Source: Oopsacas minuta
Lineage: Eukaryota > Animalia > Porifera
Direction of reading: 5' to 3'
Length of the DNA: 64,000 nt
NCBI GenBank assembly: GCA_024704765.1
Contig: JAKMXF010000311.1
Location: forward strand, 186,001-250,000
The position numbers and the translations under genes are program-made. How positions within the stretch are numbered: position 1 is the first letter of the stretch; each line of letters begins with the position of its first letter. The notes under the pieces were generated by a model, which saw only the letters and a list, made by a program, of their open reading frames with translations, had not been told where the DNA came from and ran no database searches. Positions 1-64,000 of this stretch are shown here, piece after piece.

Positions 1-665
1 GATTCCATATGGAATTGGGTAGCAGGTTTGGGAATAGGTTCTGGAGCTATCTCGGATGGTAATGGGATGATAGAGGGTACTTGTCTATGGAGATGTATCT
101 CTGAAGAGTGATCTGTCGGAATAGAAAGAAAAACTATTTCAAATTTCGATAAACCGTATATCTCTGGATAAGCGTCCCGGTACATATTAATTTCATGAAG
201 CATTTTTTAGCCTATTTCCCATGTTTGAAAATACTAAAATGTTTGGAAACGAATAATCCTGAGTGGCTGAGACGAAAATTCATCTCCAGAGAATGGAATG
301 GTCTCGTTTCCTTAGACCCCTGCCGTGAACTACGTAGTTCACGCCTCTACAAGGAAATTATAATTCTTCGAAAAATCTAAAGGAAGTAACACAACTTTAC
401 ACAGGAAATTTGTACAAATAATTTTCATACATTAGAATTGTATTCCACACTAGTATTTACCAGGTTGCTTCTTGAGTGGACTCATTATAACTGTTTCAGT
501 TTGTGTACCATAGTTACTATTAAGAGGCGTTGGAATGTGTGGAGCTATGAGAGTATGTTTTAACAGTTCCTCATACTCCTCTCTGAATGTAGTAGACACA
601 GAACTACCTTTACTCTCATCCAATATTGGTATAGACATGTTCATATCTTCTAGGCTACTATCCAT
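1..665 (-). CDS. POC5: Centriolar protein POC5, 5' part (exon 665-461, intron 460-113, exon 112 to the window edge)
   Basis: The N-terminus ESKGSSVSTTFREEYEELLKHTLIAPHI matches the POC5 N-terminal motif (S-x-GSSVS-x3-EEYEELL). The phase-1 GT donor at 460 and AG acceptor at 113-114 give an open frame (DHSSEIHLHRQVPSIIP...) to position 1. Confidence 0.75.
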
Positions 666-1313
666 TAGCTAAAGTTGTATATTATGGGTAATTTAATGGA
701 TATTTTCATACGTGAAGTTGCAGCGGTTCGTTCTTAAATTTTCAAAACAGAAAAACCAAGCCTAGACATTGCGAAGGCAGTCAAACATTAGAATCACAGA
801 GCTGAACTATAAACGAAAGGGAATAACAGAAAGGCAATAAATGAATCAAACTACCATATTTGCGCCATAACACTTCGAGTTTGTCTAATGGATATTTTGC
901 ATTATTTCTATAGCCATATTATTAGCATTTATTGGTTTTCTAGCCCAAGTGAAGCGGGAAATTGCAAATGCACCGAGATCATTCGGTTTCCTAGGCAATT
1001 TAGGACAGCTCTTGTTTGGTTATTTTGGCCTATCCAATCGGAAGGTGAATAATATCGATCGCTGATATTGACATATGAATATTCATATTAAACTATCAAG
1101 GACTTTCGATATTTGTTGAGGAACTATAGCATATATATTACACAGATTCCTAGTATACATAATCAATATATACAATCCAATAACAATCTCTAGATAAATA
1201 TTTGTAAAATAACAAATACAATAAATGAAAATTAGAAAAGTAGAGTGCAGGTAAAAAGAAATTTGTACTTTTTAGACTTTTTCTAGATGAAGAACCCATC
1301 AATCCATTTTTGA

Positions 1314-4300
1314 CTACAGACTGTTTTTGGTTCGATTGTCGAAATCAAATTCAGGTTCTAGTAAATGTATTTTTGTATTCGTGTTATATTTCTCTGATTT
1401 TCGCCGATGTGGGTCTCCTTTGGCAGAAGACCTAGTACTGTAATTGATAGGAGAATCTGGACTATGGAAACAGGGTAATAGTTCGCTTTCACTTCGCTGT
1501 TTCTTAGAAACCCAAGATTTCTTATGCAGTTGGACCTGTTTTATAATAGATTTAATATAATTGGATATTCGTAGTGCTTGTTCTATCTGATCGCATGACC
1601 ATTGGTCTTGAAATGGACTGATGAATTTCAAAGCATTTTCAAAGCCGATTGCTTCCATCTTGGGGGCTACATCTTGGTTGTCACCACTACAACGTATAGA
1701 AGATACTAATAAACTTTGGACAGCTGATTGAGTTGCACGATCGTTGTTATGTGATAGAAGTGCTAATATTTTCGGTTTTATTAAAGGTTCTATATCGGAA
1801 AAATAGCATTTGAATGTTTGTTTCGCTTCGGCCAATGTCTCGATGATATTTTTAGAACTAATATCATCATAGTTGTGGATAATATGAAGACTTAGTATGA
1901 AGAATATTAAAGTTTGAGAATTTGGATCTTTTATCAAATCTGGATGTACAATACAATCTTTTGTTTGTAGCAAAAATGTATTCAGTCTTTCGTCCCAGTT
2001 TTTTGTAGTGTAAGTTGAGAAAACACTTCTAGGATTCGATTTCCTGTTCATCAAAGTCAGGTCAGTTGAAATTTCTGAGAAAGAACGTTTAAAAGAAGAG
2101 TCTTCTAATTCGCAATCAATTGAACCACCAGTGGTTAGCTTTCTCGGTGAAGAAAGGGGCAGTGCGAATGTACTAGGATCATCTCGCGAAAATGAGAATT
2201 TAAGTTCGTTATAAGATCGAGGCAATGCCAGTAAAAATGGGAGATCATCTTGGGTGAAATGTTGTTGCGAATTTACGAAATGGAGAACTGATGTTTTACG
2301 GGTTAGAGCGAATAAAGTTGTGATTAAGCTTTCGACACGAAGTGAAAGTTCAGCTGTGCGAAAAAGAATACCTTTCATTAGCAAAATTGCCAGACCAAAA
2401 GTGAAATTTTCATCAAGGAATATACCCGTGTTACAATCAAGATTATGGAAATCCAATTCGAATAATTTGCGAATCTTCCTCATGTATTGGACAAAATTGA
2501 GTTCGCCTATAATATCATGGTAGCGCAGAACCTGTAGATTAGCTTCTAACAGTACTAAAGCAGCTGAATACAATGCATAGTTACCAAGTCTCAAGATAAG
2601 AATGGCGAACCAACTAATGTGTTTTAGTAACGTAGATTCAGGGAGTATCTTAGGCTGTAGTTTTGCAAGGCATATGAGTATTGCCTCCATTAATAAGCTA
2701 TTTTCTGCTGGACTCTGTAGACAATGCATAAAGCTGGACATTATTAATGATAATTTTTCGTCACCAACATTTTCAGCTAAAGTACCGAGCACTATGAATG
2801 CTCTAGGCTGTAAGGCTGGATTTTGACTGAACGCAAAGCTCTCTACTATATCTACCCAACGATTCAACCAAATGAAGGAAGGATTTGAAGCAGTGCATAC
2901 TTCTAAAATTTCGTACAAATCGTCTACAATAGTTTGAAGTGATGTCAAATTTGTTTGATCGTGTTTAGGTAGTGTCCAATTGGATTGAGATGGTAGAAAT
3001 GCAACCTCAGCGCACGAAAGACTACCTTGTATATTGAAAAGAAGATAGAATTTCTGCAAGGACATATCTCCAACTTTTGATTGAAGGATTTTCCTAGCTG
3101 GGTCGCTCATACCTTTGAATGTACACATAGCCTGATAGCAGTTTGTCAATAGGCCATGCACAGAGGCACGAAGCATTGGTGGTCCACGGCCAAACACCAT
3201 TGTAATGACATGGAAAAGCTCTGGGATATGTTTCTCAGCATTCAGCCTATTTTGAAACGAAAGCATTAGAAGAAACCGTGTGATAACAGCCAATTCGTTC
3301 CATAGAATATGATGTTCAAGTATAGGCGAAAGGTCACCGCATGTTTTCTGCAATACGGTCAAAACACGTTTAATAATCCGCTCACTTACAGTTTGACTGT
3401 TAGCTGATGCAAGTGTCACAACAGAATCAGAGATAATATAAGTCAAACGACTGTCTAAACCATTAGCAGTGCTTACACGGATAAATAAGTCGAGTATGTT
3501 ATCGATAAGACCTTGCATGTGACCCAAACGACCCCATATCTTTGCCTGTATAGTAGGATACATATTAGTCTCCTTGAAAGTCAACTCATTCAAAAGACTT
3601 TCGATAATTACATTTGTTCTCTGATGATCAGCGTATTTAGTGAGGTTGTCAAGCCAAGGAGCCATGTAAACCAACGATAAATGCTTTCTTGGTGGGTCAG
3701 ATTTTTGAAAACCATTTATTGCTTCTGTTAAGAATTCTAATGTTAAATCTGGCATGTGTTCTGCAATATCTTTGCTAATCTTTTTGATGAAAAGTGTATT
3801 ATTTTCAGGGATACATATACCCTGTGCTGAATTCAATTGTCTACCTAGTTCGAATCTGAAAGTGTAAGATAAGACGCAGAGGAGATTATAAGCAGCAAGA
3901 CGTAAGGATGGATCTGAACTACCTAGATTGAGAAGAGCGAGGTTGAGTAATGTCCCAGGCAAATCACTTGGTTGTATTTGGCAATAATTCGACTGTCCTA
4001 AACCAATGTAAACTGGCTGTTGAAAATCCCATCGTGATTGCAAGCCACGTAATGCCTTGTATAAGTCTTTAGAATCGGTTTGGAAAACGTAAACCAAAGT
4101 TTCGGGACTGGATTGTATTTTAATGGTGCATTGGTTCCTTTCTTCGATGTAGCTAACATCCTCAATTTCACTTAAGCAATGTATATCATTCAATGGAGCT
4201 GAAGTGTAGAAAATCTTAAATTTTTCACTAGAATTAACCCAGAAATTTGTAGAAGTTATTTTTATCGAGTAAGGCAGTTTGTATCCAGAACGTATCACAT

Positions 4301-7300
4301 TCTGAAATACCTGCTGCCCTTGGCAGAGATTTATAGTTGATTGTGGTAACCGTAGTTGAGAAATGTCGATATGGTCTGAGAATTTGTTATAGGATTCTAT
4401 CACAACCCAACGTTTGAAAGATTTAACTTTGTTTATTTTTTCTTCAGCGATTAGCCGAATTGAGTTTCTGAAACTTGTACTCACATTGTATAAGTATATG
4501 ACTTCAAGATTTTGGAATATTTGCGAGGGTACCCTACCTAACAATTGAATGAGTAGATCTGGACTGAATGTGTTCACGAATTTTGTTTGCGTCAAGTCTA
4601 TTACAATTTCCCATTTTTCAACATTACAGTGTTTGCCTTGGAAAAGAAACATGTAAAGGAGATGGTCAATGATTCGATGTTGTGTGAAAAATGCACTATT
4701 GGTGACCTTTCTAGTAATAAGATAGAATACCATGTTATTTGCTCGAGAGAGTCCATGTTGGTATAACACATCAGCTGTTTGTAATTCTTTAAGGAACTCG
4801 TAGTCAATTTTATCTGCCAAATTTCGCAGCATTTCATTAGGAATTAACATGGTTGAAGGCCTTAAGTATGTGTGTGGATTTTTAGATTGCTCCGGAGGCC
4901 CTAAGTGTGCAAGTTGCGTAACAAGGGTATGGAGAGTTTTCCTGGAAACTGAGAAGTATGAAAGACGGCTGATGTGCTCACTCACGTCAGACTCAAGTTC
5001 CCACAACAACGAATGCAATAGGAATGAATCTTGTTCCTTAATAACAGAATTGACTTCTCTCAGATTATTGAAATTATCTGGACCCATCATGGATATATTC
5101 AAATTAAACTCCACAACTAAAGGGAAATTTTCTTCAAGGAATGGATTAACATACGTCATGTCGTGAGTTGGATTTTGTCTGAACAGTTGTTTGTTGGCTA
5201 AATTCTGAAGAATTTTCGAAAGCATTGTTAACCCGCGTGTGATATTCGGCTGTAAATGTATTTCACTGATTAGCCCTTTAGATTGTGGACTTACTATTGC
5301 CGGGTTAATGAAGCGTAGAAAAATCGCAATAGCGACAGCAACATTCGCGAAATCTGGGAATTTCGAATGAACAACCTGGAATAGGATAAAACACATAGTA
5401 CGAATCTGTTGAGCGATGGAACCAAGCGATGTCCGTATGGTATCGAAGAACTGCTTCGCAAGCTTAAGTAACCGCGTTTTAGTCAATTCGGGTGTTTGTA
5501 GAGATTCACCTATTGAGCCTCTATGTGTAACTTTATCAAACTGCAGATCGCCATTATCTGGGTTACATACTTCTATAACTAACGGCTTAATAACATCCTC
5601 TAGGAACTGATTGCCGAAAATATTCAAAACTGTACGCAGGATTTTCGTCGTGATGTTGTTGCTACGCATGAAGGTGTCACGTGTCGCAAAGTTAAGTTTA
5701 TCAATCTCACGCGTGAAAATTATCGTGAATAGATATGATAGTTTATTCTTCGCATCGAATATAACCACAAGTACGCTTGCGAGATCCTCAAGGTGTGAAA
5801 ATGGTGTAACATCCAGCAGTGCATTAAGAATTGGGTAGTCGCCATTAGGTAGAGGGGTAACCACGAGATCTAGTATAGTTTCGTAGTGTATTTTCTTCGC
5901 AGAATCGGAAAGCTCTTCAAACATCCCACCACGCTGTTGTAATAGATTTGTTAGTACTTCCATAAAGCTTGTACGAATCAATGTATTTTCATGGTAACCT
6001 AATCCTATAGTGTGTTGTAGACCGTATTGAACATTTGCTGACAAGAGATTCGTTATTGATTTAATACTGAGGGATCTTAAAAGTGAGAAATGACGCTGTT
6101 CTTGCGCTTCTAAAGGCGGGTGTCCATCCGATGCAGGCATATCACATAGTTTTAACTGGTTCATGAATTGGTTGAAATATTTCCGGAAAAGTTTCGATTT
6201 CATCTCGCTGACATTCTCATAATCATGGTTTTCAATATGTAAAGGCAAACCTTCTGTGACGGCGACAATGGCTTTCAAACAAGTTTCGTCTAACTGTCGG
6301 TAATCAGAAATATTCACATCAAATGTTAAAGTATGTCTAGTATGATCACCCATCATCCATTGCGATAAATTCTCCATTATTGAGTTCCTGAATTTCAATT
6401 CTTGACGGATGTAAAGTTCATTTCTACATTCCATCATTTTAATGATAACTTTACAAAGTTGGATTCGCATTGTGACTGTACGTTGATGTGTGATGGACAT
6501 TGCGGCTGAATATTTGAAATAAATCTCGATAATTGGATCGATTTTAAACTGGTATAGTTTTTCTCGACTATGAAGTGTCTTTGTTTCAAGAATTCGTTCG
6601 ATAATTGTCATTGTCGAAGATACAAACCTAGAATTTTCCTCAGAAACTTTCAAATCTGAACCATAAAAAGTGGCATGAGCAGTGTGCGTTGCTGTTGAAA
6701 GTTCACGCGACAGGAAACTATGAATAATTGAAGAGAGTATACTGTAAAATGCTGGATTTAATTCGTTGCCTAACAACTGGAGAATAATTTGAATAATTTG
6801 TATCTGAATATTATCTTTATCGTCGAACAAACATTTTACGAGGCTTCGAATGAAGAACTCACCTTGATCATCGAAAGACTCTTCCTCTGGCTGTCCATCT
6901 TCAAATTGACCTAACCGTAGGGATTTAATGGAACGATTACCATCACTTGTCCGGGAAAAACTATTCGAGCGTGTGCGATGTAAATCGTCTTTACCAACAA
7001 ATGAGAGCATTGGAGTTGATTCGGATTTTGTAACTCTTTGTGAAGAAGGAGCTGCTTCGTATGTAGTTGAGTGCATTTTAACGCCACCTAATGCAGCAAG
7101 AAAGCCGGAAATATTATGCCATTCTACAAGATTAGAATCCGAATTACCAGAAGAAGTTGGAAACAATACAGGCTGACATACAGATGACATCCCTGATACC
7201 GAAATTGATTTAAAATGTGCACGTTCACGACCACGGCCAGGTAAGGTGCCTGTTGAGTAGCCAAGAGTTGAATTATAGTCGTTTGGTACAATTCCAGGAC

Positions 7301-9575
7301 ATATCCTTTCGAACAGTGCAGCCCATCTATAGTAGACTAAGTTCCAAGCATGGCTAGTGCCTTGTGAAGCTTTTATACACCTTAATCGATGCCAAATCTT
7401 TTTCTGGGGGGAAAGACGGCCAACATGTTTTTCCTTGGCGAATTCGATGAATTCTTGGTAAATATTCAAATTTTCTAGGTCGATAATCGTTGGTATATGG
7501 CCTTCAATGACTGATTGTACTTCACGACAAAGATACTGGAAACAGGCAGCAGATTGAGTGACTGTATCTACGTCTTTGTTAGAAAGCAAACAGAGAAGAG
7601 CTGATTCAAGGATCACATGACTTTTCTGAGCTAAAGCAATTACATTTTGATAGGCTAAAGATACGTCATCCTTATGTTGAGCAAAGAAATCGCTCCTAGA
7701 CTGTAGAATAGCATTCAGTAGCTGGAGTAGCGCTATATTACGTGGATTACACAATCTTGAGCATATGATATATATAATGTACGAGTCTACCTCCCAGAAG
7801 AATGTTACTATATCGTGCGGATACCATTCTTCGATCAGTTTAGGGGAGTGCAGCGCTAATAACGCTTCACTGGCATCTTCACCTAATTCAGGCTGGGCTT
7901 CGTAATCGATGAGAAGAGCTATTGCAAGGATTGTGAGTTTAATCTCTTCACGGTATTCCTCGTTAATTTCCGTTGTTTGCACGAATATTCTAGGATGGAT
8001 TTTACATACACGAACTAACCATTGTATAAGTTTAAGTGAAAGTTCAAAAGTCTTTTTGTCGATGTAGAAATCTGAATTTTTTGTATGTAGAGAAGTGAAT
8101 GACGAACAAACTGAGAAACTATCAAAGGCCATGTCAATTTCATCCAATGGCACTATGGATGAAGATTTTATAGTACTAGCGAATAGATTACGGAGGATAG
8201 TGCCTAGGGAATATAGGATGCTAATATTTTCCCATAAAGCACTATCTGGTTTGGTATTCAAATCGTTGACAATTGTATAACAGGTTTTTACTAAAATAAT
8301 TTGTAGATAAGGTGTGCTGACGCATGCAAGGCAGTTTGTTTGGAAATCCAATTGTTTTGATTGGATGTAATATAAAGCGACGCAATATTCTACTACCATA
8401 ACCTCTGGGAAATATTGGGGATTTTTCAAGAAAAGTTCTTGTAAAACCAAAATATATTTGTGTAGATATTCGAGGTATATTTTCGATATACAGTTATCCC
8501 GTATCAGAGCGTACACACGACAAAAATCAACCCAGCAGCGAGCGGCTCTCACAACTAACGCAGTTTTATTTTTTAGGTTCGCAGGGTCGTTGATAAACTT
8601 GAACATATGTAGGATAAATGAGTCAAGGCCTCGAGTCTCTTTCATGGGATAAGAATTACGATTTAAAATTTTTTCTAAGACAGACGGTCGTAGGAGTAAT
8701 AGAAGATTCTGTAAGGCCCAAAATTGTTCGCGTTTTTTCCCAGAATCGGTGTGCGAATCGAGGATTTTGTAAAGATGTGCGATAGTCTCTTTCAGATTAG
8801 TTTTATCATCGAAAACAACGCTTGGGTAACGTTCTATTAAATTGAAGAGTACAGTTTCAAGTGAAGAAGCTACTGAGCTGAAAATCATCCTCTGTTTTGA
8901 ATTTTTCAGTTTCATAAAAGATGAATCAATCAGACATTTCAAAATCGAGTTTACGTCAGCTGGAGACACTTGTATGTATTGTATAAAGCGTAGTTGGTCA
9001 CTTTCCAGTGGTCGCTCTTGGATAACCTGGTGTAAGGTTTTCACCCAAAAGTCATGCACACAGCTAAAATTATAATTTGAAAGGTAACATATGACCAAAC
9101 CAGCTTTGTCCCTTACCTCTGTACTGAACTCATTATTTACTGATATCTCAGCCACGTGTGGTAAAACGTTTTGGATCGCGGCGAAATCTTTTGCGAATAG
9201 GTCGAATGATTTTAGAACGTCGAGACATTTCGCGATTGTGTCCAGGAGTAAAAGATGCGAAAGATTTTTCTTATCGACTAGGAGAATATCACTTAGCATC
9301 CCACCAAGTGTATATATAATTTTCGCAAAATCAAATTCGCACAGTGAAATAATCGTGGAGACTGTACACTCGAGGTTAGAGAGAATATTCGGACATGGAA
9401 TATTAGTTCTTGAAATTATGAAAAGATCAGATTTATATTTTTCTAAACAAGAGTCAATTAGTTCGGATTTTATCTCGAATGGAGAGAATGGGTTATCTAT
9501 TGTAGCATGACTTGATCCGTTTCGTATTATCCTATCTAACAGATTGTTGGAATCTTGTAAGATAGTAGAACTCAT
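1314..9575 (-). CDS. NF1: Neurofibromin (RasGAP, Sec14-PH and HEAT-like regions), about 2,753 aa encoded in a single 8.26-kb exon. A small upstream coding exon at 10606-10569 is possible.
   Basis: Uninterrupted ORF with the GAP arginine-finger context TFMRSNNITTKIL, the FLRFINPAIVSP signature and KILQNLAN. It also has a Sec14-like region (WEIVIDLT) and NF1 C-terminal motifs (PGTLLNLALLNLGSSDPSLRLAAYNLLC, SQNPALQPRAFIVLG). The ORF-track start at 9629 lies in a pyrimidine tract; a tttag acceptor sits 1 nt before ATG 9575. Confidence 0.96.
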   Translation of the reverse strand: MSSTILQDSNNLLDRIIRNGSSHATIDNPFSPFEIKSELIDSCLEKYKSDLFIISRTNIPCPNILSNLECTVSTIISLCEFDFAKIIYTLGGMLSDILLVDKKNLSHLLLLDTIAKCLDVLKSFDLFAKDFAAIQNVLPHVAEISVNNEFSTEVRDKAGLVICYLSNYNFSCVHDFWVKTLHQVIQERPLESDQLRFIQYIQVSPADVNSILKCLIDSSFMKLKNSKQRMIFSSVASSLETVLFNLIERYPSVVFDDKTNLKETIAHLYKILDSHTDSGKKREQFWALQNLLLLLRPSVLEKILNRNSYPMKETRGLDSFILHMFKFINDPANLKNKTALVVRAARCWVDFCRVYALIRDNCISKIYLEYLHKYILVLQELFLKNPQYFPEVMVVEYCVALYYIQSKQLDFQTNCLACVSTPYLQIILVKTCYTIVNDLNTKPDSALWENISILYSLGTILRNLFASTIKSSSIVPLDEIDMAFDSFSVCSSFTSLHTKNSDFYIDKKTFELSLKLIQWLVRVCKIHPRIFVQTTEINEEYREEIKLTILAIALLIDYEAQPELGEDASEALLALHSPKLIEEWYPHDIVTFFWEVDSYIIYIICSRLCNPRNIALLQLLNAILQSRSDFFAQHKDDVSLAYQNVIALAQKSHVILESALLCLLSNKDVDTVTQSAACFQYLCREVQSVIEGHIPTIIDLENLNIYQEFIEFAKEKHVGRLSPQKKIWHRLRCIKASQGTSHAWNLVYYRWAALFERICPGIVPNDYNSTLGYSTGTLPGRGRERAHFKSISVSGMSSVCQPVLFPTSSGNSDSNLVEWHNISGFLAALGGVKMHSTTYEAAPSSQRVTKSESTPMLSFVGKDDLHRTRSNSFSRTSDGNRSIKSLRLGQFEDGQPEEESFDDQGEFFIRSLVKCLFDDKDNIQIQIIQIILQLLGNELNPAFYSILSSIIHSFLSRELSTATHTAHATFYGSDLKVSEENSRFVSSTMTIIERILETKTLHSREKLYQFKIDPIIEIYFKYSAAMSITHQRTVTMRIQLCKVIIKMMECRNELYIRQELKFRNSIMENLSQWMMGDHTRHTLTFDVNISDYRQLDETCLKAIVAVTEGLPLHIENHDYENVSEMKSKLFRKYFNQFMNQLKLCDMPASDGHPPLEAQEQRHFSLLRSLSIKSITNLLSANVQYGLQHTIGLGYHENTLIRTSFMEVLTNLLQQRGGMFEELSDSAKKIHYETILDLVVTPLPNGDYPILNALLDVTPFSHLEDLASVLVVIFDAKNKLSYLFTIIFTREIDKLNFATRDTFMRSNNITTKILRTVLNIFGNQFLEDVIKPLVIEVCNPDNGDLQFDKVTHRGSIGESLQTPELTKTRLLKLAKQFFDTIRTSLGSIAQQIRTMCFILFQVVHSKFPDFANVAVAIAIFLRFINPAIVSPQSKGLISEIHLQPNITRGLTMLSKILQNLANKQLFRQNPTHDMTYVNPFLEENFPLVVEFNLNISMMGPDNFNNLREVNSVIKEQDSFLLHSLLWELESDVSEHISRLSYFSVSRKTLHTLVTQLAHLGPPEQSKNPHTYLRPSTMLIPNEMLRNLADKIDYEFLKELQTADVLYQHGLSRANNMVFYLITRKVTNSAFFTQHRIIDHLLYMFLFQGKHCNVEKWEIVIDLTQTKFVNTFSPDLLIQLLGRVPSQIFQNLEVIYLYNVSTSFRNSIRLIAEEKINKVKSFKRWVVIESYNKFSDHIDISQLRLPQSTINLCQGQQVFQNVIRSGYKLPYSIKITSTNFWVNSSEKFKIFYTSAPLNDIHCLSEIEDVSYIEERNQCTIKIQSSPETLVYVFQTDSKDLYKALRGLQSRWDFQQPVYIGLGQSNYCQIQPSDLPGTLLNLALLNLGSSDPSLRLAAYNLLCVLSYTFRFELGRQLNSAQGICIPENNTLFIKKISKDIAEHMPDLTLEFLTEAINGFQKSDPPRKHLSLVYMAPWLDNLTKYADHQRTNVIIESLLNELTFKETNMYPTIQAKIWGRLGHMQGLIDNILDLFIRVSTANGLDSRLTYIISDSVVTLASANSQTVSERIIKRVLTVLQKTCGDLSPILEHHILWNELAVITRFLLMLSFQNRLNAEKHIPELFHVITMVFGRGPPMLRASVHGLLTNCYQAMCTFKGMSDPARKILQSKVGDMSLQKFYLLFNIQGSLSCAEVAFLPSQSNWTLPKHDQTNLTSLQTIVDDLYEILEVCTASNPSFIWLNRWVDIVESFAFSQNPALQPRAFIVLGTLAENVGDEKLSLIMSSFMHCLQSPAENSLLMEAILICLAKLQPKILPESTLLKHISWFAILILRLGNYALYSAALVLLEANLQVLRYHDIIGELNFVQYMRKIRKLFELDFHNLDCNTGIFLDENFTFGLAILLMKGILFRTAELSLRVESLITTLFALTRKTSVLHFVNSQQHFTQDDLPFLLALPRSYNELKFSFSRDDPSTFALPLSSPRKLTTGGSIDCELEDSSFKRSFSEISTDLTLMNRKSNPRSVFSTYTTKNWDERLNTFLLQTKDCIVHPDLIKDPNSQTLIFFILSLHIIHNYDDISSKNIIETLAEAKQTFKCYFSDIEPLIKPKILALLSHNNDRATQSAVQSLLVSSIRCSGDNQDVAPKMEAIGFENALKFISPFQDQWSCDQIEQALRISNYIKSIIKQVQLHKKSWVSKKQRSESELLPCFHSPDSPINYSTRSSAKGDPHRRKSEKYNTNTKIHLLEPEFDFDNRTKNSL

Positions 9576-12016
9576 TCTAAAACAAAAGTATAGAAATGTA
9601 AAGAAAATGTAATAAATACAGAAACTCATCAGATTATATTAGGTGCTTTTATTTGTCAAAAATTTGAAGATGTCCGCAAGAAACAAAATAAAGTAGTCAT
9701 GTAAATGTAAAGTGATTTGGCATGCCTCCTAGAGTTGTACAGGCCAGGAAAAAAGTGATAACACAGGCCTTGCACAAATAAAACGATAGATTGATCAATT
9801 AGAATCCACTCCGAGTAATCCTGCTCTCAATTGCTTACTCCAAAGACACTGAAAATTCAGGGGCAGAATACAAGGGGACTAAGTGTGGCGGAAGCTCCAC
9901 CCTTTTGTATTATAGTGTAAATATGCAGTAAACTCTCGTTGTAACGAATTCCTGTGGACATCGGTTTCAATTCATTATAAGCGGAGTAAAACCGATTACA
10001 TTCAAGCTATAGGAGTAGAGAATCGCTTCGATATAACGAGAGTTTGGTTATATCTGACTTGGTTAAAAGTGCTCGCAACTCTCAAGCTCAACCCCCTTCC
10101 CTCTGAACAAACTTGTATCGGACCCCTGAAGTCATTCAGTGAAATAAAACAGACGATAAACATGATAATTTTTATTAGGAAAATCACACTAGTGCACGAA
10201 TTATAGATATATACGGTGGCCACTGCTTCTAATAAAATTTCGACAAATATATGGACCACAATGTGTTGGCTACTACTAAAAGGATAAATTTTCAGAATAC
10301 TAATAAGGAAAATTGAAGGCTATCTATTAGTTTATATTGTGAAATCTAATAGATAGAAACTGAAATTTTTACATTATGGACAGCCAGCCATAAAATGGAA
10401 GCATTCAAAGAATCATGAAGTCTGGAGCTAATATATTACAGCCAAACAATGCACTAATAGATAAGGTTCATTGATAATGGAAGAAAAACTCAAATACATA
10501 ATACGTAATTTGATATTGAAATAATTCAGTGTCTCAAATTAATTGATATAAAATACAGTTTGTATTACCTTTGCAGTCGAGGAGCGAAACAAAAACTTTT
10601 CCTCATATAACTCATAAATAATTGAAAATAATCTAAAAAATATTTTCAGATAAATCAAAAGAAAAATTCACTTATCTTTATATATAGAGATTAGTAAAAA
10701 CACCAATCTACCACATAGACTGGCATTAGAAATACGTATTTACTGCTATTTATTCTGAGCAAGCCACATATCCAATTAAATTATATGGTAAGACTATATG
10801 TCTGGAGTGGTAATCGGTATTATTATTTGGTTAGAGTAGCCTCAATTGATATAGGTTAATTTTGAAGAAGGAATGTTTAACTTGGTTGTGTAAACTATTG
10901 TTTTGATTTATTAAGCAATTTGGACTATTCACTGGGTAATAATAGCCTCGTTATTATAAATGAAATATTTTCAGAGGAGATTTTGGTTAACATTGCTGCA
11001 AGAACATAGTTTGAGGGAGAAATATTTCCCTGAATTCTATGTTTAAAAGACTAGTTACACAAAAACATTTAGAAGAATATTGCAGACAAAAATATTATTC
11101 AGAGCAATACTGTATGATAATTTATCCCTAAGTTATAAGATTTTGCCTTGTCACTAGCATAGTATGTATCATTTCATGTGGTTTATGGTATAAAGTTATA
11201 AACTGTCTTGTAGCACAGTGAATATTACAAAAAATTAGCAACTCTCCTCAAAATGCAATATTTTAATTCATTCACTTTCGATGGGTAAGATAGTATAATT
11301 TACAACGATATTAAATTAAAAGTCCGCTCACAATATTATATAAACACGTTCATAACCTTAGGGACGTTCAAACATTACGTAACGCCTCGAGGGGAGGGGT
11401 AGTATGCAAAGCGTGACAACGCCATTCTTTTTGTGTGAAAAAGAGGTGAAAATGTTGTGCTGGACATCAAAATCATACATTATGAATGTTTCCCATTTGA
11501 TTGTTAGAGAACGTATATGCCTGAATTAGTGGCCGTTTAAGTATGCACAGTGTAATTTAGTACACGTGTCATAGGCCAAAAGTATAAAGATAACATAGAT
11601 TTATGAATAATTACTTTATCTGATAAAATAATTGTTGCATAATCCAGTTATAACTAACTAAGTAATATTCATAAATATATTACACAATGTCTATAGCAAA
11701 TTAATTATTCTATCAACCTCAATAAAGTTCATAAATTATCCGGTTATATAATGTGGAAACTAAGAATTATTACCTATATCCACGTCCTTCCTAATATTTC
11801 CACAATATTTCACAATAATCATAATACAAACAAACATAGCTGAATATTTAAGGGGAATGTGTTGAGGCTACACACTGTAATAATATTGAAATTTAATATG
11901 ATACTCTACTATTGTATGCAATATGTTTTCACAATAGAAACGTCTCTTCTAGAATATATTTCTGAAGTATAAATACAAAGATCAACACACAACAACACCT
12001 ATTTACCATTGAGGAA

Positions 12017-12086
12017 ATGAATATAATATTTGCTATTGTTCATTTGTGGATATCTGTCTTGTTAATCTCGTGCGTTCAGGCTCAGA
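12017..12086 (+). CDS. Signal-peptide exon [23 protein letters not shown] (inferred exon 1 of adhesion GPCR A)
   Basis: ATG, hydrophobic core, V-x-A cleavage context and a perfect GTAAGT donor in phase 1, compatible with the acceptor at 14255. It ends CAG A|gt, as does the signal-peptide exon of GPCR B. Confidence 0.75.
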
Positions 12087-15000
12087 GTAAGTTATTAAAT
12101 TTATACATTTATAAATAATAGCAAGATGCATTTCCCATGCGTACTTTAATACGTATAATACTAGATAAATTCGCTGAGTTAACGGGCATTCGAGTTGAGT
12201 GTATATATTTCAAAAAGATAAAATATATACTAATTATCTATAGCTCATTTATAGTGAGTACATTAATTTGACAATTCATCTAACGGCGAATCACAGGTTA
12301 ACTTGAAAATGCAAGCAAGTAAATTATAATACAAATAATCAACAACTCTAATTTCCTAACTGTAACTGAAAAAATTTCCTAATTGTTCACAGGTATATTA
12401 ACTGATAGAAAATCATACGCAACAATTGTATTATCAAACGAGGCTTTAGCTTCTTCCAGTAAACACTCTACAGAGAGTTCTCCCTCTTTCAGAGGTTCAC
12501 CGACAGGTTTATACCTCTGACTCAAATGATATAAAATCAATTTCTTAACACATAATGCTTTAGCACAGCCTACAGCCATTGACGGTGTTGAGTGACCATT
12601 TTGAATTGATTTTTCCATGTCTTTATTTTCGTTAGTAGCTTCATGTAGTAGAACATCTGCATTTTGGCCGATTTTGTAGAGCTGAGTGCAATCACATGTA
12701 TCACCTAAATATCAAGAATTCAAAGTTAGTTTACGCTAGTTTGCATACCCACATGTGTTTGTGGTAAAATCAGTTGAAAATATCTGTGGTAAAAACCAGT
12801 TGAAAATAGCGAATCTGAAAGAAGCAATGCTTGATTTTCGAAAAATTGAAAGTTTTTGTATTTATATTATACCTAAAATTATAAGTTTCCTGCCTCGTCT
12901 TTCTGGACCCAATACATCAGTTGGGTTAATAACAGCTCCATTATGTTCTATACTTTGCCCAGATTTTATTTTGGCGAAAAGTGGGCCTTGGGGCACGCCT
13001 AATGCAATTAATTTGGCTGCATCTAATTTTCCTGGCAAAGGTCCTTCTTGGAATACAAAACCTAAACTAGGAACTCTATGCTTCAGAGCTGCAGCATGTA
13101 CTTTCATACCATCTTCTTCAAAAAGTAGCCATGAACCATCGGGTTGACGATGTATTAGATTGTAAGCGGCTTCATCAAAATGTGGAGGTGCTGTTGTTTT
13201 AATAGGCATAAAATTGGATTCTGGTGGAATCTCTCCTGCAGTTTCTTCATCTAAAAATGCAAATTTTGCGTTTTTAATCATTAAAATAGGAAATTTTGAA
13301 AATTCGTCCCATTTTATACTTACAAATATCTTTCTCAAATTTCCGGGGATTTCACGTTTTCCCCAATCCACCCGAAATATCCAGAAATATTGCAAAAAAT
13401 GTAGAAATATACTCAGGAATTTCAAAGTTTCCCCCTGATAAGACGATAAATCTCGGAAACCTTGAGGGTTGGCAAATATGAATTCCCTAATGCTAACCTA
13501 TATCATCCACCAGCTCATACACTTCATATTTGTAACCCAGTATTGAGTAAGATAGATTCAAGCTCTGTCGCAGATATCCAGCCAAGCCAGGGGGCCCGTA
13601 TATCTTCAATGCAGGTTTACTCTCTAATGCAACATTCTGCGTAATCGTGCATAACAGTCCTGGTAATCCGAATAGATGATCACCATGCATATGAGTAATG
13701 AATATTTTATTGATTTTACCGAGCCTTACAGTACTGCGCATTAATTGTATTTGAGATCCCTCGCCACAGTCGAAGAGCCAGACATCACCTTTAAGCTGTA
13801 GTGCTGTACAAGATGCACCTCTTGTAGGAGAGGGAAGCCCAGCGCCGGTCCCTAAAAAAGTTAATTTCCACTCCATTATTTGTAAATGATAATTATGAGA
13901 GCATCTTATGAAATGCTGTGGCATAGAAATATAAATTATGGTTTAGTTTCAATATGACTCCATCAACTCCTTTAACCTAAAGAGAGAGATTCATCAATAT
14001 ATACAAGCCACAAAGAGTGACATTATAGTACGTATATAATTGCAATCCTTTTGCTACTTTGTATAAAGTATGAAGTATAGCATGAACTTCCGTTATTTCG
14101 GAGCTCAAGGACCGCAATATTTTCTTCGATATTTGTGGAATTTCAGAATTCGATATAACAAAAGTTAACTATTTACAAGTTGCAGCAAAAAATATCTTCA
14201 TTTTGGCGTAAAATTAAAGACAAATCTACTTACAAATATAATCAATTTGTTTTAGATGATGGCGACTTAAAGTTAACTAATGACTCTATCTTGGAAATAT
14301 TCCTGAATGGCCAATGGGGATCAGTTTGTGATGATTTTTGGAGTCTTGCCAATACAGATGTTGCATGTAGAAATCTAGGCTACAGACGAGGACTGTCATT
14401 CGAACATGGAATTACATCAGATACCGGAAGTTTCCATTTTGATGACATCAAATGTCTTGGAAACGAATCAAACATTATGGAATGTGAACATCGCGTAGTA
14501 GATGACTGCAGTGCATTAGAACACATCAGGATCTCATGTGAAAAGGGTAAGTCTCTATCCCATGAAAAGTATATTTCATAAATATTGCAAATTTCATGTT
14601 TTGTTTTTGTGGGACAATGATGCCTCCAGGCTAAATTTGACCGGCTAGAGAATATGAATACAAACACTTAATTAATAACACAATATACTGTAGATGGATG
14701 TGAATCATATGCTCCTTTTGCTGATTCGGTGGAAACATTCGTGAATCTCTATGTTGAAGGACAGTGGTATTATCAATCTGGAGAAGATTTTACTTGGGAA
14801 ATAGCTAATGTAATATGCCGAGAGAATACTCAGACAGAAGCAGAGTCAATTTACTACTACTATAGAGACCCGTCAAGTCAAATTAGCATATTTCCTCATC
14901 GTATTAGTTGCATCGGAACAGAAAGTAGTATCTGTCAATGTACTCGTACAGGATCGCATTCCTCTGAGATAATTGTTAAGATAAAGTGCAGATCAAGTGA

Positions 15001-18000
15001 GTATTATTTGGTGTTTTATTCAAAGATTAAAAACTCTAATTCGACTGTGGAATATTTATATTCGACGATTGAACACCGGAATTTAAAAATACAGTATGGC
15101 TTGGATGTGTTCTAGGCATTATTATAACGTTATGTATTTTAAACAGCCCGAAAATTGTTTAATTTCAAATTCGTTCACCCTTAAAATTATATCTTCTTTA
15201 GATGAAGGACAGCTAAGATTGGTGAGTGGGGTAAATAGGAACAGTGGTTTCGTTCTGATCAACCATGAACAGACTTGGAAAGGAATTTGCATATCTAAAG
15301 AAATTTCAAACTTTCAATTAGCATATGTAGCATGCAGAAATCTAGGCTACAAAGGTCTGTACAATTTCTTTTACGATGATTCTCTGTCGGGTATTCTAAT
15401 TGGAGGAAGTTACTTTATTAACAACAAGTTTCTGTTTTCTTGGCTGATGCAGCCTAATTGTACTGGAAATGAGCAGAAAGTGATAGATTGTGAGTATCAT
15501 CGTTGGGAAGATTTTGTCTGTCAAGAAGTCCCTCTATGGGTTAATTGTGAACCTTATGGTAAGTAAGAATCTAATCGTGGATGAAAAATATAATTTTTAA
15601 TAGAATATTTTACAGATTTCAGTGACGTCATGCTCATTGGCAGTACTTCAGAGTATGAAGGCTTTCCGCAAATATTTCATAACGGACAATGGCTCTCTCA
15701 CTGCGCTTCTAATGGAACCTTTGACAGCACTATTGGCCATGCAATGTGTCGTTCAATTGGAGCATCTTCTCTTAAGGAATGGGACAAAGTGCCTAGTAAT
15801 GAAAGTGTTGATTTGGAATTAAAGTTTTTATGCTTCAGAAATGAGACCAGCCTTGCACATTGTATTTGGACAGAGGAAATAAACTGTAGTGAAAGCGAGC
15901 GCATATATATTTACTGCAATCCACCACGTGAGTGTATTTCGTAACTTTTCGATTAATAACTTCCAGTTTTAATTACTTTCATGTTCACAGTTGATAAAGC
16001 ACCATCTATTTCACTCGGATCCACTGAAACTGGAATTATTGATATCTATGCTAATGGAGACTTGGGCATTTCTTGTATCAATAGAAGTAGAAATGATGGG
16101 TTCATGCAGGCAGATGCTCAAGTTATCTGTAAGCAATTGGGGTTGAATGGTGTGAATTGGCAACCATTTGAATACACCATTACTGGACAATATTACTGGA
16201 ATAGTGTATTTAACTGCGATGGAACCGAATCTAGTCTAGCTGAAGGGTATTGTTTGCAGACAACAGCGTATACTGATGCATGCCCGCAAGCCTCAAGTTA
16301 TCCTGTGAAAATATTTTGTAGGCCAGCAGCAAGTAAGTTTGAGTTTAGATCATATATTATTGTACATCTTGAAATTGACCCCAAAATTGAATTGTGCCTC
16401 GAATTTCAAAGCCAAGCGATACTACTGATGAATGAGATAATTTTGTGTTTCTTCTAGACGAAATGCGATTACTCCCAGTCGAAAACAGTAACTTCTCCAT
16501 CGTACAGTTTCTCACACCTGAGAGAAGTTGGGCGCCCGTGTGTACCAGAAGTTCCAGCATACAATTTTGTGAAATATTTGGATACAATTCTGTTGATGAA
16601 ACCAGATTTGTAACAGCCAATGCACACCCATATACTCTCTTGGATTGCCCCAACACAGAATTAGATCAGTGTAAATTTACATTCACATACGACTATATAT
16701 CCTATTATGGATGTGAATCAATATTGCAAATTGCTTGCAGTAACTTACAGGGTAAATGAATATATTTAGAAAAATTTGTCTTTTGAAAGTCAGGTAATTT
16801 AGATCATTTTCTTCCATTTAGCTCCATCAATATTTCCAGAAAACTTACAAGTTATAAGTATAAATCACTATACAGTTCTGCTAATTTGGGATTATCAATA
16901 CAGGATTAGTGAACAGTACATGAACATCTTTTACCGTCTGGATATAACCCACAGGCTTTTGCTTTATGAAGACCTCAATTTCCAAGTTAACATTGGCGAA
17001 AAAGAAAGTAGCAGAGTTAACCGACGTTATCAAGCTATCAGTGGATTACAAAGTTTCACTGAATATGCTTTCAAGTTGCAGTTGGTAAATTCTGCTGGAG
17101 CTGGGCCTTTTGGAAATACTGTAATTATCACAACAGATGAATCAGGTAATTTCCAATATGTCATGGAATTTTGATATTATTTTCTGATAATTGTATTCCA
17201 GAAGTTCCTACTGGAGTTCCAAGGAATATCCAAGTGCATACAATTGGTGCTACACAATTCACTATTCAATGGGAACAACTCAACACCACAGAACAAAATG
17301 GAAAGATCCTCGGTTACGAAGTTTGTGTAAGAATTTCATCAATTGCTGATTGTGAAATCAATGATATCGAACATTATTTTTCTGGAAATCCAGAACCTTA
17401 TCAACTAATAAAGACAGGTCTACTCCCAGACACACAGTACACAATAACTATAAATGCGTACAATTCACAGGGAAGTGGTCCAAATAGTGAACCTCTGAAC
17501 GTTACAACAGGTAATGCATTCATATTTGTATTATCTTAATATATTTATACTTGTAAACCTATGGGAAGATTCCTGGTTCTTTGAGAATCATGTCATGCAA
17601 AATGCACCAAAAGCTAATATGATACTTTGGCCAAAAACCACATTTCCTGTCTTTCACCATTTCTTCATTTTGTCCAGTATACGTATATGTAATTATCCTA
17701 CAAGTTTCGCTAACAAATTCAACTAGACTACAGATTGCTACATGTTTTTTCTAGATCTACTGATTCCTATGATTACTTCACCAGAAGAAGATCAATCTTT
17801 CCAAATTGCTAGCATTTATGAGTTGGAATCATTCTCACACCTTCAAGCATGTACATCAACAGGAGTTCCTACACCCACTGTTATATGGACGTATAACACA
17901 AGTACTCATATAACTGGCAATATCTTATCAATACAAACTGAAGATTTGAATTTAGATATACCTGTGAACATCTTCACTTGTACTGCAACTAATCAAGCTG

Positions 18001-21000
18001 GATATGATACTAAAAGTATCTATGTAATAATCGACATACAGTTGCATACTCCACAACTTCCAATAGTTGAAGATATAGGAAAGAAGTACATAAATATTAA
18101 ATGGACTGACTACAGTTCCTTAGTATATACTAACTTTTATGAAATTTGCGTTCAAAAGTATGTAGAGAGTGATTGTATTCAAAATGTCACTACAACAGAT
18201 ACAGAGCATTCAATTGGTAATTTGGAACCAAACACACAGTACATCATAACGATAGTTGCAGTTACAGTGTTTGGGAGAAGTCCAGTGAGTCAGCCTCTAA
18301 TAGTGACAACTCAAGATCAAGGTATGCAAGTTTTTATTGTATACGTATATGTAATATTTTATGATTGTCTACACCACGAAGATTAAAACTAACACTCCCA
18401 AATTACAGCCAATGTCGAACTAATATTCATTCGAATTTTTGAAAGTGCCAATCACTTTTCTATTAATATAGCCACGTTACTCGAGTTTGCAGAAACAGAA
18501 GCTGCATATAATTGCCTTCATTCTGGTAAATAAGCAGCCTTCTACTGTATTATATTTTGCAGTAGTATGAAAAGTTAGGAATTTATTAGAATTATTTGTA
18601 CTGGAATCAATTTTCATAATTTTCTTCTCCAGAGATAGATAAACAAGAACCTGTGATAGATGAACCAAGGGAAAATATATCAATAATAATTACTAACATT
18701 AATGAATTGAGAAAATTTTCACTAAAGCAAGCATGTACTTCATCAGGAATACCTGAACCAATAATTGAGTGGACATCGAACACGGATTATATTTCTAACG
18801 ATGATCTGGATATCCAGCCAGGAGATTTGAGCATTGATGACAAAATAAATCCATATATTTTCACATGTACAGCCACAAATCAGATTGGAGAAGATTCCAG
18901 GCTTGTCTACATCAGAATTGAAGTTGATATCACAAAGGAAATTGAAGCGTTGGTCAATGTAACAGTAGAAGAAACAAAGAATTTGTCGATAATAATCGGG
19001 TTAAATGTAATTGGTATAAATGTTGATGATGAACAGAACATTACAAAGGCTCAAGATTCCATTGATAAGAACGCGGAAGATTTAGATAATTTGATTATCA
19101 AATTCACTGAGAGCAACACTGTGACTGAGGAAAACTCAGAAGTAGTAAAAGAACTTCTAGCTCCAGCAAGTGAAATTATTCAGAAAGATATAGAACTCTC
19201 TTTTGAAAGCGAACAAGAAGAAACAATGGTAATGAACTTATATTTTTCTAAATAAAAATATTTAATTTACCAGTTAAATTCAACGTTAATTTTGTAATAA
19301 TTACAGGTTGAGAAGGGCAGTGTTACTACAGCATCTAAAGGAATAACTACAGCACTGAATTCAGTTGAGCATTTAGCTTCGAACTTTGTTTCCAATCTTC
19401 CAACCGATGAAACAATGAGTGCAACAATTTCTTCTTCAGCAATCACATTGGTAGCGGAAAATATCATTTTACCTCCAAAAACAGAGAATGACTCCCTTAT
19501 AATTGATGACATAATTATTCCTGACGTCCTTACTTCTAAAAATGATGATATTAAAGAGCGAATTAAGATCCCAATTGAAGTAGCGCGTATGTTTTCTACG
19601 AATAATACAAAGCTTAGGGTAAGACAAATTAACATTTTTCGATCCTTGAAGCATTGATTGAGCTCAATCATAATTGTTTTAGATTGCTACAACAATCGTG
19701 AAAACAGACAGAAACTCTAAAGATGTCGATTCACAGAGTAAAGCACCAAGATTATCCAGTAATATATTGTCAGTTGTTATACCAGGATATGGAAGTAAAA
19801 TGAAAATGACAAAATTACCTCAACCAGTAAGCATACCAATTCCTTTAGTAATCTTATCAAAATTACATTTTTAAAATTCGGTTGTGGCTACAGTACCAAC
19901 AACGGCACCCAAAATTTTCGTCTTAGAGTGCTGTCAACGGCAAGGCCCAAATTCCCACTCATCAAAAAATGACATAGAACCACATACAATGAATCTTGGA
20001 ACCTGCTGCAGGCAATTTAAGAGTAAAAGTTTGTGTGCAGTTGCCGACTCTAGCCACTTCCAAAATTTATCACTTAATTCCACAGGTAAGATTGAGTATT
20101 CCAGTGCTTTCAACGAATGGCTTAGAACAATTTCAAAACTGCTCATTTCTCAACATTTCTTCATGGTTAACATTTGGATTAACTACATATGCTACTGAAG
20201 ACAATATCACATTTTGTGATACAGACCATTTTACAAGTTTCGCGGTTTTCGTCACTCCAAGGAAATTAGGTGATGATGATGATTTGAATAGAGTAGCCTC
20301 GATTGTAAGCTATGTACTAGTTTCCATCTCATTGGTGGCACTACTTATTTCATTAGTTCTGTTCTTACTGAGTGCAAGGAAGTTTTTCAAGTTGGAAGCT
20401 AACATAATTTATTTCAATTACTGTTTAGCAATGACCCTAGCGTTCGGTCTGTTTCTATTTGGAATAGAAACTGGAAAGTTCCATAAGATATTGTGTATGG
20501 TAATAGCCTTTCTACTTCATTATATTTGGCTTGCTGTATTCGTATGGACTCTGTGCAATGGACTGTTGATCCTCTACAAACTAACTATTGGTAAGTGAGC
20601 CAGATCTTTAATATATCAGCGTCAGGCTGCCTCAAATAGCTCAGCGTATTTCAAGGCATTATTATGGGGAAATCACAACTATTAAAATTCTGGGGGAAAA
20701 ACTACTATCTTTATATATATTCATTTTATTGTCTTATTTAGGAATTCTGAAAGAGCACAAGATTTACATATATCTTATACTTTTCGGATGGATATCTCCA
20801 ATCATTATACCCATTATTACTATCGCAATTAAACATGATAATTACGTAAAACCAGAAGAGCATTGTTTTCTGACATATGAAGATGGAATAATTTGGTCCT
20901 TCATTGGACCAATACTGGCAATACTGTCTATCAACATGATTATCCTCGTAATTGCGTGTATAAGAATAGCTAGAACAAAGTTTAGCACTGAAAAAATAGA

Positions 21001-21991
21001 TGAAAAAGATGCCTTGAGGAAGGGCATAGTGTCTTCATTAATACTAACTCCATTATTGGGTATTCCATGGTTGTTACTACTACTCAATATATTTATACCT
21101 GATCCGATTATCCAATGGTCATTTATTCTCGTAAACGGTCTTATGGGTGTGTTCTTCTTCATCGCTGTGACAATGCGAAATACAGAGGTGCGGAAATTGT
21201 GTACAAGGTTTTCGAAAGAAAAATCACGGATATCTACTTCTGCTATCACTGATGGGAAGACGAGTGGACTGTTGAGTAAAAAGTATAAGAGAAGTATTTC
21301 GAGGGAAACTGATGATGCTCTACCACAAACACCGGGAGGTGCAGGTAATAAAGGCGAATCCCTTCCCTTTGGTGAGTTTTGGATAAGTATATTACACGAT
21401 AATTGTAATAGGGGAAGTAACGTGAATCCAAGGAATATATTGAAAATCCCTTGGATTGGACAGTAAATCCTGAAAAAAAGGGGTATACAGGAATGCATAC
21501 ATACCGACATAAGTAATTTGTTGATAATAAGAATGCTAAATAATAATCTATTTACCATAGGACCTGTTCTCAAATATAAAGGTTCTGAAGATTCAAATAC
21601 ATTACAATCACCTACTGATGATTGCTCTCCCAGATATAATGAGGTCCCCAAACCGAAAATATTGGCCAAACCGAAAATATTGACCAAACCGAAAATATTG
21701 ACCAAACCGAAAACATTGCCGAAACCAAAAAGACTGCAGAAGTGTTCATCAGTATCAAACGAATCATTTGATGAAAGTGAATACCCAAAATGTGACATTC
21801 CAAAGAATTTAAAACCAGTTCCTATTTATGATATACTTAATCCTGCGACAGAACCAAAAGCTGATTCTCCCATTTATGAGGAACTCCGTGACGAAGATAT
21901 TATAGCAGACTTTGGTAATAAATCAGATTTCAAGTCAACTAAGGTGAACGAGAGAAAGCTCTACCAGAATTTGGCTTCTCTGGATGCATAA
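12017..21991 (+). CDS. Adhesion GPCR A: signal peptide, 6 SRCR-like domains, FN3-FN3-Ig-FN3-Ig, GAIN/GPS, 7TM, Tyr-motif tail. 16 exons, about 1,919 aa: 12017-12086, 14256-14546, 14694-14996, 15202-15558, 15616-15927, 15991-16332, 16458-16751, 16822-17145, 17202-17510, 17755-18321, 18633-19228, 19307-19618, 19683-19826, 20086-20590, 20742-21344, 21561-21991
   Basis: SRCR motifs ([11 protein letters not shown]...ACRNLGY), FN3 motifs (W...Y.V...L.P.T.Y.I...A.N..G.GP), Ig C..G.P.P...W...CTA.N..G, GPS CSFL..W...[11 protein letters not shown] and seven hydrophobic helices. All splice phases are compatible. Assignment of the 12017 signal-peptide exon is inferred. Confidence 0.88.
12379..13876 (-). 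CDS. ELAC1: Short-form tRNase Z (ELAC1-type), 3 exons: 13876-13498, 13250-12873, 12704-12379; 360 aa
   Basis: Motifs FLGTG, DCGEG, HMHGDH (HxHxDH metallo-beta-lactamase motif), GP-rich exosite arm (LGVPQGPLF), GDT, HEAT, GHST and HLSQRY. Both introns are phase-1 GT-AG and keep the frame. Confidence 0.95.
21646..21727 (+). repeat. 18-bp coding tandem repeat (about 4.5 copies) encoding KPKIL(A/T) in the GPCR A tail
   Basis: ccaaaccgaaaatattg(g/a) repeated; translation [28 protein letters not shown]. Confidence 0.9.
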
Positions 21992-22556
21992 AATTACTAA
22001 AGTCCATGCTGTATGATACTTGTGCTTAAAAAACTTGCTCTGTTAACTGTGTATTTGAATATTTGTCTGTATTTTGTATATATTTGAAATAATCTTTACA
22101 TAATTGTCAACTGTCCCGTTTTGGCGGGACGTCTCGCTTTTTCGGGCATGTATTGAGGGCCAATGAGGCTAATATCCCGTCAAAACTTGCCAAATCCGTA
22201 ATTGTCCAGCTTGGCTGTAGTCCAGTCTAATACAAATATGTTACGTCCCGAGATGTCCCGCTAATAGTACCTTCCGATTTTTTCCGTGTTCGATGTAAAG
22301 ATAGTTGGCTGTATTAGCAAAAATATCCACAAAATGTACGTTAGTTAGTAAGTCTAAGGTAATGAAAACAGAAAAATATTTCCATTAAATTTTATAAACA
22401 AAACTCGCTCGATTTTATATATAAACTGTAAATACTTAGATCCAAGCTATACATACACAAATCTATCTTAGTAAACCTAAAACTATGGGGGAAATATGTA
22501 TAAAGTTTTAACAAATCAGTGAAAATAATGTAAAGTATTGAGAAAGAGATTTCTCT

Positions 22557-25500
22557 CTAGACATCTGCTTCATACGGATTTTCAGTAGCATTGTCAGTTC
22601 CAATGTCCGTATTCTCTAAAGTTATTCCAGCACTTGGCTCTGCAGCTACTTCATACAGATTTTCAGGTGCACTGACAGTTCCATAGCCTGGATTCTCTAA
22701 AGTTAGGCCTGATTTAGGATCAGCTTCTGCACTTTCATTTTGGAAAACAACCCAAGAAGTATCGTAAACTGGATTAGTGGTGACATCTGTTGTCATCTTT
22801 GAATCACCAACATCTTGATATATCGGGGGTGGATGATCAGGGATCTCACTTACATCAGGTTCCCCCTTGTCAGTTGATCCAAACACAGTCCATTTTTTCT
22901 TTGATTTGGTTGTCTCATTGGAAGCTCCTTTCTGCATTATATCCGCATCTGAATAGAAATTTTCTTCTGTTTTACTCAAAGATTGCTCAAAGCCTAGAAA
23001 AATTAGGAATATTTTCAATTTCTAAGGAAATCTATTTCATACTTACGAACCTTCTGACAAAGTTGCCGAGATTTTCAGGATCAAATCATTAGATTTTAAG
23101 AATTTCCCGGATTTCACATTATTTCTACATTTTTCCCGAAAATATCCAAAAATACAGCAAGCAATGGTAGAAAATACTGGATTTTCAAAATATTTCCCGA
23201 GATACGAATAGAGATCCCAGGACAATCCAAAGATTCCGGAATAGTTGGTAAGTATGATATTCGTAAAATACACATATTTATCAACCAAAAAGAAATTTGT
23301 TGGAAGTATTTAGAATTACTCACCAATATTCGATGCTCCCTCAATGTCTAATTCCTTGGCTTTGGCTCTCTCCATTGTACTCGCATCTCCAGCTGGTTTT
23401 TTGAATTTGCTACTCACTTGAGTCCCACTTGTTGCTGAAGAAGAAGTAGCACCACCAGTAGATGGTTGTATAAGTCCTGCAATAATCTTTCTTCTCTTTA
23501 GAATTCCATGAACTTCCTTATTCCTTAACACTACCACAATCAAGAAAACCAACCCAATAAGACCGTTCAAAAAGATGAATATATACTGGAGTGCTATGTG
23601 TTGGATTGAAATGTTAAGGAGTAGGAAGAGCCAAGGAATTCCCAAAACAGGAGTTAATATTAAAGCTGTGATGAGTGCATCTTTCATTATAATTTTATGG
23701 TCATTATTTTGGTTTGACCATTTTGTATAGATGATCTTTGTAATGGCTATTACAAGGAAGACAACGTTGACAATCAATATAATTAGTATTGGAGCGATGA
23801 ATGCCCAAATGACTCCACCATCATTATTCAGGAAGCAATGTTCTGCCTCGTTTACATAGTAGGAACGTGTAATGATAATGGTTATGATTGGAATAACTAG
23901 TGGGAACACCCAACCAAACACGATGAGATATGGATAAATCTTCCTAGTAGACATCACGCCTAGAACAAGGATAGTTTAAGCAATTTTGTAGGGAAAACAT
24001 TTTGTATTGCAGCCGCGGCACATCCATTTGAAATGTGATCCGGCGACACCGTACAACTCTGAAAATGGTACGGAGCTCGCAGAATCAGCTGTATTGGATT
24101 GCCGCCCCTGCATCGTATTACATACTTATTATTTTATTATAAGTATGTACAGGACATAATTCAAATTCTTCCCTTTTGTCCCCCCCACCGCCACTGCAAT
24201 GACTAATTGAAATAGCATGGTTATTAGTACCCTCAAGTCAATATACGTACTTGATATTTAAGCTCAACTTACTTATAACAAGCTTGAACATTATCAATAT
24301 CCCTATACATAGAGTCCAAGTAAATACTGCTAACCATGTGTAGTGAAGTGCGAAGGCTATGATCATGCAAACAGTTCTATTGAATGTTCCTGTATCTATG
24401 CCAAATAAGAATATTCCTGTGGCTAACAGCATTGCAATACAGTAGTTGAAGTAAACTATGTTTGTTTCCACTTTGAAGAAAGCTTTTCCAGCAATGCAAA
24501 ATAGGATCAGTGATATTATCAGAGATATGAAGGAGATAGAAACTAGAATGTAGCTGAAAACATCGAGTACAACTGTTGCTGTTCCATCCGGCGTATCGTA
24601 TGGAGTAACGAAAACGGCGAAGCTCGTGAAATGGAATGTTTCGCAAATTATTACTCCAGTCGAGTCTGTAATTGTAGTGAGGCCATCAGATGCCCAGTTA
24701 TTCCCATCCAAATACACACAAGCATAATTGGAATTATTAGAAAATACGACAAATTTGATACCAACCTATATGATAATTTGGATAAATAATGGTAAATGAT
24801 AGGTGAAAATACACATGGATGAAATATCCTAAAAACTATGTATTATCTAGGCAATGTTTTGGTTACCACACAAATGTTGTTGTGGCAATTTTGTCTTTAT
24901 TGTCCTTATTTCACCATCTATTCAGCGTAATTCAGCGACACAATGTGTAAGGAAGGTAATAGGACAATAAAGATGACGTTTTCATTATAAAAAATGTATG
25001 AATCAAACTGAATGCCTTGCTGCCTCACGAAATATTTAGATAAAGATAATGAAATACCGTCCGCCCGCCCGCATGCTCAGGCGGATCTCATGTGGAGCTG
25101 AAACAAATTCCTCATTAATATTGGCCTTCAATATAACATAACAGAAACACAATTGTATTCTTTACCTTTGAAGATAAGGATACTTTTCCAGTCTTTCCTA
25201 CTATTGAAGTAGTTAGAATATCACTCGCTTGATAAGTCAATCCACTTACCCCAACATTGGGTTCGATAAAAGCCAAATCCAGATAGCTTATTGATGTACT
25301 GATCTAGAGAGGGAATTTAGTTATAGAATATTATTATACTGGTACGGTAGAATCTCCCAAAGTGGAGCATTCGGGGAAGTGTTTAAGATTCAATTCTGAC
25401 AAGGGGTTTATCCAGAAATTTTTTTTTCTTGCAGGGACTCTCCTTGGATGGCACTTTTTGGACGGTAAAATATTGATCAACTATAAATTAGATCTCGCAA

Positions 25501-28500
25501 TCGACACTATGTGCCCTTCATGGAAACAGACATTTAGGTACCCCTGCATCTGACATTCGAGATTTACCTCTGTTTTGAGTGTTTTAGTTAATTGTAATGA
25601 GAAAACCTTTCCTCATAACATTTTGCGAGAAACCCTACCTTGAAATGCCCCGATTCTTCAGATTCTATGCATTTACCATTATTACTTAGGGAAGTTGTAG
25701 TTGAATTTTTGTATAAATTTCATTCAATTTGCCTTCAGCTCACTCCAAACCCACCTCTGGCAAGACTTCACTTTGCAAGGTTCCACTGTAATATGAATGT
25801 TTAAAATTATTAATAAAATAATTACTCACCGCTATTTTCCCATCAACAGCCAAACCTTCAGCAACATCAAATGGGATTTCTAGTGAAACAGGATTCACAT
25901 TACCTGTTGGTAATGGTAGTGTGATTAACTCTTCAGGATCTTGATTGATCAAAGCAACCACTTGGCATATTATTGATAGATCATCAGAACCTATAGTAAC
26001 CATTTCACTATCTGGATTATCTATTAGTTGTTCACAGACACGAGTTGATAACTTTTCCAACGTTCTTAATGCGACGACAATAGCTGCTGGTGCAGTTGCT
26101 ACAGCTCCAGCCTCCTGAATACAGTAATATGCCGGATAAATATGTAACATATAATATCATACAGGAATAAGTTGTGTTGAAATTAGATTTTAGCCATTTT
26201 GATTAAACTGCCAAATAGACAAAAAACAGATGGACAATTTTATGGATAATTCTTTAGCCACTAATGATGTAATCCACATTTTAGTAGTTGTACAGTTGAA
26301 AAATTCAATATTTTGAATGTCCAGAGAGAATGTGGCGAGATAATGGAAAAAGGGCCAAAATATTTTAGATATTAAATGGCCTATAAAATTAAAAATACAA
26401 TACCGCCCGCAGTTCCAGTTTCGAAGAAATTCCGGATGAGAAATCAGTAATTAATTTTACATGGCCTTAGATGAACTGATAGTTGTAACTCTCTCTGTCT
26501 GTCTCTCTAACAAAACGAAGACAAATTCCAAAAATGTGACTATTTCATATGCGAATTGCGAAGTAACAATTTTTTATACAAAAACTGTGTGGAAAATACG
26601 GATTTTGATTGTTTAACCCTAAACTCGCTCTATTATATCTACATTCGTGAATTTCAACTAGAATCTTAACCAGAGCTATTTGTCATATGATAAATATATT
26701 ACTTACCGTTTCAGGTTGTTCGAGGGTATTTGTGGTTTGAATAACGGTACTCAACGTTGTTGTTATTGCTATAGTTGTTTCCTCGCTAAGTGTTCCATTC
26801 GTTTTATCCACAATATCTTCGAGTATCGATGCTGTATCCTCGAGTACACCTTCAGTTATAGTGCCAGTGTCTAAAGATAAATCTAGTCCACTTTGCAGAC
26901 TAATGGATACCATTCCTGCAAAATCATCAGAAATTGTATCAGAACTGTTTAGTTCCATCATTATATTATCAATCGTATCTTCTATCCCAATATTATATGT
27001 GATTGTAGTTATGGTTGTTCCAACTGAATTCATTGCGACACAGTTGAATACATTCATAACACCACCAAGAAGAATACCCGTCGTTACAACTAGTGTTGAA
27101 TTTGATCCAATTTGATCAGCAATATCGGTAGATCTACTCCAGTACACAAATGGTGTTGGAGTTCCTCCAGCCAAGCATTGAATAGTCATAGGCAATTCAT
27201 CAATGCTGGTTAATGTAAATACAGTGTTATCGCTTGGATATATTATCACTGGCGCAACTAAAAAAGAAATTCTATTATACATATATTCATGGAACTCAAA
27301 TTAAAAGGCGGCGGTTGACAAATTTACTAAGAAATATGTAGTAGCCATAAATGCATTGAATACAGTGATAGATATAGATGTACTTCCATTTCGACAATTT
27401 TTAGTATGTACTAAGGGAATGTGTTATCCGAGTTCTACTGTAAAATAATACGACATAAACTAAATAGAGAAAATATTGTTAAGTCGCTCAAAGTTAGGGC
27501 TGAATTTGCTCGCTCATGCTAATTTCAAAATATTTTTGAATTTCTACCTACGTAGATAATTTTACAAACATAGGTGAAAATATTACCTGTCTTTGGAGAG
27601 CATGAAATGCTCACATGTTCTCCACTGCCACAGTTATGTCTCGTAGTGTAATTGCAGTCAAATATTTTCGACTCATCTCCTAGGCACGAAACGTCATCAA
27701 TTAGATATGGGTATTTTCGGCTATTTATAACGACTCCTGTATCAAAAGAGATAGCACTTCCAAGTCCCAGTTGTCGACAAGCAACTTCAGTAGCCAATTG
27801 ATTCCATTGGTCATCACATACATAGCCCCATTCATGATAATATACTTCCAAAACTCCTGTTTGATGATTGCTCAATCTGATTTCTCCAGTTTCTAAATGG
27901 AAAATGTTATGAAATATCCCAAAAACAAGGCATAAAATCAATAAACAGACGATTTGGTTCAAAAATAATACCAAATGAATACAGTTGTAATCGAATTTTT
28001 CGTTCACTTCTTTACACTAGGAATTAAGACAAAAATTAAGGTATCTACAGCCAATCATATTTACCATATTTCCCTGAATAAGTGAATGGACGCTTATATA
28101 TTTCGTGTAGGTGAATACCCAGACGCTTATTCAGGTCTAGAAATGTTATTTTCATTTCCGGGTGGTGGTATCCACGCCCCTCACTCAAGGAAATACGTTA
28201 TTTACGATGTATATATTCTGTAGAGAGCAAGATAATCTGGTGTCTAAATATCCCGATTTCCACTGTACATACTTTGTGAACTTTCTTGACAATAATAAAG
28301 TTAACCAACCTGGTGGCTTGCACTGAATCTCTACGACATTAGAAGAAGATACATCTGTTGATCCTGAAGGACAGTCACATAAGGAATTTTCATTTCCTAC
28401 ACAAGAAAATATCCGTGGCAATATAGGGAGATAATCGATACTAGAAATATCTACAAAAGTAACATCGAATGAAGTAGTGCCCTCGTTTTCTTTACACACC

Positions 28501-31500
28501 ACATCAGCATTTTCATTAGTGAAGTCAGTTGCGCTCAAATAATACCACCTTTCATTGTAATAGCGTACAACCTGTGGGGATGATTCGGCATTTGGAGCAT
28601 AAGATTCACATCCATCTAAACAGAAAAGCAAATGTTAGGATGGAATTATTATTCGTATCCAGATCAGTCCCAAGCCTATTTGTAGCTTAGTAGTAGATCT
28701 TAATTGAAGGATTTTCTCCGTTTTGAACATCCAGTTAACATCCAGTAACTCGAATGCCCGATATTTCGAACATTCGTTTTCCCGAACGGATATTAATTTC
28801 CTTTCGTTGTACTTTTAGTACTTATCGCATCCGTTAACTCAAAATTCGCTATCTCGAACAGATTTTGTTTCGCCTGAGGTTCGAGTTTTAGTAAAATATA
28901 TTTACCTGCTATACAGCTCAGCTTTGCTAATTGAAAACTACCACAAGTATTTCCGATATGATGAGAACAATCTACCAACTGTGACTCATCTCCAGCACAA
29001 GCTATATTATTAATCCAATAATCAGAATAGATATAATTGTAATAGAAAGTATAATCTTCTTCCGAAGCTCTATAACCGAGCTGTCTACAAGCTACACTAC
29101 CATCAGCAATATCCCATTGATCATAGCATACATCTCTCCATACGCCATCGTAATACACTTGAAATACATCCTCTGTTTGGAATCTGATTTGACCGAATTC
29201 TGTAGAGACAATTCAATTAATGAGTACAGTGGAACCTACATAAACCCACACTCGTTGGGGACATGCAGGTTCCAATTTAGCTAATTAATGAAATTCATTG
29301 AGTTAACCTTCAACATTATGAAGGCATAGCAATTATAGTTAGTTAATACCTAAATATGCCCTTCATATTGATAACACACTTTGGGATTCAAGATCGAAGC
29401 CCTACTTTTTCGAACAACAGTATGGAGCATACCATTATTTACGAATAATTAGAATAATATACCTGGTTCATCACACCGCACCAAAACTATGTTATCAGAT
29501 GGACATGTAGCATCAGCAGTAGGACAATCACAAAGAGATAGCTCATCTCCTACACATTGGTATGTTAGTGGTGAAATAGCGTAGTTAAGTGTGCTGTTGC
29601 GGTATTGTTTACTGATAGCATTCATAGAGCCATAATTTCCCTCTCGACATATCACATTAGCTGTCTCGTCTGTGATTCCGTCAGCACACAGGTAGTAGTT
29701 AGCGTGCCCGTCAAATACTCTGACTGGAGTTAGTTGTGTAGCATTTGTTAATATTGACTCGCAGTCTCCTATAAAGACAGATCATTATTGATTAAAGATG
29801 AATTATGCAGGCCCTTTGACCAAGAGGCCATTTTGTCTGAGCCCTACGCTCCAAGTGGCCTCCAAAAATCTCTATTTCATCGAATGATCATCACAACTTT
29901 TTGGTAATTTTTACCCATTTTCATTAAGATAGCAAAATCCCCAGGCCTCTCCGAACCAGTCAGAGGCTCTGGTATTATGTGCATATTAAAACGAATAAAA
30001 AATTTAATAATATATGGATTTGTGGCTTTCAGGCTCTGAAAAACTAAATATTGGACTCTACACGCTCAATTCTCACTGACAGCATGTTGAAACTAAACTT
30101 CAAACATGTTCTTGAATTTTAATAGAAAGATGTGAGAGACATCTTGAATCAGGACCCAGGATGGTATGTATGGTGCTATGCTAATTTTACATAATTTGTT
30201 CAATGCAATTCAATTAAAGTACTTACCAGCTTCACAAAATAGCTTCGTAGCATAATAACAGGTATTTAGCGTTGCATTTGGACAATCGAGTAGGTTAGTC
30301 TCCTCATTACAGTAGAAATTTAGTTTTAATATTTCATCCTGAGAGAATGTATTGTATACGAAGTAATAATACCAATTTTGATAGGTTTGGTATCCAAGTT
30401 GTTTACATGCAATTGCTGCCTCTGCATCACCAAAATAGTCAGCACAAACAAACTTCCAACCACTAGAATATATTTCAAGATATTGACCAACGCTTGAAAC
30501 TCTAACTGTGCCAGTTTCTATAGAATAATAATTGTAAATATTGAAATGTCATACAGTCGAAATAGGACATATTTGGCCACGAAACGCATGGGAAAAGACA
30601 AGAAAAAACACTACGAGCTAACATACCTGGTTCACCACACATAACCTCTACTACAGTTCCTGATGTACATATTTCATCTGATACTGTGCAGTTACAAAGA
30701 GAAGCTTCATTTCCAAGACAAGAATGTTTAAGAGGGTATATTCTTGTATTCGGTGGTAAAGACAGCTCACTAACATTCCTAATACCAATTGCACTTGTGT
30801 GTACAGTCTCGCGGCACACAACATCTGCATTTTCAATCGTAAACCCATCGCCGCAAATATAATAGCGCTGACCATCGGCAAAATATTCTATAATCTGAAA
30901 TTCAGCATTAATACGTGGTGCATGTACCTCACAATCACCTAGTATGTATAAATTTGGGTAATTCAACATAGAAGAGTTAAATCCAACATAGAAAAGTTTG
31001 ATGTTCAAAAGTTACGTAACGCTACCAAAGGGAAAGGAAAGGGGAGTGGTATGCTATATGTTGCATGGTGACAGCCCCCATTCTTTTTGTATTACAAAAG
31101 GGGCAAAAAGCGTAACACAGAGAGGGGATGGGGTCAAAATTTAGAGGAATTGCGTTACGTATCGTTTGAACGACTCCTAACTATACATAGACTTACCTCT
31201 AGTACAGTACAAAACAACATTACCACAGAAATAGGAATAGTCGTAGAAAGAGTTGTAGCATTGACAACTACCGGTCGTATGGTTACAATCTGTAATTCTC
31301 TGTTCAGAACCATCACAAGTTATTTCAGAAATGTTTGCTGTGTTTTGGTTTAGATAACTGTAAATTGTATAGGTGGAGTATAATGTGTTTGGATAGCCCA
31401 ATTGTTTACATGCGACAAGGGAATCTACTTCATCCCAGTTTTCGTTGCAAATAAAATCCCAAACACTATTGTAGTATATTTCGAGCATGTTCTCTTGGTA

Positions 31501-34500
31501 GATGCTGTACCGAAGTGTGCCCTCGTCTGTAGAAAGAATTACAAATAATTCGCGAAGATAATCTACCGGGATCCCTGGATTATGCCGAAATCTATGCCTT
31601 TCGTCCCAAATAATAGCCTGAAATTGCAATTTATGGATTTAAACTTTGGAATCCAGTGAAACTTCCCAAAATTCCTGGATTTACAAATTAGAACAAGGGA
31701 AAATATTTTGAGAAGTTGGAAAGAATGTAATAGCTAAAATTGAAAGCGTTTTATACTTACCTGGAGATTTACATGTAACTCTCGTAACTCTACTCGTACC
31801 ACAAGTAGATGGTGTTTTAGTACAATGACACAAACTAGATTCTTCACCAGTACACTCAATATTGTATGGATATATAGGGTAGTAAGGTTCAGGTAGGACA
31901 CTATACACAGTATCATATCCATTATGATACCCATTCTCTTTACAGATAACATCTAGTGCGTCCTCATTTAGAGAATTTTCACAAATATAAAACCACCTCT
32001 CATTTTCATAATATTTAACAGGGCTTATATCCGAACTTATCTCAGGAACGTAGGATTCACAGCCTTCTACAAAATGAGAAAAAATGTATAAACAATTTGT
32101 CTCGGGAATATTAACAGTGTACAGTCAACTCAATTTATATCGAAGCTCAAGGAACCGAGAAAGTTGCTTGGATATAGCGGGTAATTCGACATTACGGGAG
32201 TTGACTGTATTATCGAATAGATCAAATCGGTGGAGTGCTCATTATACAGAAAATATGTGAGTAGAGGGCGACACTTATGAATTGATGATGCACTCGAAAT
32301 TTATCAGATCAAATGTTGCATCATCAAGCTGATCGCTTTGGCTAACTATGTATAATCTTATGATACACGTATGTATTAAAATACCTGTCCTGCAGGAGAT
32401 GTAGTAGATATAGAAGCAATAACTGGTATTTTCATGATTACAATTAAGAAGATTTTCTTCGTAACCTGCACAGAAATATTCAGCTGGAAGAGCCTCTATT
32501 GAAGAATCATATATATACTCATTGAATTCTGTGAATGTTATTGCATCACGGTAGCCTAAATATCTACAAACTACATTGGAATTGGCCTCAGTCCAATAAA
32601 AGCCATAATTGCATACACTTTTCCAACCACCTCTATATACTTCCAGTAATCCTGAAGTTCCATTACTCAAACGGATGTGGCCTTCATCTATATGAATACA
32701 CAAAGCAGTGAATATTAGGCGTTACACAGGAAAGTTAAGGATATATGGGGTCAGGCCTGGGGTTGATTCCCTAGCGATTACAATTACAATCGATTACGGT
32801 TACAAATGATCCCCACACCCAAATTACGTCCGTCCGCCAAAATCTTTGTATTACATGTGCAGACCTCTTTGCAGCACCTATACCGCACCTTCATGCGGTT
32901 CTAGCTACGCCTCTACCTGGAAAATATATATTTTGGTAACATACAGTAGCCTAGCTAGACCCAGTCATACCCAAGATATGTAAATCAGAACATTTTAGTT
33001 TTCAATGTAATATATATATATTTCTTGCTCACCTGGTTCAGTACATTCAACAAATACGATTCTGTTAGAAGGACATGTTGCTTGAGAATTTTCACAATCA
33101 CATAGAGAGTTCTCAATTCCACTGCAATTGTATTGCAGAGGAGAAATTTGGTAGTCGGTTTCTTGTATTGTATAATTACTTACTAGGAATACTGCACCAT
33201 GGTCTAACTCTCTACACACAACTTGTGCATCTTCTTCTGTAAATCCATCTGCACACAATGTATACCACCCACTGTTATAAAGATACAATACTCCTGTTTC
33301 CGAAGGATTATGGGCAAAAGTTTCACAACCCTCTAAAAAGATAATATCATTCAAATACAGTGGTATTTGCCTATTAGTAAACGTATTTTGCAGGAATCTT
33401 CCTTGCAATATGTGAATTCCTATTAAGGTATCGCACTATCTATCATATAAATATCGGTTCTATACTTCTATAAATAGGGAAATATCGAAATGTCGGAAAA
33501 AATCGAATTTCCAGAAATTTCAGAAAACCATTTTTTTAATATTTCGGGATTATAATATTATTTCGAAGTATTTTTGAAATCTCCCGCTATCAATATTTTC
33601 GATGATATATCTGTACCAAACCTTGTGTCATTAGACGAATATTTAATAGGCAAACAGCATTGTACATATTTGAGAATCTTAGGTGAATAGGAAATTGTTC
33701 ACTTACCTTGTTCACACGTAAGAATTGTTTCAGTAAAGCAATAGTTATAGAGATAATAATCACAATCTAGTATATACTTCTCTGTTCCCAAACAATCGAT
33801 GTAATAAATAAATTCGTCTGTGTCTGAATATCCGTATACAGGATTGTAATCATATGTTAAGGCATTCCTATAACCTGCAAGTTTGCATACAAGATCAGCA
33901 TCTGATTGGCCTAGGTTTGTATCACACAATTTCGTCAGTCGATTATTATATATTGTGACGCTACCGCTTGAACCTTGTGAAAGTTGAATTGTGCCTTGAG
34001 CTATCAAAAGATACATAAATTATACACAGAAGAATTTCAATAATAGTCTACAAACTTAGTAACTGCATGCAGTTTTAGATATCATTTTCTCGATAAAACT
34101 TGAGATTTTCAATTGATAAATACATAACTAAGAGGGAATTATGTTTACTAAACAAATAAAATTCAGCGTGACCTGTAGAGTTTTTCAATTTAGAATAAAG
34201 AAAGTTTTACATTTTTGTAATGCAAATACTTCAAAAATGGTAAATATACAGCGATTAATAAATCTAAGAATCAATTGTTTTATCAATATTTACAATAGGG
34301 AAAACTTAATAATATTAATTATATTATTCACCTGGAGGATTGCACTGGAGTTTAACTATCGTTTCGGATGCACAAATCGGAGATGTAGCAACAGAATTAC
34401 AATCGCACAATGAATCTTCTTCTCCAGTGCAATAGTGCTGATATGAATATATATCATCATAAGGAAGATTGTAGACAGCTTCAAAATATTGTGCGAATGT

Positions 34501-37500
34501 GTAATTAAGATAATCTCCAAATCCATTTTCATTACATATTATATTGGCCATATTTGCATCGAAATAATCTGCACATAAATAATACCAAGAATTATCAGTG
34601 AAGTATCTAACGACTTGTAAAGAAGTGTCCGCATTAGGATCAATAAAGGATTCGCAACCTCCTACAAGATTATAATATATTGTACAATTTTGAATTTACC
34701 GAAAGAATATAAATCGTATAAAATATACAGCCAACTCCTGTTATATCAAATACCCATAAGAATATCGAAATAGAAGTAATCATCGCGGTCCCTTGCACTT
34801 CGATATGACTGGAGTTGACAGTGAGCAATTATAACATAGTACTAACCTTGTTCACATCTTACAGTTGGTGTATGTATACAATAGTCATTGTAATAAAATC
34901 CACAGTCAAGCAAGTTTTGTTCATTTCCCCAGCAAAATATATCATCAATAGTTTTATGCGCCTTATAGTTGTAGTAGTAAGAGTAGTAATAGTAATAGTA
35001 ATAGTAATAATAGTAATAGCTGTAATAGTAGTCTGGATTGTAGTCGTGAGAATATGGGCGAGCTGTTCTAAAACCAGCACTTCTGCAGGCTACATTTGCA
35101 TTATCTTGAGTCCAAATAATGTTGTAATCACAAACGACATGCCATTCTCCAGCTGTATATACTTCTATGTTTCCATAATGGCCCTCACTGAGACGTACAG
35201 TACCATTATCTAAAGTTAAATAAGTTTGGCATCAAAACAATCTAAATCGAATGTGCTACATCTGATGCAAATGAAAATAAATACAGTTTGACATTCTATT
35301 AACCCTAACAATCACAATCTCAAACATATATTTATGCCCTCAATTGTTCGATATATCGAATTGAAGCATATTATCTAAAGCAGCGGTCCCCGAATCTGGG
35401 TACGATGGACCCCAAATATTGGAGAAAATTCGCTTAAAGATACAGCTAGGATGAACAGAGACACTAGAACCAGATAGAGTTGACCATAACTGGTCCAACT
35501 CGAACCAGTCAGGCCATTTAATCTTAAACGTATACATATTGATACTTACATGGCTGATAGCATTGAATAGAAGCAATTTCATTAGTCTCACAGGGCGACA
35601 TGTCTTTGTCGCAAGCGCATAATGAGAACTCTGTCCCACTGCAATTATACGCATATGGGTAAATAGGGAGTTGTGTGATTGCATTTTCAACCTGCACATT
35701 CGAATGAGATTCTGCTTTAGTCCCTACTAACTCGAAGCAATATACATCTGCATCATATTCAGTGAAATTATCATAACATATGTAGAACAGGGATTTATCA
35801 TAATGTGTCCGAACCAGCTGAGTTGTTGACTGCGAAGAATCTGGAATAACTTCACAGCCCACTAAAGTAAACAAACAATATTATACACAATATTTTAGTG
35901 GAATATTTTGATAATTTTAAAATAATACTAATTATTAAGATAATAATAATAATAATAATAAATGATGTGTAATTAAGTATTAACGCAATACAATATATGA
36001 AACTTACCAGTTTGGCAAGTTAGAATCACTCTGTAATCACAATAGCTAGATACATAAGAGTAATAGCAATCTGCTATCTTTGTAGTTGTATCATTACACC
36101 CATAAACATAAAAATTCGGCGTATAAGTATAGCCTGTATCATAAAGCTCTAATTCGTGTGAAGTTGCTTTTGGATAACCAAGTTGTTGACAAGCAATATC
36201 AGCCAATAAATCTTCATCGATATCATCAAACCTATGATAATAATCTAAACAGACGAATCCCCAGTCATAGCCTAAGTACATCTCAAGATACCCATCTGTA
36301 ACATTTGAAAGTTGAAGTGTGCCAGTTGCTAAAATAGGTGTATTAAATCAAAATACAAAATATGAGTCGATAGAGAGATAATACAGTAAGTAGAGGAAAA
36401 ATAATTTTAAAATAATTTGAAATTAGCCACAAGTAATTGACCAGCTATCTGATAAATTGAATTATTTGAATATTCTAGTGTATTTCATATTACCTGGTCG
36501 GTTGCACCAAACAGCAACTGCTCTTGTTGATGTAGAGGTTAGATGTGTGATAGGACAATAACACAGGCTTGCTTCATTCCCTACACACTCGTGTTGGTAT
36601 GAGTGGACATTGTATCCAAATGTGAGATTCGAAATTTCGTAAGAGGTATAACTTATCGCATCAGTTCCAAAGTTTTCATGGCAGACTACATCAGCATTAG
36701 TCATTGTAAATCCTTCGCTATTTAAATAAAACCATTCTTTTCCACTGTAATACTGTACAACAACAGTGCCTTCGTCTGCATCATGAGCGAGAGCTTCACA
36801 ACCATCTAAATGCATTGAATGAGTTATTTTACCTCAATGTTTCTTGCCATTTTCCATTCTTCTAGTGTGTCACAAAAATTCCTATTTCGAGTGCAATTTT
36901 CATCCGTCAAAATGAAAAATTTGTTATTTGTTTAGTTATTATACTTAACTTTAATTTTTATAGCCTCTTGGCTATATATAGACTAATTCGATGAACGTGA
37001 AGAGCAAAAATGTTATCACCTACAGATACGTACATATTCGAGAATCCACAATAGAAGGTGTAGTATAATAATGGAACTAACCTACTGTACAAGTTAAGTA
37101 TACATGTTCATAACTACCACAATTATGAACAGTTGTATGCTCGCATTCCAAGATATTTGTTTCACTTCCGGTGCATTGAACATTGTCGAGACTGAAGACA
37201 TTAGTATAGTTAGGATGGTACTGGTATTTTTCAAAACTTGATGCTCTCTTGAATCCAAGAATTCTGCAAACTACGTTAGAATCCACCATATCCCAAAAGT
37301 CATCACATACGAAACCATGCCCATTATTATAAACTGAAATGAGACCTTCGTGACCATGAGAAAGTTGAATATGACCATTTTCTAAAAAATAGTGCAAACT
37401 TGATAGCAAAAAGTATTTGGAGATTCCAAACACACGTATACTCTTTAAATATATATAAAGTAGACTCAGTATGAATTGAGCCAGTCACTTTGCCAGAATC

Positions 37501-40500
37501 AGAACTATACACATGCTCGGTAAATCAAGGAACACCTTTTTCGCTTAATCGGATCAAAATGGCCCGATGTGATCGTATTAAACCAAGTCTACTGTATTAG
37601 AATATTTAATTCTACATATCGTCAATTCCGGTTATATCGAAGCTCAAGGGACCGGAATAAATACTTCAATAAAAGTGGAGTTCGATATAACCTGTATAGT
37701 TTACATTACTTTGGCTGTTTTGGTCCATATTTGTACAATTTCAGACCAATATCATCGGATATTTCTATATACTCATGATAGATTGACTCTATACAACCAT
37801 ACATATTCGCTCTGTCAACAGTTTATACCTGGATTATTGCATTGTACTTCAGCTATGTTGTTATTTGCACATTCAGTAAGACTGGAAGGGCATTCACATA
37901 GAGATGACTCAGTGCCATTGCAAGTGTAGACATATTTGCTTATTGGGTATTGGTTCCTCTGTGCTGTTAAAACAGATGGGAAATGAGTGAGGGTGCCTAC
38001 TTGAGCATTCTCACGACAGACAACTTCTGCATTTTTATCAGTAAATCCATCCCCACATATATAGAAGAATTCAGCCTCAAAAACTCGAATTGGAGTTGGC
38101 GTTCGACTTGATATATGTGGGTAAGTTTCACATGAATCTAAGAAATGGAAATATAATAACTATCAGAATTGATCCCTACGTAGTTGATAATAATAACAGG
38201 GATCGTACAATTGAAAGTATTTCCTAATTATATGATTAGAACATGGTTTCTAATCACTAGTGGGTGATGAGCACTTTTTGAATAAAATTATATATCATGA
38301 CCACACTCTAGTCAATTTGTGATTCAGGTTTGGTCAGGTTTGCCAATGTTTGACCACTTTTGGTCAAGTTTCGTTAAAATGGTCAAGGAAAATGATCTTG
38401 ACTAACAAATGACGTAAAATATCTCTGTATCCATAGTGTGGCCAATTTTGGTCATATGATCAGTATTGATCACAGGTTAAGAAACCATGTACAGTCGAAA
38501 CTGGTTTTTCTTACAGTTTTTCGTGTAAAGAAATAGTAGAAATTATGGTTTCTGCTGTATTAGAATAAATATACATACCTGTTGCGCAAGTAAGCTGAAC
38601 ATGTTCATAAGAGGAACAAGAGGATAGTGAAGCTTTTGAATGGCCACAATCTGTAATGGTCTGTTCATTTCCATAACAATTAAGATAGTTAATCTTAGGT
38701 TCGAGAGGATTTTCAATATAGTTGCCAATTGTATATGATTCAGCTTGTATGAAGCCTAGAGTTCTGCATGCTACATTTGCATCATTCAAGTCAAAGTAAT
38801 CATCACACACATAACCCCAACTGCCTTCATAATATATCTCAAGGATTCCATCGGTAAGTCTCAAATCTCCCTCTTCTAAAATTTAACAACATTTATTAAT
38901 ATTTCGTCGAATTATGCATATAAAATGATGGGAAATACCTGGAGTATAACACTCGACAGTTGCAATTTCATCAGTCTCACAATCTTGTTGGGTAACTGTG
39001 CAATCACATAGAGTATTGTTACTTTCATACCCATCGCATTCATATCTGTATGGAGAGATTGAGTAATTGCTAGTTGTATTATTTATACTAACACTGCCCA
39101 TTTCACGCAGTCCTGTATAACCGTTATCCTTGCATAGTTTTATCGCTGCATATTGGTTTAATCCATTAGAACAAATGTAATTCCAACCAACATCTGCAGG
39201 ATGTAATGCAACTTCTTTTACAGTATCTTCTGGAGCCAATAAATCGCTTTCACAGTGTCCTATATAATGAATAAGATTAGATGTAAATTATTCTTAAGTT
39301 AGGCTTTTTGTATATATTCTTTCCGATATCCAGCGTTATGAAACACATGATAGAAGCGAGGCAAGATGGAAACATGGATCCTTCAAATTTAAATATAAGT
39401 TTCAAACTAAAATCCTGACGATTCAATTTGCATATATGTCAGCGACCGATGTTGTTGGAGAGATATATTCTACGAATTTCTCAGTCTTGAGAAAGGTTAT
39501 TTCCCTGGATAACTAGTGTAAAGTCACTTTATATTCTGAGGGGGTAAGGTTTTAATACTGAAACCTCGCCGATTATATCTTCCGCTGACATATACTACGT
39601 ATAAGTAAACCAAATCGACGTATATAATTCAGAGTCCAATTCAACCAAATACCATCCAAGGTTTCGCTATATATTTTTTAGGATTAAGAGATTCCAGACT
39701 ACGCTAATCATATGTAAATTTAATCCAAACTAAATATTAGTATATATAATGAATGACATACCTGGAACAGCACACTGGACTTGAGCTACACTATCAGAAT
39801 TACATGTTTGTAGAATTTTGTTGCATTCACACAAAGAATTTTCAGATCCATTACATTGAAATGCATATGGATATATTTGGTAGGTTGTATTGAGGGAAGA
39901 TATGTCAATTGAATTTCTATCTATGAATCCATAACCAGTATTTTCAATACACACAACCTCACCTACATCACTGGTGAAGCTATCAGCACAAATATAGTAG
40001 CTTGAAGCACTGAAATATTCGACTATGTTGAAATTTGGATCAAAAGGAGGGATAATAGATTCACACATTCCTGTAGACAACATTATTAAATATTTACATA
40101 TGTACCTAAACTATTAATATATATTTCAACCGAATTGAAGGTAGCTAATCTGAAATAAATTATGCCAATATTTGTGTATTTATAATTGCAAATTATGAAC
40201 TTGCCTGGATCACAAGCAACATAAATGTGTTCAGAACTTGAGCAGAAGTTTGGTATATAGAGAGAGTATGGACAATCGAGGAGAGATTGTTCACCACCGA
40301 TACAACCAATGTAGTTCAGTAAATAGTTAGCATCGTTGCCGTCATTACCAATACTAGTAGATAAAGCGGACTCATAACCTAATATCTGACAAGTCACGTT
40401 AGCATTAACATCTGTCCATCCATCATCACATATATAACCCCATTCACCATTATAGTATATCTGCAATAAACCTTTGTCTCCATTTGTTAGTCGGATTTCA

Positions 40501-43500
40501 CCGTTTTCTATACAAAAGTTCAATAAATACAATCTCGAATAATTGCTATGGCTATGAGCCGTTACGACCATGTCAGTTTTTTTGTAAATAATTCCAATAA
40601 TGATGGGCGGCAGATTCGGACCAGTTACATTACAATAGAGTCTCGTTAATACGTACACAAGGGGACTAACAAATTCGTACTCCTTATCCTTGAGTACGCA
40701 TTATCCGAACTAATTTACATTGAAAAGGCATTGAAGGGGACTGATAAAGTGTACAAAATGTGTACTCCTTATCAGGAGTTATGTCTTAACTGTGTTCGTA
40801 TTAACGAGACTCTACAGTAATATATAGGCGATGATCGGGCATATTTCATCAGCATGATACGCTCCTGGTAAAGGTGAGTTAGTTAAATAAGATTAAAATA
40901 CGTATTACACAAATACTACAGTCAAATAAGTACCTGATGGATTGCATGTGACTTGAACCACTTCCTTAGAAGAGCATGTATTTTCTACGGTTTCACATTC
41001 ACAAAGCGAGCTTTCTAACCCAGTGCAATTGAATCCAAAATCATATATGGGGAAATCGTGGACAATTGCCCCAGAATGTGAAATAGATGTAAAGCTCTTT
41101 GCAGTAGTATTAGTATGAGATCTACAAATGACGTCAGCAGCTTCCGGTGTCATATCATCCATACAGATATACTGCCAATGGTAATCTTGGAAGAAGTATA
41201 CTGTCTGAGTAATTGGCGCTACACTTTGTAGGAGAGTTTCACAACCATCTGAAGAATGTTTTAAATAGTAAAAACTATGATTAGAAAAGTAATAGAAGAT
41301 TTATGATTAAAATTACCTGCTACGCAATTGACTGCAACATGTTCGGTGGAATAGCAGTTATGTGAAGTTTCAAAATTACATTCATTGATGTGGAATAGAT
41401 TATTTCGACACATAACATCGTCAATATTGAAATCAAAATTGGCAAAAGAATGGCTAATGGAATGGGATGTAGATCGTCTATGCCCAAGTTGTCTGCATGC
41501 AGTATCAGAAGCTGCTTCATCCCAATGATCATCACATACATATCCCCAACCATCTATGTATACCTCTAACAGTCCTGATTCATAATTGATACGAACATTG
41601 CCATTTTCTATAAAATATTTGAATGAATAAAGACATAAGCAAGGAAACTGCTTCTGGATTATTCTTAACCGGTACTCGTTGGATCATGAAAATTTAATTC
41701 TATATACTTATATAAGATCAACATTGAAATTTGTATTCAATCACACTTTTTCACTGTGTTTTAATCAATTTTCTTTCAATTTTAGAAATATTCTAAACTA
41801 TGTTTAGGCATGCTTCGAGCCGGGCCTGTATCATTCGGGTTAGGGCCGAAAATTCGGCCCGTTGCGACCTCTATTGTGTATTGTTACCCTGAGGAGAGCA
41901 CTGTACGTTAACTATAGCACCAGTAACACATTCATCTTCATTTTCTTGGCATTGACATAGAGAATCTTCATATCCTTTACATTCGAAAGAGAAAGGATAT
42001 ATGTTACTGGATCCGTTGGAAATGGAGGAAGATATGTTGAATATATCTGTACCAGTGTTTTCGCGACAAACAACTCTACCCTCTGCTTCAGTAAAGTTAT
42101 CAGCACAAACTTGGTATATCGTTGTGCCGTTGTAATATTCTAATTGGCTGATCTCAATCTCAGCTGTCTCCAATATTGATTCACAATCAACGTCTATAGA
42201 ATTTATACAATGAGAAAAAAGAGTGAGATATTCACGAAATTATTATTAAACTCATTGACAAATATTATGCCAACCGAATGATAGATTTCGTAGTTTCGCG
42301 CGCTTAGTTGCAAGTATGCAAATCATTAGGTATTGCACCTCCATAGACTTCTTTATAAAAATGAACAAATTATTGATTTAAATCTGACTGTTTTCATAAA
42401 AATTTTAGTTATTATATGTATAAGAAAATTATTCCAGGGAATATCTTTTTCCGGGGGTCTTGGTATATCAAATAGCAGGGGCATAGAATGAGAGTTTCCC
42501 TTTGCTCGAAACTCCTTAAATATACGCACAGTTGCGCTTTTTTGCTGTTCCAAACAATTCCAGCACAATTTAAAAATCTGTATACATAAACTACTCTAGC
42601 TATACCCCTGATTAACTATGAGTATCTAAGTGAAATATTACAGTAAAACTTGCAAAATGTAACTTACTAGGGCGACAAGTGATGTAGATATGTTCATAAC
42701 CTGAGCAGTATCCAGGAGTATAAATAGAATGTGCACAATCGAGGAAATTGGTTACATCACTTTGACAATTTACCAAGTTGAGTAAGTAGTTTGTATCATC
42801 TAAGTAATGGCCAATACTGGTGGTTATTACACCATTAAAACCTAATATATTACATGTTTGGTTTGCGCTTTGATATGACCATCCATCATCACATATATAA
42901 CCCCATTCTCCGTTATAGTATACCTGCAAAAAACCGTTGTCTCCATTTGTTAGTTGTATTTTACCGTTATCTGTAAAAAAAGGTTAATAAAATTTGTCTC
43001 CATAGCCCATACAGTAGGTTCCCTCTAATTGTTCGCTTCAAAAAAGCCAGAAATATCCGAATATTCCATGGATTTGGTAATTTTTTTAGCAAAGTAAAAT
43101 TCCTGGATAATCCAGGCAACTATGCAAATCTTTTTGGAATGAATTTATTGGGACCAGTAGTGAGTTCATAACCCTGACTGTAAGATTAAATATACAAAAT
43201 TGTGTAAATCAAATAAGTACCTGTTGAATCGCAGGTGATTTCAACCACATTCTTACTTAAGCAAGTATTTTCTATAATTTCACATTCACAGAGCGAGGTT
43301 TCTAGCCCAGTACAATTGAATCTATATTCATATAGCGGGAAATCGGCAATATTTTCCCCATAGTATGAAGCAGATGTAATGTTCACAGCACTAGTGTTAG
43401 TATGGGATCTACAGATGACGTTAGCAGCTTCTTGGGTCATATCATCCATACAGATATACTGCCATTTGTGATCTGTATAGATGAATGCTGGTTGAGAAAT

Positions 43501-46500
43501 TGATGAGACACTTTGTAAAAGAGTTTCGCAACCACCTGGATAAATAATTCAATTAAAAAACATTAGAATATTTCTTTGAAAAAATATGTTACCAACTTTA
43601 CCTGATTTACAATTGACTTCAACATGTTCAAAGGAGAAGCAATTGTGTGTAGTTTGAAAGTTGCATTCAGTGATTTCTAATGCATTGTTTGGGCAGAAAA
43701 CATTGTCAATGTTGAAATCATAATTGGTATGGGAATTGAAAGTAGAAAAACTTTGAGCTCCTATATAGCCAAGTTGTCTGCACACAGCGTCAGAAGATGC
43801 TTGACTCCAATAATCATCACACACAAATCCCCAATCATCTATGTACACTTCTAACAGTCCTGTTTTATAATCAATCCGAACATCGCCATATTCTAAAGTG
43901 AGATTGGTTATGTAAACGACTGTGCTATTGCTTTATCAGTGTTTTATCAGTGTTTCAATTTCAGGCATTATGATGGTTGGGGCATTGATCACTACAAAAC
44001 CTTTGCAAGTTAAGCATTGTGACGTCTATTTTAATGCAAACTTGTGTCATAACATTAAGCTAGTGGTTCTTAGCTGGTGTGCCTCGGAAAGTGCGACATC
44101 CAAAAATCAGGGTCATAAAATTCTAGGAAATTTTTGACATAGCAGATATACTACAAAGAATTCATCCTTGACCAATCTGCCTTGAAAACTATAGATGAAA
44201 TATATGTGTCCGCAGTTCGAAAAGTTGAGAAACACTGCATTCAGGATATTTAGTGGAAAGAGTTCAAATTTGTCAAAAAATAACTTTATCCCATAGTATC
44301 AATAGGTATCAAAGCTCATTCAATTTGTATTGAAATTTACAATTCAAAAGTCGAGCAAAATTTTGTTAGTAATAAGGCCCCCTAGATTATAGTCTGATAT
44401 AAACAAATAATTTCCACAGAAGCATTATTATAATAATTAATTGTTATAATTACATACATACCTGGAGCAACACACTGGACTAGAGCTACTGTATCAGAAA
44501 CACATGTTTGTGGAGTTGTTCCGCATTCGCATAAAGAATCTTCATACCCCATACATTGAAATGCATATGGATATATTGGATTTGTTTCATTAAGCGAAGC
44601 CCTGTCAATCGAACTACTATTCACGTAGTAAGTACCGGAATTTTCACGACACACAACCTCTGCATCTGATTCAGTGAAGTTCTCAGCACAAATATAGTAC
44701 AATGAAGAATTGAAAAATTCTACCTCATTGAAACTTTCGTCCAAAGGCGGAATAATTGATTCACATCGTGCTGTAGATAATAAGTCAAATGTATAATACA
44801 AACAATATAGCTCAAGGTGCCCACTTAATATTCGGTTAGATATAATTCTCCTTCTGTTAAGACAGGATGGGACTGTATGTTATGACCTATACATGACAAT
44901 ACACTTCATACTTACCAACCCTTTCTAACTATTCCCTGGATATTTATCTCAAAATCACGGGATTTTCAGAATTTGCCCTGAATCTCTCATTTTAAATACA
45001 AATAATATGAAATTTTCACTATTTTGTCAGAAAATTCTGAGAAATATCCTATATTTTCCCTGATTATCATGTCAAATCATGGAAAGGTTGGCAACTGGCA
45101 AGTATGACAAGTGTGTTTTTGATTTGCCCAACAAATACATAAACGAAAAGATATACTAATTATTAGTACGGTAAAAGTTATATATTGTGAACGTACTAGG
45201 AAGACAAGTGATGTAAATATGTTCAAAAGTGAAGCAGAAGAAAGGAATGTCAAATGAACAGTCGAGGATAGACGTCTCATTCCCCAAACAATTAATGTTA
45301 GTCAGCAAGTAGTTAGTATTAGGGTCGTATGCAAAATCATTGCTAGATATAGCATATTCATAACCCAATATCTGACAAGTCACGTTTGCATTTAGTTGTG
45401 TCCATCCATCATCACATACATAACCCCATTCTCCGTTATAGTATACTTCCAACAAACCGTTATCTCCATTGGTTAGTCGTACTGCACCATTGTCTGTAAA
45501 TATTCCGATAAATACATTCTCAAATACAGATAAAATTTAAATCCGAACTATTAGTTTATATCTTCTAAATCATAACAACACTAATATTACTTTGGAGTTA
45601 TGCACAATTTCTTATAACCTAATTATTATCTTGTAGAAATATTTATCATGAAAAGATACAACCATAGCATTCTATACACTAAGAGAATGTATTATGTAAT
45701 TTATTGTTTACTACATATACGTATTGTACTGTTAAATATATGGTTTGACTTATTAAAATCTATTATGTTGACTTTTAATATTCTAATATTAAATAAATCA
45801 GGCCAGGTGTGGTAAATCAGTTAAACTGATGATTAATAATTAACTAGGAGCGCAGTAGAATCACACTTATAGATAATACATTATACTTTGAAAGTCGATG
45901 GTAATGACAATCCATGGTCCAAAATTTCAATAAAGTGCCATTGCCTTAGTATATAGAATGCTCTGATACAACAAATCTTGCTCGACAATACACAAATGAG
46001 GTATTTAAGCAATTAGCCATTGAGTCAAAATAATTTTGTTCCCTCGATGACAGATACTGAATGCTAGAAATTTCTATAAATCCTATACCCATAACAAACC
46101 GACAGCACCTGCACCGACAAAATTAATTCAATAACAAATAAATTGAAGTATTGAATTTCAAATGGGTTGGAAAGTAATGTAATACTGGATTACTTTCCTC
46201 TTTCAAAAATGGTTCAGAGAATATACTGGATAGACATTGCTATCTCTGATTTAATCTATGAATTTACACCAAATTATTTAATCATGACGTTAATGTGAAT
46301 TTGATAGTCTTACAATTGTTGATATTGCATAATGATAGTGTCAGCCATTGCCGATAGTTGAATATTTAATACAAGAGCTCTAATTCCTTAAACGTTTAGA
46401 CATTGGAAGTTGTACTTTACGATTAATTTACAAATAACTTTGGTGAATTTTCGCAAATAATCAGAAATTCTGAATACTATGTTCGCGATGTGCTCTCGTT

Positions 46501-46832
46501 ACGTGGAATCTAGAGGACCACGATAATTACTTCAATATAAGCGGAGTTCGATTTATACACCGATGATATGCATGTCACTTTGGCGGTTTGGGGCCTATTT
46601 GTACAATTTCAGACTTCAATGCAAACGATCTCGACATATCCATGTTCGATAAAACGAGAGCTGGCTGTAATATAGATAATAAATATGTTACAGTAAGGAT
46701 ACGAAATTGGTTAAAATAAATCAATTAGTGTAAACATATGTTGCTTTCTAACTCACTCTGTCCATGCACAAGGTATTGAAGAGACAATTGTAGCACTAGA
46801 TAAAATAATAGTATACTGATTTTGAATTTCAT
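22557..46832 (-). CDS. Giant adhesion GPCR B: signal peptide (46832-46757), 30 SRCR-like exons (45493 to 27587), Ig/GAIN (27257-26707, 26114-25830, 25303-25166), GPS+TM1-3 (24765-24273), TM4-7 (23959-23324), tail (22993-22557). 37 exons, about 3,955 aa
   Basis: Signal exon MKFKISILLFYLVLQLSLQYLVHGQ with a gtgagt donor. All 30 domain exons are 291-363 nt, multiples of 3, and flanked by phase-1 splice sites. GPS is CVYL..NW...[11 protein letters not shown], and the 7TM is clearly paralogous to GPCR A and C. Confidence 0.9.
23038..23256. mobile_element. MITE family 2 (CATA-CTTACCAAC ... GTTGGTAAG-TATG), about 200 bp. Other copies at about 13316-13480, 44907-45106, 47328-47524, 56085-56294, 63272-63509
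   Basis: Conserved inverted termini and a similar interior rich in ttttcc/ggatttt/gaaatat motifs in six places. Confidence 0.75.
31000..31178. mobile_element. PIF/Harbinger-like MITE (GTTCAAA..TTACGTAACG ... CGTTACGTA..GTTTGAAC). Related pieces at about 11359-11450 and 51290-51430
   Basis: Inverted termini, a shared ggggagggg / ccattctttttgt / gcgtgaca core and tta/taa flanks. Confidence 0.6.
32120..32209. mobile_element. Tc1/mariner-type MITE family 1 (TA-CAGTCAACTC ... GAGTTGACTG-TA). Related copies at about 9926-10050, 14083-14172, 34726-34823, 37617-37705, 46490-46669, 52852-52954, 58847-59006, 60463-60591
   Basis: Terminal inverted repeats flanked by TA, plus a shared internal core (ttatatcgaagctcaagg(g)accg / ttcgatataacgagagtt) in many copies. 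Confidence 0.75.
34965..35030 (-). repeat. Coding TAC/TAT microsatellite encoding YYYS-Y12-SYYYNY inside an SRCR exon of GPCR B
   Basis: In-frame translation of exon 35209-34847 (363 nt); 19 of 22 codons are Tyr. Confidence 0.9.
35932..35963. repeat. Short intronic (TAA)n microsatellite
   Basis: taataataataataataata in the intron between two SRCR exons. Confidence 0.75.
38241..38490. mobile_element. Intronic MITE with ACATGGTTTCT / AGAAACCATGT termini
   Basis: 11-bp perfect inverted repeat around a ggtcaa-rich interior; single copy in this window. Confidence 0.5.
40631..40819. mobile_element. TA-flanked MITE with long TIRs (tagagtctcgttaatacg ... cgtattaacgagactcta)
   Basis: Near-perfect 18-bp inverted repeats and a duplicated internal gtactccttatc motif. 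Confidence 0.75.
44063..44238. mobile_element. hAT-like MITE remnant (tagtggttctt ... gttgagaaacactg)
   Basis: The termini resemble CAGTGGTTCTCAA-type hAT TIRs but are degenerate. Confidence 0.4.
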
Positions 46833-47696
46833 AACGAAAAACAAATGCAATTTTATGAAACTTTTATTTATAGCAATAAATATCTAATTTTTACTGTAAA
46901 AGATATATTATTGCTAAAATTTACTTTACAGCATAGAGCAGATATTTATAGATAATTTCATGATACGGAAGACTCTATGTGAAACGATACTCTGTTTGTT
47001 AGCCGTGCCAAATAACTTGATATCTTGTTTATGATAATCCTAGTATATAACTCTGTGATATACTATACTTTGATTTAAATATACTGGGAAGGCCAAAGAG
47101 ATGAACTTTGAGAGCATAATTAAATTCTTACAGACTTCAAGACATAATATGTTAGTTTTGTAATGGGAAACATCCGTTTAAGAGCGTGCTTACAAAATAT
47201 TATATTTATTGAAGAGCAATTCAATTAATCACAAAAGTAATCTGAATTTAATACTATATTGAGAGAATTGATACTGGAATCTACGTTTGCTATCATCTCA
47301 TTAATCTGTATTGTATTCATACATCCTCATACTTACCAATCCTTTCTAACTATGTATTTTCCTGAATATTTGGATTTCTGATTTTACGCAAATAATATGA
47401 ATTTTCACTATTTTCTCAGGAAATTGCGAGAATATCAAACACTTTCCCTGGATTTAGTAATTTTCCCTGAATATCATGTCGAATTCTGGGATAATCCGAG
47501 GACTCGAGAAGGTTGGTAAGTATGCATCGCCCCTGAATTAACAATAAAAAATATACATTTTCAAAATAACTGAGAATTATACATGTAACTCTTAATAATG
47601 AATAAATCTTCGAATTTCATGTTGAAGACTGCAGGATAGAGAGTATATTTTGTGTATAAAATAGTAAAATACACTTAGAATAGTTTAAAGTAATGA

Positions 47697-50600
47697 TTAA
47701 GATAGTTGTTCCATGTTAATTACAAACTCCCCTGATATACTACTGCTATTATAGCTGCCTGTAATAGGTGGAGATCTTGCAATATTCCCACCTTCCTCTC
47801 CATCTTGGATGTTTGCATGAATTTCTTGAGTTTCTTCAGGAATTTTAGTAATAGAATTAGAAGGTGATGGTGAAGTTTGGCTTATGTTATCTATAAGACG
47901 AAATAATACTACAAAGTTAACACGTTTTACTGATATGGAAATTTGAAAAGAGGTAATACTAAATGATTTATCTATACTAAATATCAGCTATTCCTCACCG
48001 CAGTATCATGGGAGTACCGGAGAACGATTATTTGGGGTCATCAAATTATTTAGAGGATGCACAGATTGTTATTTGAAATATTCAGATGGAGTTATACAAT
48101 TTGGAGCCTACTGATAATATTGGATATTTTACATGACCTGAAAATAATCACGAATTCTCATGACACACTTTCAATTCATACCATCATTGCAAATTCTCAT
48201 TTTGTTTTCGATCCATTCATTAATTAGCAAAATATTCAAACTCTACCTTCACTCTGAATGTTGGTCCTAGCTCGAGGGCGATATTTAAGAGGAGTTTGGG
48301 AATTTGAAGCAATCAAACTCCGCTTCGTAAGTCTCTGTTTCCTCTTTGTTCGGGCTTTACACAACAATTCCTGGATTTCATCATTCAAAAGCACAACCAC
48401 AAAGAAGAATATTATCCCTAACGAACCAGTGAGAACGACAATTAAGTAATCAATCACAATATGTCGAATAAACATTCCAATAATTGTCACTCCCCATGGT
48501 AATCCCAGAATCGGAGTTAATGTAAATGCTGTAATAACGGTCTTCTTCCCAATCTCAGAGGATTTATAGTTGTTTGTCTTTTTGAATGCGTAGAATATTC
48601 TGCATAGCGTTATACAGAGTATTATGAAGTTGATGAATATTATGACGTACACAGGGGCAACAAACGCATATACTAGGCTGTAATTTATGAAGCAAATCTC
48701 TCTGCGTTCGTAAATATAGTTATCGAAACCTACAATGAGGGTTATGACAGGGATCATTATAGGTGTGATCCATCCAATCACGAAAAGTATTGGATATATT
48801 TTTCTTTTTTGCATTGTGCCTAAAATAAGAAACATACGTTGAAAAGTAACAACTAAAGTATTCAAATATTTTGAGAATTCGTCGAAGCATTTTTTGATGT
48901 ATTTATGTGATTTGTGAAATAATAAGGTTTGGCAAAATCATTAGATTTTTTAAAATAGGAAAATATCAAAAATGTCCGAATAATATCGAAGGCATAGGGA
49001 AAATGCCGAAAAATATTGAATTATCCGAAAATATTTCTCAGTTATTTTCTGATATTTTCGATATTCTCTGGATATTTTGATATTTTCGAGTTTTCTTAAT
49101 TTCCAATATAACTTGGAGTAATCTATATATTGAACGTAAATTACCTATGGTGATTGAATATAAGATCAGTAGTCCAATGCAAAACATCCAGGAAAAAAGT
49201 GCCAACCACGTATAGTGTATTAGAAAAACGACAGCCTTGCACAAATCAACATTAAACCTGAATATCGAAGAAGATAAAAATAATGCTACATTTAAGAACA
49301 TTGCAAGACAGCAGTTGAAGTAGACAATATTCGCTTCGATCTTGAAGAATCTTTTCCCAGCTGCGATAAATAGTATTAGAGAAAGCAAAAGGCAAATCAA
49401 AGACAAGCTACCCAGAATATAACTTAAATAATCGCATGCAAGGTAATTTAGTGCGTCATACGTGTATGTGTATGGTGATACAAGGACAGCGAAACTTGTC
49501 AAGTGTTTTGCGTAACAATCAACTGAAGATTCATTGAATATATTCCCTATAGTGACATCTTTCGTTGACCATTCAAGAGTAGTAGTATTGAGAAACACAC
49601 AGGCAAATTCGTATAATGTATCATTTAGAGGGTTTGTATTGAAGCTGATCTTAATCTATAGATGTAATAGGAATGATAAATGAGAGAAATACTCATTATG
49701 ACGTAATTTGTTTGAATAATAAGTATATTCAGCACGAAATAGTCTCACTTTTTGTTGTAAAATTTATCATAGATTTTACTTGCTTTGATTAAAATTTCAA
49801 TTTTCTATAAAACTTAATTTGCTCGTATGTAATACTGTGTAATCTCTATAAATGGGACGCAAAAAAATGCTATCAGTTTCTCCTTTCTGTCAAATTCCTC
49901 GTTTATGGCGGTTCATTTGTAGAGACTAGGAAAAAGCTCAAATATATTTCACTCCGTTTTCAAAAATTCCCCGTTTCCATAGGCTCTGTTTGTGGAGGTT
50001 TCAATGTAATCATAATTTGATCTATTTAACATACCGGTGTGGAAAAGAGAGATTGGCTGGAGTTAACATAATATGATGGTAGAACTATCTGCATAACTTG
50101 GCTAGCAATCTGTGAGTCTACTCTATTAGCAGCCTCAAACTTGGCATAATCGTGTGTATTAACAATCGTAGCTGCTATACTAAACCTATCATTATTAACA
50201 TCTCCAATTTGATCAATTAGCTCAATTGGTATTTCAACTTCCTCCAACATCTGAGAATTAGAATCAAGGATTTGTAACCTAGGTGCTGAACTCAATTCTG
50301 ATTTTATCCAACTCTTCGAATGCATAGAAATAGATTCATATGATAAATCGACTGTACTGCTGTCATATAAGCCAATATTATTAGCGATGTTAATTGCAAT
50401 AAATTCCAATGAATCGTATGCCATAATTGAAGCTTCAGCTACATTCAGGGGTTGTTGATTTGCAATCTAAAAAAATCAGAATACTACTCATAAACATTCA
50501 TAACTTTATTTCTAACCTATTAAAATGTTTGCTATACCTGAGCAATTGAAGCAGTTTGGTTCATCGTAGTAGTTCTAGGCAGGCTACTGACTTTCAAGAT

Positions 50601-53165
50601 GCTATTTGCAGTATTCAAAAGCCTCATTGTTATATCTCTCTGCTGCAAAACATTATACTGCTTAGTAAACCGATTCACAAGCGTATGATAGGTAGAAGAG
50701 AGATCATGGAATTCTTCGTATACCTCATCAGAAAAATGATATCCAGCATCAAAACCAGACTCCCCAATTGCAGCGAGTCTATTAGAATGTTCGTGTTCTA
50801 TTTCAGTGTAAATTTCGTCAGTAACCGAGAGAAGATATTCATTCAACTCATCAAGTACGTATTCATCCAAATCATCTTCATCCGAAATACCCTCACGGAA
50901 ATCGTTTAGAATCTCAATTCTTGTTCTATTCCCCCCTACCACTTCTACGTATATAGTTACGTAGACAAATCCTATAGCGTTGTGGGCATAGCAATAGTAA
51001 GGAGTGGTTTTAGTTATCTTATTTAGTGCTTGTAATCCAAGGAATAGAATGCTCTCATTTGAAACAGGCTGAAAATTAGAATCTAGCCAATAATATTCAA
51101 CATCTTCACTCTCTGCATTGCAATTAATAATTCTGTAAGATGATACAGAAATATTTGCAATAATTATCGACATATCGATTGGATTGGTGATAGAAGGAAT
51201 ATTATCTAGAGAATTGATATCCTTCATTACTTAGAGTATGATATACGATACTACTGAAAGTCTAAGGAGTGTACAACATTTTATAGTATTAAGGGGCTAT
51301 TGAAACGCTTCAAGGGGAGGGGTGGTATACGAAGTGTAGCACCCAATTTTTTGTATACAAAACAGCGAAAAGGCGTGACACAGGGAGGGCAGGGGTTAAG
51401 ATTCAGAGAATTATCGTTTGAACGGCACGTATATATCATTCTAACTTAATCTCAAAAGAGTCATATTATACGTGTTATGTTCAAGTTAAACAACATACAT
51501 GTTTCGAACATTTCAAAAACAACAAATGAATATACAGGTACCCGGCTTCGGCTACACATATACATAACATTCTCAGGTACGCGAAAGGCCTATGCAGCAT
51601 GTATTTCGTATTTTACACGAATTTTCCTTGCAAATACGCGAACTTGGTTAGAGGAATTCTTTCCAATATAAAATGGACTCTATGGGACTCGTAAAATGGA
51701 CTCATCGTTAATTAGCAATTCACTTTTGCAAAATGGCGAATTGCTAATAGACAAACACCACTGTAGTTCACATTTTAAAAGTCAATCAAAACAAATGAAC
51801 ATTGGAAGTTTGCTGTACACGAATAACATCTACACACTATACTAATAGATTTGGCATAATCACGTGGCCATTATGATATTTATGGGAAATATTTACATAC
51901 TTACCATTGTTGTCCTCAGGTTCAGTGCATATATTAGTGTCGCATTCTATGTTACAGTAGTAACCGACAAAACCAGGGGAACATATCAACTGGTAATATA
52001 TAGTAGTATTGATTGATTGTTGTATAGTCGTGCCCTGAATTACTCCAGATTTTGTATTCTCAGATGATTGTATATTACTACGAAAGTATCCACTAGCATA
52101 GAGTTGTTTTCCAGATGAAGTATTGTAGGTTTCAATCTTGGAAAATAATTCAAATTTTCCCTAAACAAATACCTAAGTTAAAAAGGCAGCATATAGTTAT
52201 ATTTATTGAAATTGGACATCTACGTATTCGATGATAAATTGAATAAGAATGAAATAAAATTTACAATCTGTGCCGACAGCAAAGTATATTAATCGAATTT
52301 TACTAAAATGCATCTATAAATTTGACGCACTGTGTGTTGAGGTGAAATTCAATTAATATACTATGCTGTCGGCACAGATTACAATTTTACATTTTTGTCC
52401 TCTATGAATGTCATAACAAACAAACAATTTCAACAATCTAACCTCAATTATTGATCATTAAATTCACATCCCTATTACATACTTACATCAAAATCATTGT
52501 CTGTTTCAACTTCATCGGATCCCCCATCAGTAGTGTCCAATAACAAGCCATACGTGTCATCATCATTCTTGTACGCATAAGCACTCACACTCAATTCAAT
52601 ATTCGGTGAAACACAATTAAATGATTCTAGTGAATTTCCGAATCTTATACAAAATGTAGCTTGAATTCGGCAGTAAAATGCATTGCTGTTGCAGTAAGAA
52701 TCAAGATCATTGCTTTCTAGCACTAACGAGTTGAAATCGAATCTCAACACTCCACCACCGATAACTTGATCCTACAAACATGATCACATTGAGAATGGTT
52801 ATATTTGTTATTAAGAATTAAAGGATATTAACTTAAAATTCACTGGCAAACTACAGTCAACCCCCATTATATCTAACACTTATATATCCAAATACCCGCT
52901 TATATCTGAGTAGTTATCGCCGTTCCTTGAGCTTCGAAATTGCAGAAGTTAACGCCTTGAAGGTATTAGATAGAATTTAATGCATAATTTAGAAATCAAC
53001 AAAGTTTCGGAAGCTCAAACATAACGTAACTCAATCCCCCTCCTATTTTCGCACTATAATCATTGGTATCTACTTGAAGTGGTAATTACTTAACATTTGA
53101 GCAACGTCTTGCCTCACCATAGATCCTAAGAAAAACAAACAAATATACCAGAAGAGAACATTCAT
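47697..53165 (-). CDS. Adhesion GPCR C: signal peptide, Notch-ligand-like C2/MNNL domain plus partial DSL, Ig, GAIN/GPS, 7TM. 8 exons, about 988 aa: 53165-53118, 52771-52487, 52160-51905, 51205-50538, 50466-50035, 49655-49145, 48819-48247, 47890-47697
   Basis: Signal exon MNVLFWYICLFFLGSM with a gtgagg donor, Ig (C...YYW...YYCYAHNAIG), GPS CVFL...EW...C..KHLTSFAVLV and a 7TM paralogous to A and B. All phases are consistent. The MNNL/DSL assignment rests on a manual motif and Cys-spacing comparison. Confidence 0.82.
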
Positions 53166-53746
53166 TTTGAAAAGTAGTCTACTACCAACTGAGTTGATCT
53201 AGGATATATACTGGGCAATCCAAACCAAATCAGTTGTTCACGTTGCGTCATAGCCGATAGCTATTCAAATATCCACACTAACAACCACCTGGAAAATCAC
53301 ATTTGGTCTCTATACAGACATTCCAAGAGGTTGGACACAAGCACGGATTAATGTTATGGAGAATATATGTGGTCAATTCTATGAATTATGACCTCTCTTG
53401 CCATACTTTTGAATAATTATCTTTAGCATAATAATTAGAAAGTCTGTTTTACAAGTAATTGTTAAGAATTATATAGTTTAGGAGCATATTTGTCACGATA
53501 CAGTCATTTAAACTTTTTTCGTTTCAATGTGAAAATGGATGACTTTAGATTATAACATTATGACAATGAATTTGTCCAAAAGAAATTAGTTCTTGTTTAG
53601 ATTCGATAAAAACAGGTATTTCGAAAATCGAATTTTGAAATACCGATAAAGTTGAGACTGAATATGTAGTGTTTTAATTTGTAAACAAGTACATTTATGG
53701 TATTCATAAGGTTAAAATAAAGTGATATATGGCTAATCCAGAAATT

Positions 53747-56504
53747 CTATAGAGATGTTCCTCTAATCGAAGCTACTGTCTTTATCTTGTTGCGCTCAGT
53801 TCCTGTTTTCGTAAACGTATAGTTTTGTTTCAAACTTTGTTCATCGAAAAAAACTCCAGAAATTGAACCAAGAATTCCATTATTTTCAAGGTTTGATAAT
53901 TGAAATTGTTTGTTTGTTGTAACTTTAGCATAGTTCCCAGTTTTTACATTATTATTCCGTATCCCTGATACTCGAAGCGAGATTGGAGAAAGTGGAGTTG
54001 AATTTTTTTGATGAATATCTCTCTTTGTTGTCAAGGGACTAGAAATTCTGAGTTGATTTGGGTCCGGACGTACGTCATGTATGGTTTGTGGCCTGTTTAC
54101 ATCCAAAATCTTTGGAATTTGACCGAATTTCCTTTCTTTTGTGCTATTTAGGTCAGCACTCGAAACTCTCGATGAAAAACTAACTTTTGTTGTTCGTTGT
54201 TTCATGGGAGAAGATGGTTGATATGTTTCGTCAGTGTCAATTGGAGGTAATTGTTTGGAAGGTTTTGACCAAGGAATGGGTGATCTCGTTTGACTTCCTG
54301 GTGTTGAAAATCTGTCAAGTACTATCTTGTGTCCAATGAGCACTATTAATGCAAATGATCTTTTTTTTTTACATCCTAAAGATGCAATTACAACCCAAAA
54401 CATATGATGACACAATGGAACCTGCATATTCCGACACCTGTATAATTAGAAGACCTCTATAATCCAACAGATTCCATGTCTTAAAGGGTGTCGAGTTACA
54501 CAGGTTCTACTGTAAATCAAAATAATGATAAAAGTTGTCAAAACTTTACGAAATATACTAATAATTGTACGAAGAGCACTTTTGGAGGATAAGATGCATT
54601 CGTGAAGCGTGCATGTTACTATGATGCTGTCAAATACCCAATTTCTGCACTTACAAGGCAAATTTCACAAATAATAAATCGCAAAATTAAAATAATATAG
54701 TGCTATTTCACGATTCATACGTTTTACAACTCACCACTCTCTAATTGTCCAGTTGGACCAGTATAGTTAGTTTCAGGACCTAGGATACCAGTTGTGTTAT
54801 TGGAATTTTTATTATTATCTTGCAATGGTTTGAGTTGTCCCTTTCTTCCCTGTGTTCTAGGCCTATGCTGTGCTAATGTGCCCGTAGAAGCATCACTGTT
54901 ACGTTGAAATGGTTTGGCTTGTTGATATTGGAAAGGTTTTACTGTGTTATAGCCTGTTCCAGCTGTTGTGGGCGGTGATAGGATATATTGGAGGTCTAAA
55001 CGGGGATCAGGGGGCAATTCTGGTACCGGGTTTGTTGTAACAGAGCCTCGAGATTGCAATGGAAATGGCCTAATTGGAATTGCATTACGTAATGTATTGT
55101 AATCTGAATGTTTGAGAAGAGATGAAGCTGTGTTGAATGGATTCGGTTTTTGTAATTGTAAATTATTAAGAGGAATTGGTAAAATACTATTCGTGTATAA
55201 TTGACTGTTTTCTTGAAAAACAGGCTGTAATGATGGAAATGCATTGTAAAGAGCTGGTAACTGTGGTCTTATGCCAGAACTTGTTCGTGAACTCTGTATG
55301 GAAGCTATTAATTGTGAATGGCGGTTTGTTCGACAGAATTCTATCAGTGGTTCCATCAATGGCGCTAAATCTTCCCACAATTGTTCAAATACAGTTTCTA
55401 ATATAGCTTCCTTGATGCATGAGTTTGGGCTAACCGGTGGAAGTTTGCTGCGCTTTTTCACAGGTTTCGAATTCTTATCATCTGGAGATCTCGGTGAAGA
55501 GTCAAACGCGAAATATTCCTCATACACGCCCACTTGGTGTAAAATCTCCTCACTCAATGGTGAAACATAGCAATTTACACATGAACCTATTAATTGCAAC
55601 ATATTTATTTCTGGATAGATTGTTGAAGTTTCATATGGCGTAGCTCTATCTGTTTCTATTAATTGGATAAAATCCTCTGTAGATGGTAAAATTTGATGGC
55701 CAACTACTCGCAAATGTGGAAAATACTTTCGCCAAACTTTGCATTCTGTAATTAAATTTTCTTGTATAAGATTAGCATTTAAATCTGAATTTTGGTATAA
55801 ATGGCATTGAATATTTTCGTATAATTGCAATACTTTTTTGGTTGCGTTTTGTTCAAATTCACTTTCTACGCCTCCCCAGCTGAATGCGAAACTACTATCA
55901 CCAGAAATGGTTGTATCTAAGTTCGAAGATCCCCAGTCTCTTTCATGGCCTTGTAAACGTCCGTGAAGGAAATCACTGAATATCGAAAGGCCTGTCGCTT
56001 CTGGAATGGAGGAAGTATAATGTTCTACAAAAGTAGAAAATGTGGCTAGATTCGGGACTTTTGGACAAAATAGTCATTGAAACATATACTTACCAACCCT
56101 TATGATAATTTCCCGGGATTTTCGAAATATCCATGGATTTCCATGTTTAACATCCATAAATAGCAATTTTAGGCTATGATTTGGATAATAAGGCACATAA
56201 ATTTCAAATATTTCGCTAGAATCTCAAAATCTTCCCTGAATTTCATGTAAAGTCTCAGGATAACCCAGGGATTCCGGCTGGATTGGTAAATATGGAAACA
56301 TGTTCCAATGACTAGAATTTTAGCGGAAATACTTTCAAGGAAAGTAAGACCCATAAAATTACCTGTATCCGTAAATGACACATCTTCATCAAAAGGAGTG
56401 ATTGAATTTGTTTTGTATGATCCACTTTCCTGTAAATCTGGGTGTGGAATTGTTAAGTTGACCGGAAGTTTAACAGCATTCGGATTCGATCGCGTTGCAG
56501 GCAT
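53747..56504 (-). CDS. FAM149 family (DUF3719) protein; exons 56504-56363, 56024-54735, and about 54375 or 54321 to 53747 (last acceptor ambiguous)
   Basis: FSWGGVESEFEQNATKKVLQLYENIQCHLY...ECKVWRKYFPHLRVVG matches the FAM149/DUF3719 motif (W...FPHLR.lG). Phase-1 introns keep the frame. Confidence 0.8.
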
Positions 56505-56675
56505 CTCGCTTCATCAATACTATCAAAGATATTTATAATGTAATTTGATCGGAAAATATAATACAGAAAACACATATATTGAATTTCCCGTAATCGATCT
56601 TTTAATTTATATAAAACCTTTGGATTCAATTTCAATATTTGAATTCTTCTCTGGACATTAAAAATATACCAAAAA
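56505..56675. promoter_or_regulatory. Putative bidirectional promoter between FAM149 (-) and the SLC15-like gene (+)
   Basis: The divergent start codons are only 171 bp apart. Inferred from geometry; no motif identified. Confidence 0.4.
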
Positions 56676-58346
56676 ATGTGTAGCAAATTCAAGATATTCA
56701 TCATTAAACTGCCAACACCGCCAGGTTTCGCGATTTTTCCAGGAGTAAAAGTCATTTTCCTATTAGTATTCTTAGTCCATGTACATTTCTACGGACTATA
56801 TTTTCTGCTTGGCAACATAACAGGGTTGTTAGTTAAAAACGTTAATGATTGCACAGTCAATAGATTGAGTGATTACACACTACCATCTCTTCTATACGGC
56901 TTAACATGGACATTTGCTCCTATCCCTGGCTATATAGCAGATTGCTATTGGGGAAGACAGAAGGTAATTTCAGGCTGTTTTCTATTCTCATTTATTGGAA
57001 CAATTATGTTACTAATTCTCGAATCAGCAAGGATGAATTTTACACACGGTTACTGTGGTATTGTAGTTCCAATATACTCTGTTTCTTATGTCTTATTGGC
57101 CTTAGGATCGAGTGGGCTATTAGCTATAATGATACCTTATGGTGTGGATCAATTGCAAGGAGCTGGTGAAATTACTTTAAGTAATTATTTCTATTGGTAT
57201 GTTTGGTGTACCTTTGCTGCTAAAATGACCATATATGGTCAATATATTAACTACGATAGAACTGCGAGTGGTGTGGCAGAAAGGCTTTCGATTTTAGGCA
57301 ATGGATATATCGCAATTTTAGCACTTTTCATCGCAATATTTGTATTCAAATTCTCACAAATATTAAATATTCTCGTTCCAGTTGTACCAATTTTAAATCC
57401 ATTAAAATTAATCTACCAAGTTGTAGTCAACGCTTACAAAACAAGGAAAGATTCAGATCCTGCATTGAAAATGTATTCCAAACGGCAATGGATTGATTAT
57501 GCTACAATTGACTTCGGTGGAAGATTCTCATATGAACATGTGAATAGCGTAAAAACGCTTATAAACATGCTACCTATAATGTTTTGCCTTGTATGGATAT
57601 ACTCTATTACAAATGAATTCCCTTACGATCTCTTCATTGCACAAGGTGCGCAGATGATTACAACAAATTCATCAGTTTCTGACACTCAGATTATTAGCTA
57701 CGTCACGACAGGACTAACTATACTAGTTATGATACCAATCATAGAGATTCCATGGGTTGGTATTAAGATTAGGAAAATTCTACCTACAATTCTATCAAGA
57801 TTATTCTTTGGAACTTTGGTGCTTACGATTGCCTACATTTTCGCATGCACAATTGAATTAACCAGGCTAGTTAACTGTGATTCCAATGGCATCAGGTATA
57901 TACCAATTGAAGTGCAAATCCCTCAGTATATTCTTATTGGCATCGGTTCTGTATTTATACTGGCAAATTCTTTTGAATTTGTGTATGCACAGACTCCGCT
58001 TATGATGAAAGGGATTGTGTTTGGGGTTCTAAGTTCAATGTATGGTATAGGATCTCTGTTACCAAGTTTGATTTACGAAATTCTAACACAATTTGGTAAA
58101 GGAAAGGAGATTCAATGCAAAGACACAATCATAGCAATTTATCAAACTGAGATGCTTGATCAATGTGTTGGCAAATGCACGAAGAGTTACGTTACTTTTT
58201 GCTTAATTATTTTCTTATCCATGGTCCATTCAGTTATATTTTGTATTGTTATACGAAGATACAAGCATTGGAATAGAAATCGTGTTGAAGGTGATGTACG
58301 ATATTTCAGCCCAATTACAAGACTCATTCCAAATGTAATTAACTAA
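56676..58346 (+). CDS. Proton-dependent oligopeptide transporter family (POT/PTR2, SLC15-like) MFS protein, intronless, 556 aa
   Basis: PTR2 signature GYIADCYWGRQKVI, ALGSSG...YGVDQL, YFYWY, WIDYA...GGRF..E.V..VKTL, Q.PQY.LIG and EFVYAQTP..MKG, with about 12 hydrophobic segments. The start codon is uncertain. Confidence 0.9.
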   Translation: MCSKFKIFIIKLPTPPGFAIFPGVKVIFLLVFLVHVHFYGLYFLLGNITGLLVKNVNDCTVNRLSDYTLPSLLYGLTWTFAPIPGYIADCYWGRQKVISGCFLFSFIGTIMLLILESARMNFTHGYCGIVVPIYSVSYVLLALGSSGLLAIMIPYGVDQLQGAGEITLSNYFYWYVWCTFAAKMTIYGQYINYDRTASGVAERLSILGNGYIAILALFIAIFVFKFSQILNILVPVVPILNPLKLIYQVVVNAYKTRKDSDPALKMYSKRQWIDYATIDFGGRFSYEHVNSVKTLINMLPIMFCLVWIYSITNEFPYDLFIAQGAQMITTNSSVSDTQIISYVTTGLTILVMIPIIEIPWVGIKIRKILPTILSRLFFGTLVLTIAYIFACTIELTRLVNCDSNGIRYIPIEVQIPQYILIGIGSVFILANSFEFVYAQTPLMMKGIVFGVLSSMYGIGSLLPSLIYEILTQFGKGKEIQCKDTIIAIYQTEMLDQCVGKCTKSYVTFCLIIFLSMVHSVIFCIVIRRYKHWNRNRVEGDVRYFSPITRLIPNVIN

Positions 58347-58400
58347 AATTAGGTTCTAGTTTCTAAATGATATCTGTTAGAAATGCGAAAATAAATCAAA

Positions 58401-58718
58401 TTATTTATCTATATTATTTTCCCATTCTCTAAGATCTGTTATGCCCTTATTGAACAATTCTGGTCCGTAAGATGAATCTGTAAGGAATTTTAGGTGTTCC
58501 GTTGGTAGGCTAGCGATATTCCTTAGAATTTTGTCGAAAAGTTGTCCATATTTTATAAGTTCTTTTATCTTTATGGGATCCGTTATCGGTTTGTAGAACT
58601 CAATCGCATCACGGATGTTGAAGCATATTTTTCGGCGAATCTTTTCCATCGGATATGTTTGAGATCTACGTAGTATAGTGCGGTAGATATTCAAAACTTC
58701 TCGACGTGTTGTGTTCAT
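58401..58718 (-). CDS. LYR-motif (Complex1_LYR-like) small protein, about 105 aa
   Basis: MNTTRREVLNIYRTILRRSQTYP...FNIRDAIEFYK.ITDP.KI.ELI is a typical LYR(M) layout. The upstream part of the tracked ORF (58946-58719) overlaps a MITE and is not credible. Confidence 0.75.
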   Translation of the reverse strand: MNTTRREVLNIYRTILRRSQTYPMEKIRRKICFNIRDAIEFYKPITDPIKIKELIKYGQLFDKILRNIASLPTEHLKFLTDSSYGPELFNKGITDLREWENNIDK

Positions 58719-59297
58719 AGGAATGTCTATGATAATTAAAATAAATAGAAATATCATGGAATGGTTTTGATATTTTGACCTATTTGATAAATATTTCGTG
58801 AAGTTTTCAAGTACTTTATGTTCAAATAGCTTTTCTAAGCGGGGAATACAGTTAACTCCTGTAATATCGAAGTAATCGAACACGAATATATTGAAATAAA
58901 ATTTGTACAAACATGCTCCCAAACCGTCAAAGTAACATACTTTCATTGGTCATATCGAAGGAAATATCGCGGTCCCTTGAGCTTAGATATAACGAGAGTT
59001 GACTGTTTGTCTAATGAAAAATAGCTAAAATTCAGCACAGATAAAATGTATAGTAACAATGTGATATGTAATGTTTAGATATTTTCAACAAATTTGAACA
59101 ATTACTTCAGAAAAATTAAACTTTTAGGATTATACCAGATGTTGACTTAAGATGGCGAAATCAAAAAATATTTCTTGCAAGGCAAAGATAACAAATTGGA
59201 ATTTGTTTCTTGAAACTTCATTGTTTTCATCTAAAAATGACGAATAAAATGGAAAATATATTTTTATCTAAATAAGGTGTTCAAAATAATAAGTAAT

Positions 59298-60335
59298 TTA
59301 TTGAAGATCTTTTTCATTATCTACTAAGCTGTATATAAGTATTTCATTGTGATCATAGGCTGTCAAAGCAAAATCAATACCATCTTCATCTAAAAACTGA
59401 CAACCTGTCAACATACAGCTCTGAACAGCTTGATAATGTAAACATTCCATAACACCACTATTATCTCTAGGGAGTTGCCATACAGAAACACATGTGTCTT
59501 CTGATACAGCAATTAACCATCGTTTTTTATGACAGACATCAATAGAATTTATCCAACGAGCATGTGCATTGATTTCAAATTTCAATTCGAGACTTGTTTT
59601 GCCCCAAATTTCTATTTTTCCTGAACCAAATGAAGCAATAATAAAGTCACCACACATGGCCACTCCTGTACAAGGACTGTCACTGGTTTTAACAACAATA
59701 TTAGGTGTTTGATCTGACATTCCTTCAATCCCTTTCAGTTTCCAAACACAAACCATGCCTGTATCATCACCAGACACTAAACAACCTGTCGCATCAGTGC
59801 ATAAACTCGCTATAGGCTCAGAATGCCCTGTGAGAGTTGCAAAACGTTCAAAAGATATTTCAGCTCTTCCATCAATATATTTTTCCTGAATTTGATAGAC
59901 AATCATTTCACCATTTCCCCATCCAATACAAAGAAAATTCTCATAAACTGCAATACCCTTCGCATAGGTAGATTCGTGCTTATCAGCTACATACACAGTA
60001 GGATGGACTGACAATAAATTCGAACCAGATTCATCATAGATCAAAACAATATGATAGCAACATAATACCAGGCAAACAGATGAACCAATTATACACCATT
60101 TAGCTTGTAGAATAAATGGGTTGGGTTGTATAGTACGGAAATCTAAGACATGTGGGAAACTCTCTGGGTTATACACAATCTGTATTGAAGGTTGTGCATG
60201 CTGGTGTAAATTCAGTGTATTTTTATGGATAGTACCATATTTAATACTGGAATTGTCCATGGAGGATATAGATAGGTTATTGAGTAAATATGAAGGAGAG
60301 AGTTTCAATGGTATTACTGTCTTTTGAGTATACAT
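59298..60335 (-). CDS. WDR54: WD40-repeat protein WDR54-like, intronless, about 345 aa
   Basis: N-terminal IPL..S.S.L.NNLS, AKGIA, GH..PI..L, DD.G.VCVW, INAHAR.I, EDT.V.VW.L and C-terminal FA.T.YD..EI match WDR54. Confidence 0.85.
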   Translation of the reverse strand: MYTQKTVIPLKLSPSYLLNNLSISSMDNSSIKYGTIHKNTLNLHQHAQPSIQIVYNPESFPHVLDFRTIQPNPFILQAKWCIIGSSVCLVLCCYHIVLIYDESGSNLLSVHPTVYVADKHESTYAKGIAVYENFLCIGWGNGEMIVYQIQEKYIDGRAEISFERFATLTGHSEPIASLCTDATGCLVSGDDTGMVCVWKLKGIEGMSDQTPNIVVKTSDSPCTGVAMCGDFIIASFGSGKIEIWGKTSLELKFEINAHARWINSIDVCHKKRWLIAVSEDTCVSVWQLPRDNSGVMECLHYQAVQSCMLTGCQFLDEDGIDFALTAYDHNEILIYSLVDNEKDLQ

Positions 60336-63323
60336 TGTAAATGCTAAATATGAAACATGAAAATAGTGTCTTAAATAAACCTCATTTGAAATTTCGGCAA
60401 TCAATATTAAGAAAAATAATTCTGCTTTGTTAGAGTGGGGATAGTACAGAACTTAAAATATCTACAGTAAAATCCCATTATAACGAAGTGATTATTTGCT
60501 TCCTATAGCTTGAAAGTAATTGACTTTACTCAGCTTACAACAAAATGAAACCGGGGTTCCTCGCCCTTCGGTATAACGAGAGTTTACTGTAATTCCACAA
60601 ACCGTCAATTGTTGTTGAATTCGTGAGAATTGGAATCGCCAGAAAAATATCAATTAAATTCGAAAATGCAATCAAAGGATTCCTATGAAAAATACTAGAA
60701 TAAAGAAAATAACGCATGGTAAGCAATTCTAATGAAAACCTGTAAAAAGGTCGCAAATGCGTCGCAGGAAGACTTGTGGAATGACTAGAAGGCAAAAAAT
60801 TATCTAACAATTTCTCCAAAATAGATTGTTAAGATCTTGTGCTGGAATTTACATATTCATTCGAAAAAATAGATTCCCTCAATCACGAATACGCAAGACA
60901 TGCGAAATAAATAAACAGCTGTCTCATACAGCTGCTATATAAGTTCATTATGGATATCTCACTTTGATAGAGTAAAATCTTTACGTATGTAATCGAAGCA
61001 AATTTATGCATAAATAAGATATTTACTAAACATCTGGATGGTTTGCTATAAGATAGCCAAAATATTTCTTTGTGACATATATAACACGAGGAATAGTTAG
61101 TTGATATAATGTAGCGAACATTTCTATGATTATTCAACAAAAATGAGTATCAACCTTCAAGCCTTGAAGATCGTGAAGAAATTATTCAAAAGTTCTTCAA
61201 AAAATCGGGAAAGAATTGGGAAATGAATTTGTTAGTAAACAAGGAAACATTGTCGAAAAGTAATACATTTTGTTATTAAACTTATATTTCTTACAAAGGC
61301 CATTATGTTTCTCTCTGCTAGATCTTTAGAGGTTTAGCAAAATATTCATATGCAGTCAGAGGGAGTTTCAAAAATGTATAAATTAAGAAATGATCAATTC
61401 ATGGTGAATCGAAACATGGCTGTATGTGTTCTTGGTCGGGAGGATTTTAACCGACCAACTTTGAGTGTTCAAACACAGAGTGAGAATCGGCTTCACTTTT
61501 CAGAACCAGACTGGACCCAGTTCCAAATTCAAGGTTAAGTAGTATGGGTCACCATGACCAATTCAATATTGCATGCTTATGATGCTACGAGATTGCGAGT
61601 AATGCATGCACCTGGGGTTATAGTATAACAAATTCATGATATTACTAGTTATAGAATTACAAATTAGTTTACGTATACCATACATCTCTTCAGTCACCCC
61701 TGTCATCAGCATAATGCAAAAACTACATTGAGTGCGCAAGGATGGTTTCATCATTAGAGATATTGAATGAACCAATCATCCAATACAATTTTATTTTAAC
61801 CTGTAAGATTAAGTAAATATGGGTTTATTACAACAGTTATGACTAATGTAGCTTCAAATATTAACAGATGTGCGCATTAGGATAAATTCACGAATAATTG
61901 CATTACCCAATCAAAATATGTAACACAATAATGAATCAATCCAATCTTATTACAATGAATTATTTATCGTCAAAACACCTTATGGAAACTAATCTATTTG
62001 AATAATTGATTATTGAAGATATCGCTGCTAGTAATTTACTATATTATTGCCTTCAGATAGAATCAAAACAAAGGTTACCTCAATATACTAATGACAAATT
62101 ACAGGCAAGGAAATATACAGATGTTCATATGATATATATTCGTTCTTGGAAAAGGTGATCTCGCAAGTAAAAACTAGACAATAGATAAATAGGTGATAAC
62201 TTTAAAGATTAGATGAATGCTAGCCCATACTGCCATGAATTATCAGTAATTGCATTACGTTACACGACAGAATAAATGTTTCAGTGATAATATATGATGC
62301 AGTATGTTAGCAGTTCATGAATGAATTGTTTTAGGTGGCTGTGAATTTATGTAGAAATTCGAAGCCGATTTTCTGAGTTTGGTCGTTCCATGGTCCCAGT
62401 TTTCCCTCCAATTTCGGGTAGCAAGGCATCTGACAGGGGATAAGACAAAAATCCTGGGGCTGTTTTTATTGACAAATTTACTCCCAAAATTCGCGAGGTA
62501 TTCCGCGGGGAGGCACTCAAAATGATTTTTCCGGAGGGGTTTGATGCAAAAAGGACAAAAATCCGGGGAGTAATCTCTCGGATCCCTAAGAGGGAATACT
62601 GCTTGCTCCAGGAGTAATGAACAGATTGTTTTTGGATTATAGTTCCATAAATTGCAATTATTTCCTTATAATTCAGTTAGCAACACGATCATTATGTAAT
62701 TGTATTGTTTCGAAAAGCAAAAGTAATGCAAGACATATTCAGCTATAAAGGCAGCATGTAAAACAAAGCTGTCAATAAATAGAATTCTATGAATGCACAA
62801 AAGCCATAATTCAGAACAAAAGATTCTATATTTCACCCATAGGAATACATGATAGAAAAAATCTACAGAGCAACCTTATCTATAGTATATAGTGGTCAGC
62901 ACTGAATGCAAGAAGTGTATGCATAGACTTTATCCATGTGTTCTATGCACTTACATGCTTTTGCAAATAAGAAAACCTGATGAACTTAGTGATTTTCTCC
63001 GATAAAATTATTGTTTAAATATATAACTAGTTTCCGTTAACATAATTTTCTAGAATAACATACAGATAGTGAGTAACATTTGGCACAATAGCTTGACACA
63101 TTCAGTGGTAGTGTACCTATTGCATATAGGGAAATGATGTAACAGTTTATAGTGTGTATTTTCCAGTGCCCTCAATATTCACATGTCAATATCAGCGACC
63201 GATAATATTAATCTTCCGATTGGATAACTCAACGCGAGTTGTCTTAAATTGAAAAACAAATATTCTTAGTTCATACCAACCCTCCTGGATCATTGGACTA
63301 CCCCGGGAATTTACAATAAATTC

Positions 63324-63375
63324 AGGGAAGAGTTTGAGAATCCAAGGGAAGAGTTTGAGAATCCAAGGAAAGATT
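63324..63375. repeat. 21-bp tandem repeat (about 2.5 copies) inside a MITE
   Basis: gggaagagtttgagaatccaa repeated. Confidence 0.8.
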
Positions 63376-63616
63376 TGCAAATTTATGTGCTTTTGCCTGA
63401 AATTACTATTTATTGGATATATAACTTGGGAATTCAGGGAATTTGTCGAAAATCTCGGGATTTAGTAACAAAAATCCTGGGAAATTATAATAATGGGTTG
63501 ATAAGTATGCTAGTTATATGTCCATAGAGGCAAACCTGGCGCCTCACCAATCCGTGAGATTCGGCATCTATGTAAATGTGCTGTATTAACCAGTTTGAAT
63601 TTCATAGCAAGAAGAT

Positions 63617-64000
63617 ATGGCTGCTCAAAAAGAAAGAGGAAGCACGTTCTCATTTTGGTCACACTCAAGTACACGCCACACGAGCAAACAAGCAGCAGTT
63701 GATATATCCGGAACAGATTCACTACGAGCTGAATTGAGAGGAAATATCTCTGAACTTAAGAACTTAAGTTCAAATAAGAACAGCATGGGGCGATTCTCAA
63801 ACTCAACTGAAAACTTGGCTGAATCTATAGATGAAGATGGCATTCCAATACTACCACCACCTCCTACTTTCCTGGGTCGTATTCTAAGAAGCATTGAAAA
63901 AAGCGAATTTCAAGAGTTGGTGGATCAGATTCCAGATGAGAAGCCGTTAAGTAGGGACGAGATGAACTTTTTAAATGGTAACAAATTTTCTAGCATAGAA
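63617..64000 (+). CDS. Hypothetical protein, 5' part, open to the window end (MAAQKERGSTFSFWSHSS...IPILPPPPTFLGRIL...NKFSSIE)
   Basis: 128 codons without a stop from ATG 63617 to the edge, so it is absent from the ORF track. It is preceded by a ttcatag acceptor-like site. No family recognised. Confidence 0.6.
   Translation, partial: MAAQKERGSTFSFWSHSSTRHTSKQAAVDISGTDSLRAELRGNISELKNLSSNKNSMGRFSNSTENLAESIDEDGIPILPPPPTFLGRILRSIEKSEFQELVDQIPDEKPLSRDEMNFLNGNKFSSIE

Follow-up and report, generated by a model that had tools for sequence, protein, structure and literature searches.

Mechanical pull between cells is known to activate two main receptor systems, the adhesion GPCRs and Notch. The Delta/Jagged-type ligands of Notch (JAG1, DLL1, DLL4) bear a tip made of a C2 (MNNL) and a DSL domain. 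Their C2 domains contain six cysteines, the Ca2+ ligands of JAG1 lie after the strand corresponding to GKFELFSKIETYN of the gene described here, and the C3-C4 loop of the JAG1 DSL domain carries Notch-contacting residues (RPRDDFFGH). JAG1 has phase-0 introns at c.81/82 and c.387/388, with c.81+1, c.387+1 and c.388-1 among the listed positions (PMC6899717). In the sponge Amphimedon, the ectodomains of adhesion GPCRs have been catalogued as containing EGF, fn3, HRM, Ig types, SNARE, SRCR and DUF domains (PMC4302439). A functional link between adhesion GPCRs and Notch ligands is known from C. elegans, where latrophilin, an adhesion GPCR, is reported to bind a DSL ligand, the two being separate proteins; the sponge gene presented here differs in that a possibly ligand-derived head lies within the receptor chain itself (PMC12255766).

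This gene lies in a window of 64,000 nucleotides from Oopsacas minuta (contig JAKMXF010000311.1, positions 186,001 to 250,000), which is the whole stretch of DNA that was analysed. It is genuine and expressed, and encodes a 988-aa adhesion GPCR with a signal peptide, a head of ~180 aa, an Ig-like domain, a GAIN/GPS stalk, a 7TM region and a tail, in that order (Table 1). It lies on the minus strand, with GT..AG boundaries at all introns and open reading frames throughout. The transcript evidence comes from X4, a public run that behaves as an RNA run in yielding spliced contigs, while X1-X3 are unspliced DNA. In X4, exons 1-4 and the three joints between them lie on a single 1131-nt contig (depth 264), which overlaps a further X4 contig comprising exons 4-6. 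The last junction was recovered from a loose X4 end matching 47861-47890, with a GT donor and an AG acceptor; because it adds an eighth coding exon, the protein has 988 rather than 927 aa. The protein collections contained neither a spliced nor an annotated product of the gene. The first-pass annotation had placed three 5' exons on the minus strand and joined them to an Ig-like/GAIN exon. The exons lie where it put them, its peptide strings agree with the translation, and the RNA confirms the junction at exactly 51905>51205, so that the head exons and the Ig-like/GAIN/7TM exons belong to a single transcript.

Table 1. Coding exons of the adhesion GPCR gene (positions are those of the window)
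Feature	Position	Strand	Content	Junctions and support
Coding exon 1	53118..53165	-	Signal peptide with the start codon (aa 1-16, 16 codons); ends in phase 0	53118>52771 (X4 contig of 1131 nt)
Coding exon 2	52487..52771	-	First half of head, aa 17-111, 95 codons, phase 0 at both ends; predicted β-strands	52487>52160 (X4 contig of 1131 nt)
Coding exon 3	51905..52160	-	Second half of head with EGF/DSL-type hairpin, aa 112-197, 256 nt, ends in phase 1	51905>51205 (X4 contig of 1131 nt)
Coding exon 4	50538..51205	-	aa 197-419; Ig-like motif, then acidic helical start of stalk/GAIN region	51905>51205, 50538>50466 (X4)
Coding exon 5	50035..50466	-	Stalk/GAIN region, aa 420-563	50035>49655 (X4); orthologous matches
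Coding exon 6	49145..49655	-	aa 564-734; GPS motif (putative HL/T at 49505-49497), tethered-agonist-like TSFAVLV, TM1-3	49145>48819 (X4)
Coding exon 7	48247..48819	-	TM4-7, aa 734-925; Pfam 7tm_2	49145>48819 (X4), 48247>47890
Coding exon 8	47697..47890	-	Cytoplasmic tail and stop, aa 925-988; overlooked by ORF-only reading	48247>47890 (X4 loose end)

The body of the protein is readily classified. The Pfam 7tm_2 model matches exon 6 (E 4.7e-7, 29.7 bits) and exon 7 (E 2.1e-14, 53.8 bits), both over the cutoff of 20.6 bits, and ~7 hydrophobic segments lie within aa 643-878. The GPS model scores 21.2 bits on exon 6 (E 4e-4) against a cutoff of 22.5; the motif HLTSFAVLV occupies aa 614-622, ~20 residues ahead of TM1, with the putative cleavage site HL/T at aa 614-616. 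Judged by its sequence, the protein thus has the secretin-type 7TM core and the GPS motif with a predicted HL/T site that define adhesion GPCRs (class B2). The Ig-like motif C...W...YYCYAxNxxG was recognized by eye in exon 4, an exon conserved at 51-57% in P0004-P0008, and its form C...W...YxCxAxNxxG is invariant. No Pfam or PDB profile matched a GAIN or Ig domain on exons 4-5: Pfam offered no Ig family at E<=10, and the search of PDB profiles returned nothing at E<=1. The proposed Ig-GAIN arrangement therefore stands at the level of motifs, while the Ig domain and the helical part of GAIN went undetected by the Pfam and PDB profiles. Given that the Ig-like motif of exon 4 is itself unseen by these profiles, their silence is weak evidence in this lineage.

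In its GPS with HL/T, its 7tm_2 core and an Ig-like domain before the stalk, the gene resembles Ig-type adhesion GPCRs, including those of Amphimedon, and, like them, it would carry at its N-terminus an adhesive module acquired through domain shuffling; it departs from the Amphimedon catalogue in that its head matches no Pfam family (PMC4302439). The first-pass annotation had asked for sponge surveys to be checked for a prior mention of the architecture, and that catalogue contains neither MNNL nor DSL ('dsl' occurs 0 times; PMC4302439). Our literature search likewise returned no paper with both 'MNNL' and 'adhesion GPCR', or with both 'DSL domain' and 'GAIN domain'. The idea that the two other adhesion GPCR genes of the window bear paralogous heads was considered and rejected.

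The head spans aa 17-196 and contains 8 invariant cysteines. Four of these (43, 50, 57 and 69) are encoded by exon 2 with the spacing C-x6-C-x6-C-x11-C, and the others form the exon 3 hairpin, C171-x8-C180-x3-C184-x4-C189. The predicted disulfides are C171-C180, C184-C189 and two formed among C43, C50, C57 and C69. Both head exons recur, with identical exon phases (0, 0, 1), at six loci that are syntenic in related sponges, and five of the six also retain the collinear Ig-like/GAIN/7TM body; the C-terminal tail (exon 8) is conserved in L001, L004 and L005. With a dN/dS of ~0.3 (0.25-0.37 in unsaturated pairs), the head is a conserved module under selection. In L005 the intron between exons 2 and 3 is in frame, yet contains three stops. 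A phmmer search of 1.84 billion representatives recovered as relatives of exon 2 just three short fragments from the same sponge clade. AF2 models of exons 2 and 3, each predicted alone as a half-domain, are all-β with pLDDT of only 45 and 50, and Foldseek comparison of these low-pLDDT models with the PDB gave only noise (E>1).

What, then, is the origin of this head? The first-pass annotation regarded it as a Delta/Jagged C2 (MNNL) domain followed by half a DSL, and several of its general features are indeed those of the heads of JAG1, DLL1 and DLL4: it is N-terminal, right after the signal peptide, and appears to be an all-β region of ~150 aa, with a C-x8-C-x3-C hairpin coming straight after it and no CxC before that hairpin. 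It differs from them in sitting on an Ig-like/GAIN/7TM body rather than on EGF repeats and a single TM, in having 4 rather than 6 cysteines in the C2-equivalent part, and in possessing no more than roughly one third of the DSL, with no RPRDDxFGH loop, C5-C6 pair or EGF repeats. In the sponge gene, phase-0 introns interrupt the coding sequence at aa 16/17, 6 residues ahead of the first strand, and at aa 111/112, directly before GKFELFSKIETYN. They are kept in all six loci and coincide with introns 1 and 2 of JAG1 (PMC6899717), as the first-pass annotation had suggested; at the Jagged-like locus L013 the acceptor stands immediately before RSYTLLVEAWD. The equivalence of the second intron is drawn from an alignment made by eye. 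Exon 2 has 95-97 codons in the sponges versus 102 in JAG1, the second intron is separated from the first hairpin cysteine by 59 residues in the sponge gene versus 57 in JAG1, and exon 3 ends in phase 1 like the Jagged DSL exon. The gene structure hence matches that of a Notch-ligand C2, as a supportive rather than defining character.

In seven orthologues, neither exon 2 nor exon 3 was matched at E<=10 by the Pfam MNNL model (PF07657), now a 157-position model of the whole C2, or by the DSL model (PF01414). Genuine Jagged fragments of equal or lesser length are recognized: those retaining 35-39 residues of C2 still score 24.5-25.6 bits, and one with DSL positions 1-25 alone reaches 35.9 bits. 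PDB profile searches with exon 2 and the pre-hairpin part of exon 3 found no ligand C2, and neither did phmmer of exon 2 find a ligand among the 1.84 billion representatives. The Jagged sequences that were fetched for direct comparison, three fragments recovered with a 51-aa bait from the human JAG1 DSL and five Jagged-like loci from a metagenome scan with those fragments, span only the C-terminal third of C2 and the DSL; locus L014 is exactly identical to the bait. Against these, hhalign of exon 3 gave a probability of 8-9%, Smith-Waterman z-scores for Jagged C2C+DSL were 2.3-4.4 across all seven orthologues, and Jagged C2 scored no higher than shuffled controls with an HMM of the pre-hairpin region. 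Across the hhalign, Smith-Waterman and HMM-versus-shuffle comparisons, the signal is weak and does not extend beyond the hairpin. A language-model search of the ESM Atlas with exon 3 ranked Notch-ligand DSL/MNNL clusters at the top of the named clusters (0.90, 0.88, 0.88, 0.80 and 0.76), with generic EGF clusters at <=0.75 though far more numerous; the match involves 167 shared features, slightly below the tool's guide value of 170. The equivalent search with exon 2, from the window and from L002, gave noise only. No significant match to MNNL or DSL thus emerged from Pfam, PDB profiles or hhalign, and the Delta/Jagged reading of the head is only partly supported, with the exon 3 ranking and the introns in its favor and the profile tests and the pre-hairpin region against it.

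The hairpin itself is ambiguous between two families. It adjoins the last strand without a preceding CxC, which is DSL-like and unlike EGF. It nevertheless has four cysteines (C-x8-C-x3-C-x4-C) rather than the six of a DSL, lacking the third DSL disulfide, and its C3-C4 loop has 4 residues versus 11 in the fetched Jagged sequences. Of the six-cysteine EGF pattern it shows only the C5-C6-type hairpin, C-x2-G-F/Y-x-G-x2-C, with Leu at the C4 position and the N-terminal half of EGF absent from the head. Its fit to EGF C5-C6 is at least equal to its fit to DSL C1-C2: the best PDB profile matches are Notch EGF repeats (E 0.01, over ~25 residues), with the start of the DLL4 DSL only at E 4, and Pfam reports EGF_DL_JAG and EGF_Teneurin at E around 0.1. 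Of the proposed half DSL with a phase-1 joint to the Ig exon, the phase holds, and the hairpin is indistinguishable from a generic EGF hairpin.

These observations bear unequally on the possible histories of the head. One of them, that the head exons form a separate upstream gene whose joint to the GPCR is an artefact, has practically no chance of being right: we found nothing in its favor, and it is already refuted by the single X4 contig that joins exons 1-3 to exon 4 and overlaps the contig of exons 4-6. The exon order and phases are, moreover, the same in five other species. A far more serious contender, which we rate as quite possible if somewhat below an even chance, is that the head combines a lineage-specific β-rich domain with the leftover half of an ordinary EGF repeat, without any Notch-ligand ancestry. 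Phase 0 is the most frequent class of intron. On this view, the cysteine spacing, strand pattern and intron phases are what might be expected of any small disulfide-bonded extracellular β-domain beside an EGF-type hairpin. The uniformly negative profile tests, the restriction of exon 2 relatives to three same-clade fragments, the EGF families that head the known matches of the hairpin, and the by-eye basis of the second-intron equivalence all agree with such an origin. It is less easily reconciled with the ranking of DSL/MNNL above the far more numerous EGF clusters, with the joint agreement of two introns, exon 2 size and the distance to the first hairpin cysteine with JAG1, or with a hairpin that has neither the EGF CxC nor the N-terminal EGF half. 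The head may, on the other hand, be a very diverged copy of the Delta/Jagged tip; we give an even chance to its descent from the C2 (MNNL) and DSL domains at the tip of a Delta/Jagged-type Notch ligand, which is the origin that we favor for the head of this 988-aa adhesion GPCR. This descent is inferred, as are the fold adopted by the head and whatever partner it may bind.

The first-pass proposal, that the head works as a ligand tip, binding either Notch or Ca2+/lipid, so that the receptor senses Notch or membranes directly by the canonical ligand interfaces, appears very improbable. What speaks for it is indirect and hinges on Notch-ligand homology, together with the reported binding of a DSL ligand by latrophilin in C. 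elegans (PMC12255766). Against it, the loop that contacts Notch in JAG1 is cut to those four residues and the third DSL disulfide is missing. The acidic KNDDD...DGGSDEVETDNDFD stretch, which the first-pass annotation had put forward in connection with Ca2+, is variable, with KENNE, KVGES and GQYVLLETENDFD in the orthologues and a 3-residue deletion in the window species; the stretch thus reflects a species-specific deletion and substitution, and the idea of a conserved Ca2+ site there was rejected. Nor is there a conserved pair of acidic residues after the GKFELFSKIETYN strand, the position of the Ca2+ ligands in JAG1.

If the head is of Notch-ligand descent, the following scenario might be envisaged. 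A Notch-ligand tip would have been moved by exon shuffling onto a GAIN-7TM gene via its phase-1 3' boundary, and would then have diverged past profile detection, losing the greater part of the DSL and with it the Notch-contacting loop. The resulting head would be an all-β module with four disulfides, capped by an EGF/DSL-type hairpin. As for any adhesion GPCR, it would anchor to a partner on a neighbouring surface, whether membrane or protein; pulling would part the fragments at HL/T, and the freed TSFAVLV stalk would switch on the 7TM.

Should the head prove to be a new lineage-specific domain, the gene would represent one more sponge adhesion GPCR with an orphan ectodomain, of value for annotation but no surprise. 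That an adhesion GPCR with all seven helices acquired the tip of a Delta/Jagged-type Notch ligand, which selection has since maintained across a sponge clade, is a proposition that we place just short of an even chance. If it is true, the sensor tip of this adhesion GPCR was once the head that bears force in Notch signalling, the other pull-activated system; the two systems would share parts, and perhaps partners, in sponges, and early animals would have shuffled working tips between them.

The receptor gene lies on the minus strand, where canonical splice sites delimit its three short 5' coding exons (53165-51905). All introns are of the GT..AG type, the reading frame is open throughout, and our translation agrees with the peptides quoted in the first-pass annotation. 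The stretch is present in four public sequencing runs from one sample, of which X1-X3 are unspliced (DNA) and X4 yields spliced contigs. One X4 contig of 1131 nt (depth 264) runs from exon 4 back to exon 1 via joints 51205/51905, 52160/52487 and 52771/53118; it is overlapped by a 997-nt contig with joints 50466/50538 and 49655/50035, and a third contains joint 48819/49145. Hence the junction from 51905 to 51205 is real, and the exons encoding the N-terminal head (residues 17-196) are joined to the receptor in a single transcript chain, as had been proposed. The protein comprises 988 residues once the eighth exon is included, and both gene and architecture are firmly established. The ORF-based gene end (stop 48236) falls within intron 48246-47891; in the spliced form exon 8 adds a 63-residue Ser/Pro-rich tail, and an unspliced contig at low depth is also present for 47697-48246.

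Exons 1-3 and 8 of the receptor gene
Feature	Coordinates	Strand	Remarks
Exon 1	53165-53118	-	ATG and 16 codons of signal peptide, then GT donor
Exon 2	52771-52487	-	95 codons; AG acceptor, GT donor
Exon 3	52160-51905	-	256 nt, phase 1 at end
Exon 8	47890-47697	-	X4 contig loose end at 48247 matches 47861-47890

The body of the receptor gives Pfam matches to 7tm_2 (29.7 and 53.8 bits) and to GPS (21.2 bits, slightly below the 22.5 cutoff); an HL|T cleavage motif at residues 614-616 precedes TSFAVLV and roughly seven hydrophobic segments. The Ig-like domain of exon 4 displays the classic C...W...YxCxAxNxxG pattern, invariant across six sequences, and was seen by neither Pfam nor PDB profile search; thus one obvious domain is missed by profiles in this AT-rich lineage (35% GC), which calibrates the searches with the head. 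The window contains two further adhesion-GPCR 7TM regions, arranged head to head (~19350-21290, plus strand; 23400-24650, minus strand) and 32-51% identical to exons 6-7, near which nothing resembling exons 2-3 was detected.

A phmmer search with exon 2, covering 1.84 billion representatives, recovered three short fragments only. The contigs bearing these fragments and the relatives of exon 4 proved to be syntenic loci in other assemblies, sharing the order PTR2, DUF3719, receptor gene, SRCR arrays. Both head exons occur in six distinct loci (L001-L005 and L009; 44-58% identity), five of which have the whole collinear head/Ig-like/GAIN/7TM gene. The sixth, L002 (9953-15202), has the head and exon 4, but no GAIN/7TM exons lie downstream in that orientation, and the next 7TM is an inverted paralogue (38-39% identical); either the copy is truncated, the locus is rearranged or the assembly differs. 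The flanks of the six loci comprise a PTR2 transporter, DUF3719 and an unnamed ORF of ~190 residues before the receptor and SRCR-domain arrays, with amine oxidase and ALO preceding the receptor in some. The intron between exons 2 and 3 in L005 (4155-4256) is 102 nt long and in frame yet interrupted by three stop codons, as it is in L006-L008.

The head had been read as a Delta/Jagged C2 (MNNL) domain with half a DSL domain, shuffled onto the receptor. Pfam was silent on this: the MNNL model (now 157 positions, covering the whole C2-like domain) and the DSL model (46 positions) gave no match at E<=10 to exon 2 or exon 3 in seven orthologues. Genuine Jagged fragments, run as controls, scored 24.5-25.6 bits with 35-39 C2 residues, and 35.9 bits with half a DSL. 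These comparators were fragments obtained with a 51-residue JAG1 DSL bait, followed by five Jagged-like metagenome loci (L010-L014). The latter are vertebrate Jagged exon sequences within metagenome contigs, that is, host or handler DNA, and L014 is identical to human JAG1 exon 4. No ligand was retrieved when exon 2 or the pre-hairpin part of exon 3 served as query in PDB profile searches. Full exon 3 matched Notch EGF repeats at E 0.01 through Y-x-L-I-C-x2-G-F-x-G-x-Y-C-x2-E-C, and the DLL4 DSL start at E 4 only. Against Jagged sequences hhalign returned 8-9% probability (P about 0.004), its Viterbi path pairing the hairpin with DSL C5-C6 whereas Smith-Waterman paired it with C1-C2. The pre-hairpin HMM scored Jagged C2 no higher than shuffled sequences. 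For each of the seven orthologues, which are not mutually independent, the Smith-Waterman z-score lies within 2.3-4.4, a weak signal in favour of the ligand reading. The C3-C4 loop has 4 residues in the head versus 11 in the fetched Jagged sequences. Given the EGF matches, the hhalign result, the conflicting pairings and the HMM at shuffle level, the putative half DSL is indistinguishable from a generic EGF-type hairpin.

Gene structure offers evidence in favour. The JAG1 splice variants c.81+1, c.387+1, c.388-1 and c.439+1 show introns 1 (codons 27/28) and 2 (codons 129/130) to be in phase 0, and the C2-like domain includes G33, N105, R113, L134 and Q147 (PMC6899717). In the Jagged-like locus L013 the acceptor immediately precedes RSYTLLVEAWD. 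The two sponge phase-0 introns, at 16/17, six residues ahead of the initial strand GVLRFDF, and at 111/112, immediately before GKFELFSKIETYN, do match these positions (the second by an alignment made by eye), as the first-pass annotation had suggested. Exon 2 has 95-97 codons in sponges and 102 in JAG1, the second intron lies 59 and 57 residues, respectively, from the first hairpin Cys, and the hairpin exon ends in phase 1 in both. Moreover, the hairpin directly follows the last β-strand, without CxC and without the N-terminal EGF half, as in Notch ligands. Half-domain AF2 models are all-β at low confidence, with strands where those of JAG1 would fall in an alignment.

In an ESM Atlas feature search with exon 3, considering named clusters only, Notch-ligand clusters ranked first: DSL 100% (0.90), Delta-like with DSL and MNNL (0.88), and 'Delta serrate ligand / N terminus of Notch ligand C2-like' (0.88). 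These were followed by Jagged-2-like and Delta-like clusters, and generic EGF clusters reached at most 0.75. The top clusters are fragments of 127-149 residues covering the C-terminal C2 part and DSL start, as exon 3 would. As the 167 shared features fall slightly below the tool's guide value of 170, this is a lead rather than proof; exon 2 gave only noise. Descent from the C2-DSL tip of a Notch ligand is the best single explanation of the head, with roughly even chances of being right. An unrelated, lineage-specific β-domain with a leftover EGF hairpin, consistent with the profile results, is nearly as likely.

The acidic stretch, earlier proposed as a Ca2+/lipid site, is not conserved: orthologues carry uncharged strand-like sequence, and three residues are deleted in the window species. 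With the greater part of the DSL absent, no canonical Notch-binding DSL face is possible. In the literature searched, no paper that contains 'MNNL' also mentions 'adhesion GPCR', none with 'DSL domain' mentions 'GAIN domain', and no MNNL/DSL-type domain is among those listed in the Amphimedon GPCR survey (PMC4302439). In C. elegans, latrophilin is reported (2025) to bind a DSL ligand, the two being separate proteins (PMC12255766).

Whatever its origin, the head retains eight invariant cysteines (43, 50, 57, 69, 171, 180, 184 and 189), identical exon phases (0, 0, 1) in all six loci and a dN/dS of 0.25-0.37 in pairs with unsaturated dS. The head is thus a selected, functional module and a conserved orphan.
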